This document shows positions 1 to 64,000 of a stretch of DNA of 64,000 bases, piece by piece (the first letter of the stretch is position 1; each line of letters begins with the position of its first letter). The DNA is from Actinomycetota bacterium (GTDB lineage Bacteria > Actinomycetota > Geothermincolia > Geothermincolales > RBG-13-55-18), in assembly GCA_030019255.1 (NCBI GenBank), contig JASEFK010000001.1, forward strand, positions 25,012 through 89,011. Direction: 5' to 3'. The notes below the pieces were generated by a model. That model saw only the letters and a program-made list of their open reading frames with translations, had not been told where the DNA came from and did no database searches. Position numbers and translations under genes: made by a program.

Positions 1-2402
1 AAAACCCGGGCCCTTTCCTTCTCCGGGATACCGGCCCCACGGTCCCTGACCGAAAAGAGATATCCTTCCCGGTCCCTTTCCGCCTCCACCACCACCTCCG
101 ACCCCGGAGGGGAGAACTTGAAGGCGTTGTCCAGCAGGATGAACATCACCTCCAGGAAGCGGTCCGGGTCCAGGCGGCAGGCCCCCAGCTCTCCCTTCGC
201 CCGCAGGGTGACCTTGCGATCCATGATCCCCACCTCGGCCACCGCCCGGTGCAGGAGGGGGAGTACCTCCGTCTCCCGGCACTCGAGCTCCAGCTGGCCG
301 CGCTCGATGCGGGAGACATCCAGCAAGTTTTCCACCAGGCGCACCAGGCGGATGGATCCCTCGTCGATGGCGGTGAGCATCTCCATCTCCTCCCCTCCGC
401 CCCTCCCCTTGAGGCGTTCCCGGAGGGTGAGGGCATAGCCCCGGATGATGGTCACCGGGTGGCGCAGCTCGTGGGAGGCCACGTCGATGAAGCCCTTGAG
501 GCCCTCCTCTCGGGAGAGGCGCTCCTCCTCCACGGCCAGGGTTCGGGCCAGGGTGGCGAAGGTCTCCAGGTCCTCGGTGTTCAGTTCATGAACCCGTTGC
601 CAGTAGACGGAGAGGACCCCCTTGACCATATCGCCCACGATCACGGGGAGGCCGGCGAAACAGCGGTAACCATGGGCCACGGCCAGTGGGTCCCTCCCCG
701 GGACCACCTCCTCTTTATCCCCTTTTATGATAAGGGGTCCGGCGTCCTCCCCGCGCAGCAACGGGTGCCCGGCGAATACCTCCAGGTCATCGAGCAAAAG
801 GAAGCCCTCCTCGCCGGGAAAGGTAGTGAGGAGGGCCAGTTTTTCTCCCTCCCGGCGGGCGTAGGCCGCCGCCTCTCCCTCCAGGATGTCCCGGCAGGCC
901 TGGACGATTATCTCCATGTTGGAGAGGAAATCGGCCCCCAGGGAGAGGAACATCCGGTTCAGGCGGTTCACGCGTCGCTGGGTCAGCGTCTGCTGGGTGA
1001 CATCCCGGCAGTTTATCACCACGCCCCCCACGTAGGGGTCGTCCAGGAGGTTCACCCCCGAGCTCTCCACGATGCGCCAGTTCCCCTCCGGGTCGCGCCA
1101 GCGGTGGATGACGCGATTTACCTGGCCGGGGTGTCGGATGCCATTCCGGAAAGCCTGGGTGACCTGCGGAAGGTCCTCCCGGTGCATGAACTCGAAGACG
1201 GTTTTTCCCAACAGCTCCTCCGGCTTCCACCCCAGCACCCGCTCCGTGGAGGGACTGGCGTACACGTGACGGCCCTCGGCGTCGAGCACGGTGACGGCGT
1301 CGAAGGCGTTCTCAATCAGGCGATGGAAGTACCTCTCGCGCCGGAGCAGTTCCCCCTCGGCGGCCCGTCTTTCGGTGATGTCCTCCATGGCCAGGAGGAT
1401 GAGCTGGGTGCGTTCATCCTCCCGGTAGAGGCGGCGTGCGTTGAGGAGCATGACCTTCCTGCCGATGCGGGGAAAGTCGTGCTCCACCGCGTAATCCTCG
1501 AAGCTGGTGTTCCGGGGGACGATCTCCTCCAGGAGCTCCCTCAGGGCGGGGATGTCCCACTGTCGGTTCCCCAGTTCGTAGATCGGTTTTCCCTCCGTCT
1601 CCTCCGGGGTCACGCGGAAGGTGCGGTAGAAGGACCGGTTGGCGGCCACCATCCGGAGGTCGACGTCCAACACCAGGAGGGGTTCCCGCACCGTGTCCAC
1701 TACCGCCTTGGAGAAGGCGCGCGCTTCCTCCATCTGCAGGATGGACCGCTTCCGCTCTCCCAGGTGCTGGAAGTGGTGTTCGAGAACAAAGGAAGGGGCC
1801 ATGTTCTCCAGGAACTCACCGGGTGGGAGGTAATAGATGTTGTCGAACATCTCCCGGTCGATGATCACCTGGGGGTGAGTGCGCAGCAGGTCCAGCTGCA
1901 GTTCGGGAGGGAAGCGGCGGCGGTCGTACTGGCAGAGGAAGATGCAGTTTCCACCCTCTGGAAGCCGGTTTATCTCCGCCTCGTATTCCGCCAGGCCCTC
2001 CCATCCCGGGGGCCGGTCCAGGGCCCAGGACATGTGGGTGAGCACGCGCAGGGTGGGCCACCCCTCCCGCAAAGCGCGCTGGGCTTCCTCGTTCCAGGCG
2101 GCGAGGACGGCACGGGGGAAGAAATCTCCAGCGGGGATGAAGAAACGGAGGGGGTCATAGATAAGGAACTGTCCGCGTGCGGCGGCGTTGGCGGGGTCCA
2201 GGCCGGAACGTGCGAGGAGTTCCCGCACCTCTTTCCCCCGGGATCCATTTCCCACGTATACCACCTTCTCCCCCTGCTCCAGCCCGGTTCGGATATAATC
2301 GCAGGCCACCTCAAGCCTCTGCTCCTCGGTGGATAAGAGGTGGCAGATGTGCCTGCCGTGTGACACTCTCCTCAGTTCGGGAATGAGATCCATCCTTTCC
2401 AT
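1..2402 (-). CDS. Multi-sensor histidine kinase, MEDS-PAS-PAS-GAF-HisKA-HATPase (3' end runs off the window start; absent from ORF track)
   Basis: Manual minus-strand translation from ATG at 2402: MERMDLIPELRRVSHGRHICHLLSTEEQRLEVACDYIRTGLEQGEKVVY...CIFLCQYDRRRF (MEDS); PAS VVDTVREPLLVLD...ANRSFY; PAS LIENAFDAVTVLD...HRED; GAF-like FAGLPVIVGDMVKGVLSV; H-box FIDVASHELRHPVTIIRG (His codon 471-473); N-box LLDNAFKFS; G1 VRDRGPGI. Confidence 0.9.
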   Translation of the reverse strand, partial: MERMDLIPELRRVSHGRHICHLLSTEEQRLEVACDYIRTGLEQGEKVVYVGNGSRGKEVRELLARSGLDPANAAARGQFLIYDPLRFFIPAGDFFPRAVLAAWNEEAQRALREGWPTLRVLTHMSWALDRPPGWEGLAEYEAEINRLPEGGNCIFLCQYDRRRFPPELQLDLLRTHPQVIIDREMFDNIYYLPPGEFLENMAPSFVLEHHFQHLGERKRSILQMEEARAFSKAVVDTVREPLLVLDVDLRMVAANRSFYRTFRVTPEETEGKPIYELGNRQWDIPALRELLEEIVPRNTSFEDYAVEHDFPRIGRKVMLLNARRLYREDERTQLILLAMEDITERRAAEGELLRRERYFHRLIENAFDAVTVLDAEGRHVYASPSTERVLGWKPEELLGKTVFEFMHREDLPQVTQAFRNGIRHPGQVNRVIHRWRDPEGNWRIVESSGVNLLDDPYVGGVVINCRDVTQQTLTQRRVNRLNRMFLSLGADFLSNMEIIVQACRDILEGEAAAYARREGEKLALLTTFPGEEGFLLLDDLEVFAGHPLLRGEDAGPLIIKGDKEEVVPGRDPLAVAHGYRCFAGLPVIVGDMVKGVLSVYWQRVHELNTEDLETFATLARTLAVEEERLSREEGLKGFIDVASHELRHPVTIIRGYALTLRERLKGRGGGEEMEMLTAIDEGSIRLVRLVENLLDVSRIERGQLELECRETEVLPLLHRAVAEVGIMDRKVTLRAKGELGACRLDPDRFLEVMFILLDNAFKFSPPGSEVVVEAERDREGYLFSVRDRGAGIPEKERARV

Positions 2403-2874
2403 GGAGACAAAGGATACCGCACTCCTTTGCCTTTCCGTCACGAGAGGAGATTCCTGGAAGTTCAAGGACCACCCGGTCTCCCCCGGGTTCCCCCGCGCAT
2501 CCTCTGGAGGGTGATGCAGGAGTGACCTGTTGAACATATCACCAGCGGGGACGTTTCGCAATGATGCGTTTCGGGCCGGGGGTGACCGTTGGGTAAACCA
2601 CCGGAACCAGCGCGGCGGAGGTCATGTCCCCTTCGCAAAGACGATGTAGGCAGTGCACAGCGATACCTACGGTCCTTGCCTTGCCCGTGGAAACCTTCGA
2701 GAGCGTGTGTTAAGGCTGTTCGCCTCCACCGGGACAACGCGGGAAGGGCGACGCGATGCGCTTCAGCCCGGTGGTTACGGCGGGGCGGTCCCCGAGGCAA
2801 GTATCGCAACCCCAGGACCACGGGGTGGAAGGAGGCACCACACCGGCCGGCGTGCGGGAGTCTCCGCTTCGCGC

Positions 2875-3648
2875 CTATCGCCCGATGATGTAGCGGTTGG
2901 GGTCCACCTCCTCGCGGAGCAGGCGGAGCTCCTCCTCGGTGGGCTCCGGCGTCTCCACCACCTCCGGGGCCTTGAGGAGCTCGAACCCGGTGTTGGCCTG
3001 CACGTCCTCGAAGGTGTACCCCTTGTGGATGGATTCCACCCGCATGCGCTTGGTCTCCGGGTCGTAGCCCATGACCGCCATGTTGGTGATCACCTTGTAG
3101 GGGCCGGTGTTCGCCGGGAGCCCGGCCCGCTCCCGGGCTCCCGGCCCGTCCAGGTAACCGGGGGTGGTGATGAAGTCCACCCTCTCCACGAAGCGGCGGG
3201 TATCCTGGGGGGTGATGACCATTATCCTCCAGGCCAGGGACCCGAAGTCGTTGGCCCCGCCCGAGCCGGGGAAGCGCACCTTGGGCTTCTCCCAATCCCC
3301 GATGACCGTGGAGTTGAGGTTCCCGTACATGTCGATCTGGGCCCCGCCCAGGAAGCAGTAGTCCACCATGCCGCGCTGGATGGTCTCCATGACCTCGCAC
3401 ATGCCGCTGGCCATCACCGCCTTGTAGAAGGTGCGGGAGTCCCCCACCGAGATGGGCATGGTGGGCAGGAGCGGGGCCACGCCCCCGGCCTCGAAGATGA
3501 TCACCAGGTTGGGGGCGTGGGCCTTCTGGGCCAGCATGGCCGCAGCGCAGGGGGCGCCGGTGCCCACGGCCACCGCCTTGCCGTCCTCCAGGTTGCGGGC
3601 GGCGGCGCAGATCATCATCTCCATGGTGTTATAATCCGCCATTCCCAT
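2875..3648 (-). CDS. Family I CoA-transferase beta subunit (GctB-like)
   Basis: IFEAGG (putative catalytic Glu), FLGGAQIDMYGNLNST, RFPGSGGANDF, FITTPG; start overlaps upstream stop (TGATG at 3646-3650). Confidence 0.88.
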   Translation of the reverse strand: MGMADYNTMEMMICAAARNLEDGKAVAVGTGAPCAAAMLAQKAHAPNLVIIFEAGGVAPLLPTMPISVGDSRTFYKAVMASGMCEVMETIQRGMVDYCFLGGAQIDMYGNLNSTVIGDWEKPKVRFPGSGGANDFGSLAWRIMVITPQDTRRFVERVDFITTPGYLDGPGARERAGLPANTGPYKVITNMAVMGYDPETKRMRVESIHKGYTFEDVQANTGFELLKAPEVVETPEPTEEELRLLREEVDPNRYIIGR

Positions 3649-4646
3649 CACCCCCTCCCTCCCAGGTCGATGAGGTGTTCCACGGCGCGCAGCTGGTTGA
3701 TGCGCTCCAGGCCGCCGCAGAGCTCCAGGTACTGGTTGAAGTCGCGGGTCTTGTAGATGTACTTGTCCAGAAATTTTTTGAACTCCTCGGGATCCTTCTC
3801 CACCGTCAGCCACAGCCGCAGATGATCCTCGTCGGAGAAGTATTCATAGGGCATGTTGCCGGGGTAGCTCCCGAAGGGGACCTCGCAGACCGCGTCCACC
3901 AGGTAGTAGGGGATGACCGTGGCCGTGGGGTCGGAACGGATTTCCTCGTTGGGGATGAGCCTCTCGGTGGTGATGATCAGCCGCTTGGAGGCCCGGGCCA
4001 GCTCCAGGTCGGCGATGGAGATGCCCTTGATGCGCGCGTTCCCGTAGATGTCCGCCTCGTGGACGTGGATGGCGGAGACGTCCGGCCAGAGGGCAGGGTA
4101 GAGCACGTACTGCTCCCCGGTGAAGGGGCACTTTACTATCTTGGCCGCGCTGCGCTTGAAGGTGTCCGTGCCCATGAGGTTGCGCGCCGGCAGGAAGGAA
4201 ACCCCCATGGCCGCCGCCTTCAGCCGGCAGGCCATGGCGTAGTTGGTCCACTCGCAGCATTCCACCTTCCCGCTTTCCATGTAGCGCCGGGCGTTGGGAG
4301 AGAGCCCGCGCGCCTCCAGGCCGATGATGTAGGCGATGTCGCAGCGATTGAACACCTCGCCGGCTGCCAGTATCTGGAAATCATGGGTGGAGGTGTGGCC
4401 GGCGAAGATGAGGTTTTTCTTGCGCTGGCGCACTATCTCGTGGCACACGGCGGTGGGGATGCGGTTGGCGCCGAAACCGCCTATGGCCAGGTAGTCGCCG
4501 TCGTGGACGAACTTGCCTACCGCCTCGCTGACGGTCATGACCTTGCTAACCATGGCCCGGTTCTTGGTGCGGAAGAACTCGCGGGCCTTGTCGGCGTCGG
4601 GATCCATGAACAGGGGTCCCTCGCCTTGGGCAACCACTTCGAACAT
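3648..4646 (-). CDS. Family I CoA-transferase alpha subunit (GctA-like)
   Basis: FVHDGDYLAIGGF, LKAAAMGVSFLP, PDVSAIHVHEADIYGNARI, IPYYLVDAVCEVPFGSYP. Confidence 0.88.
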   Translation of the reverse strand: MFEVVAQGEGPLFMDPDADKAREFFRTKNRAMVSKVMTVSEAVGKFVHDGDYLAIGGFGANRIPTAVCHEIVRQRKKNLIFAGHTSTHDFQILAAGEVFNRCDIAYIIGLEARGLSPNARRYMESGKVECCEWTNYAMACRLKAAAMGVSFLPARNLMGTDTFKRSAAKIVKCPFTGEQYVLYPALWPDVSAIHVHEADIYGNARIKGISIADLELARASKRLIITTERLIPNEEIRSDPTATVIPYYLVDAVCEVPFGSYPGNMPYEYFSDEDHLRLWLTVEKDPEEFKKFLDKYIYKTRDFNQYLELCGGLERINQLRAVEHLIDLGGRG

Positions 4647-4953
4647 TTTTCCTTCCCTCCCTTTACGAATCGGGCTGCGGCTCGCCGAATCGAATCGATA
4701 TGTAGAATAACATCAAGCTCCTGCATGTGCAATCTGTTAAGTGGTACTTGCTATTCCGGTAACCCTGGTGTATCCTCGGGTCGAAGGCTTGACAGGGTTA
4801 GGAATTTCGTAAAGATATTATTACTGCGACGAGCCACGCTCGCGGCATAACTTCGTAAACCTCATCACGGCACCTCACGCAACATCATCGGGCGACGCGG
4901 TCCCGTTTTTTCCGTCGAGCGTTCCGGCTTTCCGCGAAGGAGGAGGGAGCGAG

Positions 4954-6888
4954 ATGAGCGAAATCGTCTGGAGGCCCTACGGGGACTATATCGAGAAGGC
5001 CAACATCACCCGCTTCATGCGCAAGCACGGCATCTCCGACTACCAGGAACTCCTGAGGAGGTCCTGCGAGGAGCTGGAGTGGTTCTGGGACGCCATCATG
5101 GAGGACCTGGACATCCGCTGGTACAAGCCCTACGAGAAGGTCCTGGACGACTCGCGGGGCATCCAGTGGTGCAGGTGGTACCTGGGGGGGAAGACCAACA
5201 TTGTCCTGAACTGCCTGGACAAGCACATGGAGACCCCGGTTAAAAACAAGCTGGCCTTCATCTGGGAGGGGGACGACGGGGCCATCCGCCGCTACACCTA
5301 CGGGGACGTCTACCGCGAGACCTGCAAGATGGCCTGCGCCCTGCGCAACCTCAAGGTGGGCAAGGGGGACACGGTGGGCATCTACATGCCCATGAGCCCC
5401 CAGATCGTCTTCTCCCTCCTGGCCTGTTTGAAGATCGGGGCCATCCCCATCCCCATCTTCTCCGGCTTCGGCCCCGCCCCGGTGGCGGCGCGCCTCCGGG
5501 ACGCCGAGGCCAAGGTGCTCATCACCGCCGACGGTTCCTTCCGGCGGGGCAAGGTCTTCCCCATCAAGGAGAACGCGGACGAGGCCGTGGGCCAGGTCCC
5601 CAGCATCAACCACGTGGTGGTCTACCGCCGGGCGGGGATCGACATCCCCTGGCACGCCACCCGGGACATCTGGATGGACCAGCTGATGTGGTGCCTCCCC
5701 GAGGACTGCCCCACGGAAGAGGTGGATTCCGAGGACTACGCCATGATCATCTACACCTCGGGCACCACCGGAAAACCCAAGGGGTCGGTGCACACCCACG
5801 GGGGCTGCCTGGCCCAGATGTGCAAGGAAGTGGGCTACTACTTCGACGTCAAGCAGGAGGACGTCTTCTTCTGGCTCACGGACATCGGCTGGATGATGGG
5901 GCCCTGGATGATCATTGGGGTCATGAACTTCGGGGGCACCTTCCTCATCTTCGAGGGGGTTCCCGACTACCCGGAGCCGGACCGGTTGTGGGACCTGGTG
6001 GAGCGGCACGCCGTCACCATCTTCGGCATCTCCCCCACCGCCATCCGCATGCTCATGCGCTTCGGGGAGGCCTGGGTGGAAAAGCACGACCTCTCCAGCC
6101 TGCGCATCCTGGGCTCCACCGGGGAGCCCTGGGACCCGGAGTCCTGGACGTGGTACTTCGAGAAGGTGGGAAAGGGGAAGCTCCCCATCATCAACATCTC
6201 CGGGGGGACGGAGATCGTGGGCTGCTTCCTCTCCCCTCTACCCATCACCGACCTCAAGCCCGTCACCCTGCGGGGACCGGGACTAGGCATGTGCATAGAC
6301 GTCTTCAACGACGAGGGGAAGCCGGTGCGGGGGGAGAAGGGACACCTAGTGGCCCTGAAACCGGCCCCCTCCATGACCCGGGGCTTCTGGCGCGACCCCG
6401 ACCGCTATATCGAGACCTACTGGTCCCGCTGGCCCAACGTCTGGTACCACGGGGACTGGGCATCGGTGGACGAGGACGGGTTCTGGTTCCTGCACGGCCG
6501 CTCCGACAACACCATCAAGGTCTCCGGGAGGCGAACCGGCCCGGCGGAGATCGAGGCCGCTCTCATGGAGCACGAGGCGGTCTCCGAGGCGGCGGCCATA
6601 GGCGTCCCCCACGAGATCAAGGGGGAGGCAGTGGTCTGCTTCGTGGTCCTGCGCCCGGACTACAAGCCATCCACCGAGCTCGCCGAGGCCATCAAGGACA
6701 AGGCCGCGGAGTACCTGGGCAAGGTGGGCCGCCCCGACGAGGTCCACTTCGTGACCGCCCTCCCTAAGACCCGTTCCGCCAAGATCGTCCGCCGCCTGAT
6801 CAAGGCCAAGTACCTGGGTGAGGAGCTGGGCGACATGTCCTCGGTGGAGAACCCGCAGGCGCTGGATGAAATCCCCCAAAAAAGGTAA
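4954..6888 (+). CDS. acs: AMP-forming acyl-CoA synthetase (acetate-CoA ligase family)
   Basis: YTSGTTGKPKG, GSTGEPW, WYHGD, GRSDNTIKVSG, LPKTRSAKIVRR; RBS ggagggag. Confidence 0.85.
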   Translation: MSEIVWRPYGDYIEKANITRFMRKHGISDYQELLRRSCEELEWFWDAIMEDLDIRWYKPYEKVLDDSRGIQWCRWYLGGKTNIVLNCLDKHMETPVKNKLAFIWEGDDGAIRRYTYGDVYRETCKMACALRNLKVGKGDTVGIYMPMSPQIVFSLLACLKIGAIPIPIFSGFGPAPVAARLRDAEAKVLITADGSFRRGKVFPIKENADEAVGQVPSINHVVVYRRAGIDIPWHATRDIWMDQLMWCLPEDCPTEEVDSEDYAMIIYTSGTTGKPKGSVHTHGGCLAQMCKEVGYYFDVKQEDVFFWLTDIGWMMGPWMIIGVMNFGGTFLIFEGVPDYPEPDRLWDLVERHAVTIFGISPTAIRMLMRFGEAWVEKHDLSSLRILGSTGEPWDPESWTWYFEKVGKGKLPIINISGGTEIVGCFLSPLPITDLKPVTLRGPGLGMCIDVFNDEGKPVRGEKGHLVALKPAPSMTRGFWRDPDRYIETYWSRWPNVWYHGDWASVDEDGFWFLHGRSDNTIKVSGRRTGPAEIEAALMEHEAVSEAAAIGVPHEIKGEAVVCFVVLRPDYKPSTELAEAIKDKAAEYLGKVGRPDEVHFVTALPKTRSAKIVRRLIKAKYLGEELGDMSSVENPQALDEIPQKR

Positions 6889-7415
6889 GGCCTTGAAATT
6901 GGATGCCTTGGTGGATAGGTAGCCTCCCCCGGGCCGTCCTCGCCGGCTTTCCGGCAGGCGCTCGGCCCGTGTGTGTATCTGCCCGTTACGGTTCTTCGGG
7001 CCGTGAGGATCCAGAGCGCGACTTCCGGCCTATTCCCGTATCCGCGAGCATGCATGGATGGCAGAGCTTGGAAATCTGGTGTCAAAAACTGTATTATGTG
7101 AACGCAGAAAAACCGGAACGCCGTTTTCCTGCCAGGTTGCCGAAAAGAGGTGAGTGATTCCCGGATACGACCAGGCTCTATCGCGCCGTCGATGCCGGCA
7201 GCCCCGCGTGACGCGGTGGAAAGTGCCGAATTTCCTCTACCCAGTTTCCCAGAGTGGCCATGAATGTTCGGCAACGGAAAAACCCTGGAGGTAAGGCGTT
7301 GGCCGCGTGCACTCCCTGCCGTCTTCAATACCTGGTAATCATTTCCTGATACCTGACAGGAAAAACTCGATACGAAAGAGCGATTGGAAGAATCAGGGAG
7401 GAGGGAGCGGAGGTC

Positions 7416-8948
7416 ATGGACAGATACGACGCGGTGGTGATTGGCGCAGGGGTGGGGGGACTTTCGGCGGCGATCCTCTTAGCCAAGGAGGGCATGAAGG
7501 TCCTGGTGGTGGAGAAAGAGGACCGGGTGGGCGGTCGCGCCCTTTCCCTTCGCGGGGAGGAGCTGCGGGAAAGGGGGACCGCCTGGTACCGGCGTCTCCT
7601 CGCCGGGCAATACTGCTGGCTGGCGGAAGCGCGTCCCGGCCTGGAGGAGATGGCCTCATCAGGCACTCTTGACGGGTACGTGCTGGACCTGGGATACCAC
7701 GGGGTCAGCGTGGCCGGGGAGGGGTATTTCGCTGTCCTGCGCGACCTCATCGGGGGTTACGGCTCGCGGCCGGTGACCATCAGGCCCTTCCTCACCGGGT
7801 CCTGGATGGACGGCAAGTTCTACCGGGAACCCCCCTTGAGCGAAAGCACCAGAGTGGATGAGAAGATCCAGGCCGAACTGGACCGGCTGGGCAAAAACTA
7901 CCTGGATTTCTTCGGCAAGCTCCTGGCCTACTCCCCCGAGGAGCTCGAACAGCTGGACCGGGTCTCCCTGCACGAACACCTGGTGAACCTGGGCTTCGCC
8001 GAAAGCCCGGTTCTCTACGATTACTTCCGGTGCATAGGCACCCTTATCACCACCATAAACGATCCCCACGACATATCCGTCGGGGACATCCTGCGTTATT
8101 CCGCCCAGGTCCTGGCCCCCACCATCCTCAAGGGCGGGGAGGTGTACGTGGGGGGTTTCACCGAGGGCGGGGTGATGGCCTGGTCGGAGGCGATGGCCGG
8201 AAGGCTGCGCGATTTCGGCGGAGAGCTCCTCCTGGAAAGCGAGGTCCGGAGGATAGAGATGGACGGAAACGCCGTCCGCGGTGTTCTCTTAAGGAAGGAC
8301 GGCGAGGAAATGTTCGTTTCCGCTCCCCGGGTGATATTCAACCCGCCGGTGCAGGAGCTCTTCCGCTTCGCGGAGGAGGAAGTCTTCCCCCGCGAATTCG
8401 CCCGACGCGTGAAGTCCCTCTACGGTTATGGAAGCGTCAATCCCTACATCGGGCTTTCCGACCTCCCGGTGCCCGAGGAGCACGCCCGCCGGCTGATGAA
8501 GACCCCCTGCGTGGTGTCCCGTTCCAAGGGCTTCAGCTGGGACGTGTACATGGCCTGGAACATCCAGTCCTATATCGAGCCCACCTGCGCTCCCGAGGGG
8601 AAGCATCTCTTCACCGCATACCTTCCCCTTACCGAGGAAGAATCCCGCAACCGGGAACTGGTGATGAAGGTGGTGCGTGCGGTTCCCGATTTCCTGGAGG
8701 GGATCTACCCCGGCTTCAAGGAATGCGTGGACTGGGAGCTGTACACGGTATGCACCCGCCTGGAGGGGGTGGCCAAGAGCGTCACCCAGGCGGGAAGCCT
8801 CAAGCCGGACGTGGAGGTCCCCGGGGTGGAGGGGCTCTACCTGGCCGGGGACACGGCGCGGGGCTACGGGGTGGCTATGGATTGTGCCTGCTCCAGCGGC
8901 ATCCTTTGTGCCCAGGCCATAACCGGGAAGGACTACGGGATAAAGTGA
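7416..8948 (+). CDS. FAD-dependent oxidoreductase, phytoene dehydrogenase-like family
   Basis: N-terminal DAVVIGAGVGGLSAA...VVEKEDRVGGRA dinucleotide motif; C-terminal VEGLYLAGD. Confidence 0.75.
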   Translation: MDRYDAVVIGAGVGGLSAAILLAKEGMKVLVVEKEDRVGGRALSLRGEELRERGTAWYRRLLAGQYCWLAEARPGLEEMASSGTLDGYVLDLGYHGVSVAGEGYFAVLRDLIGGYGSRPVTIRPFLTGSWMDGKFYREPPLSESTRVDEKIQAELDRLGKNYLDFFGKLLAYSPEELEQLDRVSLHEHLVNLGFAESPVLYDYFRCIGTLITTINDPHDISVGDILRYSAQVLAPTILKGGEVYVGGFTEGGVMAWSEAMAGRLRDFGGELLLESEVRRIEMDGNAVRGVLLRKDGEEMFVSAPRVIFNPPVQELFRFAEEEVFPREFARRVKSLYGYGSVNPYIGLSDLPVPEEHARRLMKTPCVVSRSKGFSWDVYMAWNIQSYIEPTCAPEGKHLFTAYLPLTEEESRNRELVMKVVRAVPDFLEGIYPGFKECVDWELYTVCTRLEGVAKSVTQAGSLKPDVEVPGVEGLYLAGDTARGYGVAMDCACSSGILCAQAITGKDYGIK

Positions 8949-9190
8949 GCGGCCGGGGTTAATGGTCTCGCTCGCTGAGACGCTCGCTCCTACCAAACCC
9001 CGGCCTTTAAGGGAGATCATAAGATCCCGGCACTACTTTGTCCGGTAAAGCCATGCCTGGAGCCTCGCTTGCTGCGACCAGCTATCTGCTTTCATGGAGT
9101 GCTGGTCGGGATAAGGAAAGGGAACCCGCTCAAGGCGAAGGGTAAGGATGCCGGGGCCGCTGAGCTGCCGGAAAGGACTACGGGATAAAG
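8923..9190 (+). repeat. 23-bp direct repeat (1 mismatch) CCGG[G/A]AAGGACTACGGGATAAAG at 8923-8945 and 9168-9190
   Basis: Read directly; 18-bp core AAGGACTACGGGATAAAG identical at 8928-8945 and 9173-9190. Confidence 0.85.
8951..9005 (+). repeat. Hairpin repeat family, copy A (REP-like)
   Basis: GGCCGGGGTT...AACCCCGGCC 10-bp stem; first 28 nt identical to 51193-51220. Confidence 0.85.
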
Positions 9191-9194
9191 CAAA

Positions 9195-9220
9195 GGGCCC
9201 GCGATGCGGGCCCCCTTCTT
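9195..9220. terminator. Probable terminator hairpin between convergent genes
   Basis: GGGCCCGC-GAT-GCGGGCCC flanked by AAA upstream and CCTTCTT downstream. Confidence 0.5.
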
Positions 9221-9237
9221 CCGGTGGGAGTGATTTC

Positions 9238-10113
9238 TTAGATCTCCGGGCCGCCCTTCAGGCCCAGTATCTGACGGGCTTCATCCGGGGTGGCCGGCTC
9301 GCGGTCGGCCAGCTCCACGATCTTCACCGCCTTCTCGACCTGCTCCCAGGAGCCCTGGGCCAGGACACCCTTACGGATGTTGATGTTATCCTCCAGGCCC
9401 ACGCGGATGTGGCCTCCCTCCACGGCGGCGATGAAGGCCCCGCGGAACTGGGCCGGGCCCACCCCGCAGGTGCTCCAGGTGGCGTCATCGGGGATGAGGT
9501 CCATGAAGCGCTTGAAGTTGGCCAGATCCAGCCAGCAGCCGCCCAGCACTCCCCAGACGAACTGGTAGTGGAGGGGCTCCACGAAGATGCCCTGGTTGCG
9601 GACGAAGAGGGTGTTGTAGACGCCGCCCAGGTCGTAGACCTCAAGCTCCGGCTTGGTGCCGCATTCCTTCATGGTTTTGGCGAAATCAACGAGCATCTGG
9701 AAGGTGTTGGTAAACACCGTCTCGCCCAGTATCTGGTAATTCTTCCAGTCGCCCAGGGCGAAGTTCATGGAGTTGGTGTTCAGGGAGGCCATCTCCGGCT
9801 TGAGCTGCTTGACCACGTTGATGCGCTCCTCCGGCGTGGCCCCGATGCCGATGGCCGTGGAGAGGTTGATGATGATGGGGCACTTCTCGGTGATCCCCTT
9901 GACGATATCCCGCAGGATATCGATGCTGGAGGTGGGAAGCCCGGTCTCCGGGTCGCGGGCGTGGATGTGCACGATGGCCGCCCCCGCGTTGTAGCACTTG
10001 TAGGCCTCCTCCACGAACTCCTCCACGGTGTAAGGAACGGCCGGGTTTTGGGATTTCATGGTAGCGGCACCGGCCAGGGCCGCCGTGATGATGCATTTAT
10101 CCGTGAGCGACAT
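9238..10113 (-). CDS. Beta-keto acid cleavage enzyme (BKACE / DUF849, Kce-like family)
   Basis: IITAALAGA, VHIHARD (Zn HxH), ASLN, KPELEVYD, GHIRVGLEDN. Confidence 0.9.
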   Translation of the reverse strand: MSLTDKCIITAALAGAATMKSQNPAVPYTVEEFVEEAYKCYNAGAAIVHIHARDPETGLPTSSIDILRDIVKGITEKCPIIINLSTAIGIGATPEERINVVKQLKPEMASLNTNSMNFALGDWKNYQILGETVFTNTFQMLVDFAKTMKECGTKPELEVYDLGGVYNTLFVRNQGIFVEPLHYQFVWGVLGGCWLDLANFKRFMDLIPDDATWSTCGVGPAQFRGAFIAAVEGGHIRVGLEDNINIRKGVLAQGSWEQVEKAVKIVELADREPATPDEARQILGLKGGPEI

Positions 10114-10385
10114 GGCAACACCTCCTGCTTTCCCTGCTGAAACACCGATTCACGCCGATGCTCCCCCTAGTCTTTCGGGAAGCAACATTAATACTAATAC
10201 AAAAGGGCGAGTGAGGCAATTTAGTAATCTCCGCTTAATACTTATGTCCTGTTCCGGTCACGGTCGGGGGATAGGTTTCGGTATACAGGGAGGGGCCGAT
10301 GTTTGATATGTTAGGAATGGCGGGAAGTACGCATGAGTGACGAGAGGAGCTCGAGTAGAGGGGTCGGGATGAGAAGGAGGGGCAG

Positions 10386-11231
10386 ATGCAGGGCTATAAT
10401 CCCGGGCAGATAAGGAAATACCTCAAGCAGCTCAGACAGAGGGAGCAGGAATACATCTACTACCTGGGTCGACTGGCCTACCAGGCGGGGGAAGAGGGCA
10501 GGCTGGAGGAAGGCCCCATGCTGGACGCCTACCGTACCCTCAAGGACATCCGGGAGCAGGCGGTCCGCTGGGAGGCCTACCTGGAGGGGCTGCGAGCGGC
10601 GAAGATGGCGCCCCCGGCGGCACGCTGTCCACGCTGCGGGAACTATCTCACTCCGGGAGCCGCGACCTGTCCATACTGCGGGCAGGCGACGGCCACGGGT
10701 TACCCAGCACCGGCCGGTGCCCCGGGCCCCGTGCCTCCGTCGGGAACGGTTCATCGCTCTACGGTGACCGCGGCTGCTCCTCCGGGCACTGTTACCGCCA
10801 CGGTGAGGGAGGAGATGAGGACCCCGACCCCCCCTGCGGAGGAGCCCCCGGCGCGGACCGCGGGGGAAGCGGCGGAGAGGTGTCCCGGCTGCGGCAAGGT
10901 GCTGGAGCCGGACGCCAACTTCTGCGGGAGTTGTGGAAGAAGGGTGAGGCCTAAGCCGGAGGTCGCGGGAGCCGGGGAGGAGACTCCCGCGGAGCCCACA
11001 CCGGCGACGGAGGTGGGAGAGACGACGGTAGAGAAACCGGAGGGAAAGGGAGCGCCGCCCGGAGCGACGGCAGCGGCCCCCTTCGGGGAAACGGAGTCCC
11101 GGCCCATGGACAAGGAGGAAGCGACGGTGACCGAACCCACGGGGAGCCTGCCATGCTCCGCTTGCGGGAAGCTGGTGGGCGATCCCGAAGCCAGGTTCTG
11201 TCCGGATTGCGGAGCGAGGTTGCGGGAATGA
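10386..11231 (+). CDS. Zinc-ribbon protein (three CxxC-x10-11-CxxC ribbons, Pro/Ala/Thr-rich linkers, helical N-terminus)
   Basis: CPRCG...CPYCG; CPGCG...FCGSCG; CSACG...FCPDCG; strong RBS; stop overlaps cobO start (ATGA). Confidence 0.75.
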   Translation: MQGYNPGQIRKYLKQLRQREQEYIYYLGRLAYQAGEEGRLEEGPMLDAYRTLKDIREQAVRWEAYLEGLRAAKMAPPAARCPRCGNYLTPGAATCPYCGQATATGYPAPAGAPGPVPPSGTVHRSTVTAAAPPGTVTATVREEMRTPTPPAEEPPARTAGEAAERCPGCGKVLEPDANFCGSCGRRVRPKPEVAGAGEETPAEPTPATEVGETTVEKPEGKGAPPGATAAAPFGETESRPMDKEEATVTEPTGSLPCSACGKLVGDPEARFCPDCGARLRE

Positions 11232-11737
11232 TCCAGGTCTACACCGGAGACGGCAAGGGCAAGACCACCGCCGCCCTGGGGCAGGCCCTGCGGGCTCTGG
11301 GCCACGGGCAGAAGGTGTTCATGATCCAGTTCATGAAGGGACGGACCTACGGGGAGTTGCTGGCCTGCCAGAGGTGCCTTCCGGACCTGACCATCGTCAT
11401 GTCCGGGAGGGACGAGTTCGTGAAGAAGGGCGCCCCGGAGGAGGTGGACCTGCGCATGGCTAGGGAAGGTTTCGAGCTGGCCAAGAAAGTCGCCCGGGAG
11501 GGAAAGCACCAAATGCTCATCCTGGACGAGATAAACGTGGCCATCGACTATGGACTTCTTCCCTTGCAGGAGGTGCTGGATTTCCTGCGCTCCTGCCCTC
11601 CCGATATGGAGGTGGTATGCACCGGCCGCTACGCGCCGCCTGAGCTCGTGGATATAGCCGACCTGGTGAGCGAGGTCCGCGAGGTGAAGCATCACTACCG
11701 GCGCGGGGTGCCCATGCGCAAGGGTATAGAATATTAA
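11228..11737 (+). CDS. cobO: Cob(I)alamin adenosyltransferase, CobO/BtuR type
   Basis: MIQVYTGDGKGKTTAALG, IQFMKG, LILDEI, VVCTGR, ADLVSEV..VKH.Y..G...RKGIEY. Confidence 0.93.
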   Translation: MIQVYTGDGKGKTTAALGQALRALGHGQKVFMIQFMKGRTYGELLACQRCLPDLTIVMSGRDEFVKKGAPEEVDLRMAREGFELAKKVAREGKHQMLILDEINVAIDYGLLPLQEVLDFLRSCPPDMEVVCTGRYAPPELVDIADLVSEVREVKHHYRRGVPMRKGIEY

Positions 11738-11806
11738 ACGAGACCACGTGCTTCTTGTTGCAGGCTAGACGCGGTATCCGTGGTTGAAATTCCGTGGTGA
11801 GCGAAT

Positions 11807-13444
11807 ATGGGCAAGAAAGAATGGTACCGGAAACACTATGAGCCCTCCGGGCTTGATAAGGAAAAATTTACCACCCTCTCCGGCACCGAGCTGGAGCCCC
11901 TCTACACCCCGGAGGACGTGGAGGACCTGGACTACGAGCACGACCTGGGATACCCGGGCTGTTATCCCTACACCCGGGGCATCCGCCCCACCATGTACCG
12001 GGGGCGGCTGTGGACCATGCGCCAGTTCTCCGGCTTCGGCACCGCAGAGGACACCAACCGGCGCTACAAGTTCCTCCTGGAGCGGGGGCAGACCGGGCTC
12101 TCGGTGGCCTTCGATATGCCCACCATCATGGGCCGGGACTCCGACGATCCCCTTTCGGAGGGCGAGGTGGGACGCTGCGGGGTGGCCATCGATTCCCTCC
12201 AGGACATGGAGATCCTCTTCGAGGGCATCCCCCTCCGGGAGATCACCACCTCCATGACCATCAACGGACCGGCGGCGGTGCTCCTGGCCTTCTACCTGTG
12301 CGTGGGGGAGAAGCAGGGGGCCTCCTTCCGGGAGCTGGGGGGGACCATCCAGAACGACATCCTGAAGGAGTACATCGCCCAGAAGTCCTGGATCTTCCCT
12401 CCCCGCCCCTCCATGCGCATCATCACCGATATCCTGGCCTTCTGCTCGGCGGAGGTCCCCCGCTGGAACACCATAAGTATCAGCGGATACCACATCCGGG
12501 AAGCCGGCTCCACCGCGGTGCAGGAGCTGGCCTTCACCCTGGCCGACGGCTTCGCCTACGTGGAGGCAGGCATAGCCGCGGGGCTGGACGTGGACTCCTT
12601 CGCCCCCCGCCTCTCCTTCTTCTTCAACTCCCACTTGGACTTCTTCGAGGAGATCGCCAAGTTCCGGGCCGCCCGCCGTATCTGGGCCCGGCACATGAAG
12701 GAGAAATACGGGGCCAAGGACCCGCGTTCCTGGATGATGCGCTTCCATACCCAAACCGCGGGCTGCTCCCTCACCGCCCAGCAGCCGGAGAACAACATCG
12801 TGCGCACCGCCTTCGAGGCCCTGGCCGCCGTGCTGGGAGGCACCCAGAGCCTGCACACCAACTCCCTAGACGAGACCCTGGCCCTCCCCACGGAGAAGGC
12901 GGTGCAGATCGCCCTCCGCACCCAGCAGATCATCGCCCATGAGACGGGGGTCACCAACGTCATCGACCCCCTGGGCGGCTCCTATTTCATCGAGGCCCTC
13001 ACCGAGCGCATGGAGAGGGAGGCCGAGGAGTACTTCCGGCGCATCGAGGAGCAGGGCGGGGTACTGGCCTGCATCGAGAACGGTTTCTTTCAGCGGGAGA
13101 TAGCCGACGCCGCCTACCGCTACCAGATGGAGATCGAGCGGGGGGAAAGGATAGTGGTGGGGGTGAACCGCTTCCAGGACCCGGAGGAGAACCTGGACAT
13201 CGAGATCCTCAAGATAGACCCCGAGGTGGAGAGGAGACAGCGGGAGAGGCTGGCCCGCCTGCGCGCGGAGCGCTCCGCGGCGGAGGTGGAGAGGACCCTG
13301 GAGGCCCTAAAGGAAGGGGCGCGGGGGGATGCCAACCTCATGCCCCTGATCATCGACTGCGCCCGCGCCTACTGCACGGAGGGGGAGATAATCGGGGCCC
13401 TCAAGGAGGTCTTCGGGGAATACCGGGAAAAGCCCATCTACTAG
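11807..13444 (+). CDS. icmA: B12-dependent acyl-CoA mutase large subunit with isobutyryl-CoA mutase-type residues
   Basis: [21 protein letters not shown] (Phe at the MCM Tyr89 position), [12 protein letters not shown] (Gln at the MCM Arg207 position), [19 protein letters not shown]. Confidence 0.85.
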
Positions 13445-13492
13445 GGTCGGACCGGGATCTGACCCCCAACCGGACTTTCGACAGGAGGTAAG

Positions 13493-13882
13493 ATGAAGAA
13501 GCCGCGCATTCTCATCGCCAAGCCAGGGCTGGACGGCCACGACCGGGGGGCCAAGGTGGTGGCCCGGGGCCTGGCCGACGCCGGTTTCGAGGTCATCTAC
13601 ACTGGCCTTCACCAGACCCCGGAGCAGATCACCGAGGCTGCCATCCAGGAGGACGTGGACGCTGTGGGACTTTCCATCCTCTCCGGGGCCCACATGACCC
13701 TCTTCCCCCGGGTCATGGAGCTCCTCCGGGAGAAGGGCGGGCAGAACATCATGGTCTTCGGGGGAGGCATCATCCCCATGGACGACGCCGTGGAGCTCAA
13801 GCGCATGGGGGTGGCGGAGATCTTCGGTCCCGGCACTTCCATCTCGGAGATAGTGTCCTTCCTCAAAAGAAGGCTCGGTTGA
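13493..13882 (+). CDS. icmB: Cobalamin-binding small subunit of the mutase
   Basis: [12 protein letters not shown] (DxHxxG), [22 protein letters not shown]. Confidence 0.9.
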
Positions 13883-13931
13883 ACGTTCCTCCCTCGAGAA
13901 AAATCCCGTTGAGGGGGTTGTTCGATCAACC

Positions 13932-13961
13932 TTGAAACTCCGGAAATACATTTAATATAAT
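13932..13961 (+). promoter_or_regulatory. Sigma70-type promoter upstream of the HdrD-Etf-Hdr-Flox operon
   Basis: TTGAAA-N18-TATAAT in an AT-rich patch. Confidence 0.6.
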
Positions 13962-14070
13962 TAGTTGGCCCTTGCCGGGAAAGCCCTGCTTTCCACGGGT
14001 GGAGCCCGGCATTAGAGATAGAGCAAGGCAAGTTATACGGGACGGAAAAAGGAACGAAGCGGGGTTTGTC

Positions 14071-15207
14071 ATGTGCGCCGAAGAACTCGATTTCATCACC
14101 AAGTATGACCTCCTCGGATGCATCCAGTGCGGCCGATGTACGGGGGGTTGTCCCGTGGCCATGCGGACTCCCCTGCGGGTCAGGTGCTTCATGTACGACA
14201 CCCAGAACGAGGAGCGCCTGGAGGAGCTCTCCGAGCGCCCCGAGATCTGGGACTGCACCACCTGCTACACCTGCGCCGCCCGCTGCCCCAAGGGCCTGGA
14301 GCCCCTGGAGGTGCTCATTGGACTGCGCAGCATCCAGATCGAGGAGGGGAGGGTCCAGCCCACGGTGCGCGACGCCCTAGAGTCCATCTTCAAGGACGGC
14401 AACCCGTGGGGTTCGCCGCGTGCCAAGCGCCTGGACTGGACCAAGGACCTGGAGGTCAAGATCCTGGAGCCCGAGGCGGAGGAGACCACCGACGTCCTCC
14501 TCTTCATCTGCTGCACCGACGCCTACGACCCCCGGGTGATGAAGGTGGCCCAGGCCCTGGTCAAAGTGCTTGACGCGGCGGGGGTGGACTTCGGGCTCAT
14601 CGGGGAGGACGAGAGCTGCTGCGGCAGCGAGGTGCGCCGCCTGGGCGAGGAGGGCCTCTTCGAGATGTGCGACGAGGAGAACGTGGAGCTCCTCAATTCC
14701 TTCAACATCAACCGCATCGTGGCCATCAGTCCCCACTGCTACAACACCCTCAAGAAGGAGTACCACGGCCTCAAGCACCCCGTCCTCCATTACACGGAGC
14801 TGGTGGCCCAGCTCCTAGAGGACGGCAAGCTCCAGCTTAAGGGGGAGCTCCCCAAGGTGGTCACCTACCACGATCCCTGCTTCCTGGGGAAGCAGAACGA
14901 CATCTACGACGAGCCCAGGTACATCATCACCCGCATCCCCGGGGTGGACTTCCGGGAGTTCGACCGCTGCCGGGAGCGCAGCCTGTGCTGCGAAGGGGGC
15001 GGCGGCAAGATGTGGGTGGAGAGTGAGTCCAAGGAAGAGAGGCTGGCCGAGATACGGGTCACCGACGCCAAGGAGCTGGGAGCGGAAATAATCGCCGTCG
15101 CCTGCCCCTTCTGCCTCCTCACCCTGGAGGACGCCACCAAGGTGAAGGGTATCGAGGAGGAGATGCGGGTGGCGGACATCCTCGAGCTCCTGGCCGAGGC
15201 CTTGTAG
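14071..15207 (+). CDS. Soluble HdrD-like Fe-S oxidoreductase (2x[4Fe-4S] plus two CCG domains)
   Basis: CIQCGRCTGGCP, CTTCYTCAARCP, ESCCG, SPHC, YHDPC, LCCEGGGG, CPFC; no hydrophobic membrane segment. Confidence 0.88.
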   Translation: MCAEELDFITKYDLLGCIQCGRCTGGCPVAMRTPLRVRCFMYDTQNEERLEELSERPEIWDCTTCYTCAARCPKGLEPLEVLIGLRSIQIEEGRVQPTVRDALESIFKDGNPWGSPRAKRLDWTKDLEVKILEPEAEETTDVLLFICCTDAYDPRVMKVAQALVKVLDAAGVDFGLIGEDESCCGSEVRRLGEEGLFEMCDEENVELLNSFNINRIVAISPHCYNTLKKEYHGLKHPVLHYTELVAQLLEDGKLQLKGELPKVVTYHDPCFLGKQNDIYDEPRYIITRIPGVDFREFDRCRERSLCCEGGGGKMWVESESKEERLAEIRVTDAKELGAEIIAVACPFCLLTLEDATKVKGIEEEMRVADILELLAEAL

Positions 15208-15267
15208 ATAGACCCCGTTTCCCCGGCGGAAAGAAAAGGGATAGGAAAGGGAAGAGGTGATAAGGGT

Positions 15268-16062
15268 ATGAACATGGTGGTGTGCGTGAAAAGGGTCCCG
15301 GACACCGCGGAGTCCGAGGTCCACATCGATGCCTCCGGGAAGGACATCGAGAAGAGCCGCCTGTCCTTCGGCATCAACGAGTGCGATAACTACGCCGTGG
15401 AGGAGGCCATACAGATCAAGGAGAGGCTCGGGGGCACGGTGACGGTCATCAGCCTGGGGCCCAAGGAGAACGACGAGGTCATCCGCATGGCCCTGGCCAA
15501 GGGTGGCGATGAGGCCATCCGCCTGGAGGACGAGGCCTTCGACGGCAGCGACGGGTTCGCGGTGGCCAAGGCCCTGGCGGCGGCCATCAAGGACCTGGAG
15601 TACGACATCGTCTTTACCGGGGCGCTGGCCGACGATGACGGGTATGGTGTGGTCCCCGCGGCCCTGGGCGAGCTCCTGGGCGTGCCCCACGCCACCTACG
15701 TGAAGAAGGTGGAGATCCTGGAGGACGGCAAGCGGGCCCGGGTGGGCCGCGAGCTGGAGGGAGGCCTCCTGGAGTTCCTGGAGATCGAGCTGCCCTGCGT
15801 GCTGGGCATCCAGACGGGCATCAACGAGCCGCGCTACGCCTCCTTCAAGGGCATCAAGCAAGCGGCCAAGAAAGAGATCACCGTGAAGAGCGCCGCCGAC
15901 CTGGGGCTGGACCCTTCCGAGGTGGGGGAGGCCGGTTCGTGGGCCGTACTGGAGAAGTTCACGCCCCCGGTGGTGGGCGAGATGGCGGAGATACTGGAGG
16001 GCGACCCGGAGGAGACCGCGGCCAAGCTGGCCGCCATCCTAAAGGAGAAGGGGCTGGTGTAA
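15268..16062 (+). CDS. etfB: Electron transfer flavoprotein beta subunit
   Basis: VVCVKRVPDT, INECDNYAVEEA, GINEPRYAS. Confidence 0.95.
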   Translation: MNMVVCVKRVPDTAESEVHIDASGKDIEKSRLSFGINECDNYAVEEAIQIKERLGGTVTVISLGPKENDEVIRMALAKGGDEAIRLEDEAFDGSDGFAVAKALAAAIKDLEYDIVFTGALADDDGYGVVPAALGELLGVPHATYVKKVEILEDGKRARVGRELEGGLLEFLEIELPCVLGIQTGINEPRYASFKGIKQAAKKEITVKSAADLGLDPSEVGEAGSWAVLEKFTPPVVGEMAEILEGDPEETAAKLAAILKEKGLV

Positions 16063-17028
16063 ATGAAGGACATCTTCGTTCTCATCGAGCACCGTCGCGG
16101 CGAGATGCGCGACGTATCCATCGAGATGCTGTGCGGCGCCGCCGGCCTGGGCGGCACGGTGGTGGCCGTCCTCTTCGGCAAGGATGTGGACGCCTTCGCG
16201 GAGAAGGCCGCTGGGTACGCGGACAAGGTTCTCTACGTCAACGACCCCATGTTCGAGAACTACAACTCTGAGGCCTACCAGAAGGCCCTCTCCGCCCTCA
16301 TCAAGGAGCACAACCCGGGGCTGGTGCTCATCGGCAACACCGCGCAGGGCATCGACCTGGCACCTGCGCTGGCCGTGGAGCTGGGAGCGCCCCTGGTCAC
16401 CGACATCACCGCCCTGGAGATGGACAGTGACAAGCCCAAGCCCACCCGCCAGTTCTACGGGGGCAAGCTGGACGCCCACATGGTGATGAAGGACGCCGAC
16501 CTGTACATCCTCACTGTGCGCGAGGCTACCTTCCAGGCCGGCGAACCCTCCAAGTCCGGCGAGATCGTCAAGGTGGACAACCCGGTCAAGGAGGAGATCA
16601 CCTACCGCAAGTTCGTGGAATACGTGGAGCCCGAGGTGGGCGAGGTGGACATCACCCAGTCCACCATGCTGGTGGGCGTGGGACGCGGCATACGCGAGGA
16701 CAAGAACCTCCCCATCGTGGAGGAGCTGGCCAAGGTGCTGGGCGCCGACCTCGCCGCCTCCCGTGCCGTGGTGGACGCCGGTTGGCTCCCGGCCGACCGC
16801 CAGGTGGGCATCTCCGGGAAGACGGTGAAGCCCAAGCTCTACCTGGCGGTGGGCATCTCCGGGGCCTTCCAGCACGTGACGGGGATGAAGGGCTCGGAGG
16901 TCATCGTGGCCATCAACAAGGATCCCGATGCCCCCATCTTCGGCATCGCCGATTATGGCATCGTGGACGACCTCTTCAAGGTGGTGCCCAAGCTCACGGA
17001 GAAGATCAAGGAGTTGAAGGGGCTTTAA
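16063..17028 (+). CDS. etfA: Electron transfer flavoprotein alpha subunit
   Basis: [51 protein letters not shown]. Confidence 0.95.
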
Positions 17029-17122
17029 TAATCGTCATGGAGCCCCGGCTCCTCCGGTGCCCATAATGAGATAGCAGGATCTTTACGACCGTAGCCTACG
17101 GCACGAGGAGGAAACTGGAAAC

Positions 17123-19156
17123 ATGAACGGTAAGCCGAAGATCGGAGTCTACGTCTGCCACTGCGGCACCAACATCGCCGGGGTGGTGAACGTGGAGGAG
17201 GTGGTGCAGTTCGCCTCCACTCTCCCCGACGTGGTGGTAGCCCGCAACTACTCCTACATGTGCTCCGACCCTGGGCAGGCGTTGATCACCGACGACATCG
17301 AGAAGTACGGGTTGAACCGGGTGGTGGTGGCCTCCTGCTCCCCGCGCATGCATGAGCCCACCTTCCGCAAGACCCTCCTCTCCGGGGGCCTCAACCCCTA
17401 CTTCCTGGAGATGGCCAACATCCGGGAGCAGTGCTCCTGGGTGCACGAGGACCCCATAGCCGCCACGCAGAAGGCCAAGCGCATCGTGGAGGCGGCGGTG
17501 GTCAAGGCCCGCCGGCTGGAGGCCCTGGACGTCAAGGAAGTGGACGTGGAGCCCGCCTGCCTGATCATCGGGGCGGGGATCGCCGGCATCCAGGCGGCGC
17601 TGGACATAGCGGACGCCGGGTTCAAGGTCTACCTGGTGGAGAAGTCCCCCACCGTGGGGGGACACATGGCCCAGCTGGACAAGACCTTCCCCACCCTGGA
17701 CTGCTCGGCCTGCATCCTCACCCCCAAGATGGTGGACGTGGCCAACCACCCCAACATCGAGCTCATGACCTACTCCCAGGTGGAGGAAATCTCTGGCTAC
17801 ATCGGCAACTTCGACGTCAAGGTGCGCAAGAAGTCCCGCTTCGTGGACATGGACAAGTGCACGGGCTGCGGGGCCTGCGCCGACGTCTGCCGCATGGCCG
17901 GCCGCATCCCCAACGAGTTCGACGAGGGCATCGGCATGCGGGGGGCCATCTACCTCCCCTTCCCCCAGGCGGTTCCCGCCAAGTACACCATCGACAAGGA
18001 GAACTGCCTCTTCCTCTCCAAGGGGAAGTGCGGGGAATCCCCCAGGTGCAAGGACGCCTGCCAGGCGGATGCCATCAACTTCGACCTCCAGGACGAGATC
18101 GTGGAGTTCAAGGTGGGCACCATCATCGTGGCCACCGGGTACGACGTCTTCGACGCCCGCAAGAAGCCGGAATACGCCTACGGGGTCTACGACAACGTGC
18201 TCACCGCCCTGGAGTTCGAGCGCCTGGTGAACGCCTCCGGGCCCACCGGCGGGAAGATCGTCATGCTCGAGCGGGGGAAGAAGAAAAAGAAGAAGGAGGG
18301 CGAGGAGGCCGAGCCCCCCAAGGTCCCCAAGAGCATCACCTTCATCCAGTGCGTGGGGTCCCGCGACAAGAGCGTGGGCAACGAGTACTGCTCCCGGGTG
18401 TGCTGCATGTACACCGCCAAGCTGGCCCACCTGGCCAAGGACAAGATCCCGGATTGCGAGGTGACCATCTTCTACATGGACGTGCGCGCCTTCGGGAAGG
18501 GATTCGAGGAGTTCTACGACCGGGTGCGCCGCGAGGGGGTGCGCTACATCCGGGGCAACCCCTCGGAGATCTTCAAGCGGGGGGACAAGCTGGTGGTCAA
18601 GGCCGAGGACACCCTGACCACTACCCCGCTGGAGCACGAGACGGACATGGTGGTCCTCTCCGTGGGGCTGGTGCCGCGCTCCGACAACCGGGAAATAATT
18701 GATCTCCTCAAGCTCTCTCAGTCCTCGGACCTCTTCTACCTGGAGGCCCATCCCAAGCTGCGCCCGGTGGACACCGCCTCCGACGGCGTCTTCCTGGCCG
18801 GCGTCTGCCAGGGTCCAAAGGACATCCCCGACGCCGTGGCCCAGGCCAAGGGCGCCGCGTCGGCGGCCATGATCCCCATGGCCTCTGGGAAGGTGAAAGT
18901 GGAGGCCCAGACCTCGGAGGTCAACGAGGCCACCTGCCGCGGCTGCGGCTTCTGCGTGGCCGTCTGCCCCTTCGCGGCCATCGAGCTGGTGGAGACCACC
19001 CGCAACGGCTGGCCGGTGAAGGTGGCCCGGGTCAACGAGGCGCTGTGCAAGGGGTGCGGCGCCTGCGCTGCCGCCTGCCTCTCGGGGTCCATCCAGCAGC
19101 GTTCCTTCAAGGACGTCCAGATACTCCCGCAGATACAGGCCCTGGGGGTGAAGTGA
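17123..19156 (+). CDS. hdrA: Heterodisulfide reductase subunit A-like flavoprotein
   Basis: GVYVCHCGTNI, SCSP, NIREQCSW, GAGIAG, KTFPTLDCSACI, CVGSRD, CSRVCC, C-terminal CRGCGFC and CKGCGAC ferredoxin motifs. Confidence 0.95.
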   Translation: MNGKPKIGVYVCHCGTNIAGVVNVEEVVQFASTLPDVVVARNYSYMCSDPGQALITDDIEKYGLNRVVVASCSPRMHEPTFRKTLLSGGLNPYFLEMANIREQCSWVHEDPIAATQKAKRIVEAAVVKARRLEALDVKEVDVEPACLIIGAGIAGIQAALDIADAGFKVYLVEKSPTVGGHMAQLDKTFPTLDCSACILTPKMVDVANHPNIELMTYSQVEEISGYIGNFDVKVRKKSRFVDMDKCTGCGACADVCRMAGRIPNEFDEGIGMRGAIYLPFPQAVPAKYTIDKENCLFLSKGKCGESPRCKDACQADAINFDLQDEIVEFKVGTIIVATGYDVFDARKKPEYAYGVYDNVLTALEFERLVNASGPTGGKIVMLERGKKKKKKEGEEAEPPKVPKSITFIQCVGSRDKSVGNEYCSRVCCMYTAKLAHLAKDKIPDCEVTIFYMDVRAFGKGFEEFYDRVRREGVRYIRGNPSEIFKRGDKLVVKAEDTLTTTPLEHETDMVVLSVGLVPRSDNREIIDLLKLSQSSDLFYLEAHPKLRPVDTASDGVFLAGVCQGPKDIPDAVAQAKGAASAAMIPMASGKVKVEAQTSEVNEATCRGCGFCVAVCPFAAIELVETTRNGWPVKVARVNEALCKGCGACAAACLSGSIQQRSFKDVQILPQIQALGVK

Positions 19157-19159
19157 ACC

Positions 19160-19600
19160 ATGGCGGAGAAGAACAACGATTTCGAGCCCAACATCGTGGC
19201 CTTCCTCTGCAACTGGTGTTCCTACGCCGGGGCGGACCTGGCCGGCACCTCCCGCATCCAGTACCCGCCCAACGTGCGGGTCATCCGGGTCATGTGCTCC
19301 GGCCGGGTGAACCCCCTGTTCGTGATGAACGCCTTGCAGCAGGGGGCGGACGGGGTGCTCATCTCCGGGTGCCACCCCGGTGACTGCCACTATATGCAGG
19401 GCAACTATTACGCCAGGCGCCGCTTCGCCCTCATGCGCAACTTCCTCGAGTACCTCGGCGTGGAGCCGGAGAGGGTGCGCATGAGCTGGGTGTCGGCCTC
19501 CGAGGGCGCCAAGTGGAAGGAGGTCATCGAGGAGGTCGTGAGCGGCGTGAAATCCGTCGGGCCCATGAACAAGTTCCAACGGAGGCAGTTAAATTGGTAG
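19160..19600 (+). CDS. mvhD: MvhD/FloxD-type [2Fe-2S] subunit
   Basis: AFLCNWCSYAGAD, RVMCSGRV, GCHPGDCHY. Confidence 0.93.
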   Translation: MAEKNNDFEPNIVAFLCNWCSYAGADLAGTSRIQYPPNVRVIRVMCSGRVNPLFVMNALQQGADGVLISGCHPGDCHYMQGNYYARRRFALMRNFLEYLGVEPERVRMSWVSASEGAKWKEVIEEVVSGVKSVGPMNKFQRRQLNW

Positions 19601-20577
19601 ACGTAGAAAGACTCAGAGAGATCGCCAGGGAAGTCATCTCCCGGGACGACGTCCGCCAGCTCATCGGCTACCGCCAGGGTACCTACGGGTTCCGGGCCCG
19701 CCCCGCCTTCATCACCTCCCCCGAGGAGGTGGACCAGCTCATCTTCTCCCCGGCCTGCGTGAACAACCTGGCCACCTACCTCACCCTGGAGGAGAAGCTC
19801 CCCGTCCCGCGGGGCCAGGAGCCGGACCTCCGCAAGGTGGCGGTGATGGTCAAGGGGTGCGACTCCCGGGCCCTGGTGCAGCAGATGGAGGAGAAGGCCT
19901 ACGAGCGCGAGCGCATCGTGGTCCTGGGCATCCCCTGCACCGGCGTGGTGGACATGGACAAGGTGGAGAAGAGGTTCCCCGACGTCCTCTCCCGGGGGGA
20001 GATTACCCTGGAGGGGGACAAGTTCGTCCTCTCCTTCGACGGCCAGCGGGAGGAGGTGCCCAAGGAGGAGCTCCTGGCGGACAAGTGCAAGCGGTGCCGC
20101 TATCCCACCCCCCTCGTCTACGACCAGCTCCTGGACGAGGCGGTGGAGCGCTTCGCCGACGACGACTACTCCGACGTGCTGGAGCTGGAGAAGCGTTCCG
20201 CCGAGGAGAAGTGGGCCTACTGGGAGGAGAAGTTCTCGCGCTGTATCCGCTGCTATTCCTGCCGCAACGTCTGTCCCATGTGCTACTGCGAGGACTGCGT
20301 GCTGGACCGCCTGAACCCCCAGTGGATGCGGCGCAGCGTGGACATCAGCGAGAACACCGCCTACCACATCGCGCGGGCCTACCACCTGGCCGGTCGCTGC
20401 ATCCAGTGCGGGGAGTGCCAGCGGGTCTGCCCGGTGGAGATTCCCCTCATGGAGCTCAACCGCAAGTTCTACAAGGACGTGGAGGAGCTCTACGATTACG
20501 AGCCGGGGACCGACGCCGAGGCGCCTCCGCTCCTGGCCACCTTCAAGGTGGACGACCGCGAAGACTTCATACTGTAA
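19594..20577 (+). CDS. FloxC-like 4Fe-4S dicluster protein
   Basis: TTG start after GGAGG; KGCDSRA, GIPCTG, CKRC, CIRCYSCRNVCPMCYC, CIQCGECQRVCP. Confidence 0.8.
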   Translation: MVDVERLREIAREVISRDDVRQLIGYRQGTYGFRARPAFITSPEEVDQLIFSPACVNNLATYLTLEEKLPVPRGQEPDLRKVAVMVKGCDSRALVQQMEEKAYERERIVVLGIPCTGVVDMDKVEKRFPDVLSRGEITLEGDKFVLSFDGQREEVPKEELLADKCKRCRYPTPLVYDQLLDEAVERFADDDYSDVLELEKRSAEEKWAYWEEKFSRCIRCYSCRNVCPMCYCEDCVLDRLNPQWMRRSVDISENTAYHIARAYHLAGRCIQCGECQRVCPVEIPLMELNRKFYKDVEELYDYEPGTDAEAPPLLATFKVDDREDFIL

Positions 20578-20580
20578 AGG

Positions 20581-21615
20581 GTGATGGCCATGGCAGTTAA
20601 GAAGTTGAACAAGGACAAGGAAAAGGAGGCCCTCCAGGAACTCACCAAGTTCCGCCTCATCGCCCCGGCCAAGTCGGACGAGGTGGTCATCTTTAAGCAG
20701 ATAACCGATCCCGGGGAGGCCTTCCTGGAGTACGGGAACTCCACCGTTCCGCCCAAGAAGGTGGTCTTCCCCCAGACGGAGACCCTCTTCCGCTTCCAGC
20801 GCGGCAACCCGGAGCTCCGGGAGAAGAACGTGGAGGAGGAGGGGACCACGGTGATCTTCGGCCTGCGTCCCTGCGATGCCCGGGCCATGTCCATCGTGGA
20901 CCGGCTCTTCAGCTGGGATTACGAGGACCCCTACTACCTCAAGCGCCGGGAGCTCACCACCCTGGTTGGCCTGGCCTGCGTGGAGCCGCCATCCATCAAC
21001 TGCTTCTGCACCTCCCTGGGAGGGAGCCCCTTCGGGACGGAGGGCCTGGACATGCTCCTCGCGGACATGGGCGACCACTACCTGGTGCGGGCCCTGACCG
21101 AGAAGGGGGAGAAGCTCCAGGAGACCCTCTCCGCCCACCTGGAGGACGCCCCCGCAGAGGAGGAGAAGAAGGCCGAGGAGATGGCCGCCCGGGCGGAGGG
21201 GAAGATCGCCCGCTCCATAAACACGGAGGGCATCCCGGAGAAGCTGCCCACCCTGTGGGAGCACGAGCTATGGAAGAAGGTCTCCGCCGCCTGCCTGGGT
21301 TGCGGGATATGCACCTACCTCTGCCCCACCTGCCACTGCTTCGACATCCAGGACGAGGTGGAGGAGATGGGGGAGGGGAGGCGCGCCCGCATGTGGGACT
21401 CCTGCATGTTCAGCGAGTATACCCTGCACGCCTCGGGGCATAACCCCCGGCCCACCCGCCGGGAGCGCACCAGGAACCGCATCAGCCACAAGTATTCCTA
21501 CTACCCGAAGCGGTTCGAGGTCATCGCCTGCGTGGGCTGCGGGCGGTGCATCAACCTCTGCCCGGTGAACATCGACATCCTGGAGATCCTGGAACAGGTG
21601 GTGGATGCCTCATGA
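20581..21615 (+). CDS. FloxB/AsrA-like 4Fe-4S dicluster protein
   Basis: GLRPCD, CFCTS, CLGCGICTYLCPTCHCF, WDSC, CVGCGRCINLCP. Confidence 0.85.
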   Translation: MMAMAVKKLNKDKEKEALQELTKFRLIAPAKSDEVVIFKQITDPGEAFLEYGNSTVPPKKVVFPQTETLFRFQRGNPELREKNVEEEGTTVIFGLRPCDARAMSIVDRLFSWDYEDPYYLKRRELTTLVGLACVEPPSINCFCTSLGGSPFGTEGLDMLLADMGDHYLVRALTEKGEKLQETLSAHLEDAPAEEEKKAEEMAARAEGKIARSINTEGIPEKLPTLWEHELWKKVSAACLGCGICTYLCPTCHCFDIQDEVEEMGEGRRARMWDSCMFSEYTLHASGHNPRPTRRERTRNRISHKYSYYPKRFEVIACVGCGRCINLCPVNIDILEILEQVVDAS

Positions 21616-22451
21616 AGAACCCCTACATTCCCTACGAGGTGAAGATCCTGGAAGCCCGCTACGAGACGCCGGGTGACCGCTGCATCAAGACCTTCAAGGT
21701 CACCTTCGCCGACGAGAAGGTCTGGGACACCTGGAGCCACCTGCCGGGCCAGTGCGCCATGGTGGGCATACCCGGGGTGGGGGAGTCCATGTTCTGCATC
21801 TCCTCCTCGCCCACGGAGAAGGGGTACCTGCGCTTCAGCATCATGAAGATGGGCAAGAACACCACCGCCCTGCACGAGCTGGAGGCGGGGGATTCCTTCT
21901 ACGTCCGCGGCCCCCTGGGCAATAACTTCCCCCTCGAGGAGTGGAAGGGGAAGAACGTCATCACCATCGGCGGCGGCATCGGGCAGGCTCCCCTGCGCCC
22001 GGTCATCCAGTGGATACGGGACAACCGGGACGACTACGGGGAGCTCACCGTGATCTACGGGGCCCGCACTTCCGCGGACCACTGCTTCAAGGACGAGTTC
22101 GAGGAACTCAACTCCTGCGGGGATGCCTGCTGTCACCTGGCCATCGACGTGGAAGAAGAGGGGTGGCCCCACTTCGTGGGCTTCGTGCCCCAGCTGCTCA
22201 TGGAGGTGTCCCCCTCGCCGGAGAACGCTATCGCCGTGACCTGCGGACCGCCCATCATGATCAAGTTCGTCCTCCAGAACCTGGAAAAGCTCGGCTTCAC
22301 CCCCGACCAGGTGTACACCACCCTGGAGAACCGCATGAAGTGCGGCATCGGGAAGTGCGGTCGGTGCAACGTGGGGCACCTCTACGTGTGCAAGGACGGC
22401 CCGGTGTTCTCCTACGCGCAGATAAAGGACATACCTGAAGCCTTCGCCTGA
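21612..22451 (+). CDS. FloxA/AsrB-like FAD/NAD(P)-binding [2Fe-2S] protein
   Basis: VRGPLGNNF, IGGGIGQAPL, YGART, TCGPPIM, RMKCGIGKCGRC...VCKDGPV. Confidence 0.88.
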   Translation: MKNPYIPYEVKILEARYETPGDRCIKTFKVTFADEKVWDTWSHLPGQCAMVGIPGVGESMFCISSSPTEKGYLRFSIMKMGKNTTALHELEAGDSFYVRGPLGNNFPLEEWKGKNVITIGGGIGQAPLRPVIQWIRDNRDDYGELTVIYGARTSADHCFKDEFEELNSCGDACCHLAIDVEEEGWPHFVGFVPQLLMEVSPSPENAIAVTCGPPIMIKFVLQNLEKLGFTPDQVYTTLENRMKCGIGKCGRCNVGHLYVCKDGPVFSYAQIKDIPEAFA

Positions 22452-22481
22452 TGTCTGAGGCGGCGGCCGAAATCTTTCATC

Positions 22482-22515
22482 CGGGGCGGGGCATCTCCCC
22501 CGCCCCGCGCGTTTT
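22482..22515 (+). terminator. Probable terminator of the Hdr-Flox operon
   Basis: CGGGGCGGGG-CATCTC-CCCCGCCCCG stem followed by CGCGTTTT. Confidence 0.45.
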
Positions 22516-23087
22516 GGGTTCGGGGGCGCCGGCCTTGAGGATGAGGGGGAAAGCCTTCCCCCTGCGGATGAGCAAGGGGAAAGTGGGACCGACCGGTTTT
22601 TGCAGGGATCCGCGGGGGCGGCACCCGCATCCAACGGTGGCGTGGGGGTGGGTGGAGGATGATTCACCGGCAGGGGAGAGGAGCCTGCACCGGGAACCCA
22701 TCCCGGTAACCGGGACGGCTGCGGTGCATGCTTTATGGGGGTCCCCGGCGGACGGCGGGTATGGCCTTTGGAAGGGAAGCAATCCACCGGCGGGGAAGAA
22801 TAGTACCGGAACGGGGGCAGCCTTCGTCACCTCGGGCGAGCCGGGTTGCGGCACGGGCGTGAGGAGAAGGGAGGAAAACGGGTCGAGATGGGTAGAGTTG
22901 CCATCCGCCGGAGGATGGTGGAAAGACCTGGGAATTCGCCCAGAGCTGGGAGTGCATTTCTCGACGGGAACGGCAAAGGACCCGGGGGAAAGCCCTTGTA
23001 TGACGGCCCGGGAAGGCAAGTGCCCGGGCAGGGAAACTGGAACCCGTTTCGGGGGGTCGTCGGTAACGCGAAGGGGAGCTTGCGGAA

Positions 23088-24140
23088 ATGATCTTCCGGA
23101 TGCGGGCCTGGAGCATAATCCGCCACTTCCTGCTGGTCCTGGGGCTGGTAATACTTACCATATTCCTGCTGCTGATCCTCTCCTTCCTGGGGCTGGACCT
23201 GGCCTTCGCTGGCCGCGTCTTCCGGGGCGTATACGTGCAGGGCATTCCCCTCGGGGGGCTGAGCCGGGAGGAAGCGTTGGAGAAGCTCCGGGCGGAGCTG
23301 GACCTGGAAGCCCTGAACCGTGACCTGATTCTCGAATTCGACGGCAACACCTGGCCCCTGCCCCTCTACGAGATAGACGCCTGCGTGGACCTCGAGGAGA
23401 CGGTGGACCGGGCCATCGCCGCCAGCCGCCAGATACCCTTCTACCAGCGCTGGGTCAACCGGGCCGCCTTCCGGGGTCTGGAGAGGGACGTCGGCCTGGT
23501 GGTCCGCTACGACGCGCGCAAGCTGAATTCCTTCCTCTCTGAGCTGGAAGCCACGGTGGACCGCCCGCCGCTCAACGCCGAGATCCGCCTGGAGGGAAGG
23601 AAGTTGGTATTCCAGAGGTCACGGGAGGGGTGGGACCTGGACGCCGACCTGGCCAGGGAGGCCATCGTGGAAGCCCTGGCCTCCACGGAAAGGACGATTC
23701 ACCTGCGGATCGAGGTGGCCAGGCCCGAGGTGACCGACGACCAGGTGGGAAAGGTGATCGTGGTGGACAAGACCAACCACCGTCTCACCCTGTACAACAA
23801 CATGGAGATCGAGAAGCAGTACCCGGTGGCGGTGGGAATGCCTTCCTGGCCCACCCCCAGCGGAACCTTCAAGATCATCTCCAAGCAGAAGAACCCCACC
23901 TGGGTGAACCCGGGCACTTCGTGGGCCGCCAACATGCCTCCCTATATCCCCCCCGGTCCCGGAAATCCCCTGGGCACCCGGGCCCTGGGCACCAGCGCCC
24001 CGGGAGTGTTCATCCACGGCACTTACAGTTCGTGGTCCGTAGGTTATTCCGTTTCCCATGGATGTATCCGCATGTACATAAGGGATTCGGAGGACCTCTT
24101 CGAGCGGGTGGAGGTCGGCACCCCGGTCCTCATCTACTGA
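23088..24140 (+). CDS. L,D-transpeptidase (YkuD domain) with N-terminal anchor and peptidoglycan-binding-like domain
   Basis: Hydrophobic N-terminus; YPVAVG, TPSGTF, NPLGTRALG, FIHGT, SHGCIRM. Confidence 0.9.
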   Translation: MIFRMRAWSIIRHFLLVLGLVILTIFLLLILSFLGLDLAFAGRVFRGVYVQGIPLGGLSREEALEKLRAELDLEALNRDLILEFDGNTWPLPLYEIDACVDLEETVDRAIAASRQIPFYQRWVNRAAFRGLERDVGLVVRYDARKLNSFLSELEATVDRPPLNAEIRLEGRKLVFQRSREGWDLDADLAREAIVEALASTERTIHLRIEVARPEVTDDQVGKVIVVDKTNHRLTLYNNMEIEKQYPVAVGMPSWPTPSGTFKIISKQKNPTWVNPGTSWAANMPPYIPPGPGNPLGTRALGTSAPGVFIHGTYSSWSVGYSVSHGCIRMYIRDSEDLFERVEVGTPVLIY

Positions 24141-24768
24141 ACGGCGACCGTATATTGAGATCATAAAGGGAAACATAAAGGGACAGGCATGCCCGAAACC
24201 AACAGGATATACCCGTAGGCGAAGGGCATTTCAACCAAGCGGTTTTAGGGCCGCGGCGGGTTTCGGTCTATCTGTTCAGGAGGCTCAAGGTGCCAGCGGG
24301 CACGGGGGCAAGGAGGCAGAAATTGCCGGGCGTGATTCTCTTCGTGCCGACCTGCAGGGAGAGAGGCGATGTCTTGGACCTGAAGGCATACCATGTTTTT
24401 CCTAAACCACGTGGGGCCAGGAGACGAATCATTAGTATCGGGACGGAGGTGGAAGGTGAGAATCGGTTTCGAGAAGGTTAGCGATGGAGGCGAAGGGTAA
24501 TCCTACGGAAGACGTCAAGTGATTGGGGAAAAATGACTCGCGCCGGGAATATCGGGAACGGCGAAGGGGCGCAGGACGTGAAGGTCGCCCCGGCGGACGC
24601 TCCCGCGGAGAGACGGGGGATAATGAGGGCGCTTTCATGGAGGGAAGGCGGAAAACGGGATGGATAAGTTTTGGAAATGAAGCCGAGGGGGAAAGGATGG
24701 GGGATGTTTCCGGGAAGACGACCACGGAGGCGCAAGCCGGAGATTCGGTTCCGGAGCGGATAGGGAAG

Positions 24769-26856
24769 ATGAAAGATGTATCCAGGAAGGTGATCACCAG
24801 AAAAAGGGCCCTGGTGGCCATGCTTTTGGCCTGCTTCCTGGTCCTCTTCACCCTGCAAGCCGCGGCGGAGCCTCCACCGGTGGAACTCGCGGAAGGGGGG
24901 ACCCTCTCCCCGCCCGAGGGTATCGCCGTTCTCCATCGTCCGGAGGACGTGGGAAAACGCATCGCCCTCACTTGGCGGCCGGTGGCGGGGGCTTTCGGGT
25001 ACTTGGTCTACCGTTCGGAATCGGCCGACGGGGAACTGGTGCCGGTGGGCGGCCGGGCCGCGGATTCCATGCGGGATTACCCGGTGTTCCTGGATGACAC
25101 CGCGGTGCCCGGGAGGAGTTATTTCTACGCCGTGGCCGCGGTGGACGAGAGCCTGCGCCAGGGACCGCTCTCGCCGCGGGTTCCGGCATCCCTGGAGCCG
25201 GAGGTGGCTGCGGCGGGGGGTCCCAAGCGCATGGTCTGTTCCTTGAGCGACCAGCGCATCTACTTCTACGAGGGGGACCAGCTGGTCAACGTCATGCGCT
25301 GTTCCACCGGGCTTAACAACGCCACCCCCATGGGCAGTTTCCGTATCCTGGCCCATTACCGCGTGCACGGTGGCCTGGGGGGCGCGGTGTGCGACTACTG
25401 GATGTCCTTCACCTCCAGCCACGGCATGCATTCCTGGCCCCGCGGATCGAGCCGCTACGAGGCCGGGCTGGGCGCGCCGGCCTCCCACGGTTGCATCCGC
25501 CTGCATCCCCTGGAGGCCTACTGGCCCTACTACTGGGCACCCGACGGCACTCCCCTTACCATCACCTACGCCTCGCTGGCCCGGAGGGTGGTGTCGGGAT
25601 GCCATGACACGCAGGGGGCCGAGGCTCCCTCCAAGGAATGGTATTTCGCCGAGGGATGCACGGATTTCGGCTTCGACACCTTCCTCTTGCTTTCCAACCC
25701 CGGAGACGGGGGGTTCGCGGCCCGGGTTGATTTTTACCGCGATGACGGGATCACGGTTACGGAGAACAGGTACCTTCCGCCCCATTCCCGGCTTACCGTT
25801 CCCGTGGACCAGCTTCCCGGCCTGGAGGCCGCATCCTTTGCCATCCGCGTGGAGGCCACGGGACTGGTGGTGGCCGAGCGCGCTATGTACTTCACCATGG
25901 GCAACCGCGACGACGGCACGGTGACCGTGGGGGCGACGGCTCCTTTCAAGGAATGGTACTTCGCCGAGGGATTCACCGCCAACTCCTTCGACACCTTCCT
26001 TCTCCTTTCCAATCCCGGAAGCGAGCCGACCACGGCCCGGGTATTCTTCTACCTGGAGGGGGGAGGGAACGCGCGGTACGACTTCCTCCTGCCTCCTCGC
26101 TCACGCCATACCGTCTCCGTGGATTCCCTACCCGCGGTAGCCTCGGCGTCCTTTTGCATGCGAGTGGAGTCCGACTTGCCCATCGTGGCCGAACGGGCCA
26201 TGTATTTCAACCTTGGATACATAGGGGGAGGCCATGCCTCGGTGGGCGCTCCGGAGCTTTCCAGGGACTGGTATTTCGCGGAGGGATGCACCAGGAACTT
26301 CTTCTCCACTTTCCTGCTCCTTGGAAACCCTACGGGGCAGGATACCATTGTCCACGTGGAGTACCTGCTTCCGGATGGTAACCTCCGTTATGATTACCTG
26401 TTGAGGGCGGGAAGCCGGGTTACCGTTGACGTGGGCTCCCAGGGGGGTCTTTCCGGGCAGGACGTGGCCATGGCCGTGCATTCCGACCACCCCATCGTCG
26501 CCGAAAGGGCCGTGTACTACAACCTGGACAGCCACTGGGGCGGACATGCCGCCATGGGCTCCAGGGAAGCTTCCAATAACTGGTATTTCGCCGAGGGATA
26601 CACCGACGGCGCTTTCGACACCTATCTCCTGCTCTCCAACCCCGGTTCCTCGCCCGCCTTCGTGAACGTGGTCTTCCTGCGCGAGGACGGCTCCACCTTC
26701 GGTGCCGGTTACCTGGTGCAGCCGCACCGCCGGGTGACCGTGCACGTGGACGACCTGCCGGGGATGGACAGGACCTCCTTCTCCATGAACGTCCACGCCG
26801 ACCAACCGGTGGTAGCGGAACGTGCCATGTACTTCGTCATGCCGAGGGGATATTAA
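24769..26856 (+). CDS. Secreted L,D-transpeptidase: signal peptide, FnIII-like domain, YkuD domain and four ~108-aa WYFAEG repeats (DUF5719-like)
   Basis: Signal-like RKRALVAMLLACFLVLFTLQAAA; LTWRPV..YLVYRS..YFYAVAAVD; CSTG..TPMGSF, SHGCIRL; four repeats WYFAEG...FDT(F/Y)LLLxNP...VAERA(M/V)Y. Confidence 0.82.
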   Translation: MKDVSRKVITRKRALVAMLLACFLVLFTLQAAAEPPPVELAEGGTLSPPEGIAVLHRPEDVGKRIALTWRPVAGAFGYLVYRSESADGELVPVGGRAADSMRDYPVFLDDTAVPGRSYFYAVAAVDESLRQGPLSPRVPASLEPEVAAAGGPKRMVCSLSDQRIYFYEGDQLVNVMRCSTGLNNATPMGSFRILAHYRVHGGLGGAVCDYWMSFTSSHGMHSWPRGSSRYEAGLGAPASHGCIRLHPLEAYWPYYWAPDGTPLTITYASLARRVVSGCHDTQGAEAPSKEWYFAEGCTDFGFDTFLLLSNPGDGGFAARVDFYRDDGITVTENRYLPPHSRLTVPVDQLPGLEAASFAIRVEATGLVVAERAMYFTMGNRDDGTVTVGATAPFKEWYFAEGFTANSFDTFLLLSNPGSEPTTARVFFYLEGGGNARYDFLLPPRSRHTVSVDSLPAVASASFCMRVESDLPIVAERAMYFNLGYIGGGHASVGAPELSRDWYFAEGCTRNFFSTFLLLGNPTGQDTIVHVEYLLPDGNLRYDYLLRAGSRVTVDVGSQGGLSGQDVAMAVHSDHPIVAERAVYYNLDSHWGGHAAMGSREASNNWYFAEGYTDGAFDTYLLLSNPGSSPAFVNVVFLREDGSTFGAGYLVQPHRRVTVHVDDLPGMDRTSFSMNVHADQPVVAERAMYFVMPRGY

Positions 26857-27029
26857 GGGTCAGGTCTTGAATTTTGATACCCCAGGGGGTATTCAACTAT
26901 ATTTCTACCCGTGAAAGGCCTTTAGTCCCGGTAGAGAAGCGCTGGGGTTCCAGCCATGAGCATCTTCAAGCGCCGGAAAACATTCATGCGGCGGGAATCG
27001 GGATAAAAAGCCAAAGCTCCGGATGCGGA

Positions 27030-28391
27030 TCACGTTTTGTCACCGGATAGGCTATTCGCTTTCCGAACGTAGGCATCGATGTCGAACTTACGGCGCAGAC
27101 CCTCCGAGCTCATCCAGCGTACCTTGCCGAAGACCTTCCTTTCGGCGAAGGGACGGTCGTGCTTGCCGAAACACCACAGCGCGCCGGCATAGCCGTTGGG
27201 ATCCCTCCCGTCCAGCTCATACCGGTCGTTGAGGTAAAGGATCCTCTTCAGCGCTTCCTCCGGGCTTGCTGACCATTCGATGATCTTCTTTCCCCAGTAC
27301 ATGCGCATGTAATTGTGCATCCGGCCCGTGGCCAGCATCTCCTTCTGGGCGGCATTCCAGAAAGGATCGTGGGTATGCGCCCCCTCAAGCTCCTCGAGGG
27401 AGTACAGGTATTCCCGCCGGTCGCCCGCATGCTCTTGGAGGGTCCGCCGAGCCCAGGCGGGCAGGGCTTCCAGGGAGTCGTAGGCGGGGCGGTAATGGAC
27501 GAGGTTCACGCCCAGTTCCCGCCTCACGATGAGCTGTTCCAGGAAGGCCTCGGCTCCCGGCCCCCCTGCCTTCTTGACCTCCAGGGCGACCTGAAGAGGG
27601 GACACCTGCCCGAAGTGGAGGTAGGGGCTGAGTCCCGAGGTATAGTCCAGTTCCGGATGTTTGGAAAGAAGGTGGTATCGGTCAAGTTTCTCCCGGACGA
27701 AGGAGCGCAGCCGCGCCAGGGCCTCCGAGGTCCCGCCGGGAGGTATCAGCAGGGAATCGGGAGCCTTCGCCGTACGGATCTCCTTGGACAGTCGGGCGGG
27801 ATCGGAGAGGTTCAACCCTTCCAGGTCCAGGTCCGGGTCAGGCCTTTTTAGATCGCGCATGGAGAGGGGACTCAGGAAACGGGGGAGGTGGCGTCCCAAC
27901 TTGGGTCGGAAGGTGGCCGCCGCGTATTCCTCCTTGCGGGAAGCCGTTTCCACGGGCACCACCACGTCGCTCTCCACCTGGATCACCGGGCAGGGGGAGC
28001 GATGGGACACCCATTCCCTCCAGGCCCGCTGGTGGCGCAAGTATCCCCTGTCCACCACCAGGAGGGAGGCGTCGCGGGCCAGTTCCAGGGCTCCCTTTTC
28101 CGGGGAGACCTCCCGGACCACGAACTGCGCGCCCCGCTCGGCGAGCATCTCGCCCGTTTCCCGCAGCCCCTCCAGCATGAACAGGTAATGGCGCCGATTC
28201 GCTCCGGGGAAGCGTACGGCGATTCCGAAAAAGACCACCAGGGGTAGGTTCAGTTCGTTGGCCCGCTCCACGGCGAACTCCAGGGCGTGGTTGTAGACCA
28301 CACGCTGGGAGGCCTGCATCCAGTAGAGCACGTAGCGCCCCGGGACGAAGCCCCCGCCCTTGAGAACCTTCAACCTTTCGGGCTGGATCAT
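27030..28391 (-). CDS. phr: Class II CPD DNA photolyase
   Basis: YWMQASQR..YNHAL, SGLSPYLHFGQVS, EQLIVRREL, WNAAQ, MHNYMRMYWGKKI, DGRDPNGY, FGKVRWM. Confidence 0.95.
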   Translation of the reverse strand: MIQPERLKVLKGGGFVPGRYVLYWMQASQRVVYNHALEFAVERANELNLPLVVFFGIAVRFPGANRRHYLFMLEGLRETGEMLAERGAQFVVREVSPEKGALELARDASLLVVDRGYLRHQRAWREWVSHRSPCPVIQVESDVVVPVETASRKEEYAAATFRPKLGRHLPRFLSPLSMRDLKRPDPDLDLEGLNLSDPARLSKEIRTAKAPDSLLIPPGGTSEALARLRSFVREKLDRYHLLSKHPELDYTSGLSPYLHFGQVSPLQVALEVKKAGGPGAEAFLEQLIVRRELGVNLVHYRPAYDSLEALPAWARRTLQEHAGDRREYLYSLEELEGAHTHDPFWNAAQKEMLATGRMHNYMRMYWGKKIIEWSASPEEALKRILYLNDRYELDGRDPNGYAGALWCFGKHDRPFAERKVFGKVRWMSSEGLRRKFDIDAYVRKANSLSGDKT

Positions 28392-28603
28392 ATCAGGTAA
28401 CTCTTTCCTTCTTTACACGCTGGCCGTTATCCCCCGTTCCTCGGCCAAGGAGCCAGGCTTTGGGAAATGAAACCCACTTCTTCCCCTTCGTACACGCATG
28501 ACGCTCGTGATCACCGGGATGCAGGGGGAACCCTCCCCGGTTTCCCATCTCCACCCTGTGCTCTCGCCACCCCCGCGGCACTCCCCGGGGCGGACTGCTC
28601 CAC

Positions 28604-29584
28604 TCACAGGTCCCCCTCCTTCCCGGAATCGCCGATCATGGCTAGCTCCTCCGGGTAGGGTCGGAAGTAGGCCTGCCCGGCCAGGTATTTTTCGTCGAAG
28701 CGGCGTATCCAGGAATTGACGATCTTCACTGGCACGCTCAGGGGAATCCTCTTTTCCGCGTAGCGCCTCAAGGCGTCCAGTAAATGGGCCTTTTCACCTT
28801 TGGTGAGATGGTTGGAAAAGTATCCCAGGGCATGCATGAGTACGTTAACGTTGCTGGTATATCGGGGCGGCCTGGCCAGGGCCCGCAGCAGTCCCTCCCG
28901 GTAAGACTCGAAGAGTTCTTCCGTGCGATGCCGGTCGGGGTTGGCCACCAGTCGCCCCAGTTCCTTGAGCGCCCTCTGGTTGTAGGACATGAGGAGGAAC
29001 TTGTGTCGGGAGTGGAAATCCACCAGGGACCCCACGGTCCCCTTGCACGCAGCCTCTCGGAACCGGGCCAGGGTGAAGATGCGCACCAGGAAGTGTTCCC
29101 GAAGCCGGAAGTTCTTGAGCCTGCCCTCGCTTTCCGCCGGGTGCAGGGGGAACCTCCGGATGACCTCTCCCCCGAAGAAACCGGGACCTTTGTCCATGGC
29201 ACCGACGTCACTCTTTCCGTAGGGAAATATCTTCACGTCCCGTAACCCGCAGGAAGGCGAGCGCGCCTTGAGCAGGAAGCCGTCCACCTCCCCCAAGGAA
29301 TCGAGGAAGCCGCGACAGAAGTCCTTCATCTCCCCGGTGACGTCCCGCCCGGTGGACGGTTGCACCAGCCGCAGCTCTCCCTTCCTGCATTCCACGTGGA
29401 TGGGGTCACGGGGAACCCCGAGGCCTATCTCCACCTCGGGGCATACGGTCAGGCATTTCACGCGGCGGGCGAGCAACTCCACGAAGTCGTCCCGGATGAT
29501 CTCCCCGTTCCAGCGGCAGGCCTCGAATCCCAGGCATCTGCTGATGACCAGTACCGGCTTTTCCTCCCCTGCGTCAACGCCCAC
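28604..29584 (-). CDS. ybgA: DUF523(TudS)-DUF1722 fusion, YbgA/RudS-like thio-desulfidase
   Basis: ISRCLG...CRW, CPEVEIGLGVPR, LKARSPSCG, FHSRHKFLLM, NVLMHALGYF, YLAGQAYFRPYP. Confidence 0.88.
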   Translation of the reverse strand: MGVDAGEEKPVLVISRCLGFEACRWNGEIIRDDFVELLARRVKCLTVCPEVEIGLGVPRDPIHVECRKGELRLVQPSTGRDVTGEMKDFCRGFLDSLGEVDGFLLKARSPSCGLRDVKIFPYGKSDVGAMDKGPGFFGGEVIRRFPLHPAESEGRLKNFRLREHFLVRIFTLARFREAACKGTVGSLVDFHSRHKFLLMSYNQRALKELGRLVANPDRHRTEELFESYREGLLRALARPPRYTSNVNVLMHALGYFSNHLTKGEKAHLLDALRRYAEKRIPLSVPVKIVNSWIRRFDEKYLAGQAYFRPYPEELAMIGDSGKEGDL

Positions 29585-29688
29585 GTCCGCTCACTTCACC
29601 TTCCGGGTTAAAGGCCCTATGCCTTTTCCGACCACCTCCGTTGCTGACCTGTGGTCGGCATATCCAGCGGCCTTGGGTCCTTCGGGGT

Positions 29689-31359
29689 TCACAGTTTTTC
29701 TAGGGCGCCGGTGGTCACGTGGCCCACGTTGTTGGCCAGGTCGCCCACGCGCTCCAGGTTACTGAGGGTGTCCAGGAAGACCACCCCCGCGGACCCGTCG
29801 CACTCGCCGCGGTTGAGGCGAGACAGGTGGTTGCGCCGGAAGCGGCTGGCCATCTCGTCCACCAGGTGCTCGAAGGACTGGTAATGCCGGGCCTCGTCCT
29901 GGTTTTCCTTCTCGAAGGCGTCGATGATACCCTCGTACATGTCGAAGACCGTGCTGGATATCTCTTCCAGTTCCTGCTTGGCCGTTTCAGTGAAAGAGAG
30001 GCCGTCCTCGGACTTGTTGATGGCCAGGTACATGATATTCTCCGCGTGGTCGCCGATGCGCTCGATGTCGTTGACCGCGTGCATGTAGCCCACCAGGCGC
30101 TCGGACTGGTCGCCGGCCAAGGGTTCTTGGGAGAGCTTGGAAAGGTACTCGATGATGGAATGGGCCAGCCCGTCCACGATGGATTCCATCTCCAAGAGAT
30201 GCTTCTTGCCTCCCCGGTCCATCTTCTTGAGGTAGCCCACCGAGGTGCGCAGCATGTCCAGGGTGATGCGCCCCATGCGGGTGATCTCCTTGCGCGCCAT
30301 CTCCAGGGCCAGGGCCGGGTTGTGAAAGATGCGAGGGTCCAGGAAGAGCGGGTCGCGCTCCACAACGGGTTCCTCGCCCCGCTTGATCTTTTTCACCAAC
30401 CATATGAACTGGTTGATGAAGGGTAGCCAAAGAAGGGTCATGGTCAGATTGAAAAAGGTGTGGAACCAGGCTACCTGGCGGGCGATGTTGTCCGGGCCGG
30501 CACCGAAGAGCTCGGAGATGCGCAGGGTCAGCTTGGGCAGCCAGGCCAGGAAGGGCAAAAAAAGTAGAGTTCCCGAGATGTTGAACAGGTAGTGGGCGAT
30601 GGCCACCCGCTTGGCGGGAAGGCTGGCTCCCAGGCTGGCGATGAGGGCGGTGATGCAGGTGCCTATGTTGCATCCCAGGATGATGGGAATGGCGATGCGC
30701 AGGGGGTCGGCTCCGTTGACCGAGAGAACCCCGGCGGCTCCCATGGCGATGACCATCCCGGTGGTGGCCGAGGAGCTCTGCACCAGGCTGGTGATTACAA
30801 TGCCCAGGAGGAGACCCAGGAACCAATTGGCGCCGTACTTGGTCAACCAGTTCTCGAAGGTCCCCGAGTTGCTCAGGGGGGCCAGGCCCCCCTTCATGAG
30901 CTCGATCCCCAGGAAAAGTATGCCGAATCCCAGGAGGATCTGACCGGTGTACTTCCAGACCTTCCTGCGGGCCAGGAGATAAAGGACGAAGCCCAGCCCG
31001 ATGCAGGGGAAGGAAAGGGTCTTCACGTTGAAGGCCACGATCTGGCCGGTGATGGTGGTCCCGATGTTGGCCCCGAAGATGACCGCCACCGACTGGGAGA
31101 ACTTCATGAGCCCGGCGTTGACCAGGCCCACCAGCATGACCGTGGTGGCCGAGGAGCTCTGGATGAGGGCGGTGACCCCAGTGCCCACCAGCACGCCGCG
31201 GAAGCGGTTGCGGGTCAGGCTCTCCAGCATGCGGCGCAGGCGGTCACCCGCCGCCAGCTGCAGCCCCTCGCTCATGAGGAACATGCCGAAAAGGAAAAGG
31301 CCCAAACCTCCGAAGAGGACCAGTATCCCGAACCAGACGGAGGTGGCCTCTAATTTCAC
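29689..31359 (-). CDS. Na+/Pi cotransporter family protein with PhoU-like C-terminal domains
   Basis: Twice-repeated QSSSATT, GANIGTT/GCNIGTC, DIERIGDHAENI, LERVGD; GTG start with RBS (ORF track extends to 31416). Confidence 0.92.
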   Translation of the reverse strand: MKLEATSVWFGILVLFGGLGLFLFGMFLMSEGLQLAAGDRLRRMLESLTRNRFRGVLVGTGVTALIQSSSATTVMLVGLVNAGLMKFSQSVAVIFGANIGTTITGQIVAFNVKTLSFPCIGLGFVLYLLARRKVWKYTGQILLGFGILFLGIELMKGGLAPLSNSGTFENWLTKYGANWFLGLLLGIVITSLVQSSSATTGMVIAMGAAGVLSVNGADPLRIAIPIILGCNIGTCITALIASLGASLPAKRVAIAHYLFNISGTLLFLPFLAWLPKLTLRISELFGAGPDNIARQVAWFHTFFNLTMTLLWLPFINQFIWLVKKIKRGEEPVVERDPLFLDPRIFHNPALALEMARKEITRMGRITLDMLRTSVGYLKKMDRGGKKHLLEMESIVDGLAHSIIEYLSKLSQEPLAGDQSERLVGYMHAVNDIERIGDHAENIMYLAINKSEDGLSFTETAKQELEEISSTVFDMYEGIIDAFEKENQDEARHYQSFEHLVDEMASRFRRNHLSRLNRGECDGSAGVVFLDTLSNLERVGDLANNVGHVTTGALEKL

Positions 31360-31539
31360 CGTTCTTTTCTCCCCGGGTGAACCGTTGCTTTCGATGCGGC
31401 TCTCATCCTCACCCAAAGCGCAATTATATTAGCCATGGCGCATGGGAACAAGGGTTAGGACGAGCTTTCCGGTAGGCCTGGAAGTGGGGTGCGAAATGAG
31501 GGCCGAGACCGCTCCACCTCGGTGAAATGATGCATTATC

Positions 31540-31564
31540 CATACAAGGAAATCTAACTTGTATG
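31540..31564. promoter_or_regulatory. Perfect inverted repeat, candidate transcription-factor operator
   Basis: CATACAAG-N9-CTTGTATG in the divergent intergenic region between the Na/Pi transporter and crotonase genes. Confidence 0.45.
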
Positions 31565-31942
31565 CTCTACCGGCGAGTCAGCGTGAACGCGCGGAACCAC
31601 ACGAGAAGAAGCGGGTAGATTTCTACACTCCACGAAATAAATGGCGTATTGAGCCAGCGAGCAGGCGATTCAAGGGTTCCTCCCGGTGTGCGGGAAGGGT
31701 ACGACCCTCGGTGCCCGTCGAAGCGGCGTTTATTGACGGAGCAGTAGGTTGGTGTTAATCTGTTTTGGGTTGGAACCGCGTGAAGGGTCGCAATGGGCCT
31801 TTCCCCAGACCTGATACTCCAAGGAATGGGATTCTCACCCCGGGACGCAGACACCGGGAGAGCCCGGGATCACAGGAGGAGGTGAGAACCGAACTTCTGT
31901 CCGTTCGCTAGGTCTCCTCGCGACAGGAAAGAGAGGTGAAAA

Positions 31943-32734
31943 ATGCCCTACGACTACGACCTGCTCATCGTGGAGGTTAAGGACGGCGTGGCTACGGTGA
32001 CCCTGAACCGTCCTCCGCTCAATCCCTTGAACGCGGACCTTTTCCTGCAGATCGGGAAATGCGCGGAGGAGCTCACCCTGGATGACCAGGTGCGGGCGGT
32101 GGTCATCACCGGCGGGGAGAAGAACTTCGCCGCCGGGGCGGACATCAAGGAGATGGTGGAACAGGGGGCAGTGGACATCGCCAGGTTCATAGGCATCGCC
32201 CAGGAGAGCTTCACCAAGGTGGAAAATATTCCCAAACCGGTTATCGCCGCCATCAACGGCTTCGCCCTGGGCGGGGGGTGTGAGTTGGCCATCACCTGCG
32301 ATTTCCGCTTCGCCCATGAGAACGCCAAGATAGGGCAGCCGGAGATTCTCCTGGGGATCATTCCCGGGGCGGGCGGGACCCAGAGGCTCCCCCGCCTCAT
32401 AGGTCCGGCGAAGGCCAAGGAGATGATCTACAGCGGCCGTTTCTACAGCGCCCAGGAGTGCCTGGAGATGGGGCTGGTCCAGAAGGTGGTCACCGGGGAC
32501 GAATCGGTCATCGAGTACGCCCAGAAGGTGGCCGCCAAGTACGCCGCCGGCCCGGCGGTGGCCCTGGCCATGGCCAAGCGGGCCATCAACAAGGGCATAG
32601 AGTGCTCCATAGAGGAGGGGCTGATCATCGAGGCCCAGGGCATCGCCCTGTGCTTCGCCTCCGAGGACCAGAAGATAGGCATGCGAACCTTCCTGGCCGA
32701 GGGGCCGGGGAAGGCCAAGTTCGTGGGCAGGTAG
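31943..32734 (+). CDS. crt: Enoyl-CoA hydratase (crotonase family)
   Basis: FAAGADI, ALGGGCEL, QPEILLGIIPGAGGTQRL (both catalytic Glu). Confidence 0.92.
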   Translation: MPYDYDLLIVEVKDGVATVTLNRPPLNPLNADLFLQIGKCAEELTLDDQVRAVVITGGEKNFAAGADIKEMVEQGAVDIARFIGIAQESFTKVENIPKPVIAAINGFALGGGCELAITCDFRFAHENAKIGQPEILLGIIPGAGGTQRLPRLIGPAKAKEMIYSGRFYSAQECLEMGLVQKVVTGDESVIEYAQKVAAKYAAGPAVALAMAKRAINKGIECSIEEGLIIEAQGIALCFASEDQKIGMRTFLAEGPGKAKFVGR

Positions 32735-32837
32735 GCTCGCATGCTTTAACCATATAAGAAGGCCCGGGCCGCCGGGCCGGCAGGATAGGAAGCGGTAACG
32801 TACGCCGAGGAGTTCGAAGAGTCAAGGAGGTAGTTGG

Positions 32838-34007
32838 ATGATCGATTTCGAACCCACCGAAGAACAGAAGGCAGCAGTGAAAATGGCCCACGACTTCGCC
32901 CTCAACGAGATGCGCCCCATCGCTCTCGAGTGCGACAAGGAGGGCAAGATCCCCGATGAGCTGATCAAGAAGGCGGCGGCCGCGGGACTAACGGCCATGG
33001 CCATCCCCGAGGAATACGGCGGCGGCGGCCTGGACCAGGTCACCGCGGCCATGGTCAGCGAGGAGCTCTTCTGGGGTTGCGCTGGAATCGCCACCACCCT
33101 GGGGGCCAATAGCCTGGCCACCACCCCCATGCTCATCGCCGCCAACGAGGAGCAGAAGAAGAAGTACTTCCCCCGGCTGACCGACCCCGAGAACCCCAAG
33201 TTCGCCGCCTTCTGCCTGACCGAGCCGGGGGCGGGTTCCGACGCCGCCTCCATCTCCACCACCATCCGCGAGGAGGGTGACTACTACGTGGTGAACGGGC
33301 AGAAGTGCTTCATCACCAACGGGGGGATAGCCGACTTCTACAGCGTCTTCTGCACCTTCGACAAGGAGAAGAAGTACGGCGGCATCGCGGCCATCATCGT
33401 GGAGCGGGAGTACGAGGGGGTCTCCATCGGGAAGAAGGAGGACAAAATGGGGATCCGGGCCTCCAACACCACGGAGGTTATCTTCGACAACGTCAGGGTC
33501 CCCAAGGAGAACCTCTTCGTGCCTATGGGCCAGGGCTTCTACAACGTGATGGTCACCCTGGACATGACCCGCGCCAGCGTGGCCGCGGGGGCGGTGGGCA
33601 TCGCCCGCGCCGCCTTCGAGGAGGCCCTCAAGTACGCCAAGGAGAGGGTACAGTTCGGCCGCCCCATCATCGCCCAGCAGGCCATCAGCTTCATGCTGGC
33701 GGACATGGCCATGCAGATCGAGGCGGGACGCCGGCTCTACCTGCTGGCCGCCTGGAAGGCCTCCAAAGGACTGCCGTGCTCCCTGGAGTCCTCCTACGCC
33801 AAGGCCTTCTGCGGGGACATGGCCATGCGGGTGACCACCGACGCGGTGCAGATCCACGGCGGGTACGGATACATGAAGGAGTACCTGGTGGAGAAGCTCA
33901 TGCGCGACGCCAAGATCATGCAGATCTACGAGGGCACCAACCAGATCCAGAGGGTGGTCATCAGCGCCAACCTGATGGGCGTCACCGACACTTACCCCTG
34001 GGGTTAA
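32838..34007 (+). CDS. Acyl-CoA dehydrogenase (short/branched-chain type)
   Basis: FCLTEPGAGSD, NGQKCFITNG, KMGIRASNT, RVQFG, QIHGGYGY, QIYEGTNQIQR. Confidence 0.95.
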   Translation: MIDFEPTEEQKAAVKMAHDFALNEMRPIALECDKEGKIPDELIKKAAAAGLTAMAIPEEYGGGGLDQVTAAMVSEELFWGCAGIATTLGANSLATTPMLIAANEEQKKKYFPRLTDPENPKFAAFCLTEPGAGSDAASISTTIREEGDYYVVNGQKCFITNGGIADFYSVFCTFDKEKKYGGIAAIIVEREYEGVSIGKKEDKMGIRASNTTEVIFDNVRVPKENLFVPMGQGFYNVMVTLDMTRASVAAGAVGIARAAFEEALKYAKERVQFGRPIIAQQAISFMLADMAMQIEAGRRLYLLAAWKASKGLPCSLESSYAKAFCGDMAMRVTTDAVQIHGGYGYMKEYLVEKLMRDAKIMQIYEGTNQIQRVVISANLMGVTDTYPWG

Positions 34008-34048
34008 TATCGACGCCGATCGGCACTGCCACGAGGTCGGAAGAGAAC

Positions 34049-34080
34049 AAGGGGGCGCTTCCCGGCGCCCCCTTCGCTTT
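34049..34080 (+). terminator. Intrinsic terminator
   Basis: AAGGGGGCGC-TTCCCG-GCGCCCCCTT then CGCTTT. Confidence 0.7.
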
Positions 34081-34303
34081 CCGGGCCTGGGTCTTACCCC
34101 GGGATCATATGGGAAGAGGTGAGCCTTGCCCGTTAAGTTCACGACATATTCCTGTTATCCCGGGCCGGGGCGAGCGAAGAGGTTTCGTTCGGGCATCTTC
34201 CAGGGGCCGCCCTACCTTTTCACGTATCCCCGCCCCTCGGCGACCGTAAGCCCGAAAGGCGCGGCGTCCCGGAAAGGGACGGGGATGCTATCATGAACTG
34301 GAG

Positions 34304-35311
34304 ATGAAGATCGGCATCACCACCACCGTGCCCGTAGAGGTCATCTACGCCGCCGGACATATCCCGGTGGACCTGAACAACGTCTTCGTCTCCCACCCGG
34401 AGAGGGAACGGCTCATCGAGGAGGCGGAACTGGCCGGTTTCCCCCGTTCCTTCTGCGCCTGGGTGAAGGGCATCTACGGCGCGGCAAGGGAGATGGATGA
34501 CCTGGGTGCCGTGGTGGCGGTGACCCAGGGGGACTGTTCCAACACCCACGGCCTCATGGAGACCCTGCAGTCGGAGGGGATGGAGGTCATCCCCTTCGCC
34601 TATCCCTATGAGAGGGATTACGTCCTGCTGCGGGCCCAGGTGGAGGCCTTCATGCGCCGCCTGGCCGTGGACTGGCACGAGGTGGAGGATACCTTGAGGC
34701 GCCTGGACCGGGTGCGGCGGCGGGCGCACCGCCTGGACGAGCTGACCTGGAAGGAGGGGCTGGTGACCGGACTGGAGAACCACCTTGTCCTGGTCGGCTG
34801 CAGCGACATGGAGGGGGATCCCGATGCCTACGGCCGGAAGCTCGAGGACTTGCTGGCCCGCGTCGGGGAGAGGGAAAGGGACCCCGGCTTTCCCCGTGCC
34901 GGGGACATGGTGCGCCTGGGTTACTTGGGCGTTCCCCCCATGGCCCCCGAGCTCTACGATTACCTGGAGACCCTGGGGGCCAGGGTGGTGTACAACGAGG
35001 TCCAGCGCCAGTTCAGCCTGCCCTTCCGCACCGCGGACCTGGTGGAGAAGTACCGCCGCTACAGTTACCCTTATTCCATATTTTACCGTTTAAGGGATAT
35101 CCGGAGGGAGGCGCGCCGCAGGCGGCTGGACGGTCTCATCCACTATGTGCAGAGTTTTTGCTTCCGCCAGGTGGAGGACATTATCCTCCGCCGTTCCCTG
35201 TCCCTCCCCATGCTCACCTTGGAGCTGGACCGCTCCTCCCGCCTGGACGCCAGGACCAGGATGCGCCTAGAGAACTTCGTCTCCATGCTCCGGCGCGAGA
35301 AGCACGGGTAA
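34304..35311 (+). CDS. 2-hydroxyacyl-CoA dehydratase-like (HgdB/FldBC fold) single-subunit Fe-S protein
   Basis: TTTVPVEVIYAAG, three spaced Cys (RSFCAWVKG, TQGDCSNT, QSFCFR), LTLELD...RTRMRLENF. Confidence 0.78.
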   Translation: MKIGITTTVPVEVIYAAGHIPVDLNNVFVSHPERERLIEEAELAGFPRSFCAWVKGIYGAAREMDDLGAVVAVTQGDCSNTHGLMETLQSEGMEVIPFAYPYERDYVLLRAQVEAFMRRLAVDWHEVEDTLRRLDRVRRRAHRLDELTWKEGLVTGLENHLVLVGCSDMEGDPDAYGRKLEDLLARVGERERDPGFPRAGDMVRLGYLGVPPMAPELYDYLETLGARVVYNEVQRQFSLPFRTADLVEKYRRYSYPYSIFYRLRDIRREARRRRLDGLIHYVQSFCFRQVEDIILRRSLSLPMLTLELDRSSRLDARTRMRLENFVSMLRREKHG

Positions 35312-35437
35312 GTTCCCGGCCGTGTCCCCGCAGCGGCGTCCCGTTTCCGCGGTTTTCGGGCGGGCGTGGGGTAACATAAAGTTGGGACAGCGCACCCGGG
35401 GTGCCGCCCGGAGGTTGAAGAGGAGGTAGGTATACCA

Positions 35438-36202
35438 GTGGACGCGCGGTGCGGGGTGGACCTGGGAAGCCGCTTCGTCAAGATAGCCGTTGAGGTGGAC
35501 GGGGATAGACGCTTCCTTGGCCCTTTCGACACCGCCGAGTTCTACCGGAAGCACATCGAGGCCGGGAAGGACGGCGGAGCGCTTCGGAAGAAGGATTTCG
35601 GCCTGGGGGAGGAAGTGCGCGTGGGTGCCACCGGCTACGGCAGGGCCCGCTTGGGAGGAGGAGCGGTGATGTTCCCGGAGCTGGAGGCCATTGCCGCCGG
35701 GGTGGCGGCCATGACCGGCATAAGGGAAGCTGTCATCCTCGACGTGGGGGGCCAGGATTCCAAGGCCCTGCTGGTGAGGGATGGAAGGTTGGCCGATTTC
35801 GAGGCCAACGACCGCTGCGCGGCCTCGGCGGGGAAGTTCCTGGAGAACATGTCCAGGGTGCTGGGGATGGACTGGGAGGAACTGGGAAGATACCGGGAGG
35901 ACCCGGTGGAGCTTTCCTCCACCTGCGCCGTGTACGGGGAGACGGAGCTGGTGGGCCTGCTGGGCGAGGGATGGCCGGTGGAGAGGCTGGCCGCGGGGGT
36001 TAACCGGGCCATCCTCGGCCGCCTCCTTCCCCTCCTGGCCCGTTTCCCCAGGAGAACCCTGGTCCTCACCGGGGGCGTGGCCCGCAACCGGGCCCTGAGA
36101 GCGATGCTGGCCGACCGACTGGGTGTGGAACCCGTGGTCCCCGAGCCCCCCGACTTCGTCGCTGCCGTGGGATGCTGCCGCCTGCTCTTGGAGGAGGTTT
36201 GA
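35438..36202 (+). CDS. Acyl-CoA dehydratase activase (HgdC/BadF-G ASKHA ATPase)
   Basis: GVDLGSRFVK, ATGYG, ILDVGGQDSK, NDRCAA, SSTCAV, LTGGVA; two Cys for a bridging [4Fe-4S]. Confidence 0.9.
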   Translation: MDARCGVDLGSRFVKIAVEVDGDRRFLGPFDTAEFYRKHIEAGKDGGALRKKDFGLGEEVRVGATGYGRARLGGGAVMFPELEAIAAGVAAMTGIREAVILDVGGQDSKALLVRDGRLADFEANDRCAASAGKFLENMSRVLGMDWEELGRYREDPVELSSTCAVYGETELVGLLGEGWPVERLAAGVNRAILGRLLPLLARFPRRTLVLTGGVARNRALRAMLADRLGVEPVVPEPPDFVAAVGCCRLLLEEV

Positions 36203-36203
36203 G

Positions 36204-36608
36204 TTGGCCGCCGATTACGAGATCGTAGTGGGAACCCATTTCGACGCCGCCCACCGCCTTCCCGGATATCCCGGGCCCTGCTCCAGGCTGCACGGACACC
36301 GCTGGAGGGTGGAAGCGGCGGTCGCCGGGGGCGAGCCGGGGGAGGGAGGGATGGTGGTGGACTTCCTGGTTCTCAAGCGCATCCTCGGCGAGATCGTGGC
36401 CCCATTCGACCACCGCTGCCTGAACGAGGTGGAGCCCTTCACGCGCGTCGTCCCCACCTCCGAGAACCTGGCCTGGCACATCCACCGGAGATTCTCCGAG
36501 CGAGTAAGGGGACTGGGAAAGGATATCCGCGTCTCCTGGGTGGCGGTATCCGAATCGCCGGACACCCGCGTGGTCTACCGCGAAGGAGATCGGGAGCGGC
36601 CAGGATAA
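36204..36608 (+). CDS. queD: 6-carboxytetrahydropterin synthase
   Basis: FDAAHRL, CSRLHGH, FDHRCLNE, PTSENLA, VSES; TTG start 1 nt after the activase stop. Confidence 0.92.
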   Translation: MAADYEIVVGTHFDAAHRLPGYPGPCSRLHGHRWRVEAAVAGGEPGEGGMVVDFLVLKRILGEIVAPFDHRCLNEVEPFTRVVPTSENLAWHIHRRFSERVRGLGKDIRVSWVAVSESPDTRVVYREGDRERPG

Positions 36609-36703
36609 CAAGGGGTGTGGTCTTCCGGCCCGAAGATAGGCGATCGGAGGGCAGAATCCCGCAGGGCGGGAATCTCGGTCACGGGAAGGGCATGGGGAAA
36701 GAA

Positions 36704-37408
36704 ATGAGGAGGAAGAAAAAGGAAAACCTGGTCCTCCTCTCCGGAGGCCTGGATTCGGCGGTCAACTTCCTCCTGGCCCTGAGAAGGGGCGGCGTGGCCC
36801 TGGCACTCACCGTGGATTACGGCCAGAGGGCGGCCCGGAGGGAGGAGGAGAAGTCCGCCGCCCTATGTAGGATACACGGAGTGAAACACGAGATACTTCG
36901 GGCCAGCTGGGTGGCGAAGTTCTCCAAGGATGCGCTAACCAATCTGGAAAAGGAGCTTCCCCGACCGGGGAGACGGGAGCTGGAGGACCCCGGCTGGAGG
37001 AGGGAGGCGGCGCGGGCGGTATGGGTGCCCAACCGCAACGGTCTGCTGGTACACATGGGAGCCTGCCTGGCCGAGGCCCTGGGGATACCTTACCTGGTCA
37101 TGGGGCTGAACGCCGAGGAGGGCGCGGCCTTTCCCGACAATTCCCCCGGCTTCGTGCGGGAGATGAACCGTGCCCTCGGATATTCCACCCGGGGGCGGGT
37201 GCGCCTTAGGAGTTTCACCCTGCACTGGGACAAGCGGGAGATCATGCGCGCTGCCCTGCAGCTCGGGCTGCCCCTGGAGCTTACCTGGCCGTGCTATAAT
37301 GGGGGCGACCTGTGGTGCGGAAAATGTGAATCCTGCCTGCGTTTCCGGGCGGCGGCGGAGGCGCTGGGCGAGGAGCATAGGTTGAAGGGCCTCTTTTCAC
37401 CGGGATGA
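36704..37408 (+). CDS. queC: 7-cyano-7-deazaguanine (preQ0) synthase
   Basis: LLSGGLDS, YGQRA, WVPNRN, FPD, TWPCY..CGKCESC. Confidence 0.92.
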   Translation: MRRKKKENLVLLSGGLDSAVNFLLALRRGGVALALTVDYGQRAARREEEKSAALCRIHGVKHEILRASWVAKFSKDALTNLEKELPRPGRRELEDPGWRREAARAVWVPNRNGLLVHMGACLAEALGIPYLVMGLNAEEGAAFPDNSPGFVREMNRALGYSTRGRVRLRSFTLHWDKREIMRAALQLGLPLELTWPCYNGGDLWCGKCESCLRFRAAAEALGEEHRLKGLFSPG

Positions 37409-37439
37409 TTCGCAGGGGTGGGTTCGGCAGGGGTGATAC

Positions 37440-38027
37440 ATGAAGGGCAAGTACATCAAGGGGAGGAGCATCACCTACGACGGTACGCAGCTGCGCTCCC
37501 TTTACGCCTTCACCGAGCACGACGTACAGGGCGACTCGGTAGTTGCCTTTCGCGGTCCCTGCCGGGTACAGGCGGAGAACCTGGTGGACGTGGAGGACCG
37601 CAAGAAGGGGGCGGAGATCTACAGTGAGGACATGGTCCACTTCATAGTGGAACTCTTCGATTCCGACCTTCCTCGCACCCTGGCCCTGCAGAGGCTCTTC
37701 CTGTGCGTCATCAAGGACGTCATCGAGGAGCTCAAGCCCGAGCTCTTTATAAGCAGGCGCGGGGACGATCTCTACATCGAGGTCGAGGTGGAGGAAGGCC
37801 AGGAGGAGAACCGCAAGCTCACCGTCTCCGTGGCCACCGCCAGCCCGGTTTCCAACCTCATCCATGTCGGCATCAACGTCTCCAGCCGCAACACCCCCGT
37901 GCCCACCCTGGGGCTGGAGGACCTGGAGATCCCGGTGGATGACTTTATCCTCAAGGTGATGCAGGGCTTCATCAACGAGATGAAGGGCATGGAGTCGGCC
38001 CGCTGCAAGGTCCGCGGCGTGAGCTGA
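37440..38027 (+). CDS. DUF366 family protein
   Basis: YDGTQL, GDSVVAFRGPC, LVDVED, MVHFIVE, QRL, RGDDLY, KLTVSVAT, IHVGINV (recognised from memory). Confidence 0.8.
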   Translation: MKGKYIKGRSITYDGTQLRSLYAFTEHDVQGDSVVAFRGPCRVQAENLVDVEDRKKGAEIYSEDMVHFIVELFDSDLPRTLALQRLFLCVIKDVIEELKPELFISRRGDDLYIEVEVEEGQEENRKLTVSVATASPVSNLIHVGINVSSRNTPVPTLGLEDLEIPVDDFILKVMQGFINEMKGMESARCKVRGVS

Positions 38028-38228
38028 CCTGTTTCGGCTCGCCGCCCATGCGACCTTGTTTCAAAGAACTGGCGCGTAAAACTCGGACATGGCGCGGGAA
38101 GAGCGTGCTTGACCGGAATGGCACCAGGCGGATGGAAAGTATGGCCGGTTAAAGACGGCACTTCTGCCCAGGGATCTCCGGGAAGGGATCGACCCGGCGG
38201 GAAAAGGAGTCGCCGGAGGTGAACAAGA

Positions 38229-39560
38229 ATGGATATCTCCAGAAGCAGGGTGTGGTTGAGGGGAGTCATCAAGGCCTGGGCCAAAAGGGTTTTCGGCGGC
38301 ACCGTCGTTTGGAGAATCGCGCAGAAGGTTAGACATTCCCTTCCCCGGCGAGGGGTAAGAGTGGCCCTCCATGCCCTCTATAGAAAAATCCTGCTCTGCC
38401 TGTTGCCCCGGGACACAGCCTACCGATGGGCGCAATCCCAGATCCAGAACCAAAATTTCTACGGGGCCGATTATTTCGACGCCCGCGACAAGTCCGGGAA
38501 GGAAAGCGGGTGCATCGGAGGCTACCCGGAGGTAGAGGATTTCGGGAGGTTGGCCCTCCTGGCCAAGGAACTGCTGGAGGTGAAAAGCGCGCTGGATATT
38601 GGCTGTGCCAAGGGATTCCAGGTTAAGGCACTGCGCCTGGAAGGAATTGACGCCTGGGGTATCGACCTGAGCGAGTACGCTATAAGTACGGCTCCCGATG
38701 AAGTCAGGCCTTGGTTGAAGGTCTGCAGCATCCAGGAAGCGGATTTCCCCGCAGGTTCCTTCGAACTGGTCTTGGCCATGGAACTTCTGGAGCACATCCC
38801 CTTAACCGACATAGAGGAGGTGATTCGCAAGCTGTATTTTTTCACCTCTCGCTTTGTCCTGGCGACCATCCCTTCCTTCGGACCCAATCCGTACGGGATG
38901 GACGGGTGGCTGGAGGAGAAAATAAATCCCCGGAAGATACCTCGTTATCGGGATCATCTCATCGATCTCGCGGAGATGAAACACCTCATCGTTGATTCCC
39001 AGGGCTTGCCCCAGCACGGACATATGCTCATCGCCAGCTACGATTGGTGGACGTCCCTTTTTACCCGCTATGGATTCCAGAGGAGGGGGGACCTGGAAAG
39101 GGAGATCAACCGGAGGCTCGTTTTGGCCAGGGAGGGGAAATGGTGCTGCTACTTATTTGAAAAGGTGGAGCCCGGCGGGGAGGGGGTGAAGCCCCTGCGT
39201 CTGGAAGAAGGCGATTTCGTCCACCACGGCGGAAGGTGGGAAAGTTTAACCCACCTGCTTCCCCGGGGAATTTACTGCCTGAGCGTGGAGCTGGACATGC
39301 CGGGAGTGGGCCGCGTAAGACCTGTCGATGAACGGTTGCTTTCCCTGGTTTGCCTCTCCAAGGATGGGGAGAGGATTCATGCCCAGCGCCTGGTCACCAA
39401 GAGGGAGTTGCCCGGAAAACGGGGAAATGGCGCGTTTAAGACATCCTTGGTCTGCGCCGTGGACGGTGATGCAGAAATCATCCTGCGACTGGAACCAGGG
39501 CCCGGAGCTCTTTGCAGGCCCCTGTCCGCCCTCTACACCCCACTCGGCAAAGAGACGTGA
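38229..39560 (+). CDS. Class I SAM-dependent methyltransferase domain protein with an unassigned C-terminal domain
   Basis: ALDIGCAKG motif I, GIDLSEYAI, FELVLAMELLEHI. Confidence 0.75.
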   Translation: MDISRSRVWLRGVIKAWAKRVFGGTVVWRIAQKVRHSLPRRGVRVALHALYRKILLCLLPRDTAYRWAQSQIQNQNFYGADYFDARDKSGKESGCIGGYPEVEDFGRLALLAKELLEVKSALDIGCAKGFQVKALRLEGIDAWGIDLSEYAISTAPDEVRPWLKVCSIQEADFPAGSFELVLAMELLEHIPLTDIEEVIRKLYFFTSRFVLATIPSFGPNPYGMDGWLEEKINPRKIPRYRDHLIDLAEMKHLIVDSQGLPQHGHMLIASYDWWTSLFTRYGFQRRGDLEREINRRLVLAREGKWCCYLFEKVEPGGEGVKPLRLEEGDFVHHGGRWESLTHLLPRGIYCLSVELDMPGVGRVRPVDERLLSLVCLSKDGERIHAQRLVTKRELPGKRGNGAFKTSLVCAVDGDAEIILRLEPGPGALCRPLSALYTPLGKET

Positions 39561-39788
39561 AGGCGGTGAATATTCGACGGATCGTCTGCGGCCGTGGCCG
39601 TTAAAAGAGAGTCTTTGGCCGTTCTTCCGGTGGCCGTTCCGCGGGCTTGGGGTTCGGTACGAGGGCGGGATGGGCGGCCCGTTTCGATGGGGGCGGTCCT
39701 CCGGCATGGGCGGGGCATCGGCCCGGCGATAACGTTCGGTGACGCGTATCCGGGATGGCCCGGGTCCGGGGATGTGCGGACATGGATT

Positions 39789-40643
39789 ATGGATGCCTTG
39801 AACGTGGTGGAAATCTTTCCCTCCTTCCAGGGCGAAGGATTGCTGGTGGGCGTATCCCAGGTCTTCGTCCGTCTGGGTGGATGCAACCTGAGGTGTTCAT
39901 ATTGCGATACGCCTGAAGCCAGGGGGGAAGCTAAGGCTTGCCGGGTATACGGCAGGGAGGAGTTCCTGGAAACTGTTGCCAACCCGCTGGCCGCCAAGGA
40001 CTTGGCGGGAAAGATCGCCTCCCTCTGGAGTCACGGCATGCACTCGGTGAGCCTAACCGGCGGTGAGCCCCTGCTGCAGGTAGAGGGCCTTGCGGATCTG
40101 CTGCCGCTCCTGAGGGATGGGGGGATGGCCATCTACTTGGAGACCAACGGGACCCTTCCCGCCGAGCTGGAGAAGATAATCCCCTGGGTGGACTGGATAG
40201 CCATGGACCTCAAGCTTCCCTATTCCCAGGAAGGGAAGGATTTTCTGGATGACCACAGGGAGTTCCTGCGCCTGGCCTCCCGCCGCAAGGTCTTCCTCAA
40301 GGTAGTGGTGGAGGAGGACACCCCGGAAGAGGAACTGGAGAAGTTCTGCCGGGGAACGGCCGAGGTGAACCGGGACGTACCCCTGGTTTTGCAGCCGAAA
40401 AGTGTACTCGCAGAGGGAGGGCGGTTGAAAACCGGATCCCGTGAAGGGACCGGGCAGGCACCGAGAGGGGAGAAAAAGACCGGCGCCGGCAGGCGCCTGC
40501 AGGAGTCCGGCAGGGATTATCGGTGGGGCTGGAGAGTGGGGATAAGTCCGACACGGGCGGGCCGCCTACAAGCCATCGCATCTGCCTATTTCCGTGAAGT
40601 CAGGGTCATACCCCAGCTCCACCGCGCCTGGGGCATGAGGTAA
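39789..40643 (+). CDS. queE: 7-carboxy-7-deazaguanine synthase (radical SAM)
   Basis: EIFPSFQGEG, FVRLGGCNLRCSYCDT, LTGGEPLLQ, LETNGT, LQP, VRVIPQLH. Confidence 0.92.
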   Translation: MDALNVVEIFPSFQGEGLLVGVSQVFVRLGGCNLRCSYCDTPEARGEAKACRVYGREEFLETVANPLAAKDLAGKIASLWSHGMHSVSLTGGEPLLQVEGLADLLPLLRDGGMAIYLETNGTLPAELEKIIPWVDWIAMDLKLPYSQEGKDFLDDHREFLRLASRRKVFLKVVVEEDTPEEELEKFCRGTAEVNRDVPLVLQPKSVLAEGGRLKTGSREGTGQAPRGEKKTGAGRRLQESGRDYRWGWRVGISPTRAGRLQAIASAYFREVRVIPQLHRAWGMR

Positions 40644-40760
40644 TCTCTTGAGTCCCCGGCATGACCCCGGGAAGGAGACGTCCTCCGGCGCGCATCATGG
40701 GAGCGATGGAGGATCTATGCTATATTCCTCTGCAAGCGATGGACGGGGAGGTTATGGGAG

Positions 40761-41402
40761 ATGGCCCTGGAACATTCTCCGCAGGAGTTGAAGGAAGCCC
40801 GCGAGGCTGCGCTGCGCAAGTTCCGACTGCTGGACCCCTCCTGGATGGCCGCCCGCTCGGGCACCTTCTATTCCTACCCGCGGCGGCTTTTCGTCGTGCC
40901 CTTCTTCGGGGAGAGGTACACTGTCTCCTACCCCGAGGGGTCTGTCTCCCGCGATGACGGAAGCGCCGCCGGGGCCCGGGAGGCGCTCATCATCCTCCAT
41001 TACCTGGTACATGCCGACGGGACCCGGGTGTGCGGCCGGTGGATAGCCTACCGGGACCTTCCGGGAGCCCGCTATCATGAACCGGCCTTCGCGACCGAGG
41101 TGGAGAGGCCCCTGTCCCTGGGTCTGGCCGGCCGACTGGAGGCCCTGAGGGCGTGGGCTGCAACCGCGGCCCGGCAGGTGGACCTCCCGGGGGACATCTC
41201 CGCCGCCTGGGATGTCCTACCTCGGGTTCCCCTGCTCCTGGTCTTCAACGAGGCTGACGAGGAGTTCCCCGCCTCGGCGCGGATCTTCTTTGACGCCACC
41301 GCTCCCAATTATCTGCCCACCGAGGACCTTTCCGTGCTGGCGGAGATAGCCGCCCTGCGCATACTGGAGAGTGTGGGCGCCCTGGGAGGAGGAAGAGGTT
41401 AG
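40761..41402 (+). CDS. DUF3786 family protein
   Basis: LIILHYL, WIAYRDLPG, LPRVPLLLVF.EADEEFPASARIFFD...YLPTED (from memory); upstream TGcTATATT extended -10 at 40718-40726. Confidence 0.75.
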   Translation: MALEHSPQELKEAREAALRKFRLLDPSWMAARSGTFYSYPRRLFVVPFFGERYTVSYPEGSVSRDDGSAAGAREALIILHYLVHADGTRVCGRWIAYRDLPGARYHEPAFATEVERPLSLGLAGRLEALRAWAATAARQVDLPGDISAAWDVLPRVPLLLVFNEADEEFPASARIFFDATAPNYLPTEDLSVLAEIAALRILESVGALGGGRG

Positions 41403-41636
41403 GGTCGCCGGTGGGGCACACGACCATCCCGGTGGCTGGAATATCCTGGTGACCGGTTTTCGTGCTTAAACGACTTGGCTAAAGCCCAAGCGATTGATGA
41501 GGACGCCAGCTGTTCAAGGCCGGGGACATAGGGTATTATTAAGGGCAAGTTATCATTTTACGAAAGCGCGGAGGAGGTTGGTAGCACACGGCGAACGGGT
41601 GAGCTTGGTTTGGTGTGTGCGGCGGCGATGGACGGC

Positions 41637-42137
41637 ATGACACGGGTACTGGTTCTGAACGCTTCCTATCAGCCCCTTAACCTGGTGAACCTCAGGAGGG
41701 CGGTGGTCCTGGTCCTCAAGAAGAAGGCGGAGATCATCGAAGAGGGGGAGGGGACCCTGCGTTCGGAGAAGCTGACCATGCCCTTTCCCACGGTTATCCG
41801 GCTGGCCCATTATGTGCGCGTGCCCTACCGTTCCGTGGCCCTGAGCCGCCGCGCCGTCTTCGCCCGAGACAACCACACCTGCCAGTATTGCGGGGGAAGG
41901 GCGGAGAGCATCGACCACGTGGTGCCGCGCAGCCGGGGTGGGGAGCACACCTGGGAAAACGTGGTGGCCGCCTGTCGGAAATGCAACACTCGCAAGATGA
42001 ACCGCCTGCCCGCCGAGGCGGGCCTGAAGCTGCTGCGCAAGCCCTTCGAGCCGCACGATCACATCTGGTTCCTGGCCCTGGCGGGGGATATACACCCCAC
42101 CTGGGAACCCTACCTGGACACGGCCATGGTGGGATGA
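41637..42137 (+). CDS. Stand-alone HNH endonuclease
   Basis: VLVLNASYQPL, RDNHTCQYCG, IDHVVPRSRGG..WENVVAAC.KCN. Confidence 0.9.
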   Translation: MTRVLVLNASYQPLNLVNLRRAVVLVLKKKAEIIEEGEGTLRSEKLTMPFPTVIRLAHYVRVPYRSVALSRRAVFARDNHTCQYCGGRAESIDHVVPRSRGGEHTWENVVAACRKCNTRKMNRLPAEAGLKLLRKPFEPHDHIWFLALAGDIHPTWEPYLDTAMVG

Positions 42138-43156
42138 TCTCCTCGGACTTCGATTACGCTGGGCTGGTGAACCCCATAAGGGACGACATAATCCATATCG
42201 ACATACCCATCCCCCACGTCCTCCGCAACGTGAACCTCTACCTCTTCCTGGGAAGGGAGCCGGCCCTCATCGACGCGGGGCCCTTCCACCCCCTGCTGGC
42301 GGAGGTGGTGGAGGGGGCCCTCAGATACGCAGGGGTCCGCCGGCTGTCCCGCCTTTACCTCACCCATTCCCACATCGATCACTTCGGTCTGGCGGAGAGG
42401 ATACGGCGCTCCACCGGCGCGGTAGTGGTGGCGCACCGGGAGGAGGCGCCGCGCATCGAGAGGGTCCGCAGCCGCCTAAGGCGCGAGTATTGCTGCTATG
42501 CCGACCTGAGTGCCGCGCTCGGCTTCCCCAAGGAGTTTTCGGATGCCATTTTCTCCCTCGCCCACCGGTGGATAGAGCTCTCTGAACCCTGCCCCCTGGG
42601 ACTGAAGCTCAAGGGAGGGGAAACGGTTCCGGCGGGCGATCGTCTCCTCGAGGTGGTGCATACCCCGGGACATACCGCCGGTCACCTCTGCTTTTACGAA
42701 CGCGAAGAGGGCCTCCTCTTCTCGGGCGACCACCTCATGCGCTCCATCACGCCCAACCCGGAGCTCTACTGCCCGCCGCGGCGCGGCCGCCTCACCGGCC
42801 TCCCCCAGTTCATCGCTTCCCTCGAGCGCCTCAGGGAACTGCCCGTGGATACGGCCTATCCAGGGCACGGCCGACCCATAGGGAAGGTGAGGAGGAGGAT
42901 AGATTTCAACATCCTCCACCACCGCAAGAGGCTGGAAAAGACGGAAGAGGCGGTGTTGGAGGGCGGGCGCACGGTGTGGGAGGTGGCCCTGAGCCTCTTT
43001 CCGCAGGTGCGGGACAAGCCTCCGGATGTGGACCACTTCCTGGCCCTGAAGGAGGCCCTGGGCCACCTGCTCATCCTGGAGGAGGGAGGAAGGGTGAGAC
43101 GCCGGGAAACGGACGGCGTGTGGAGGTTCGAACCCGCCCCCGTTCGGCCTGATTGA
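42134..43156 (+). CDS. MBL-fold metallo-hydrolase
   Basis: LTHSHIDHFG, HTPGHT, FSGDH, YPGHG. Confidence 0.9.
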   Translation: MISSDFDYAGLVNPIRDDIIHIDIPIPHVLRNVNLYLFLGREPALIDAGPFHPLLAEVVEGALRYAGVRRLSRLYLTHSHIDHFGLAERIRRSTGAVVVAHREEAPRIERVRSRLRREYCCYADLSAALGFPKEFSDAIFSLAHRWIELSEPCPLGLKLKGGETVPAGDRLLEVVHTPGHTAGHLCFYEREEGLLFSGDHLMRSITPNPELYCPPRRGRLTGLPQFIASLERLRELPVDTAYPGHGRPIGKVRRRIDFNILHHRKRLEKTEEAVLEGGRTVWEVALSLFPQVRDKPPDVDHFLALKEALGHLLILEEGGRVRRRETDGVWRFEPAPVRPD

Positions 43157-43181
43157 AAAGGAACCCCGGGGTTGATAATAT
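43153..43181 (+). promoter_or_regulatory. Sigma70-type promoter for tRNA-Arg
   Basis: TTGAAA-N17-TAATAT with extended TG. Confidence 0.6.
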
Positions 43182-43206
43182 TTTGGTGGCGTTCGAGGAT
43201 GACGGT

Positions 43207-43281
43207 GCCCTTGTAGCTCAGCGGATAGAGCAGTGGCCTCCGGAGCCACGTGCGGGAGTTCGAATCTCCCCAAGGGCACCA
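43207..43281 (+). tRNA. tRNA-Arg (anticodon CCG)
   Basis: Acceptor GCCCTTG/CAAGGGC, D arm GCTC/GAGC, anticodon arm GTGGC-CTCCGGA-GCCAC, T arm GGGAG-TTCGAAT-CTCCC, encoded CCA. Confidence 0.96.
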
Positions 43282-43300
43282 TTTTTTACGGGGGAGGGAC

Positions 43301-43867
43301 TTGTCCGAGTCGACGCGCTGCTTTAACTGCAGCAAGGAGATCCCCGTAGGGGTGGAGAGGTGTCCCGTCTGCGGATTCGCGCTTTCCGGGGGCCGCATAG
43401 AAGCCATCAAGGAGGCCACCGAGCTCAACTCCCGGGCCCAGCTGCATGATTCGAGGGGCGAGTACGGCGAATCCATTCCCATGTACCGGCGCGCGGTGAA
43501 GCTTTACCCGGAATTCGTTGTGGCCTGGTATAACCTGGGAGTGGCCCTAGGAAAGGCGGGACGTCACGAGGAAGCCATGGAGCCCTTGAGCCGGGCCATC
43601 GCCCTGAAGCCGGATTTCGCCGCCGCTTATACGGCCCGCGGCGACGTGCGCGCTTCCGCCGGCGACCACGCTTCGGCCGTGGAAGATTATTCCATGGCTA
43701 TCGAGCTCTACCCGGATTACGCCCAGGCCTATTACAAGAGGGCCCTGGCCTGGATGGAGCTGGGAAAGACGGAGGAAGCAGCACAGGATCTCGAGGACTA
43801 CCTCTTCTACAAGCCCCACGATAAGAGGGCGCGCCGGCGCCTGGAGAGCTTGAAGGGGGGTGGGTGA
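43301..43867 (+). CDS. Zinc-ribbon plus TPR repeat protein
   Basis: CFNC...CPVCG, then TPR units (AWYNLGVAL, AYTARGDV, AYYKRALA). Confidence 0.85.
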   Translation: MSESTRCFNCSKEIPVGVERCPVCGFALSGGRIEAIKEATELNSRAQLHDSRGEYGESIPMYRRAVKLYPEFVVAWYNLGVALGKAGRHEEAMEPLSRAIALKPDFAAAYTARGDVRASAGDHASAVEDYSMAIELYPDYAQAYYKRALAWMELGKTEEAAQDLEDYLFYKPHDKRARRRLESLKGGG

Positions 43868-44096
43868 AATCATGCAGGATACGCAGGCTTTCATGTCCTT
43901 GCTGAGCGCCCGCGAGGGTGGCGAGCTCATGGTGTGGACCAGGGGAGGACATTACTTCCGTGGGAACTTGGAAAAGGTGGATGAAACAGGGCTTCTGGTG
44001 CTCAGGGACGTGAGCTGCACCCTGGCCGGCGAGAGGCAGGAAAGGGAAAAAGTTTACCTCTCCCCCGAGGCCGTGGATGCCGTTTCCTGGGAGTGA
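43860..44096 (+). CDS. Small protein with Sm/LSm-like signature
   Basis: ELMVWTRGGHYFRGNLEKVDETGLLVLRDV resembles the Sm1 pattern; overlaps the upstream TPR gene. Confidence 0.55.
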   Translation: MGEIMQDTQAFMSLLSAREGGELMVWTRGGHYFRGNLEKVDETGLLVLRDVSCTLAGERQEREKVYLSPEAVDAVSWE

Positions 44097-44161
44097 TTTC
44101 TCGGAGGTCTCACGCCTCTCGGAAAGCGGAGGCGACAGTCCGCATGCCCCGGCGTCCACCC

Positions 44162-44821
44162 TCAACCCAGGCGCTTCTTCAACTGCACGTAGTTCAGCTG
44201 GAGGTTGGCTAGGGTACCGCGGAAGGGTTTAAGGCTGTCCTCCGGAATCTTGCCCTCCGCGCCCTTGATCATGGCCTCTAGCATGTCTATGGCCAGCAGG
44301 GCCTGGGAAAGGTCCCGGTACTTGAGGTTCACGCTCTCCGGAAGGCCCATCTTCAGGTAACCCAGGCTGGCAAACTGATTCATCACCGTGAGGGTTACCT
44401 CTGCCACGGTGACCCGTTCCAGGCTTTCCTCCACCAGGCGGCGGAACTCCTCCTCGCCCATCTCCTTCTTTTCGGCTTCACCCGGGGAGGAAGCCGTTTT
44501 TCCCTCCGTCATCTCCGTCTCCCTGGGCGCCGTCTCGCTTTCGCCTGGTGCCGCGCTTACCCCTTTTTCTTGCTCCGGAGGAGATGTGGCATCCTCCACC
44601 TTCTCCCGCTTCGCCCTTGCGGCCGCGACGCCCTTCCCCTGCGGGCCGCTCCGGCCCCCACCACGGGTCCGCCCCGCGGCCCCCCCGGCCTCTTTCCCGC
44701 CGGCCTTTCCCGATACGGAAGATGAAGTGGTATCCGCTCCTTCCCCGAGGGAATTGGCGCCCTCGTCGCTCGAGGACTTCTCCATCCGCTTATCCCTCTT
44801 CTCCTCGGTCATGGTCCCCAC
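44162..44821 (-). CDS. DUF1844-like protein with a long low-complexity N-terminus
   Basis: C-terminal LGYLKMG..DLSQALLAIDML..LANLQLNYV (from memory). Confidence 0.7.
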   Translation of the reverse strand: MGTMTEEKRDKRMEKSSSDEGANSLGEGADTTSSSVSGKAGGKEAGGAAGRTRGGGRSGPQGKGVAAARAKREKVEDATSPPEQEKGVSAAPGESETAPRETEMTEGKTASSPGEAEKKEMGEEEFRRLVEESLERVTVAEVTLTVMNQFASLGYLKMGLPESVNLKYRDLSQALLAIDMLEAMIKGAEGKIPEDSLKPFRGTLANLQLNYVQLKKRLG

Positions 44822-45128
44822 GCTCCTTTCGGTATTTATTATAGACGACGCCCGGGATCGCTCTCCTTATCACCAGGACATAACGGGAATTTATCCCGGG
44901 GCTGAACTCCGAACTCTAGCTGTAAGGCACCCTTGCCAGGGTATGCAGTCCGCGACCACGGATTCTCCCTTCCCGGCATCGGTGTTATCAATCATGGCAT
45001 GACGGAGCTTATGGTGGTAAGATGAAAGGCACAAAATGAAGATGTGACCGGAAAGAAAGCACCGGAGCGCCTTTTCGCCAGGCGAGCGCATCGGGCCTCA
45101 AGGCCCGGAGAGGTACCTTGAAAATGTT

Positions 45129-45211
45129 GCCATGTAGGGGTGCTCCCGAGCGGGGGCTGAGAGCATACCCTTGGAACCTGATCTGGGTAATGCCAGCGAA
45201 GGGAACATGGC
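45129..45211 (+). ncRNA. TPP riboswitch
   Basis: P1 GCCATGT/ACATGGC; GGGGTGC, GCTGAGA, ACCC..GAACCTGATCTGGGTAATGCCAGCGAAGGGA; directly upstream of thiamine genes. Confidence 0.95.
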
Positions 45212-45235
45212 CGGACGGTATGGGAGATACTATTC

Positions 45236-45275
45236 GCGCCGCTTACCCCCTTCGGGTGGCGGCGCTTCGATTATT
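45236..45275 (+). terminator. Candidate expression-platform terminator of the TPP riboswitch
   Basis: GCGCCGC..ACCC/GGGT..GCGGCGC hairpin followed by TTCGATTATT (weak U tract). Confidence 0.4.
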
Positions 45276-45493
45276 CGGAGGTTTATATCGACCGGACGTC
45301 ATGGAGCGAAGGGAAGGTGAAGAGGGCGGGCGCCGGCGGACGCGTGGCAGGCGCGAGCCTCAAGGCGGAGAGGCACGACCCGGATTCAAGGTGCCACGAT
45401 GCGAGGAGGCGCACGGCAGGAGAATTATTGCAGGAGAATTATTGTCGGTGGACTGAAGAATTGTCGGCGGACGTGAAGGATGAAGGAGGTGCC

Positions 45494-46285
45494 ATGGCCA
45501 TCGAGGAGACCACCATAACTGCCCTGATCACCCGCTCCTTCTGCGAGGATTTCCTGGTCGACTTGGAGCTGGACGTGGCCGTCGCCGGAGCGGGGCCGGC
45601 GGGGATAACCGCCGCCCGCTATCTCTCCCGGGCGGGGCTGAGGACGGCCGTCTTCGAGAGGAACCTCTACGTGGGAGGAGGGATGTGGGGAGGCGGAATG
45701 CTCTTTCCCCGCATCGTGGTTCAGGAGGAGGCCGCGCCCATACTGGAGGAAGCGGGAGTTGCGCTTAAGCCCGCGGATTCGGGGCTCTACGTGGCGGACT
45801 CCGTGGAGGCGGTTTCCTGCTGCACCGCCGCCGCCCTGCATGCCGGGGCCCGCATCTGGGTGGGCATGGGGGTGGAGGACCTGGTGCTCCGCGAGGACGA
45901 CCGGGTGTGCGGGGTGGTCCTCAACTGGATGGCCGTGGAGAGAGCCGGGCTGCACGTAGATCCCATGGCCGTGAGGTCTAGGCTGGTCATCGATGCCACC
46001 GGCCACGACGCCGAGGTCTGCCGAACCCTGCTGCGCAAGGTGCCCGGGCTTCGCCTTCCCACGGAATCGGGGGGAGTGATGGGCGAGAGGCCCATGTGGG
46101 CGGCGAAGGGTGAGGAGGCCCTGGTGGGCAACACGCGGGAGGTCCACCCGGGTCTCATCGTGGCCGGGATGACCGCCAACGCCGTCTTTGGTTCCCACCG
46201 CATGGGGGCCGTGTTCGGGGGCATGCTCCTTTCTGGCCGGAGGGCCGCGGAACTGGCCCTCGAACTCCTGGGTTCGAAAGGTTGA
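45494..46285 (+). CDS. thi4: Thi4-type thiazole synthase (His-type, sulfide-dependent)
   Basis: VAGAGPAG, GGGMWGGG, LHVDP, IDATGH, GMTANA, RMGAVFGGMLLSG. Confidence 0.93.
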   Translation: MAIEETTITALITRSFCEDFLVDLELDVAVAGAGPAGITAARYLSRAGLRTAVFERNLYVGGGMWGGGMLFPRIVVQEEAAPILEEAGVALKPADSGLYVADSVEAVSCCTAAALHAGARIWVGMGVEDLVLREDDRVCGVVLNWMAVERAGLHVDPMAVRSRLVIDATGHDAEVCRTLLRKVPGLRLPTESGGVMGERPMWAAKGEEALVGNTREVHPGLIVAGMTANAVFGSHRMGAVFGGMLLSGRRAAELALELLGSKG

Positions 46286-46411
46286 AACACGGGTGGTTCG
46301 CTCTCCACGAAGGCGGGGACGATTACTCGGCCCTCGCGGGAGGGAAGGATGGCAGTCCGGACGGGTACCGCTTACGGCGCACGTGGGATGGTCGGGAGGT
46401 CCTGGTAGAGA

Positions 46412-47074
46412 ATGGCAGCCGGACTGAAGGAAGAAAGAGGGCTCGAACTGGGCCTCTACGTCATAACCGCCGCCGACGCCGGTAGGGGAAGGGATCACAT
46501 CGACGTGGTGCGCGCCGCCCTCGCCGGCGGGGCGGACGCCGTGCAGCTGCGGGACAAGGAAGCGGCGGGTGGCGAGCTCTATCGGCTGGCCCTCGAGGCG
46601 CTGGAGCTGGTAAGGGAGAGCGGCGGAGGCCCGCTCTTCCTGGTCAACGACCGGGTGGACGTGGCCCTGGCGGCGGGAGCCGACGGCGTCCACCTGGGGC
46701 AGGAAGACCTGCCGGCTTCCGTGGCTCGGAACATCCTGGGAGCGGGGGCCGTTCTGGGTGTCTCGGCGGGCTCGGTGGAGGAGGCCCTGGCCGCGGAGAG
46801 GGAGGGAGCCGATTACCTGGGGGTGGGGCCGGTATTTCCCACCCCCAGCAAGCCGGACGCTGGGGAGCCCCTGGGCCTGGAGGGCCTGCGGGCCATACGC
46901 CGGGCGGTGGGCCTTCCCCTGGTAGCCATCGGAGGCATAAACGAGGAGAACCTGGAAGGGGTGTTCGAGGCCGGGGCGGATGGCATCGCGGTCATCTCCG
47001 CCGTGGCCTCCGCCTGGGACATGGAGGAGGCGGTAAGGCGGTTGCGCCGGGCCGTGGACGCTTGCCGCGGATGA
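46412..47074 (+). CDS. thiE: Thiamine-phosphate synthase
   Basis: VQLRDK, VNDRVD, GVHLGQED, GPVFPTPSK, AIGGI. Confidence 0.95.
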   Translation: MAAGLKEERGLELGLYVITAADAGRGRDHIDVVRAALAGGADAVQLRDKEAAGGELYRLALEALELVRESGGGPLFLVNDRVDVALAAGADGVHLGQEDLPASVARNILGAGAVLGVSAGSVEEALAAEREGADYLGVGPVFPTPSKPDAGEPLGLEGLRAIRRAVGLPLVAIGGINEENLEGVFEAGADGIAVISAVASAWDMEEAVRRLRRAVDACRG

Positions 47075-47108
47075 AGGTCCGACCGGTCCGGGAAGATGCC
47101 CTACAGCG

Positions 47109-48455
47109 ATGGACCCCCTCGGGGGGAAGGAGAGTAAGCCGATGGACGAGAAGACCTTGATCGAGGAACTGCGAAGGGGAGATATCCCGCCCGCCCTGGA
47201 GAGGGCGGCCCGCGAGGAGGGGCTGCCCCTGGAGGAGGTGATCCGGGCCGTGACCGGGGGCACGGCGGTATTTCCCTCCAACCGGGCTCGCACGCCGGAA
47301 CGACCCTGCATCATCGGTGGCGGGTCGCGGGTGAAGGTCAACGCCAACCTGGGAACCTCCAGCGATTACGCGGGCCTGGAAGAGGAGCTGGAGAAGCTGC
47401 GCGCCGCGGTGGAGGCGGGGACGGACGCGGTCATGGACCTCTCCACGGGAGGACCCCTGGACCGCGTGCGCGAGGCCATAGTGAACGCCTCCCCGGTCCC
47501 GGTGGGCTCGGTGCCCATCTACCAGGCGGCGGTGCGGGCCCAGGAGGAACGTGGGAGCATAGTGGCCATGACTCCCGAGGACATGTTCCGGGCCGTGGAG
47601 GACCACTGCGCTACGGGGGTAGACTTCATTACCGTCCACTGCGGGGTCACCCAGCGGGTCCTGGAGACCCTGAAGGCTAACCCGCGGGTGGCGGATATCG
47701 TCAGCCGCGGCGGCGCCTTCCTGGCCGGCTGGATGCTCCATCACGAGAAGGAGAATCCCTTGTATGAGCACTTCGACCGCCTGCTGGAGATCGCCCGCCG
47801 CCACGAGGTCACCCTTTCCCTTGGCGACGGGCTGCGGCCGGGGTGCATCGAGGACGCCACCGACGCCGCCCAGGTGGCGGAGCTGGTAGTGCTGGGAGAG
47901 CTGGTGCAGCGTTGCCGGGAGGCGGGGGTGCAGTGCATGGTCGAGGGTCCGGGACACATCCCCCTGCATCAGGTGGAGGCCAACGTGCGGCTGGCCAAGG
48001 CGGTGACCCACGGGGCCCCCTTCTACGTGCTCGGGCCCCTGGTGACCGACGTGGCGGCCGGACACGACCACGTGGCCGCGGCCATCGGGGGTGCCCTGGC
48101 GGCCATGGCGGGCGCCGATTTCCTGTGCTACGTGACGCCCCGCGAGCATCTCGGCCTTCCCACTGCGGAGGATGTCAAAGAAGGGGTCATCGTAACCCGC
48201 ATCGCCGGCCACGCTGCGGACATAGCCCGCGGCGTTCCGGGGGCCAGGGAGTGGGACCTGCGCATGAGCCGGGCCCGCAAGGCGCTGGACTGGGACCAGC
48301 AGCTCGACCTAGCCCTCGACCGGAGCAAGGCCCGGCGCCTCTTCGGGGAGAGGCAGGTGGAAGGGGAGAAAGCCTGCACCATGTGCGGGGACTTCTGCGC
48401 CATGCGCTTCATCTCCCAGTTCCTGGGAAAGGAGGAGGTCCCGGTCTGCGAGTGA
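47109..48455 (+). CDS. thiC: Phosphomethylpyrimidine synthase
   Basis: KVNANLGTS, MDLSTGG, SRGG, SLGDGLRPG, EGPGH, CYVTPREHLGLP, CTMCGDFCA. Confidence 0.96.
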   Translation: MDPLGGKESKPMDEKTLIEELRRGDIPPALERAAREEGLPLEEVIRAVTGGTAVFPSNRARTPERPCIIGGGSRVKVNANLGTSSDYAGLEEELEKLRAAVEAGTDAVMDLSTGGPLDRVREAIVNASPVPVGSVPIYQAAVRAQEERGSIVAMTPEDMFRAVEDHCATGVDFITVHCGVTQRVLETLKANPRVADIVSRGGAFLAGWMLHHEKENPLYEHFDRLLEIARRHEVTLSLGDGLRPGCIEDATDAAQVAELVVLGELVQRCREAGVQCMVEGPGHIPLHQVEANVRLAKAVTHGAPFYVLGPLVTDVAAGHDHVAAAIGGALAAMAGADFLCYVTPREHLGLPTAEDVKEGVIVTRIAGHAADIARGVPGAREWDLRMSRARKALDWDQQLDLALDRSKARRLFGERQVEGEKACTMCGDFCAMRFISQFLGKEEVPVCE

Positions 48456-48762
48456 GCGCCGCGGGAGCGGAGATGGAAGGTGTTTCCAGGCGCCTTTTTC
48501 GGGGCGGGCGCATGAGGTGCGGTGACCGGGAGCGGTATTCGGTTCGAGCAAGAGGGGCGGAAAGGATTGCCGGTCGCCGGTAACCGTGGGCGAACCGGGT
48601 GCAGGAACCGGGAGCGAGGAATCCGGCCGGGATTTCTTGGGAGATGGGGCAGGTAAGGTCGGCCGGTATCCGCGCGCCAGTGAAGGAACTAAGACCTGCC
48701 GGAGACCTTTCGGGGACTCGCAAGTTCCCTGGCATGCGGCGTTATATCAAAGGTGGTGGAAA

Positions 48763-49743
48763 ATGAAGGTCTCGGAGAGCGGCGAGTTCGGCCTGATCGA
48801 CGCCCTGCGCCGCTTGCTGGAAGGAGCGGAGGGGGACCTGGTCTGCGGGGCGGGCGACGACGCCGCGGTATTCCGGGACAGCGCCGGCCGCCTGTGGGCC
48901 TATACCGCCGATGCCCTGGTGGAGGGGGTCCATTTCATGCCCGCCTATACCCCCTGGTATTCCCTGGGCTTCAAGGCCCTGGCCGTCAACCTCTCCGACC
49001 TGGCCGCCATGGGGGGAGGCGGACCCTCCTATGCCCTGGTGGTCCTGGGTTTGCGGGGTGAGGAGGAGGTCTCCCGGATGGAGGAGATGTACCGGGGGCT
49101 TTCGGACTGCGCCCGTCGTTTTTCCTGCCGGGTGGCGGGCGGGGACGTGGTGCATTCCCCGGAGAGGACTTTCCTGTCCGTTTCCCTGGTGGGAACCCTG
49201 GAGGGGGAAGGTTTTTTGGCCCGGAGCGGGGCACGCCCGGGACAGGCGGTGCTGATCACCGGGACCCTGGGAGATTCCTGGCTGGGACTGCAGTTGCTGA
49301 TGCGGGGGGGAGGGACGGATGACCCCTGCGCCCGGCGCCACCTCTATCCCGAGCCGCGCCTCGAGGAGGGGCTGGCGGCGTTCCGCCTGGGGGCCACGGC
49401 GGCCATCGACGTGAGCGACGGCCTCCTGCGTGACGCGGGGCACATCTGCGAGGAGAGCGGGGTGGGGATGGAGATATATATGGAAAGTATTCCCATCTCG
49501 GAGGACGCCCGCCGGCTGGCCGTGGAGCTGGGGATGGATCCCCTGCGGGCCGCCCTGGCCGGCGGGGAGGATTACGAGCTGGTCATCACGGTGGACGAGC
49601 GGCTGGCGCCGCTTTTAGCGGAGAAGCTCCCGGCCACGATCATCGGCCGGGTGACGGAGGGGGAAGGGGTGGTGCTGGTGGACGCGGAAGGCAGGCCTTT
49701 TGCAGCGCCGGAGACGGGCTATGAACATTTCCGGGAGGCATGA
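48763..49743 (+). CDS. thiL: Thiamine-phosphate kinase
   Basis: GEFGLI, GDDAA, EGVHF, NLSDLAAMG, DVSDGL, GGEDYEL. Confidence 0.95.
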   Translation: MKVSESGEFGLIDALRRLLEGAEGDLVCGAGDDAAVFRDSAGRLWAYTADALVEGVHFMPAYTPWYSLGFKALAVNLSDLAAMGGGGPSYALVVLGLRGEEEVSRMEEMYRGLSDCARRFSCRVAGGDVVHSPERTFLSVSLVGTLEGEGFLARSGARPGQAVLITGTLGDSWLGLQLLMRGGGTDDPCARRHLYPEPRLEEGLAAFRLGATAAIDVSDGLLRDAGHICEESGVGMEIYMESIPISEDARRLAVELGMDPLRAALAGGEDYELVITVDERLAPLLAEKLPATIIGRVTEGEGVVLVDAEGRPFAAPETGYEHFREA

Positions 49744-49762
49744 GGTGGCCGGACGGGGCGGG

Positions 49763-50620
49763 ATGGGAGAAGGGCGCGGGTCGATCCGGCCGGTGGCGCT
49801 GACCATCGCCGGCTCCGATTCCGGCGGGGGAGCGGGTATCCAGGCCGACCTAAAGACCTTCTTCGCCCTGGGCGTGCACGGCACCTGCGCTCTGACCAGC
49901 GTCACCTCCCAGAACACCTCAGGGGTGATCTCCCGTTTCGACCTCCCGGCGGAGGTGGTGGTCTCCCAGGTGGAGGCGGTGGCCTCCGACCTGGAGCCGG
50001 CGGCGGTGAAGACCGGGATGCTGGCCACCGCGGAGGTGGTCCGCGCGGTGGCCGGATTGGCGGAGAGTCTGGGATGGGAAAAACTGGTAGTCGACCCCGT
50101 GGTGATCTCATCCAGCGGCCACCCCCTGCTGGAGGATTCCGGTATAGGGGTTCTGCTCGAGAAGCTACTTCCGCGGTCCCTGGTCTTCACGCCCAACCTG
50201 GCGGAGGCTTCCCTTCTCACCGGCATTGATGTCGTGGGTCCCGGGGAGATGAGGAAAGCGGCCCGCATCCTGCATTCCCGCGGAGCCCGCACGGTGGTGG
50301 TTAAGGGAGGCCACCTGGGAGGGAACGAGGCGCTGGACGTCTTCTTCAATGGAAAGGATTACCATGAACTCAGGACTACAAGGGTGAACACCGCGGATGA
50401 CCATGGGACGGGTTGCGTCTTTTCGGCGGCCGTCGCCGCATACCTGGCCCTGGGCAGGGAACCCCTGGAGGCGGTACGCGGGGCCAAGGATTTCGTCACC
50501 CGCGCCCTTGCCCGTTCGCTCCGCCTGGGGAGGGGGAGGGGACCGGTAAACCCGGCCTGCGCGGCAGACACGGCCAACGGCGCATGGGTAAAGGATCGGG
50601 AGAGAAAGGAGGGGAGATGA
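49763..50620 (+). CDS. thiD: HMP/HMP-P kinase
   Basis: LTIAGSDSGGGAGIQADLKT, KTGML, VDPV, TPN..EA, KGGH, HGTGC. Confidence 0.95.
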   Translation: MGEGRGSIRPVALTIAGSDSGGGAGIQADLKTFFALGVHGTCALTSVTSQNTSGVISRFDLPAEVVVSQVEAVASDLEPAAVKTGMLATAEVVRAVAGLAESLGWEKLVVDPVVISSSGHPLLEDSGIGVLLEKLLPRSLVFTPNLAEASLLTGIDVVGPGEMRKAARILHSRGARTVVVKGGHLGGNEALDVFFNGKDYHELRTTRVNTADDHGTGCVFSAAVAAYLALGREPLEAVRGAKDFVTRALARSLRLGRGRGPVNPACAADTANGAWVKDRERKEGR

Positions 50621-51174
50621 GGATAGGCCTGGTCAGCGACACTCACGGCGATCCTGTCGCCTGGAGGAAAGCCATGGAACATCTGGGAGACTGCGAGCTC
50701 ATCCTCCACGCGGGGGACCACCTGTATCACGGGGCCTTCAACCCCGTCCTCCCCGAGTACGACCCCAGGGAGATGGCCAGGGAGTTTAACGAGTGTCCCG
50801 TCCCCATCCTGCACGCCCGCGGGAACTGCGATTCGGAGGTAGACCAAGCGGCCCTCCGCGACCCCATCCTCTCCCCTTACGTCGTCTGCCGGCTGGAGGG
50901 GATAAAGGTGATGCTCACCCACGGGGATGCCATGGGGGAGGAGGAGCTGGCGGAGATGGCCTCCAGGTACGGCATGGACCTCCTGGTGCGCGGGCACACC
51001 CACGTGCCCGGGATATGGGAACACGGCCCGCTCCTGGTGTGCAACCCGGGAAGCCCCTCTCTGCCCAAGGGGGAGGGCATACCCACGGTGGGGGTGCTGG
51101 AGGACGGGAAGGTCCATATACTGAACTTGCGGGACGGGACCGTGCTGGTGGAGAAGGGGTTCCCCGGGAAGTAA
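50617..51174 (+). CDS. YfcE/MJ0936-type metallophosphoesterase
   Basis: SDTHG, HAGD, RGNCD, THG, GHTH, NPGS. Confidence 0.9.
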   Translation: MRIGLVSDTHGDPVAWRKAMEHLGDCELILHAGDHLYHGAFNPVLPEYDPREMAREFNECPVPILHARGNCDSEVDQAALRDPILSPYVVCRLEGIKVMLTHGDAMGEEELAEMASRYGMDLLVRGHTHVPGIWEHGPLLVCNPGSPSLPKGEGIPTVGVLEDGKVHILNLRDGTVLVEKGFPGK

Positions 51175-51189
51175 GGCGGGGTTACCCAA

Positions 51190-51250
51190 GGGGGCCGGGG
51201 TTAATGGTCTCGCTCGCTGAAACGTTCGCTGCGACCAACCACCGGCCCCT
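51190..51250 (+). repeat. Hairpin repeat family, copy B
   Basis: AGGGGCCGG...CCGGCCCCT stem; core TGGTCTCGCTCGCTGAAACGTTCGCTGCGACCA. Confidence 0.85.
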
Positions 51251-51327
51251 GATGGGTGGGCCATCTTGTGATTGGTTGGCCATAGATCCATTCTTCCGAA
51301 AGGCCGGTAGGGTGCTTTTCCGGAAAG

Positions 51328-51384
51328 CCGGTGGTAGTGGTCTCGCTCGCTGAAACGCTCGCTGCGGTCGACCACGCCGCCCGG
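51328..51384 (+). repeat. Hairpin repeat family, copy C
   Basis: Core TGGTCTCGCTCGCTGAAACGCTCGCTGCG at 51338-51366, CCGG ends. Confidence 0.75.
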
Positions 51385-51498
51385 TCGTAGTCTTCAACCC
51401 TCCTTACCTGCCGGGACGGAAATGCTTGTCCGGGGTGGTTTGTGGCAGAATTGGAGATACGATTGGCGGGTCAGCGAAACGGCCTAGGGTGGTGCGAG

Positions 51499-52473
51499 AT
51501 GGACCTGAACGTTGATGCGGCTGCCTTGAGGGAGTTCGAGGAAGGGCTGGACCCGAGGCGGCCGGAGGCGGGTCGGATACCGGCCCGCATACCGGGATAC
51601 GGGGAGATAAGCACTGTCTTCGAGATCCAGGCGGAGGGGCTGAAGGGGCTGGCCGTAAAGCGCATGCCCATCTTCAGGGACCGGGAGGAGATAGACTCCT
51701 ACCGCCGGATCTACCTGGAATACAACCGCCTCCTTAAAGAGGAGGTGGGGTTGGAGCTGCCGGCTTACGGGTAAGCGGAGGTGATCACCTCCGGCGGCCG
51801 CCCCGTATTTTATATCCTCCAGGAGAAGGTTCCCCCGGAGTCCATAGGCAACCAGGCCATCCATGCGCTGGACCGGGAGGGGGTGATCGGACTGGTGCGC
51901 CTGGTTCTGCGGGAGCTGCGCAAGGTATGGGACTTCAACCGGAAGCGGGAGGGCCTGGAGGTGGCCGTGGACGGCCAGATATCCAACTGGTCCCTCGTGG
52001 GGTTCGACCCCTGGGATCCGCGCCTGGAGCCCGGCATGCGCCTGCTCTACCTGGATACCAGCACGCCGCTTTTCCGGGTGGAGGGGGTGGAGCAGCTGGA
52101 CCCCGAGCTCTTCCTGCGCAGCGCCCCCTCCTTCCTGGTGTGGATAATCCGCCTCCTCTTCCTGGAGGACGTCATGACCCGCTATTAACGTTTCCGTTCC
52201 GTGACCATCGATCTCATCGCCAATTTCTACAAGGAACAGCGGGCGGAGCTCATCCCCGACCTGGTGGAGGAGGCCAACCGGTTCTTCGCCGAGGAGACCC
52301 CCGACCTGGGGGTCGAACCCATAAGCGTGAAGGAGGTGGATTCCTATTACCGGGAGGACGCCCTGATCTGGTCCCTCTACCTGAACCTCAGGCGGCTGGA
52401 CCGTTTCCTGCGCACCCGCTTGCTGAGGCGGGATTATCCCTAAATACTCCCGGAGAGGATAAAGAGGAAATAG
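51499..52473 (+). pseudogene. Kinase-like (DUF6206-like) reading frame interrupted by three in-frame TAA codons
   Basis: ORF-track pieces 51442, 51781 and 52201 share one frame; TAA at 51772-51774, 52186-52188, 52441-52443; terminal TAG at 52471; motifs GYGEISTVF, AVKRMP, YILQE, DGQISNW, YLDTSTP. Confidence 0.8.
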
Positions 52474-52675
52474 CGCGAAATCTTCGGCACTGCGGCCGGC
52501 TTTTCATTAAGGCGAGTGCTATTCCGGTCGACGGTGAAAAAAGGGGAGGTCGGGGAGGGGACCGGCGGAAACGATCGATAGTGCGACAAGCAAGTACCCT
52601 AGGCGGCGGAGGCGAACATCCATGGCGGCGGAAGTACACGCAACCGCAGCCGGGAAAGGAGGGAGGTGAGGCTCA

Positions 52676-53939
52676 ATGTCCCTGGTCGGCCGGGACGAGA
52701 AGGAGAAAATAATCGAGAGGTTCGCCCGCCACGTATCCAGCGGCAAGGCCAGGTTCTTCCGGAAGGCGGGCATTGATTTTATCTTCGAGCGCCGCGAGGG
52801 TATCTACATCTGGGACCTGGAAGGCAACCGGTTGATAAACTGCCACTGCAAAGGGGGTCTTCAACCTGGGTCACCGTCATCCCCGCATCGTGGCCGTCCT
52901 CCGTGAGGCCTTGGAGGAGCTGGACATCGGCAATCACCACCTCATCTCCGAGCACCGCGCTCTCCTGGCCGAGCGGCTGGCGGAGCTCTCGCCGGGGGAC
53001 CTCAACCGGGTGGTATTCGGCGTGGGGGGAGGGGAGGCGGTGGACACGGCCATCAAACTGGCCCGGGCGCATACCGGCAGGCCGGGCGTCATCTCCGCCC
53101 GGGGAGGGTATCACGGGCACACCGGGTTCGCCCTGGCTGCGGGGGATCCCAAGTACAGCGACCCCTTTCGGCCCTTGCCTCCTGGATTCCGGCAGGTGCC
53201 TTTCGGTGCTCTCGCTGCCCTGGAGGAGGCCATGGACGAGACCGTGGCCGGGGTTATCTTCGAGACCATCCCCGCCACCCTGGGGATAGTCATCCCTCCC
53301 GAGGACTATTTCGCCGGGGTGAGGGAAATCTGCGACCGGTACGGTGCGGTGATGATCATAGACGAGGTCCAGGCGGGCCTGGGTCGCTGCGGGGAGGTGT
53401 GGGGTATCGATACCTTCGGGGTGGCCCCGGACATACTGGTCACGGCCAAGGGCCTCTCCGGGGGCGTCTACCCCATCGCCGCCAACGTCTACGCCGACCG
53501 CCTGAATCCCTTCCTGGACGCCAACCCCTTCATACACGTCTCCACCTTCGGGGGGTCCGAGGTGGGCTGCCACGTGGCCCTTGAGGTGCTGAAGATAGTC
53601 ACCGAGGAGGGGTTCCTGGAGCATGTGCGGGAGCTGGCCGCGGTTTTCGAAAGGGGATTCGGAGAACTGCGCGCCGCGCACCCGGAGGTGCTGGTGGAGA
53701 CCAGGCAGAGGGGCCTGATGATGGGCCTGAGGATGGTGAACGAAACCTGCGGCCCGCTGATGACCCTGGCCGGGTTCCGGCACGGCGTGCTCACCATCTA
53801 CGCCAACAACGACCCCTCGGTGAGCCAGATACTGCCGCCCCTGGTCATGGAGGTGGGAGAGGCGGAGACGGTCATCGAGGCCCTGGACGGCATGCTCTCC
53901 GAGGTGGAAAAGGTGGTCGGCGCCTCCTCAGGAGGATAA
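52676..53939 (+). pseudogene. Class III PLP aminotransferase with a frameshift near 52850-52858
   Basis: Frame A ...WDLEGNRLINCHC; frame B continues VFNLGHRHP...GGGEAVDTA, GGYHG, IFETIP, IIDEVQAGLGR, VTAKGLSGG; break at AAA-GGGGG. Confidence 0.85.
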
Positions 53940-53993
53940 AGGCAACCCCCTGAGGTAATCGGGGTGTGGAGCGAAGAAAACGGTCGGCGGCTC

Positions 53994-54182
53994 TCAGTGA
54001 CGGGTGACCTTGCCCGCCTTCATGCACTTGGTGCACACGTTCATGTGCGCGGGCTTACCGTCCACCACCACGCGTATCCTCTGGACGTTGGGGTTCCAGC
54101 GGCGCTTGGTCTTGCGGTGGGAATGGCTTATGTTGAACCCGAACCCGGGCCGTTTACCGCATATCTCGCATACTCTGGACAT
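53994..54182 (-). CDS. rpmB: 50S ribosomal protein L28 (Zn-binding form)
   Basis: MSRVCEICGK...SHSHRKTKRRWNPNVQ...VCTKC. Confidence 0.97.
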   Translation of the reverse strand: MSRVCEICGKRPGFGFNISHSHRKTKRRWNPNVQRIRVVVDGKPAHMNVCTKCMKAGKVTRH

Positions 54183-54282
54183 GTCAACCTCCTCCGAACA
54201 TTCGGGTGTATGTTACCAGAAGTGTTTTCTGCGGGCAACCCGAACGCCTTCCCGAGGCGCCTGGTTGCCGGTCATAGCCGGT

Positions 54283-54291
54283 TGCTATAAT
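54283..54291 (+). promoter_or_regulatory. Extended -10 promoter for the asp23-DAK2-recG genes
   Basis: TGcTATAAT. Confidence 0.6.
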
Positions 54292-54326
54292 CATACCGTT
54301 CCGGCCGGGAAGCATGGAGGAAGAGG

Positions 54327-54683
54327 TTGAGGGAAGAGACTGCAGCCGGAGAGCTGGGAAAGATTACCATCAAGGACGAGGTCTTGGCCGACCTCGCCGG
54401 CCTCACCTGCACGCGCTGCTATGGCATCGTGGGGATGGCCAGCCAGAGCTTCCACGAGGGAGTGGCCGAACTCCTGGGAAAGGAGTCCCTACGCAAGGGA
54501 GTGCGCCTCAAGCGCCGGGAGGACGCCGTGAGCTTCGACCTTTACGTGATAGTCAAGGCGGGCCTGAACATCGTGGAGGTGGCCCACAACCTCATCGAGC
54601 AGGTGAGGTACGTGGTGGAGACCTGCACCGGGCTGAAGGTGGAGGACGTTCAGGTCCACGTGCAGGGCGTGCGCGAGTCCTGA
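54327..54683 (+). CDS. Asp23/Gls24 family protein (YloU-like)
   Basis: GKITIKDEVLADLAG...CYGIVGM, DLYVIV, VHVQGV; conserved position before the DAK2 gene. Confidence 0.9.
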   Translation: MREETAAGELGKITIKDEVLADLAGLTCTRCYGIVGMASQSFHEGVAELLGKESLRKGVRLKRREDAVSFDLYVIVKAGLNIVEVAHNLIEQVRYVVETCTGLKVEDVQVHVQGVRES

Positions 54684-54700
54684 GCTCGGGGGTGTGAAGC

Positions 54701-56302
54701 TTGGTGGAGAGGTTGCACGCCGGGGACCTCGTGGGCATGGTGGACGCCGCCATCGATGCCCTGCGGGTGCACAAGGAAGAGATAAACGCCATGAACGTCT
54801 TCCCCGTTCCCGACGGGGACACGGGCACCAACATGCTCCTCACCATGCAGGCGGTGAAGGAGGCCGTGGGTGGAGCCGACCACCAGGATATGGCCTCCAT
54901 ATGCCGGGCCATCTCCAGGGGTTCCCTCATGGGGGCGCGGGGCAACTCCGGGGTGGTGCTCTCCCAGATCCTCAAGGGGATGACCGAGGTCATGGAGGAC
55001 AAGGAGAGCCTGGACGTGGAGACCATGGCCGAGGCCCTTTCCCGCGGCGCCGAGGTGGCCTACCGCGCGGTCATGAAGCCCGTTGAGGGCACCATCCTCA
55101 CCGTGGTGAAGGCGGCCTCCGACGAGGGGAAGAGGATCAAGGACGGCTGTTCCTCGCTCGAGGAATGGCTTTCCGGCGTAACCCGCAAGGCCAAGGAGGC
55201 CCTGGACCAGACCCCGGAGCTACTCCCGGTCCTCAAGGAGGCGGGAGTTGTGGACGCCGGAGGGCGAGGGCTTCTGGCCATCTTCGAGGGTTTCCTGGCC
55301 TTCCTCACCGGGGAGGAACTGGGGGAGATCGAGGAGGTGGAGCAGGCCGGCCTTCCCTCCGGGGCGCGGGTGGAGGATTTTCGCTACGAGGCCCAGTTCA
55401 TCCTGCACTGCAAGGATTCCAGGGTGGAGAAGTTCCGCGAAACCCTGCACCGCCTGGGCGGATCGGTGCTGGTGGTGGGAGGAGATAAGCTCTACCGGGT
55501 GCACGTGCACACCGACCAGCTGGGAAGGGTCATCGAGGAGGCCTCCAGGGTGGGCCGCCTGAGCGACGTGGAGATAACCGACCTGCGCGAACAGGTGGAG
55601 GAAACCGGGATACGCGGGGCGGCTTCGGAGAGGCGGACGGCCGCCGTGGAGAAGCAGGTGGGCGTGGTGGCGGTGGCGGTGGGAGAGGGCATCAAGGACG
55701 TCCTGCGTTCCATGGGAGTGGACCGCATCGTGGACGGCGGGCAGTCCATGAACCCCAGCACCGCCGAGCTGCTGGAGGCCGTGGACGCCCTTCCCCAGGA
55801 CCGCGTGCTCCTCATCCCCAACAACCGGAACATCATACCTGCCGCGGAGCAGACCAGGTCCCTGACCGCCAAGGAGGTGGCGGTCATCCCGGCCACGGCC
55901 ATAACCGAAGGTTTCGCGGCCATGGTGGCTTTCGATCCCCGCGCCGGGTGGGAGGAGAACCGGAGGCGCATGACCGAGGCCCTGAAGAGCGTCCGGACAG
56001 GAGCGCTGACCACCGCGGTACGCGACAGCAGGTGCGGCCTGGGGAAGATCAAGAAGGGCAACTATATCGGGCTCTTCCGAGGGGAGATAGTCTCCAAGTC
56101 GGAGGATCTGAAGGAAGCGGCCCTGCTTCTCCTGCGGAAGATGACTGAGGAGGGCGGGGAGATAGCCACCGTCATCGTCGGCGAGGGGGCCGCGGGCAGG
56201 GACCAGGGGGATATCGTCCGCTTCCTGGAGGACAAGGGCCTGGAGGTGGAGGTCATCGACGGGGGGCAGCCCGTCTACCATTACATCTTCGGGCTGGAGT
56301 GA
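54701..56302 (+). CDS. fakA: DAK2-domain fatty acid kinase subunit A (YloV/FakA)
   Basis: INAMNVFPVPDGDTGTNM, GARGNSG, PVEGTILTV, VVDAGG, VHVHT, GGQSMNPST, GGQPVYHY. Confidence 0.92.
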   Translation: MVERLHAGDLVGMVDAAIDALRVHKEEINAMNVFPVPDGDTGTNMLLTMQAVKEAVGGADHQDMASICRAISRGSLMGARGNSGVVLSQILKGMTEVMEDKESLDVETMAEALSRGAEVAYRAVMKPVEGTILTVVKAASDEGKRIKDGCSSLEEWLSGVTRKAKEALDQTPELLPVLKEAGVVDAGGRGLLAIFEGFLAFLTGEELGEIEEVEQAGLPSGARVEDFRYEAQFILHCKDSRVEKFRETLHRLGGSVLVVGGDKLYRVHVHTDQLGRVIEEASRVGRLSDVEITDLREQVEETGIRGAASERRTAAVEKQVGVVAVAVGEGIKDVLRSMGVDRIVDGGQSMNPSTAELLEAVDALPQDRVLLIPNNRNIIPAAEQTRSLTAKEVAVIPATAITEGFAAMVAFDPRAGWEENRRRMTEALKSVRTGALTTAVRDSRCGLGKIKKGNYIGLFRGEIVSKSEDLKEAALLLLRKMTEEGGEIATVIVGEGAAGRDQGDIVRFLEDKGLEVEVIDGGQPVYHYIFGLE

Positions 56303-58473
56303 CGCGGTCCTCGTACCGCGGAGGAGGCGGTTTCCGGAAAGTGACCTCCACGGGCAACAGGGCGGATAGAAGGGCGGAGGAGCTGGCCGCGTGCTGGGAA
56401 TCCCTTCGCCGTCCGGTTACCGCGGTGCGCGGGGTTGGATCCAGCCTTCTGCGGCAGCTGCGAGCCCTGGAGATCGAGACCGTCGAGGATCTACTCTTCC
56501 ATTTTCCCCGCCGTTACCTGGACCGGCGGAGGATATCGCGCATTTCCGAGGTCCGCATAGGCGAGGAGGCCACGGTGGTGGGAAGGGTGCGGTCCGTGGA
56601 GCTGCGCCGCCCGGACCCGCGCCGCTCGGTGCTCAGCGTGGTCCTCTACGACGGAACGGCTTACCTCTACGGGGTGTGGTTCAACCAGCCCTACCAGGCG
56701 GAGCGGCTCACCCCGGGCACGGAGGTGGTCTTCTCCGGAAAAGTACAGTACCGCTTCGGGAGGCTGCAGATGATCAACCCCGCCTACGACATCCTCGAGG
56801 ATTCGGACGAGGTGAGCGCCAGGACCGTGCACACGGCGCGCATCATACCGCTACACCCGGCCACCCAGAAGCTAAGTGCGGCCATGCTGCGGCGCCTGGT
56901 CATGCGCGCCCTGGACCAGTACGGCGACCTTCCCGACCCGGTGCCCTACGAGCTGCGGCGCCGCTACGCCTACCCCCACCGTTCCCAGGCCCTGAGGGAG
57001 ATACATTTTCCCAGTTCGCAGGGGAGGCTGAACCGCGCCCGCCAGCGCATGGCCTACGAGGAGCTCCTGCTCATGCAGGTGGCCCTGGCTCTCAACCGCC
57101 GTCACCTGCGCGAGGAGACCAGGGGGATAGCCCACGCCCCGCCCGGAGCCCTGATAGGCGGCTTCCTGGAAGCCCTGCCCTTCCACCTCACCTCCTCGCA
57201 GAGGAGGGCTTTCGAAGAGATCGCCCGGGACATGGTGAGCCCCCGACCCATGAACCGCCTCCTGCAGGGGGAGGTGGGCTCGGGGAAGACGGTGGTGGCC
57301 CTCCTGGCCCTTTTGCTCACCCGGGAGAGCGGTCACCAGGGCGTGTTCATGGCTCCCACGGAGATCCTGGCCGAACAGCATTTCCGCAACCTCACCCAGC
57401 TTCTGCCCGAAGAACTGCAGGTGCGCGTGGAGCTGCTCACGGGCAGCACCCCGCCCGCGCGACGGCGGGAGATACTGCGGGCCGCTTCCACGGGGGAGCT
57501 GGACATCCTGGTGGGTACCCACGCCCTCATCCAGGAGGACGTGGAGTTCCAAGACCTGGGCCTGGTGGTGGTGGACGAGCAGCACCGCTTCGGGCTGCGC
57601 CAGAGGATACTTCTCAAGGAAAAGGGAGCGCACCCGGATACCCTGATCATGACCGCAACTCCCATACCCCGCACCCTGAGCCTCACTCTCTACGGGGACT
57701 TGGAGGTGTCCGTCCTGCGCGAGCTTCCGGCCGGAAGGGCCGGAACCCGGACCCTGGTCATGGGCCCGGAGCGGAGGGAGGAGGCCTACCGGCTCATGGA
57801 GGAGGAGCTGCGTCGGGGAAGGCAGGCCTTCGTGGTCTGTCCCCTAGTGGACCCCTCGCCCGCCGTGGAGGCCAAAGCGGCGGAGAAGGAAGCCGGCGAG
57901 CTGCGGAAGGTCTTCCCCGCCCGCCGGGTGGGGCTGCTGCATGGGCAGATGAACAAGGCGGAGAAGGACGCGGTCATGGAGTCCTTCCGGCGGGGGGACG
58001 TGGACATCCTGGTATCCACCACGGTCATCGAGGTGGGAATCGACGTGCCCAACGCCACGGTGATGCTGGTGGAGAACGCGGACCGCTTCGGCCTCTCCCA
58101 GCTTCACCAGCTCCGGGGAAGGGTGGGGAGGGGGGAGCATCCTTCCCACTGCATCTTCATCTTTGAGGGGGAGACCGAGGAAGCGGAGAGGCGCATGAAG
58201 GCCATAGCGGAGATAAGCGACGGCTTCGAGCTGGCGGAGGCGGACCTGGAGATCCGCGGGGAAGGCTCCCTCTTCGGCACCCGGCAGTCCGGGATCTCCG
58301 ACCTCCGGGTGGCCCGGCTTACCAAGGATTACCATATACTCCGTGCGGCGCGCGAGGACGCCACGGCCCTGGTGGAGAACGACCCCCACCTGGAGAGGCC
58401 CGAACACCTCTTCCTGCGGCGGGAGGTAAGAGAACGCTACGGGGAAAGCCTGGGCTGGCTCTTCCAGGCTTGA
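56299..58473 (+). CDS. recG: ATP-dependent DNA helicase RecG
   Basis: QGEVGSGKT, PTEILAEQH, DEQHRFG, MTATPIPR, LHQLRGRVGRG. Confidence 0.97.
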   Translation: MTRSSYRGGGGFRKVTSTGNRADRRAEELAACWESLRRPVTAVRGVGSSLLRQLRALEIETVEDLLFHFPRRYLDRRRISRISEVRIGEEATVVGRVRSVELRRPDPRRSVLSVVLYDGTAYLYGVWFNQPYQAERLTPGTEVVFSGKVQYRFGRLQMINPAYDILEDSDEVSARTVHTARIIPLHPATQKLSAAMLRRLVMRALDQYGDLPDPVPYELRRRYAYPHRSQALREIHFPSSQGRLNRARQRMAYEELLLMQVALALNRRHLREETRGIAHAPPGALIGGFLEALPFHLTSSQRRAFEEIARDMVSPRPMNRLLQGEVGSGKTVVALLALLLTRESGHQGVFMAPTEILAEQHFRNLTQLLPEELQVRVELLTGSTPPARRREILRAASTGELDILVGTHALIQEDVEFQDLGLVVVDEQHRFGLRQRILLKEKGAHPDTLIMTATPIPRTLSLTLYGDLEVSVLRELPAGRAGTRTLVMGPERREEAYRLMEEELRRGRQAFVVCPLVDPSPAVEAKAAEKEAGELRKVFPARRVGLLHGQMNKAEKDAVMESFRRGDVDILVSTTVIEVGIDVPNATVMLVENADRFGLSQLHQLRGRVGRGEHPSHCIFIFEGETEEAERRMKAIAEISDGFELAEADLEIRGEGSLFGTRQSGISDLRVARLTKDYHILRAAREDATALVENDPHLERPEHLFLRREVRERYGESLGWLFQA

Positions 58474-58608
58474 CCTTAGGCGCGGCGGGCGGTTCGGGCG
58501 TTGCGGCGCGGAAGCGGACCGTGCCGGGCCTACTTGAGGTGCGACCTTCGTCCATCGCGGCGCTTTCCCAGGCGCGCCCTCCGCTGCGGCATGGGATACA
58601 ATCGGGGC

Positions 58609-59184
58609 ATGAGGATCATAGGCGGCGAGTCGAGGGGCAGGCGCATCAGGGCTCCGCGGGGAAGGGGCACCCGGCCCATGCGGGACTTCGTGCGCGAGGC
58701 GGTCTTCAACATGCTGGGTGGACGGGTACGGGGGGCCAGGGTGTTGGACCTCTTCGCCGGGAGTGGTTCCCTGGGCCTGGAGGCCCTGAGCCGGGGCGCC
58801 ACCGAGGCGGTGTTCGTGGACCGGGGAGGGGACCCCACAAGGGTAATCCAGGAAAATCTGGATATACTTGGCATGCAGGGGCGGGGCAGGGTGGTGAGGG
58901 CGGAAATACTGGATTTCCTGCGCCGTTATGCCCCGCCGGAGAAGCCCTTCGATTTGATTTTTATAGACCCGCCCTTTAGAATTGGTGTAAACTACAGGCA
59001 AGAAGTGTTGAATAAGTTAATCGAAGGCGGCTTCCTGGGGCCGTCTTCGGTGGTCATAATGGAGGCTCCACTGCGTAGTCCCACTCCGGAGCCTCCGCCC
59101 GGCTTGGAGTTCCGGGAGAGGAGGAAGTACGGGGAGACCGCGGTGGACGTTTACGTGCGGATGGAAAATGATGTAAAGAAGTGA
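58609..59184 (+). CDS. rsmD: 16S rRNA m2G966 methyltransferase
   Basis: MRIIGG..RG, LDLFAGSGSLGLEALSRGA, IFIDPPF, YG. Confidence 0.93.
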   Translation: MRIIGGESRGRRIRAPRGRGTRPMRDFVREAVFNMLGGRVRGARVLDLFAGSGSLGLEALSRGATEAVFVDRGGDPTRVIQENLDILGMQGRGRVVRAEILDFLRRYAPPEKPFDLIFIDPPFRIGVNYRQEVLNKLIEGGFLGPSSVVIMEAPLRSPTPEPPPGLEFRERRKYGETAVDVYVRMENDVKK

Positions 59185-59185
59185 G

Positions 59186-59710
59186 ATGGGAAGGCGGAAG
59201 ATGACCGTAGCCGTTTGTCCCGGTACCTTCGATCCCATAACCAGCGGTCACCTGGACGTGATACGCAGGGCGAGCCGCTTCTTCGAGCGCTTCATCGTGG
59301 CCGTGGCCGCCAACCCTGCGAAGCGTCCCCTGTTTACCCTGGAGGAGAGGATATATCTGCTGGAGAAAGCGGTGGAGGGACTGGAGAACGTGGAGGTCGC
59401 CGCCTTCGAGAGCCTCCTGGTGGATTTCGCCCGCCGAGTGGGAGCCACGGCCATCATCAAGGGCCTGCGCGCCCTTAGCGATTTCGAGTACGAGTTCCAG
59501 ATGGCCCAGATAAACCAGGCCCTCTCGGAGAACATCGAGACCTTCTTCGTCATGGCCAATCCCCAGTACACCTTCATAAGCTCCAGCGCGGTGCGGGAAC
59601 TGGCCAGCTACGGGGGTTGCGTAACCGGCCTGGTGCCGGAAAATATAGAGGGGGAGTTGATGGAGATGTTCAAGAAAAAATTCAGCCGTATGGGGAAAGG
59701 GGCGGTGTAG
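59186..59710 (+). CDS. coaD: Phosphopantetheine adenylyltransferase
   Basis: PGTFDPITSGH, KGLRALSDFEYE, ISSSAVRE. Confidence 0.96.
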   Translation: MGRRKMTVAVCPGTFDPITSGHLDVIRRASRFFERFIVAVAANPAKRPLFTLEERIYLLEKAVEGLENVEVAAFESLLVDFARRVGATAIIKGLRALSDFEYEFQMAQINQALSENIETFFVMANPQYTFISSSAVRELASYGGCVTGLVPENIEGELMEMFKKKFSRMGKGAV

Positions 59711-60193
59711 ATGGACGTCTTTCAGCAACTGGACCGGATCGAGGATCTCATCGTCTCCAGTAAACACGTTCCCTTCTCCAATTCGGTGATGGTCAACGAG
59801 GCGGAGCTCTTCGAGCTCCTGGACGAGTTTCGCAGCTCCCTTCCTGAGGAACTGAAGCAGGCCCGCTGGATGGTCAAGGAAAAGCAGGAGATCATGGAGG
59901 AAGCGCGCAAGGAGGCGGAGCGTATCCGGGAGGAGGCTCAGGAGGAGAGAAGGCGCCTCATCGAGGAGACGGAGATCATCAAGGCAGCCAGGGCGGAGGC
60001 GGAGAGGATCGTGGAGGAGGCCCAGGCCCAGGCGCGGGAAATACGCCTGGAGGCGGAGGACTACGCCGACGAACGCCTGGCCAACCTGGAGGTCACCTGC
60101 TACAAGCTCCTCGAGGTGATCAAGCGGGCCAGGGAGAGGTTGCAGGGCCGCGGGGAGGAGTCCGGGGAAAGGGAGGAAATGGATTTGGACTGA
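59711..60193 (+). CDS. Conserved coiled-coil protein typically found between coaD and yceD
   Basis: LPEELKQARW..KE..I..EA repeats; DYADERL; synteny. Confidence 0.75.
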   Translation: MDVFQQLDRIEDLIVSSKHVPFSNSVMVNEAELFELLDEFRSSLPEELKQARWMVKEKQEIMEEARKEAERIREEAQEERRRLIEETEIIKAARAEAERIVEEAQAQAREIRLEAEDYADERLANLEVTCYKLLEVIKRARERLQGRGEESGEREEMDLD

Positions 60194-60643
60194 GCTTTGG
60201 GTTCCCCGTCCGCTGAGCTTTTCCGCATGGCGCGAGGCCGGGCTGCCTCGCGCCTTTCGCGCTTCAAGGGAATGCCTTTCGGATTCCTCCGGAGGGGAGG
60301 CGATCCTCGAGGAAACGGCCTCCCGGGGTGGAGGATGTTCCTCGAACTTGCCATTCCTCGCGACATGGCTCACATTAGAAAGCGGGGACGAGCGCCGGCC
60401 ACACTCGCCCTGGTGCCCGGACCACCGCTCGGACGATGGCTCACCGGCCTGGAGGAGGGTAAACCCGTATCGATCCAGGCTCCGGGCAAGAACCTGGCAG
60501 TGGCTTAACGGGAAGTGGGGGATGGAGGTCTCGCGAGGAAACGCCTCCCCCCGGATCGGAGAGGGAGTTGCCCCGGTGATAACCGGGTTTCCGGGCGCTC
60601 GTCCAGGATGGCGAGGAATGGAGGGAGAGAGGAAGTGGAGCGC

Positions 60644-61219
60644 ATGGGCAAGACCCTCGATTCGAGGCTGCTCAAGGTCCCCGTGGCCGGCCTGATGAAG
60701 AAGCTGTTCACCCGGGAGAGGTTCGGCGCCGATCTCGACGTGGGGCTCGGCGAACAAGGCCTCTTCGAGAGGGGCGGCCGAGGCGGATTGAGGCTCGACC
60801 TCTGGCTGGAGAGCAGCCCCGACGGGATACGGGTCAAGGGCACCCTGCGGGGTTCCATGGCCCTGGAGTGCACGCGCTGCCTGGAGGAATACCGGCAGGA
60901 GCTGGACATCTGGGTGGACGAGTTTTACCGGCGCCCGGGCATCGGGGCGGTCTCCCCGGAGGGCAGGCCGTTGCCCCGGGAAATGGAGGTCCCGGAGGAT
61001 GACGAGTACCTCATAGAGGAAGGGACCATCGACCTAAACGTGCTGGTGAACGACGCCGTCATCCTCAACCTCCCCATCAAGCACCTGTGCAGCCCGGAGT
61101 GCCGGGGCCTGTGCCCCTACTGCGGGGCCAATCTCAACCGGGGCGATTGCGGGTGCCGGGTGGAGGAAATCGACCCCCGCCTGGAGGTCCTGCGCAAGTT
61201 GCTGGAGGAGGAGGCCTGA
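60644..61219 (+). CDS. yceD: YceD/DUF177 family protein
   Basis: CTRCL, LPIKHLCSPECRGLCPYCG.NLN, DPRLEVL. Confidence 0.9.
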   Translation: MGKTLDSRLLKVPVAGLMKKLFTRERFGADLDVGLGEQGLFERGGRGGLRLDLWLESSPDGIRVKGTLRGSMALECTRCLEEYRQELDIWVDEFYRRPGIGAVSPEGRPLPREMEVPEDDEYLIEEGTIDLNVLVNDAVILNLPIKHLCSPECRGLCPYCGANLNRGDCGCRVEEIDPRLEVLRKLLEEEA

Positions 61220-61324
61220 ACCCCCTTCCAGGGCCTGCGGGGATAGCGCGTGCTTTTCGCCCTCCCCGGGACGTTCGCGCCGGGGACCCCGGGACCTGTG
61301 TGCAGCGTCGAAGCAACCGTATCC

Positions 61325-61354
61325 TTGACCTCCCTTCCAGGAGCTAATTATACT
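61325..61354 (+). promoter_or_regulatory. Sigma70-type promoter upstream of rpmF
   Basis: TTGACC-N18-TATACT. Confidence 0.55.
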
Positions 61355-61413
61355 CGGATGGTATTTCGCGATTTCTCGATGGAAGGTAGCAAGGCAGAAA
61401 GACGGAGGTCGAC

Positions 61414-61590
61414 ATGGCGGTACCCAAGCGGAAGAAATCCCGCTCCCGCACCGCTTCCAGGCGGGCGCGCTGGACTTCCCGTCCGCTTCCCAGGTCCATA
61501 TGTCCACAGTGCCATTCCCTCAAGCTCCCCCACCGCGCCTGCCCCAACTGCGGGACCTACAACGGCAGGGAGATCCTGGAGACGGAGTGA
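61414..61590 (+). CDS. rpmF: 50S ribosomal protein L32 (below ORF-track cutoff)
   Basis: MAVPKRKKSRSRTASRRA...CPQCHSLKLPHRACPNCGTYNGR; RBS GGAGG. Confidence 0.96.
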   Translation: MAVPKRKKSRSRTASRRARWTSRPLPRSICPQCHSLKLPHRACPNCGTYNGREILETE

Positions 61591-61653
61591 ACGGGTTCGA
61601 TGCCGTTCTTTCCGCCTCCTGACCGTCCCGGGTGAGGAGTACCGGAGTTGAAG

Positions 61654-62661
61654 ATGTCCGGACCGCAGGTCGTAGTAGCCCTGGACGCCATGGGCGGGGA
61701 CCATGCGCCCCAGGCTACCGTGCGCGGGGCCCTGGACGCTCGCGATGAGCTGGGCATACGGGTCCTCCTGGTTGGTGACCGGGATGTTCTGCAGCGCAGC
61801 CTGGAGGAGGAGGGGAGGGGAGAACTGCCCATACTCCATGCCCCCGAGGTCATCGGCATGGAAGAGGAAGGGGCGCTGGCGGTCAGGAGCCAGGAGAATT
61901 CCTCCCTGGTGGTGGCGGCCACGGCGGTCCGGGAGGGAAAAGCCCAGGCCATGGTCTCGGCGGGCAACACGGGCGCGGCCATGGCCGCCTCCCTGTTGAG
62001 CTGGGGAAGGATCAGGGGAGCGAAGCGGCCTGCGGTGGCGGTAGTCCTTCCGCCCCCCGATTCCCCCACCCTGCTCCTGGATGCCGGAGCCAACGCCGAC
62101 TGCCGCCCGGAGCACCTGAGGCAGTTCGCCCTCCTGGGAAGCGCTTACGCCTCCCTGCGCTTCGGGCTGGAGAGGCCCAGGGTAGGTCTCCTGAACATCG
62201 GCTCGGAGGAGGGGAAAGGCAACCAGCTGGCCCGAGAGGCCTACGAGCTGCTTTCCTCCGAGGAGAGGATAAACTTCGTGGGCAATCTCGAGGGGAGGGA
62301 TATCGCCGGTGACGCGGCGGACGTGGTGGTGACCGACGGGTTCACTGGAAACGTCACCTTGAAGGTGGTGGAGGGAGTGGCCTCCTTCATCACCCGGAGG
62401 CTTCTCGCCGGCTTGAGCTCGCTGAGCGAGGAGGAAATGAAGCCCGTCCTGCCCACCCTGCTGAAGCTGAGGGAGGAATTGGATTACCGCACCATCGGAG
62501 GGGCGCCGCTGCTTGGGGTTAAGGGGGTGTGCATCATCGCCCACGGCAGCTCCGATGCCCTGGCGATCAAGAATTCCCTTCGCGTGGCCGCGGAGGCGGT
62601 GGAGATGGGGCTGGTGGAGCGGACGGAACTCCTCCTGGCGGGAAAGGGGCATGAGGGATGA
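61654..62661 (+). CDS. plsX: Phosphate acyltransferase PlsX
   Basis: ALDAMGGDHAP, SAGNTGA, LDAGAN, LLNIGSEEGKG, DGFTGNV, GGAPLLG, AHGSS. Confidence 0.96.
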   Translation: MSGPQVVVALDAMGGDHAPQATVRGALDARDELGIRVLLVGDRDVLQRSLEEEGRGELPILHAPEVIGMEEEGALAVRSQENSSLVVAATAVREGKAQAMVSAGNTGAAMAASLLSWGRIRGAKRPAVAVVLPPPDSPTLLLDAGANADCRPEHLRQFALLGSAYASLRFGLERPRVGLLNIGSEEGKGNQLAREAYELLSSEERINFVGNLEGRDIAGDAADVVVTDGFTGNVTLKVVEGVASFITRRLLAGLSSLSEEEMKPVLPTLLKLREELDYRTIGGAPLLGVKGVCIIAHGSSDALAIKNSLRVAAEAVEMGLVERTELLLAGKGHEG

Positions 62662-63395
62662 GGCTGCGGAGGAGACGTCGGAAGAGGCTGCCGGTGGAGG
62701 AACTTCTGGGCGTCACCTTCCGGGATCCGAAACTTCTCTCCCAGGCGCTGACTCACCGCTCCTACGCTCACGAGGCTTCCCTGGAGACCGGGGAGACCAA
62801 CGAGAGGCTGGAGTTCCTGGGGGATGCCGTGCTGGACCTGGTTATCTCCGACCACCTCTTCCGCCATTACCGCGACCTGGACGAGGGGAAGCTGACCCGC
62901 ATCCGTTCCTACCTGGTGAACATGAGCTCGTTGGCCGAGCTGGCCCGGGAGATAGGCCTGGGCGAACACCTCCTGCTCAGCCGGGACGAGCGCGCCGACG
63001 GGGGAGCGGAAAAATCCTCCATCATCTCCGACGCCCTGGAGGCGCTGATCGGGGCCGTTTATCTCGACCAGGGGCTGGAGGCGGCACGAGAGATGGTGCT
63101 GCGCATCTTCAGGGAACGCCTGGAGGAGGCGGCCAGCGGTGACCTGGACTTCGATTACAAGTCCCGGCTCCAGGAACTGGCGGTCAAGGAGAAGGGGGTC
63201 CTTCCCCGCTATCGCCTGCGGGAGGAGGGGCCGGACCACTGCAAGGTGTTTCATGCCGTGGTCTACGTCGGGGACCGCAGGATGGGCTCGGGGAGCGGCA
63301 GCTCCAAGAAGGAGGCCGAGCAGGCGGCGGCCAGGGACGCCCTCCGCCGCCACAAGGATATGGGGGCAGGACGCGGAAAGCCCGGCAGGAAGTGA
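62658..63395 (+). CDS. rnc: Ribonuclease III
   Basis: ALTHRS, NERLEFLGDAVL, DALEALIGA, DYKSRLQE, GSSKKEAEQ. Confidence 0.97.
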   Translation: MRLRRRRRKRLPVEELLGVTFRDPKLLSQALTHRSYAHEASLETGETNERLEFLGDAVLDLVISDHLFRHYRDLDEGKLTRIRSYLVNMSSLAELAREIGLGEHLLLSRDERADGGAEKSSIISDALEALIGAVYLDQGLEAAREMVLRIFRERLEEAASGDLDFDYKSRLQELAVKEKGVLPRYRLREEGPDHCKVFHAVVYVGDRRMGSGSGSSKKEAEQAAARDALRRHKDMGAGRGKPGRK

Positions 63396-63724
63396 GGCCG
63401 ACCATCCGGTTCCGTCGGTCAATGGGGCGGCAGGAAAAGGCGTGAGGGGTCCGATGCAGGTCTTAGAGCGCTGCTCCGCGGGGAGGCCCGTCTGGAGAAG
63501 GATAAAGATGCACCTGGGTCCCGGAACGGCAGCCGGGGGATATGATACCTGGGTGTGGGGCTAAGGAATCCGGGCAGCGCCGCCGGTGAGCACCGGGGTT
63601 CCGCGAATGGGGGGATTACGACGGTCCCGGTAACCAAAGACCTCGTTATCGGTTAATTTTTATATATCTCAGCGAGTTCAACGGAGGGTGTGGATTCCAT
63701 CAACAGGGAAAGGGGGAAGCGAAA

Positions 63725-64000
63725 ATGGCCGCTATCGGTATCGTCACCGACTCCACCGCCTATCTCGACCCGGAGTATGTGGGCAAACATGACATCAAGG
63801 TGGTCCCTCTGAAGGTCATCCTGGACGACGTCTCCTACCGGGAAGGTGTGGACATCAGCAATGAGGAGTTCTACCGGCGCCTGAAGCAGCCCGGGGTTTT
63901 TCCCACCACCTCTCAGCCCTCGGCGGGGGAATTCCTGGAGGCTTACAAGGAGATGTCCGGCAAGTATGATTCCCTCGTAAGCATCCATATCTCGGCCGGC
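63725..64000 (+). CDS. DegV family fatty-acid-binding protein (FakB), 5' part only
   Basis: IVTDSTAYL, VPLKV, PTTSQPS, IHIS; runs off the window end. Confidence 0.9.
   Translation, partial: MAAIGIVTDSTAYLDPEYVGKHDIKVVPLKVILDDVSYREGVDISNEEFYRRLKQPGVFPTTSQPSAGEFLEAYKEMSGKYDSLVSIHISAG

Follow-up and report, generated by a model that had tools for sequence, protein, structure and literature searches.

Why should an ATP-driven Fe-S enzyme of the 2-hydroxyacyl-CoA dehydratase type be encoded together with genes for preQ0? The initial annotation of this 64,000-nucleotide stretch of DNA (the window), which comes from a Ca. Solincola (Geothermincolia, Actinomycetota), described one same-strand run of seven genes at 34304-40643 and proposed that the first two might act on preQ0 itself. 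All seven genes lie on the plus strand at the coordinates given, and the run is a real operon.

Structure and boundaries of the operon

The features of the locus, in order, are as follows.

31943..34007, plus strand: enoyl-CoA hydratase and acyl-CoA dehydrogenase (Pfam), upstream neighbours whose synteny is confined to this lineage
34049..34074, no strand assigned: GC-rich hairpin of 10 bp, flanked by T-rich sequence, that lies after the acyl-CoA dehydrogenase gene and before the operon
34304..35311, plus strand: single-subunit HGD-D family Fe-S protein, 335 aa (PF06050, 123 bits against a cut-off of 28)
35438..36202, plus strand: HgdC-type ATP-dependent activase, ASKHA fold, 254 aa (TIGR00241, 160 bits against 125)
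36204..36608, plus strand: queD, 6-carboxytetrahydropterin synthase (TIGR03367, 93 bits against 89)
36692..37408, plus strand: queC, 7-cyano-7-deazaguanine synthase, FPDN variant (TIGR00364, 150.9 bits against 150.3)
37440..38027, plus strand: DUF366 protein (PF04017, 212 bits)
38229..39560, plus strand: class I SAM methyltransferase, 443 aa (Pfam domains), between DUF366 and queE
39789..40643, plus strand: queE, 7-carboxy-7-deazaguanine synthase, radical SAM (QueE models and motifs)
40761..41402, plus strand: DUF3786 protein (Pfam), found downstream by conserved synteny in the Actinomycetota lineage

The activase gene starts at a GTG behind GAGGAGG and stops at the TGA at 36200-36202. As the initial annotation noticed, a single base separates this stop from the TTG at 36204, which opens queD (MAADYEIVVGTH); because of this spacing, we regard queD as translationally coupled to the activase. 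The queD Shine-Dalgarno sequence, GGAGGAGG, lies 8 nt upstream of the TTG, within the activase gene. The start of queC is ambiguous (GTG 36617, ATG 36692 or ATG 36704). For queE, the top NCBIfam matches are all QueE models, each below its cut-off, and the motifs EIFPSFQGEG and CNLRCSYCDT are present; the ORF begins at GTG 39594, the start used by homologues is MDALNVVEIFPSFQGEG, and a low-complexity insert lies close to the C-terminus. The reported absence of queF, tgt, queA and folE from the window holds: tblastn of the 64 kb, with QueF, Tgt and QueA of E. coli as queries alongside FolE and FolE2 taken from loci we had fetched, returned only noise at E <= 1.

The acyl-CoA genes directly upstream (enoyl-CoA hydratase, 31943-32734; acyl-CoA dehydrogenase, 32838-34007) had been passed over in the initial annotation. 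They are a unit separate from the operon, and the hairpin at 34049-34074 is a probable transcription boundary; the terminator scan calls it on the minus strand only, and its plus-strand tail, TTCGCTTT, was read by eye.

The Fe-S protein, its activase and their closest known systems

The three spaced cysteines pointed out in the Fe-S protein, C51, C78 and C286, are invariant in an alignment of 80 homologues, and a fourth, C166, is retained in 90% of them. The family is acidic (median pI ~5.3) and has 58 invariant residues at 50-60% identity across phyla. The AF2 model (pLDDT 92.9) has the HAD/BCR/DCCP fold, with Foldseek TM scores of 0.75-0.83 to HadC, DCCP and MbdN. We take the Fe-S protein to be the catalytic component of the pair, with one 3-Cys site that would hold a [4Fe-4S] cluster; it is probably a homodimer. 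The two cysteines noted in the activase sit in the cluster-bridging motifs NDRCAAS and SSTCAVYGE. Of 113 informative loci, 83 have an activase gene adjoining the Fe-S gene; it is lacking there in 27% overall and in 10 of 19 informative que-linked loci. Several database proteins are fusions of the Fe-S protein (HgdD in the gene orders below) and the activase; among database proteins we found no fusion of either to a Que enzyme.

Among the closest known systems is DCCP with its ATPase DCCP-R from Carboxydothermus hydrogenoformans (PDB 6ENO, 7YYL), the top PDB profile match (E 1e-11, with HadC at 7e-6; TM 0.79-0.83). Both systems have one type of catalytic subunit and an HgdC-like ATPase, and the three conserved cysteines of the Fe-S protein align with cysteines of DCCP. 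The window protein is, however, ~90 residues shorter at the N-terminus and has 3-4 conserved cysteines, whereas the [8Fe-9S] cluster of DCCP has six. We rejected it as a DCCP orthologue because it scores 46 bits with NF040772 against a cut-off of 350. We know of no physiological substrate of DCCP.

The 2-hydroxyacyl-CoA dehydratases (HgdAB/HgdC; HadBC/HadI, PDB 3O3M) and the class I benzoyl-CoA reductases (BzdNO; MbdON, PDB 8S02, 9G87) share with the pair the HGD-D Pfam family, a 3-Cys [4Fe-4S]-type site, the activase and the fold (TM 0.73-0.79). Each of those enzymes is built as a heterodimer from two paralogous subunits and uses CoA thioesters from CoA-transferases or ligases, whereas the window enzyme is a single subunit with que genes as its operon partners. 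No second HGD-D paralogue was found by tblastn in the 64-kb window, and next to the pair in the loci we fetched we saw neither a second subunit nor a CoA-transferase; no CoA ligase was seen alongside it either. This supports the initial annotation in setting the pair apart from conventional acyl-CoA dehydratases.

Linkage to que genes in other genomes

A link between the pair and que genes had been proposed from this one locus. It recurs in five gene orders, but only ~17% of the 161 sampled homologue loci are que-linked. The initial annotation had held that rare adjacency to que genes would speak against its proposal, and the ~83% of loci that have no que neighbours do speak against it in part. 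In Actinomycetota, 23 loci have the order HgdD-(activase)-queD-queC-DUF366-queE, the activase not being constant. Three others (L085, L062, L084) have queD-queC-DUF366-queE-HgdD-activase-tyrS, with genes that overlap or nearly abut; L155 has queD-x-x-queE-HgdD and L173 has queD-x-queE-x-HgdD. The fifth arrangement is that of a cultured member of the Fusobacteriota, Ilyobacter polytropus DSM 2926, in which HgdD-activase-queD-queE-folE-queC form a six-gene operon with gaps of -1 to 13 nt, terminator hairpins at both ends, and neither DUF366 nor queF. Its HgdD retains 56 of the 58 family-invariant residues.

No queF was seen in these operons or in the ~170 loci inspected. A preQ1 riboswitch was not detected at the Rfam threshold in the window or in 29 loci; the Ilyobacter leader, which is followed by a terminator hairpin, matched PreQ1 as its sole Rfam family, at 12.3 bits and far below the gathering score. 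Neighbours related to tRNA or queuosine occur above expectation: three loci have tyrS nearby, one has queA at a distance of 7 kb, and Bacillota have rph. An AU test did not reject a single clade of que-linked members (p = 0.32). Our literature search found no publication of the linkage.

DUF366 widely accompanies queC and queE and is a module independent of the Fe-S pair. Its predicted fold (AF2 pLDDT 92.6) is biotin/lipoate-protein-ligase-like. In sequence (E 3e-32) and modelled fold (TM 0.88) it resembles PH0223 of Pyrococcus horikoshii (PDB 2DDZ, Pfam DUF366), while its match to BPL/LplA catalytic domains is weaker (E ~1e-6, TM 0.5-0.6) and the accessory domains of BirA and LplA are absent. 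We know of no function for DUF366 or PH0223. The suggestion that the pair works with DUF366 as an analogue of ArcS/RaSEA is weakened from both sides: Ilyobacter has the pair and a canonical queC without DUF366, and in Desulforamulus and a deltaproteobacterium the order queC-DUF366-queE occurs, HgdD being absent within 10 kb.

The methyltransferase had been counted as part of the unit, and its confinement to the window and the nearest relative (L001) had been missed. Its segment is lower in GC (0.591 at 38-40 kb, ~0.64 elsewhere), and we regard it as a lineage-specific, recent insertion that lies outside the conserved unit.

A possible role in 7-deazaguanine metabolism

Our best reading, which we offer tentatively, is that the pair is an ATP-driven low-potential reductase of a free 7-deazaguanine. 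The HgdC-type ATPase would use ATP to push a low-potential electron onto the minimal single-subunit Fe-S protein, which would act on the free base made by its operon partners queD, queC and queE, most likely by reducing the nitrile of preQ0 to give preQ1. That step is otherwise carried out by the NADPH-dependent QueF. The pair would be only a functional analogue of QueF, to which it has no relationship in sequence or fold, and would draw its electrons from an ATP-driven Fe-S system. The coupling of the activase to queD and the upstream hairpin support the proposal, as do the five arrangements, the conservation of the Ilyobacter protein, the tRNA-related neighbours and the absence of queF from these loci; in L085 the pair follows queE, the place we take queF to occupy in the Bacillus subtilis queCDEF operon. 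The invariant residues, many of them polar or aromatic, argue for one fixed small substrate, and the low pI fits a small molecule weakly better than tRNA. That ATP-dependent reductases and dehydratases (DCCP, HadBC, BzdNO/MbdON) are structurally nearest, that HgdD-activase fusions exist, and that the Ilyobacter leader matches PreQ1, if below threshold, point the same way. The proposal is weakened by the many homologues away from que genes, the AU result, the lack of threshold riboswitches and Que fusions, the frequent absence of the activase beside HgdD, and an adjacency to murI in two unrelated arrangements that it does not explain. We also know of no precedent for nitrile reduction in the HAD/BCR family, to whose chemistry the elimination of an epoxide or hydroxyl would be closer.

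It is somewhat unlikely, in our view, that the pair is instead a housekeeping reductase or dehydratase of strict anaerobes whose substrate is unrelated to 7-deazaguanines, found in que operons because of co-regulation, cofactor needs in common or synteny that was inherited. A single clade of que-linked members, which the AU test did not reject, would suit this, as would the surroundings of loci without que genes, which are of a housekeeping kind (murI, rph, rdgB, tyrS) and never include acyl-CoA genes. In Bacillota the gene lies among murI, amidase, rph, rdgB and yfcE; in Negativicutes with genes for a CofE-like ligase and for proteins resembling a hydantoinase and an HDAC; in a Desulfobacterota-like clade with a divergent murI and genes for MetH, an HExxH protein and a dihaem cytochrome; and elsewhere with TatD, HEAT-repeat proteins or HisKA. 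Cell-wall genes recur close by (murI, amidase_3, SLT, PBPs, a Mur ligase). However, without selection for co-expression it is difficult to account for five gene orders whose junctions are tight or overlap, spread over Actinomycetota and Fusobacteriota at the least, and the Ilyobacter operon holds the pair, four preQ0 genes and nothing else. The murI-rph neighbourhood in Bacillota is a syntenic block that occurs with or without the pair, and so says little on function.

A different step of queuosine or 7-deazaguanine metabolism is unlikely. The candidates are delivery of reducing power to the radical SAM enzyme QueE, epoxyqueuosine reduction as an analogue of QueG or QueH, reduction of the CDG carboxylate, and a new or archaeosine-like derivative made with DUF366, the second idea of the initial annotation. 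HgdD immediately follows queE in L085, L062, L084 and L155; L155 and L173 have queD and queE beside HgdD and no queC; and the family is known for eliminating oxygen functions and for reduction at very low potential. A HEAT-like tRNA-binding domain is part of QueG; two members are flanked by HEAT-repeat proteins, and the queA gene 7 kb from one member fits as well. According to a 2016 review, many Q-containing bacteria lacked an epoxyqueuosine reductase (PMC5699537). Yet the clusters are with the free-base genes folE, queD, queE and queC; tgt, queA, queG and queH are never in an operon with the pair; the Fe-S protein is acidic; and DUF366 is both dispensable for the linkage and found without the pair nearby. 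Many radical SAM enzymes of strict anaerobes are, moreover, reduced without dedicated ATP-driven systems. Finally, it is very improbable that an ordinary 2-hydroxyacyl-CoA dehydratase is at work here, partnered with the upstream enzymes and beside que genes by accident. In favour of this reading are the Pfam family name and public annotations, which give 2-hydroxyacyl-CoA dehydratase, and the enoyl-CoA hydratase-acyl-CoA dehydrogenase-HgdD synteny, which is kept across the Actinomycetota lineage. Nevertheless, the hairpin and 297 nt part the dehydrogenase gene from HgdD, and some relatives have 1-2.7 kb of other sequence there; no second subunit or CoA-transferase was seen next to the pair; the gene downstream of the pair is the coupled queD; and homologues in other phyla, at 52-60% identity, have no genes of CoA metabolism alongside. 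In Bacillota, the Desulfobacterota-like clade and Ilyobacter, acyl-CoA genes are not among the neighbours.

In summary, a small ATP-driven Fe-S pair is built into a preQ0 operon, both at this locus and across two or more bacterial phyla. The pair may therefore be an unrecognised enzyme of the queuosine-precursor pathway.

The preQ0 operon and its leading gene pair

Family searches return the same seven + strand genes, spanning 34304-40643, that the initial annotation had called. With the two genes that precede them, they are:

31943-34007, +, enoyl-CoA hydratase (ECH) and acyl-CoA dehydrogenase (ACAD) genes, 5' of the operon
34304-35311, +, HgdD, a single-subunit HGD-D family Fe-S protein (PF06050, 123.3 bits against a cut-off of 28.4, residues 7-329)
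35438-36202, +, HgdC-type activase of the acyl-CoA-dehydratase type (TIGR00241, 160 bits against 125; two bridging Cys, ASKHA)
directly after the activase, +, queD
36692-37408, +, queC
after queC, +, DUF366 (PF04017, 212 bits)
38229-39560, +, class I SAM methyltransferase of 443 aa, between DUF366 and queE
39789-40643, +, radical SAM protein whose top matches are all QueE models

QueD and QueC exceed their own NCBIfam cut-offs. QueE scores 81 against QueE cut-offs of 206-300, but both the QueE N-terminal motif and CX3CX2C are present in it, and the queE genes of the other operons are its orthologues. Judged by these matches, the canonical preQ0 biosynthesis set QueD/QueE/QueC is present in the operon. 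One base separates the activase stop codon (TGA, 36200-36202) from the queD start, a TTG, and the Shine-Dalgarno sequence of queD, GGAGGAGG, lies within the activase gene. No gene for QueF, Tgt or QueA (E. coli queries), nor for FolE or FolE2 (queries taken from fetched loci), came up in tblastn searches of the 64-kb window. Because the gene identities, the activase-queD junction and the tblastn absences all agree with it, the original observation stands: a seven-gene same-strand run, a queD start 1 nt past the activase stop, and no queF, tgt, queA or folE in the window.

Two of the Que proteins have unusual features. At 284 aa, QueE exceeds its homologues (249 aa) by about 35 residues, owing to a Gly/Arg/Lys-rich low-complexity insert near the C-terminus. 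The canonical QueC motif is YPDC, and the QueC of the window is of a variant type with FPDN in that position.

The ECH and ACAD genes lie directly 5' of the operon, separated from it by a 10-bp GC-rich hairpin and 297 nt. The methyltransferase is a recent insertion that lies outside the conserved pathway. We dropped it as a pathway member because it is confined to the window and its closest relative (2 of the 23 loci of this lineage) and its segment has a lower GC content (0.59 versus about 0.64 elsewhere); gaps of about 200 nt flank it on both sides. Its N- and C-terminal regions have no family match. A DUF3786 gene follows queE at 40761-41402 and holds the same position in 17 related loci, throughout the Actinomycetota lineage. 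Just 3' of the cluster are an HNH endonuclease (41610-42137), an MBL-fold hydrolase (about 42140-43156) and a tRNA gene (43207-43278, 68 bits).

Family, fold and cysteines of HgdD

The PF06050 score, fold, cysteine positions and activase partner place HgdD in the HGD-D / HAD-BCR-DCCP superfamily. Its AF2 model (pLDDT 92.9) matches HadB/HadC, DCCP, BzdN/O and MbdO/N in Foldseek (TM 0.73-0.83, E 1e-11 to 1e-15), and the family profile recovers DCCP (1e-11) and HadC (7e-6) from the PDB. C51, C78 and C286 align with DCCP cysteines and are invariant in 80 sequences as well as in 42 diverse family members, where they belong to a set of 58 invariant positions that also includes T6, T7, D23, N25, N26, W53, K55, D77, Q234-F237 and Y255-Y257. 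The family is acidic, with a median pI of about 5.3.

Within the superfamily, HgdD differs from each of the characterized systems. The [8Fe-9S] cluster of DCCP is held by six Cys, whereas HgdD has only 3-4 conserved Cys and is missing the DCCP N-terminal region; it also fails the DCCP equivalog test (NF040772), with 46 bits against a cut-off of 350. Because of this failed test and the missing region and extra cysteines, HgdD is a minimal, single-subunit member of the HAD/BCR/DCCP superfamily with a predicted single cluster. The 2-hydroxyacyl-CoA dehydratases and benzoyl-CoA reductases have two paralogous subunits; in contrast, we find one HGD-D gene in the 64-kb window and saw one per locus in relatives. 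Among the genes conserved around the pair we saw neither a CoA-transferase nor a ligase.

The activase adjoins HgdD in 73% of informative loci, and 27% have no adjacent activase. In one Actinomycetota sub-clade (loci L005 and L007-L014) no activase gene lies between HgdD and queD or anywhere else in the fetched locus. An exhaustive HMM search recovered 548 50%-identity clusters, of which 184 have E <= 1e-30. Real fusions join HgdD only to the activase or to tandem HGD-D domains (rare and distant), and none to any Que enzyme was found in this search. The fusions confirm that HgdD and the activase are partners but leave the substrate open to question. An apparent SpoIID fusion and an RrnaAD fusion look like gene-calling artefacts. 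No homologue was found on viral contigs.

Gene neighbourhoods across the family

A scan with the Fe-S protein, at one genome per species, gave 531 relatives. Candidatus Solincola and other Geothermincolia MAGs come closest, with identities of up to 90%, and this Actinomycetota lineage keeps the order ECH-ACAD-HgdD-[activase]-queD-queC-DUF366-queE-DUF3786. The other genome matches, at 52-60% identity, come from Peptococcaceae/Desulfotomaculia, Negativicutes, Heliobacteriaceae, Syntrophobacterales, Thermodesulfobacteriota and Chloroflexota, and have no que gene within 10 kb, with the single exception of L062.

Further que-linked arrangements came from scanning metagenomes with the L062 protein as query, from cluster-representative look-ups and from a plasmid search. 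One locus, L085, reads queD-queC-DUF366-queE-HgdD-activase-tyrS, with genes that overlap or nearly abut; L062 and L084 are partial examples of this arrangement. Another, L155, reads queD-(homocysteine methyltransferase)-(MTHFR)-queE-HgdD, and L173 reads queD-x-queE-x-HgdD. Counted together, 27 of the 161 loci from two scans are que-linked, as are L173 and an operon of Ilyobacter polytropus, in five gene orders; queF, tgt and queA lie inside the cluster in none of about 170 loci. The que linkage has persisted through extensive rearrangement and is present in at least two named phyla. The gene-neighbourhood check proposed in the initial annotation came out divided, with a linkage that recurs in different orders and yet is present in only a minority of scanned loci. 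In the ML tree the que-linked state needs three changes. Because an AU test (p = 0.32) leaves a single clade of que-linked members tenable, we dropped the claim of repeated independent gain and base the argument on the differences in gene order.

The Ilyobacter operon is the most informative que-linked case and the strongest new fact. The pILYOP01 megaplasmid of I. polytropus DSM 2926 (Fusobacteriota) carries six annotated genes, 2-hydroxyacyl-CoA dehydratase-activase-queD-queE-folE-queC, with gaps of -1 to 13 nt, an attenuator-like hairpin in the leader and a terminator hairpin 3' of queC. Its HgdD keeps 56 of the 58 family-invariant residues; its que genes are canonical, including queC as annotated, and the operon has neither DUF366 nor queF. 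In the leader (11859-11975 of the fetched locus), a hairpin precedes AAACAAAACUAGGG, a stretch similar to the tail of PreQ1-I, and a terminator hairpin comes next. This leader may be a divergent preQ1 riboswitch. The only Rfam family to match its 66-nt stretch is RF00522, at 12.3 bits; with a gathering score of 39, we discounted this match as riboswitch evidence. At the Rfam gathering score, no preQ1 riboswitch (PreQ1-I, -II or -III) was found in the window at 31-44 kb or in 29 related loci.

DUF366 also occurs without HgdD nearby. Desulforamulus ferrireducens has queD-queC-DUF366-queE-folE, and a deltaproteobacterial MAG likewise places DUF366 between queC and queE; neither has HgdD within 10 kb. 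A 350-aa gene 5' of the Desulforamulus queD was considered as HgdD and excluded as a TPR protein. Because DUF366 is found without HgdD at these two loci, and the pair without DUF366 in Ilyobacter, the two are independent add-ons to preQ0 operons. This independence weakens the earlier proposal that the pair works with DUF366 as an analogue of ArcS/RaSEA. The DUF366 model (pLDDT 92.6) matches PDB 2DDZ (TM 0.88); its resemblance to biotin and lipoate protein ligases is weaker. The domains of the archaeosine machinery (ArcS TGT-like/PUA, RaSEA, QueF-L, Gat-QueC) are absent from the operon proteins, and the fold of DUF366 is BPL/LplA-like instead.

Other family members have quite different neighbours. 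Bacillota carry the pair inside an amidase/gerM-murI-[HgdD-activase-MBL]-rph-rdgB-yfcE block, to which Negativicutes add a CofE-like ligase, a hydantoinase-like protein and an HDAC-like protein. A third clade, from metagenome contigs, has a divergent murI, MetH further 5', and a dihaem cytochrome and an HExxH protein 3' of the pair. No link to 7-deazaguanines explains the adjacency of murI, seen in these two arrangements, or the other cell-wall neighbours. The Bacillota murI adjoins HgdD on the same strand (L021-L163; for example L086 9121-10969 and L127 8637-10972), and other family members repeatedly have cell-wall genes nearby (amidase_3, SLT, PBPs, a Mur ligase). L155 has homocysteine S-methyltransferase domain and MTHFR-like proteins at 7304-9085, between queD and queE-HgdD. 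This insert and the MetH near HgdD in the divergent-murI clade may reflect a pterin/folate theme.

Eight further 50%-identity clusters were sampled for context, of which two were uninformative and two lay on contigs that were too short. The contexts found were HgdD-activase-DUF2148-tyrS, tyrS-SLT-HgdD, TatD-HgdD-HEAT and HEAT-HgdD, and one HgdD-activase pair had queA 7 kb downstream. A tyrS gene lies within two genes of HgdD family members at three loci in differing arrangements (L085 4958-5873, L169 10512-11672 and L170 6072-7232). As tRNA-Tyr is one of the four Q-bearing tRNAs, this proximity is a further, modest hint at queuosine; the three tyrS genes share 54-58% identity, however, so their carriers may be related organisms.

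A candidate substrate and the competing explanations

In the mechanism we propose, the activase (ASKHA fold, two bridging Cys) would be the ATP-binding partner and the donor of a very-low-potential electron to HgdD. The acceptor would be the three-Cys [4Fe-4S] cluster of a probable HgdD homodimer, whose open Fe site would bind the substrate, the free base preQ0, for reduction to preQ1. We put this reading forward tentatively, as a possibility short of an even chance, because the partners of the pair make preQ0, the linked operons have no queF, and in L085 the pair comes after queE. In the Bacillus queCDEF operon, this position after queE is held by queF. The acidic pI of the family weakly favours a small-molecule over a tRNA substrate. 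No operon protein has a Pfam or NCBIfam match to QueF (PF14489; T-fold domain, QueF motif, catalytic Cys), and E. coli QueF has no tblastn match in the fetched loci either; any relation of the pair to QueF would be one of functional analogy only. The original interpretation, that the pair may act on preQ0 itself, is partly supported as a reasonable lead and falls short of demonstration.

Alternatively, the que linkage may reflect another step of the same pathway, such as support of QueE, reduction of epoxyqueuosine, reduction of CDG or formation of a new derivative. We consider this explanation rather improbable. Somewhat unlikely, in our estimate, is a housekeeping role unrelated to 7-deazaguanines, with the murI and cell-wall neighbours on its side and the que linkage that persists through rearrangement against it. 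A conventional acyl-CoA dehydratase tied to the 5' ECH and ACAD genes is suggested by their position, but those genes lie behind the hairpin and neighbour the pair in the Actinomycetota lineage only, and we regard this explanation as very improbable indeed.

In full-text literature searches, no paper turned up that assigns a function to DUF366 (PF04017, COG2029) or that ties a dehydratase activase, HGD-D or double-cubane protein to preQ0, preQ1 or queuosine. To our knowledge, the bacterial queuosine/7-deazaguanine pathway is regarded as having no unassigned step, and we know of no physiological substrate for any of the DCCP-like minimal ATP-driven Fe-S reductases. The Candidatus Solincola genome paper is silent on queuosine (PMC12917137). 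Members of the conserved HgdD family, with its 184 clusters, sit within the preQ0 operons of several phyla. A real link would mean either that a non-orthologous enzyme takes over a known step (that of QueF, or of QueG/QueH) or that the pathway gains a new one, and would extend HAD/BCR/DCCP chemistry to a nucleobase or nitrile substrate. I. polytropus DSM 2926 is a cultured, non-pathogenic carrier with a finished genome, which makes the hypothesis directly testable.

It is conceivable, although we consider it doubtful, that many strict anaerobes (Geothermincolia, Desulfotomaculia/Peptococcaceae, Negativicutes, Syntrophobacterales, Fusobacteriota and others) make preQ1 by an unrecognised, oxygen-sensitive, ATP-driven single-cubane enzyme of the HAD/DCCP type and not by NADPH-dependent QueF. 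Reduction of preQ0 by the pair, if true, would describe a nitrile reductase that works by low-potential electron injection at an open Fe site, and would supply a physiological substrate for a minimal member of the DCCP/HAD superfamily.

Follow-up and report, generated by a model that had tools for sequence, protein, structure and literature searches.

Three in-frame TAA codons at former tyrosine positions of a kinase-like gene: a probable young pseudogene module in a 'Candidatus Solincola' lineage of hot springs

When the reading frame of a bacterial gene is interrupted by three stop codons, all of them TAA and all at positions that look like tyrosine, the question arises whether the gene is dead, whether TAA is read as an amino acid, whether the sequence is in error, or whether an unusual mutational process has acted on the locus. 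Such a frame was present in a stretch of 64,000 nucleotides, here called the window, which corresponded to C11:25012-89011 of the source assembly. The frame belonged to the Pfam family DUF6206, and it was the only copy of this gene in the genome (2.93 Mb, 63.5% GC, 43 contigs). Its features were the following.

51499..52473, + strand: DUF6206 (PF19709) protein-kinase-like gene, very probably a pseudogene; frame of 324 codons interrupted by three TAA
51772..51774, + strand: internal TAA no. 1, codon 92; Tyr (TAC) in the sister species
52186..52188, + strand: internal TAA no. 2, codon 230; TAC in every orthologue of the DNA alignment
52441..52443, + strand: internal TAA no. 3, codon 315; a Tyr codon (TAT or TAC) in homologues
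52471..52473, + strand: ancestral stop TAG of the DUF6206 gene; same position in orthologues

The original prediction described three in-frame TAA codons within one frame of 324 codons and no frameshift, and this description was confirmed. The frame had no indel relative to its orthologues, and the closest intact homologues were likewise 324 codons long. The third TAA was internal and not the true stop of the gene since the orthologues in the protein alignment all ran past it (...YPYILPGKIKRK and then the stop) and ended at the same place. The codon that followed the second TAA was also altered, from GAC to CGT. The match to the DUF6206 profile scored 61.9 bits (cut-off 30.4) and covered profile positions 34-271 of 271. 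The window copy matched the family model and kept its motifs but was truncated by the stops.

The gene had been called kinase-like, and this label was borne out at the level of the fold. Namely, an AlphaFold2 model of the closest intact DUF6206 homologue (pLDDT 89.5, pTM 0.88) had 97 Foldseek matches in the PDB with E <= 1e-3, at TM-scores of only 0.30-0.45, and the best 50 of these 97 were all protein or sugar kinases (AAK1, BIKE, GAK, WaaP, PknG, and others). The residues G33-x-G35, K54, D158, N163, and D186 were invariant in the family alignment and fit a kinase active site. The window frame kept the Gly-rich loop GxGEISTV, Lys54, D158-x4-N163, and D186. The model and the alignment support the term kinase-like as a fold assignment for the family, with catalysis being a prediction. 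A sequence search of DUF6206 against the PDB found no related solved structure, and a literature search found no paper mentioning the family. Upstream of the gene, much of the 325-nt spacer was filled by a 49-nt direct repeat (51194-51242 and 51327-51375) with copies that were 86% identical and 133 nt apart. A search of window positions 46000-56000 against Rfam gave no match.

As the original prediction had proposed, homologues were aligned to identify the ancestral residue, and Tyr was found at each stop site. The prediction had claimed Tyr ancestry for at least the first and the third sites, and it turned out to hold for all three. The three sites read TAC, TAC, and TAT in 'Ca. Solincola tengchongensis', the sister species (84% identity at the DNA level), and CAC, TAC, and TAY in more distant genera. 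A search of 5.8 billion database proteins gave no intact relative above 85% identity. The nearest intact homologues in it were 324-341 residues long and 81-85% identical, and the five closest all had Tyr at each of the three sites. In a broader set of 41 homologues, codon 92 was Tyr in 18 and His in 17, while codons 230 and 315 were Tyr in 39 and 40, respectively.

The gene was present in 31 of the 41 related genomes searched (the source genome and 30 relatives) and absent from the other ten. It was full-length and free of stops in 29 of the 30 relatives; the remaining one, G019, had a fragment with a TAG. None of the full-length orthologues in the genomes of these relatives was interrupted at these three positions, and the best 120 database homologues were all full-length predicted proteins. 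Programmed stop-codon read-through was rejected because the stops were not conserved in the orthologues. The DUF6206 fragments of G019, a genome from a related genus of the same family, were located at C25:42403-42758, and they looked like the product of an independent decay.

The gene directly downstream was also broken, and its features were as follows.

52676..53939, + strand: class-III (omega) aminotransferase, the next gene after DUF6206, split into frames of 76 aa and 349 aa
52850..52857, + strand: frameshift in the partner aminotransferase, AAAGGGGG(TC) against AACGGGGGGG(TC) in the sister species; in the wider context of 52850-52859, AAAGGGGGTC against AACGGGGGGGTC in the sister species

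In comparison to the sister species, the frameshift site showed a C-to-A change and a G7 run that was shortened by two G. The encoded protein was nearest the putrescine and acetylornithine aminotransferase models and scored below every equivalog cut-off. Its lineage-specific non-synonymous and synonymous changes numbered 26 and 23, compared to 6 and 21 in the sister lineage, and its terminal branch in the protein tree was 0.08, against 0.031 for the sister. These values point to relaxed constraint on the partner aminotransferase in the window lineage. The original prediction had overlooked the frameshift and the relaxation of this gene as well as the other broken genes of the genome.

The association of the two genes was widespread. 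In 61 of 71 loci, the two genes were immediate neighbours on one strand, with the aminotransferase gene on either side of DUF6206. The loci belonged to Actinomycetota, Chloroflexota, Desulfobacterota, Spirochaetota, Bacillota, and Asgard archaea (Lokiarchaeum ossiferum, with 43% identity). With the two genes adjacent on one strand in so many loci, their joint loss would be expected. Judging from gene content, namely the ten of 41 genomes that lacked DUF6206 and the remnant in G019, the module is probably dispensable in this clade. The joint loss of a dispensable two-gene module would then be the natural reading of the two broken genes.

The sequence itself could be wrong, as the original prediction had considered. 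According to this explanation, the organism truly has TAC or TAT at the three sites, and the stops were introduced by sequencing, polishing, or consensus error. C-to-A is a familiar oxidative library artefact. However, when public assemblies were searched for exact matches to the ORF fragments, the 135-aa middle fragment of the DUF6206 gene was present on ten contigs. The characteristic split into 91/110, 135, and 80 aa, together with the 76 and 349 aa split of the neighbour, recurred in no fewer than five further assemblies or datasets: two other NCBI assemblies (GCA_054165685.1 and GCA_030024025.1), at least two Logan SRA runs (SRR29054607 and SRR16588181), and the JGI metagenome 3300045074. 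Within the DUF6206 gene, all other copies were 100% identical to the window. GCA_054165685.1, SRR29054607, SRR16588181, and JGI 3300045074 were 100% identical at the DNA level over 1.7-6.4 kb and contained all four lesions; what looked like a gap in the JGI contig was a run of N. GCA_030024025.1 also had the lesions, and its sole difference over 3.9 kb was located at 54403-54411 in an Asp23-like gene, an in-frame indel of 9 bp that identified it as a separate strain or assembly. Since the sequence recurred in these datasets, a consensus or platform error was very unlikely. Moreover, the errors would have had to fall on Tyr codons three times within a single gene and spare everything else, and the 26 lineage-specific non-synonymous changes of the neighbour would be left without explanation. 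At least one of the datasets with the lesions was obtained on the Illumina platform: GCA_054165685.1 (JBRBPE) is a PE150 metagenome-assembled genome from the Tuwa hot spring, described as 'Candidatus Solincola uaceae' (PMC12917137). The artefact option was thereby effectively refuted, and we regard it as hardly credible.

A scan of the genome for other TAA-broken genes, also proposed in the original prediction, revealed one such gene. It was a CapA/PGA_cap-like gene (C4:67035-67709, - strand) with a TAA at 67598 that replaced a Tyr conserved in all relatives (EAY). This gene was plainly dead since about 75 residues of its catalytic domain were gone, the loss lying between two short similar motifs (MAE[KN]G..Y). 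Additionally, several genes were broken by other stop codons.

TrkH-like gene: TAG at a Gln position
FAD-linked oxidase: TAG at a Trp position
Crotonase: in-frame TAG
'YFAEG' repeat-domain protein: adjacent TGA-TAG pair at Glu-Trp
CAP-domain gene: two in-frame TGA
Multiply degraded gene on C33
Sites of these broken genes: C22:272443 and 272908 (-); C22:87371 (-); C40:203099 (-); C11:20018-20023 (+); C33:267223 and 267325 (+); C33:110177-110269 (-)

The ancestral residues in these genes were judged from paralogues, and beyond the Gln of the TrkH-like gene and the Trp of the FAD-linked oxidase they were varied or uncertain. Judging by these frames, the source genome has a noticeable pseudogene load. 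TAA accounted for four of about 13 recognisable nonsense events genome-wide, which was near expectation.

In-frame TGA codons were also observed at Cys-type positions (C43:33677, C43:100997, C5:47214, C38:267065, and C14:7611). Three of their contexts were formate-dehydrogenase-like (HCARL-U-H), one was ferredoxin-thioredoxin-reductase-like (GQCY-U-ALY), and one was a CxxCxxC ferredoxin motif (CHG-U-GQC). Since the TGA codons were at Cys-type positions and the genome had a tRNA-Sec, these genes probably encode selenoproteins; the TGA of the CHG-U-GQC motif could alternatively be a TGC-to-TGA nonsense change.

The next possibility was that TAA has a different meaning in this organism. Two genome-wide coding-potential scans and a paralogue tblastn scan revealed internal TAA only in the DUF6206 and CapA-like genes, giving four such codons in two genes of the 2.9-Mb genome. 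Most candidates from the coding-potential scans were adjacent genes in the same frame or selenocysteine TGA codons, and the tblastn scan was noisy at gene ends, where only sites that were well aligned on both sides were kept. The TAA at C42:68465 was ruled out as an internal stop, being a normal gene end. Aragorn predicted 49 tRNAs, with one tRNA-Tyr (GTA) and one tRNA-Sec, and none of the 49 had a UUA anticodon or was a suppressor cognate to UAA. It also called a tRNA-Ile with the anticodon AAT, which is unusual for bacteria. TAA terminated 258 of 1857 confident ORFs (14%), compared to 265 for TAG and 1334 for TGA, and the etfB/etfA genes at window position 16060 were an example of its ordinary use. 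A genome-wide reassignment of TAA to Tyr was rejected because there was no UUA-anticodon tRNA, TAA was a common terminator, and internal TAA was limited to two genes; the original prediction had likewise excluded genome-wide recoding. The likeness to the stop-codon reassignments of some bacteria and phages consisted of in-frame stops at conserved sense positions. In contrast to those systems, here each of the two genes with internal TAA was damaged itself or had a damaged partner, and the cognate tRNA was absent.

A local form of decoding would not need a dedicated tRNA. In this explanation, the ordinary tRNA-Tyr misreads UAA, a third-position near-cognate, at a useful rate, and the exact wild-type protein is remade from a gene that is still in use. 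Ochre suppression (by the E. coli supC/supM-type tRNA-Tyr with the UUA anticodon) or near-cognate read-through by tRNA-Tyr would restore the ancestral residue at all three sites. Changes from Tyr to TAA would then be the only nonsense changes that selection tolerates in the DUF6206 gene, and this would account for three stops without an indel, extra missense changes, or loss of motifs. Such stops would be 'leaky' alleles of almost no effect or would serve as a crude means of strongly reducing expression. The explanation is consistent with the position of all three stops at Tyr codons, two of them near-invariant, with a gene that showed neither an indel nor amino-acid acceleration and kept its kinase motifs, and with the fixation of the three-stop allele in all sampled populations. 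However, the genome had no suppressor tRNA gene and used TAA as the regular terminator of 258 ORFs, so that there was no sign of suppression as known from E. coli. The obligate neighbour, the aminotransferase gene, was frameshifted and relaxed, and the sole other internal TAA at a Tyr position was in a gene that had also lost about 75 residues. The lack of a stop at the three sites in any orthologue also stands against it. Furthermore, from what is generally known of bacterial termination, three successive read-throughs would multiply to a negligible yield of the full-length protein. Thus, we consider read-through by tRNA-Tyr to be highly improbable.

The original prediction had called three TAA codons unexpected. 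We calculated the one-step routes to a stop codon with the sister orthologue as a proxy of the ancestor under uniform, transition-biased, and GC-to-AT-biased models. In the DUF6206 gene, 19-28% of the routes led to TAA, 59-64% to TAG, and 9-21% to TGA. Tyr codons were the starting point of 72% of the routes to TAA (P(Tyr|TAA) = 0.72). Tyr was the main source of TAA because GAA, CAA, AAA, TCA, and TTA were rare at 85% third-position GC. Under the neutral models, the probability that three of three nonsense changes produced TAA was 0.007-0.02, and the probability that all three were from Tyr to TAA was 0.003-0.008. Therefore, the claim stood in part: TAG was the commonest route and three of three TAA were mildly improbable, but the location of TAA at Tyr was what the codon composition would predict. 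The outcome was unusual for one gene and not extreme across very many windows. In a GC-rich genome, an internal TAA is almost automatically a former Tyr codon, and its location at Tyr is therefore no evidence of recoding. The locus may serve as a useful calibration case in this respect.

The prediction had also suggested a local C-to-A process. In this case, the gene would be a pseudogene as well, and the TAA-only pattern would come from a strand-asymmetric process at the locus rather than from chance. Oxidation of G on the transcribed strand is an example of a process that can give almost only Tyr-to-TAA stops. If only G:C-to-T:A changes occurred, then the probability of three TAA would increase to 0.10, and with coding-strand C-to-A changes alone it would be 0.82. 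In both genes together, the lineage-specific changes on the coding strand included 13 from C to A against 4 from G to T (p = 0.049), with a polarisation that was noisy at about 12-16% divergence. The frameshift site of the aminotransferase had a C-to-A change too. However, the share of G:C-to-T:A changes was not raised relative to the sister lineage (17/94 against 11/77, p = 0.54), which showed the same direction, 7 to 4. The third stop may be a T-to-A change since the sister species has TAT at this site, and the other broken genes of the genome have TAG or TGA that came by other routes. Thus, an excess of C-to-A over G-to-T was seen in the counts, but an elevated G:C-to-T:A share was not, and we think that a C-to-A process at the locus is an unlikely source of the pattern. 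Inspection by eye of the four Tyr-to-TAA sites in the genome showed no common sequence context such as a methylation site. The direction of change led us to reject two other origins of the stops: diversity-generating retroelements, which mutate template A, and deaminases or editing, which give C-to-T changes.

A residual oddity of the DUF6206 gene was that it showed no other sign of decay. A random single-base change in this gene would make a stop in only 3.1% of cases, and for that reason three stops would normally be accompanied by dozens of other changes. The terminal branch of the gene was 0.091, the shortest of its six-member clade (0.10-0.21 in the others), and apart from the stops its lineage-specific non-synonymous to synonymous changes were 16:26, against 23:21 in the sister lineage. 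Thus, when relaxed constraint was measured in both genes of the module, the aminotransferase was accelerated, whereas the DUF6206 gene was not. With only about 10 neutral non-synonymous changes, the probability of at least three stops was about 0.006-0.02, and with all of the roughly 32 being neutral, it was 0.14-0.30. We regard the excess of stops as mild, and it could be covered by chance over many windows or by a weak strand-biased C-to-A process.

With these results, it is very likely that the DUF6206 gene is a real, fixed, and young pseudogene in the hot-spring 'Candidatus Solincola' lineage and that the two-gene module has been inactivated. Plain gene decay is the natural reading because the partner gene is frameshifted and relaxed and other genes are broken in the same genome. 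In the proposed course of events, three third-position transversions in Tyr codons (TAC or TAT to TAA) would have interrupted the kinase-like gene, and the aminotransferase would have lost 2 nt in a G-run and then evolved under relaxed constraint. Translation of the kinase-like gene would end at codon 92 and give a 91-residue N-lobe fragment that is presumably without function. The TAA-only pattern would mostly be due to codon composition, with Tyr TAC as the main one-step source of TAA, and to chance, and a modest coding-strand bias toward C-to-A may have added to it.

The locus resembles the young nonsense and frameshift pseudogenes of bacteria (the 'internal stop' and 'frameshifted' classes of PGAP) in that its stops are at sense codons of the orthologues, the neighbour has a homopolymer frameshift, other genes have decayed, and the alleles are fixed. 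In comparison to the usual young pseudogenes, the three stops here are of one kind, Tyr to TAA, and the gene has no indel or excess of missense changes. We take the locus for a young pseudogene module, and not for an artefact or a new way of decoding.

For annotation, this means a DUF6206 pseudogene and a frameshifted aminotransferase pseudogene in genomes of the 'Ca. Solincola uaceae' type, in place of the five small ORFs that gene callers report. The dead locus itself has little significance beyond this. The more interesting by-product is the pairing of the very conserved DUF6206 kinase-like gene with a class-III aminotransferase across bacterial phyla and Asgard archaea. Pairs of a kinase and a class-III-aminotransferase-like phospho-lyase act in amino-alcohol breakdown. 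By analogy with these pairs, the DUF6206/aminotransferase module may have a similar role in amino-alcohol breakdown, which is a testable idea.
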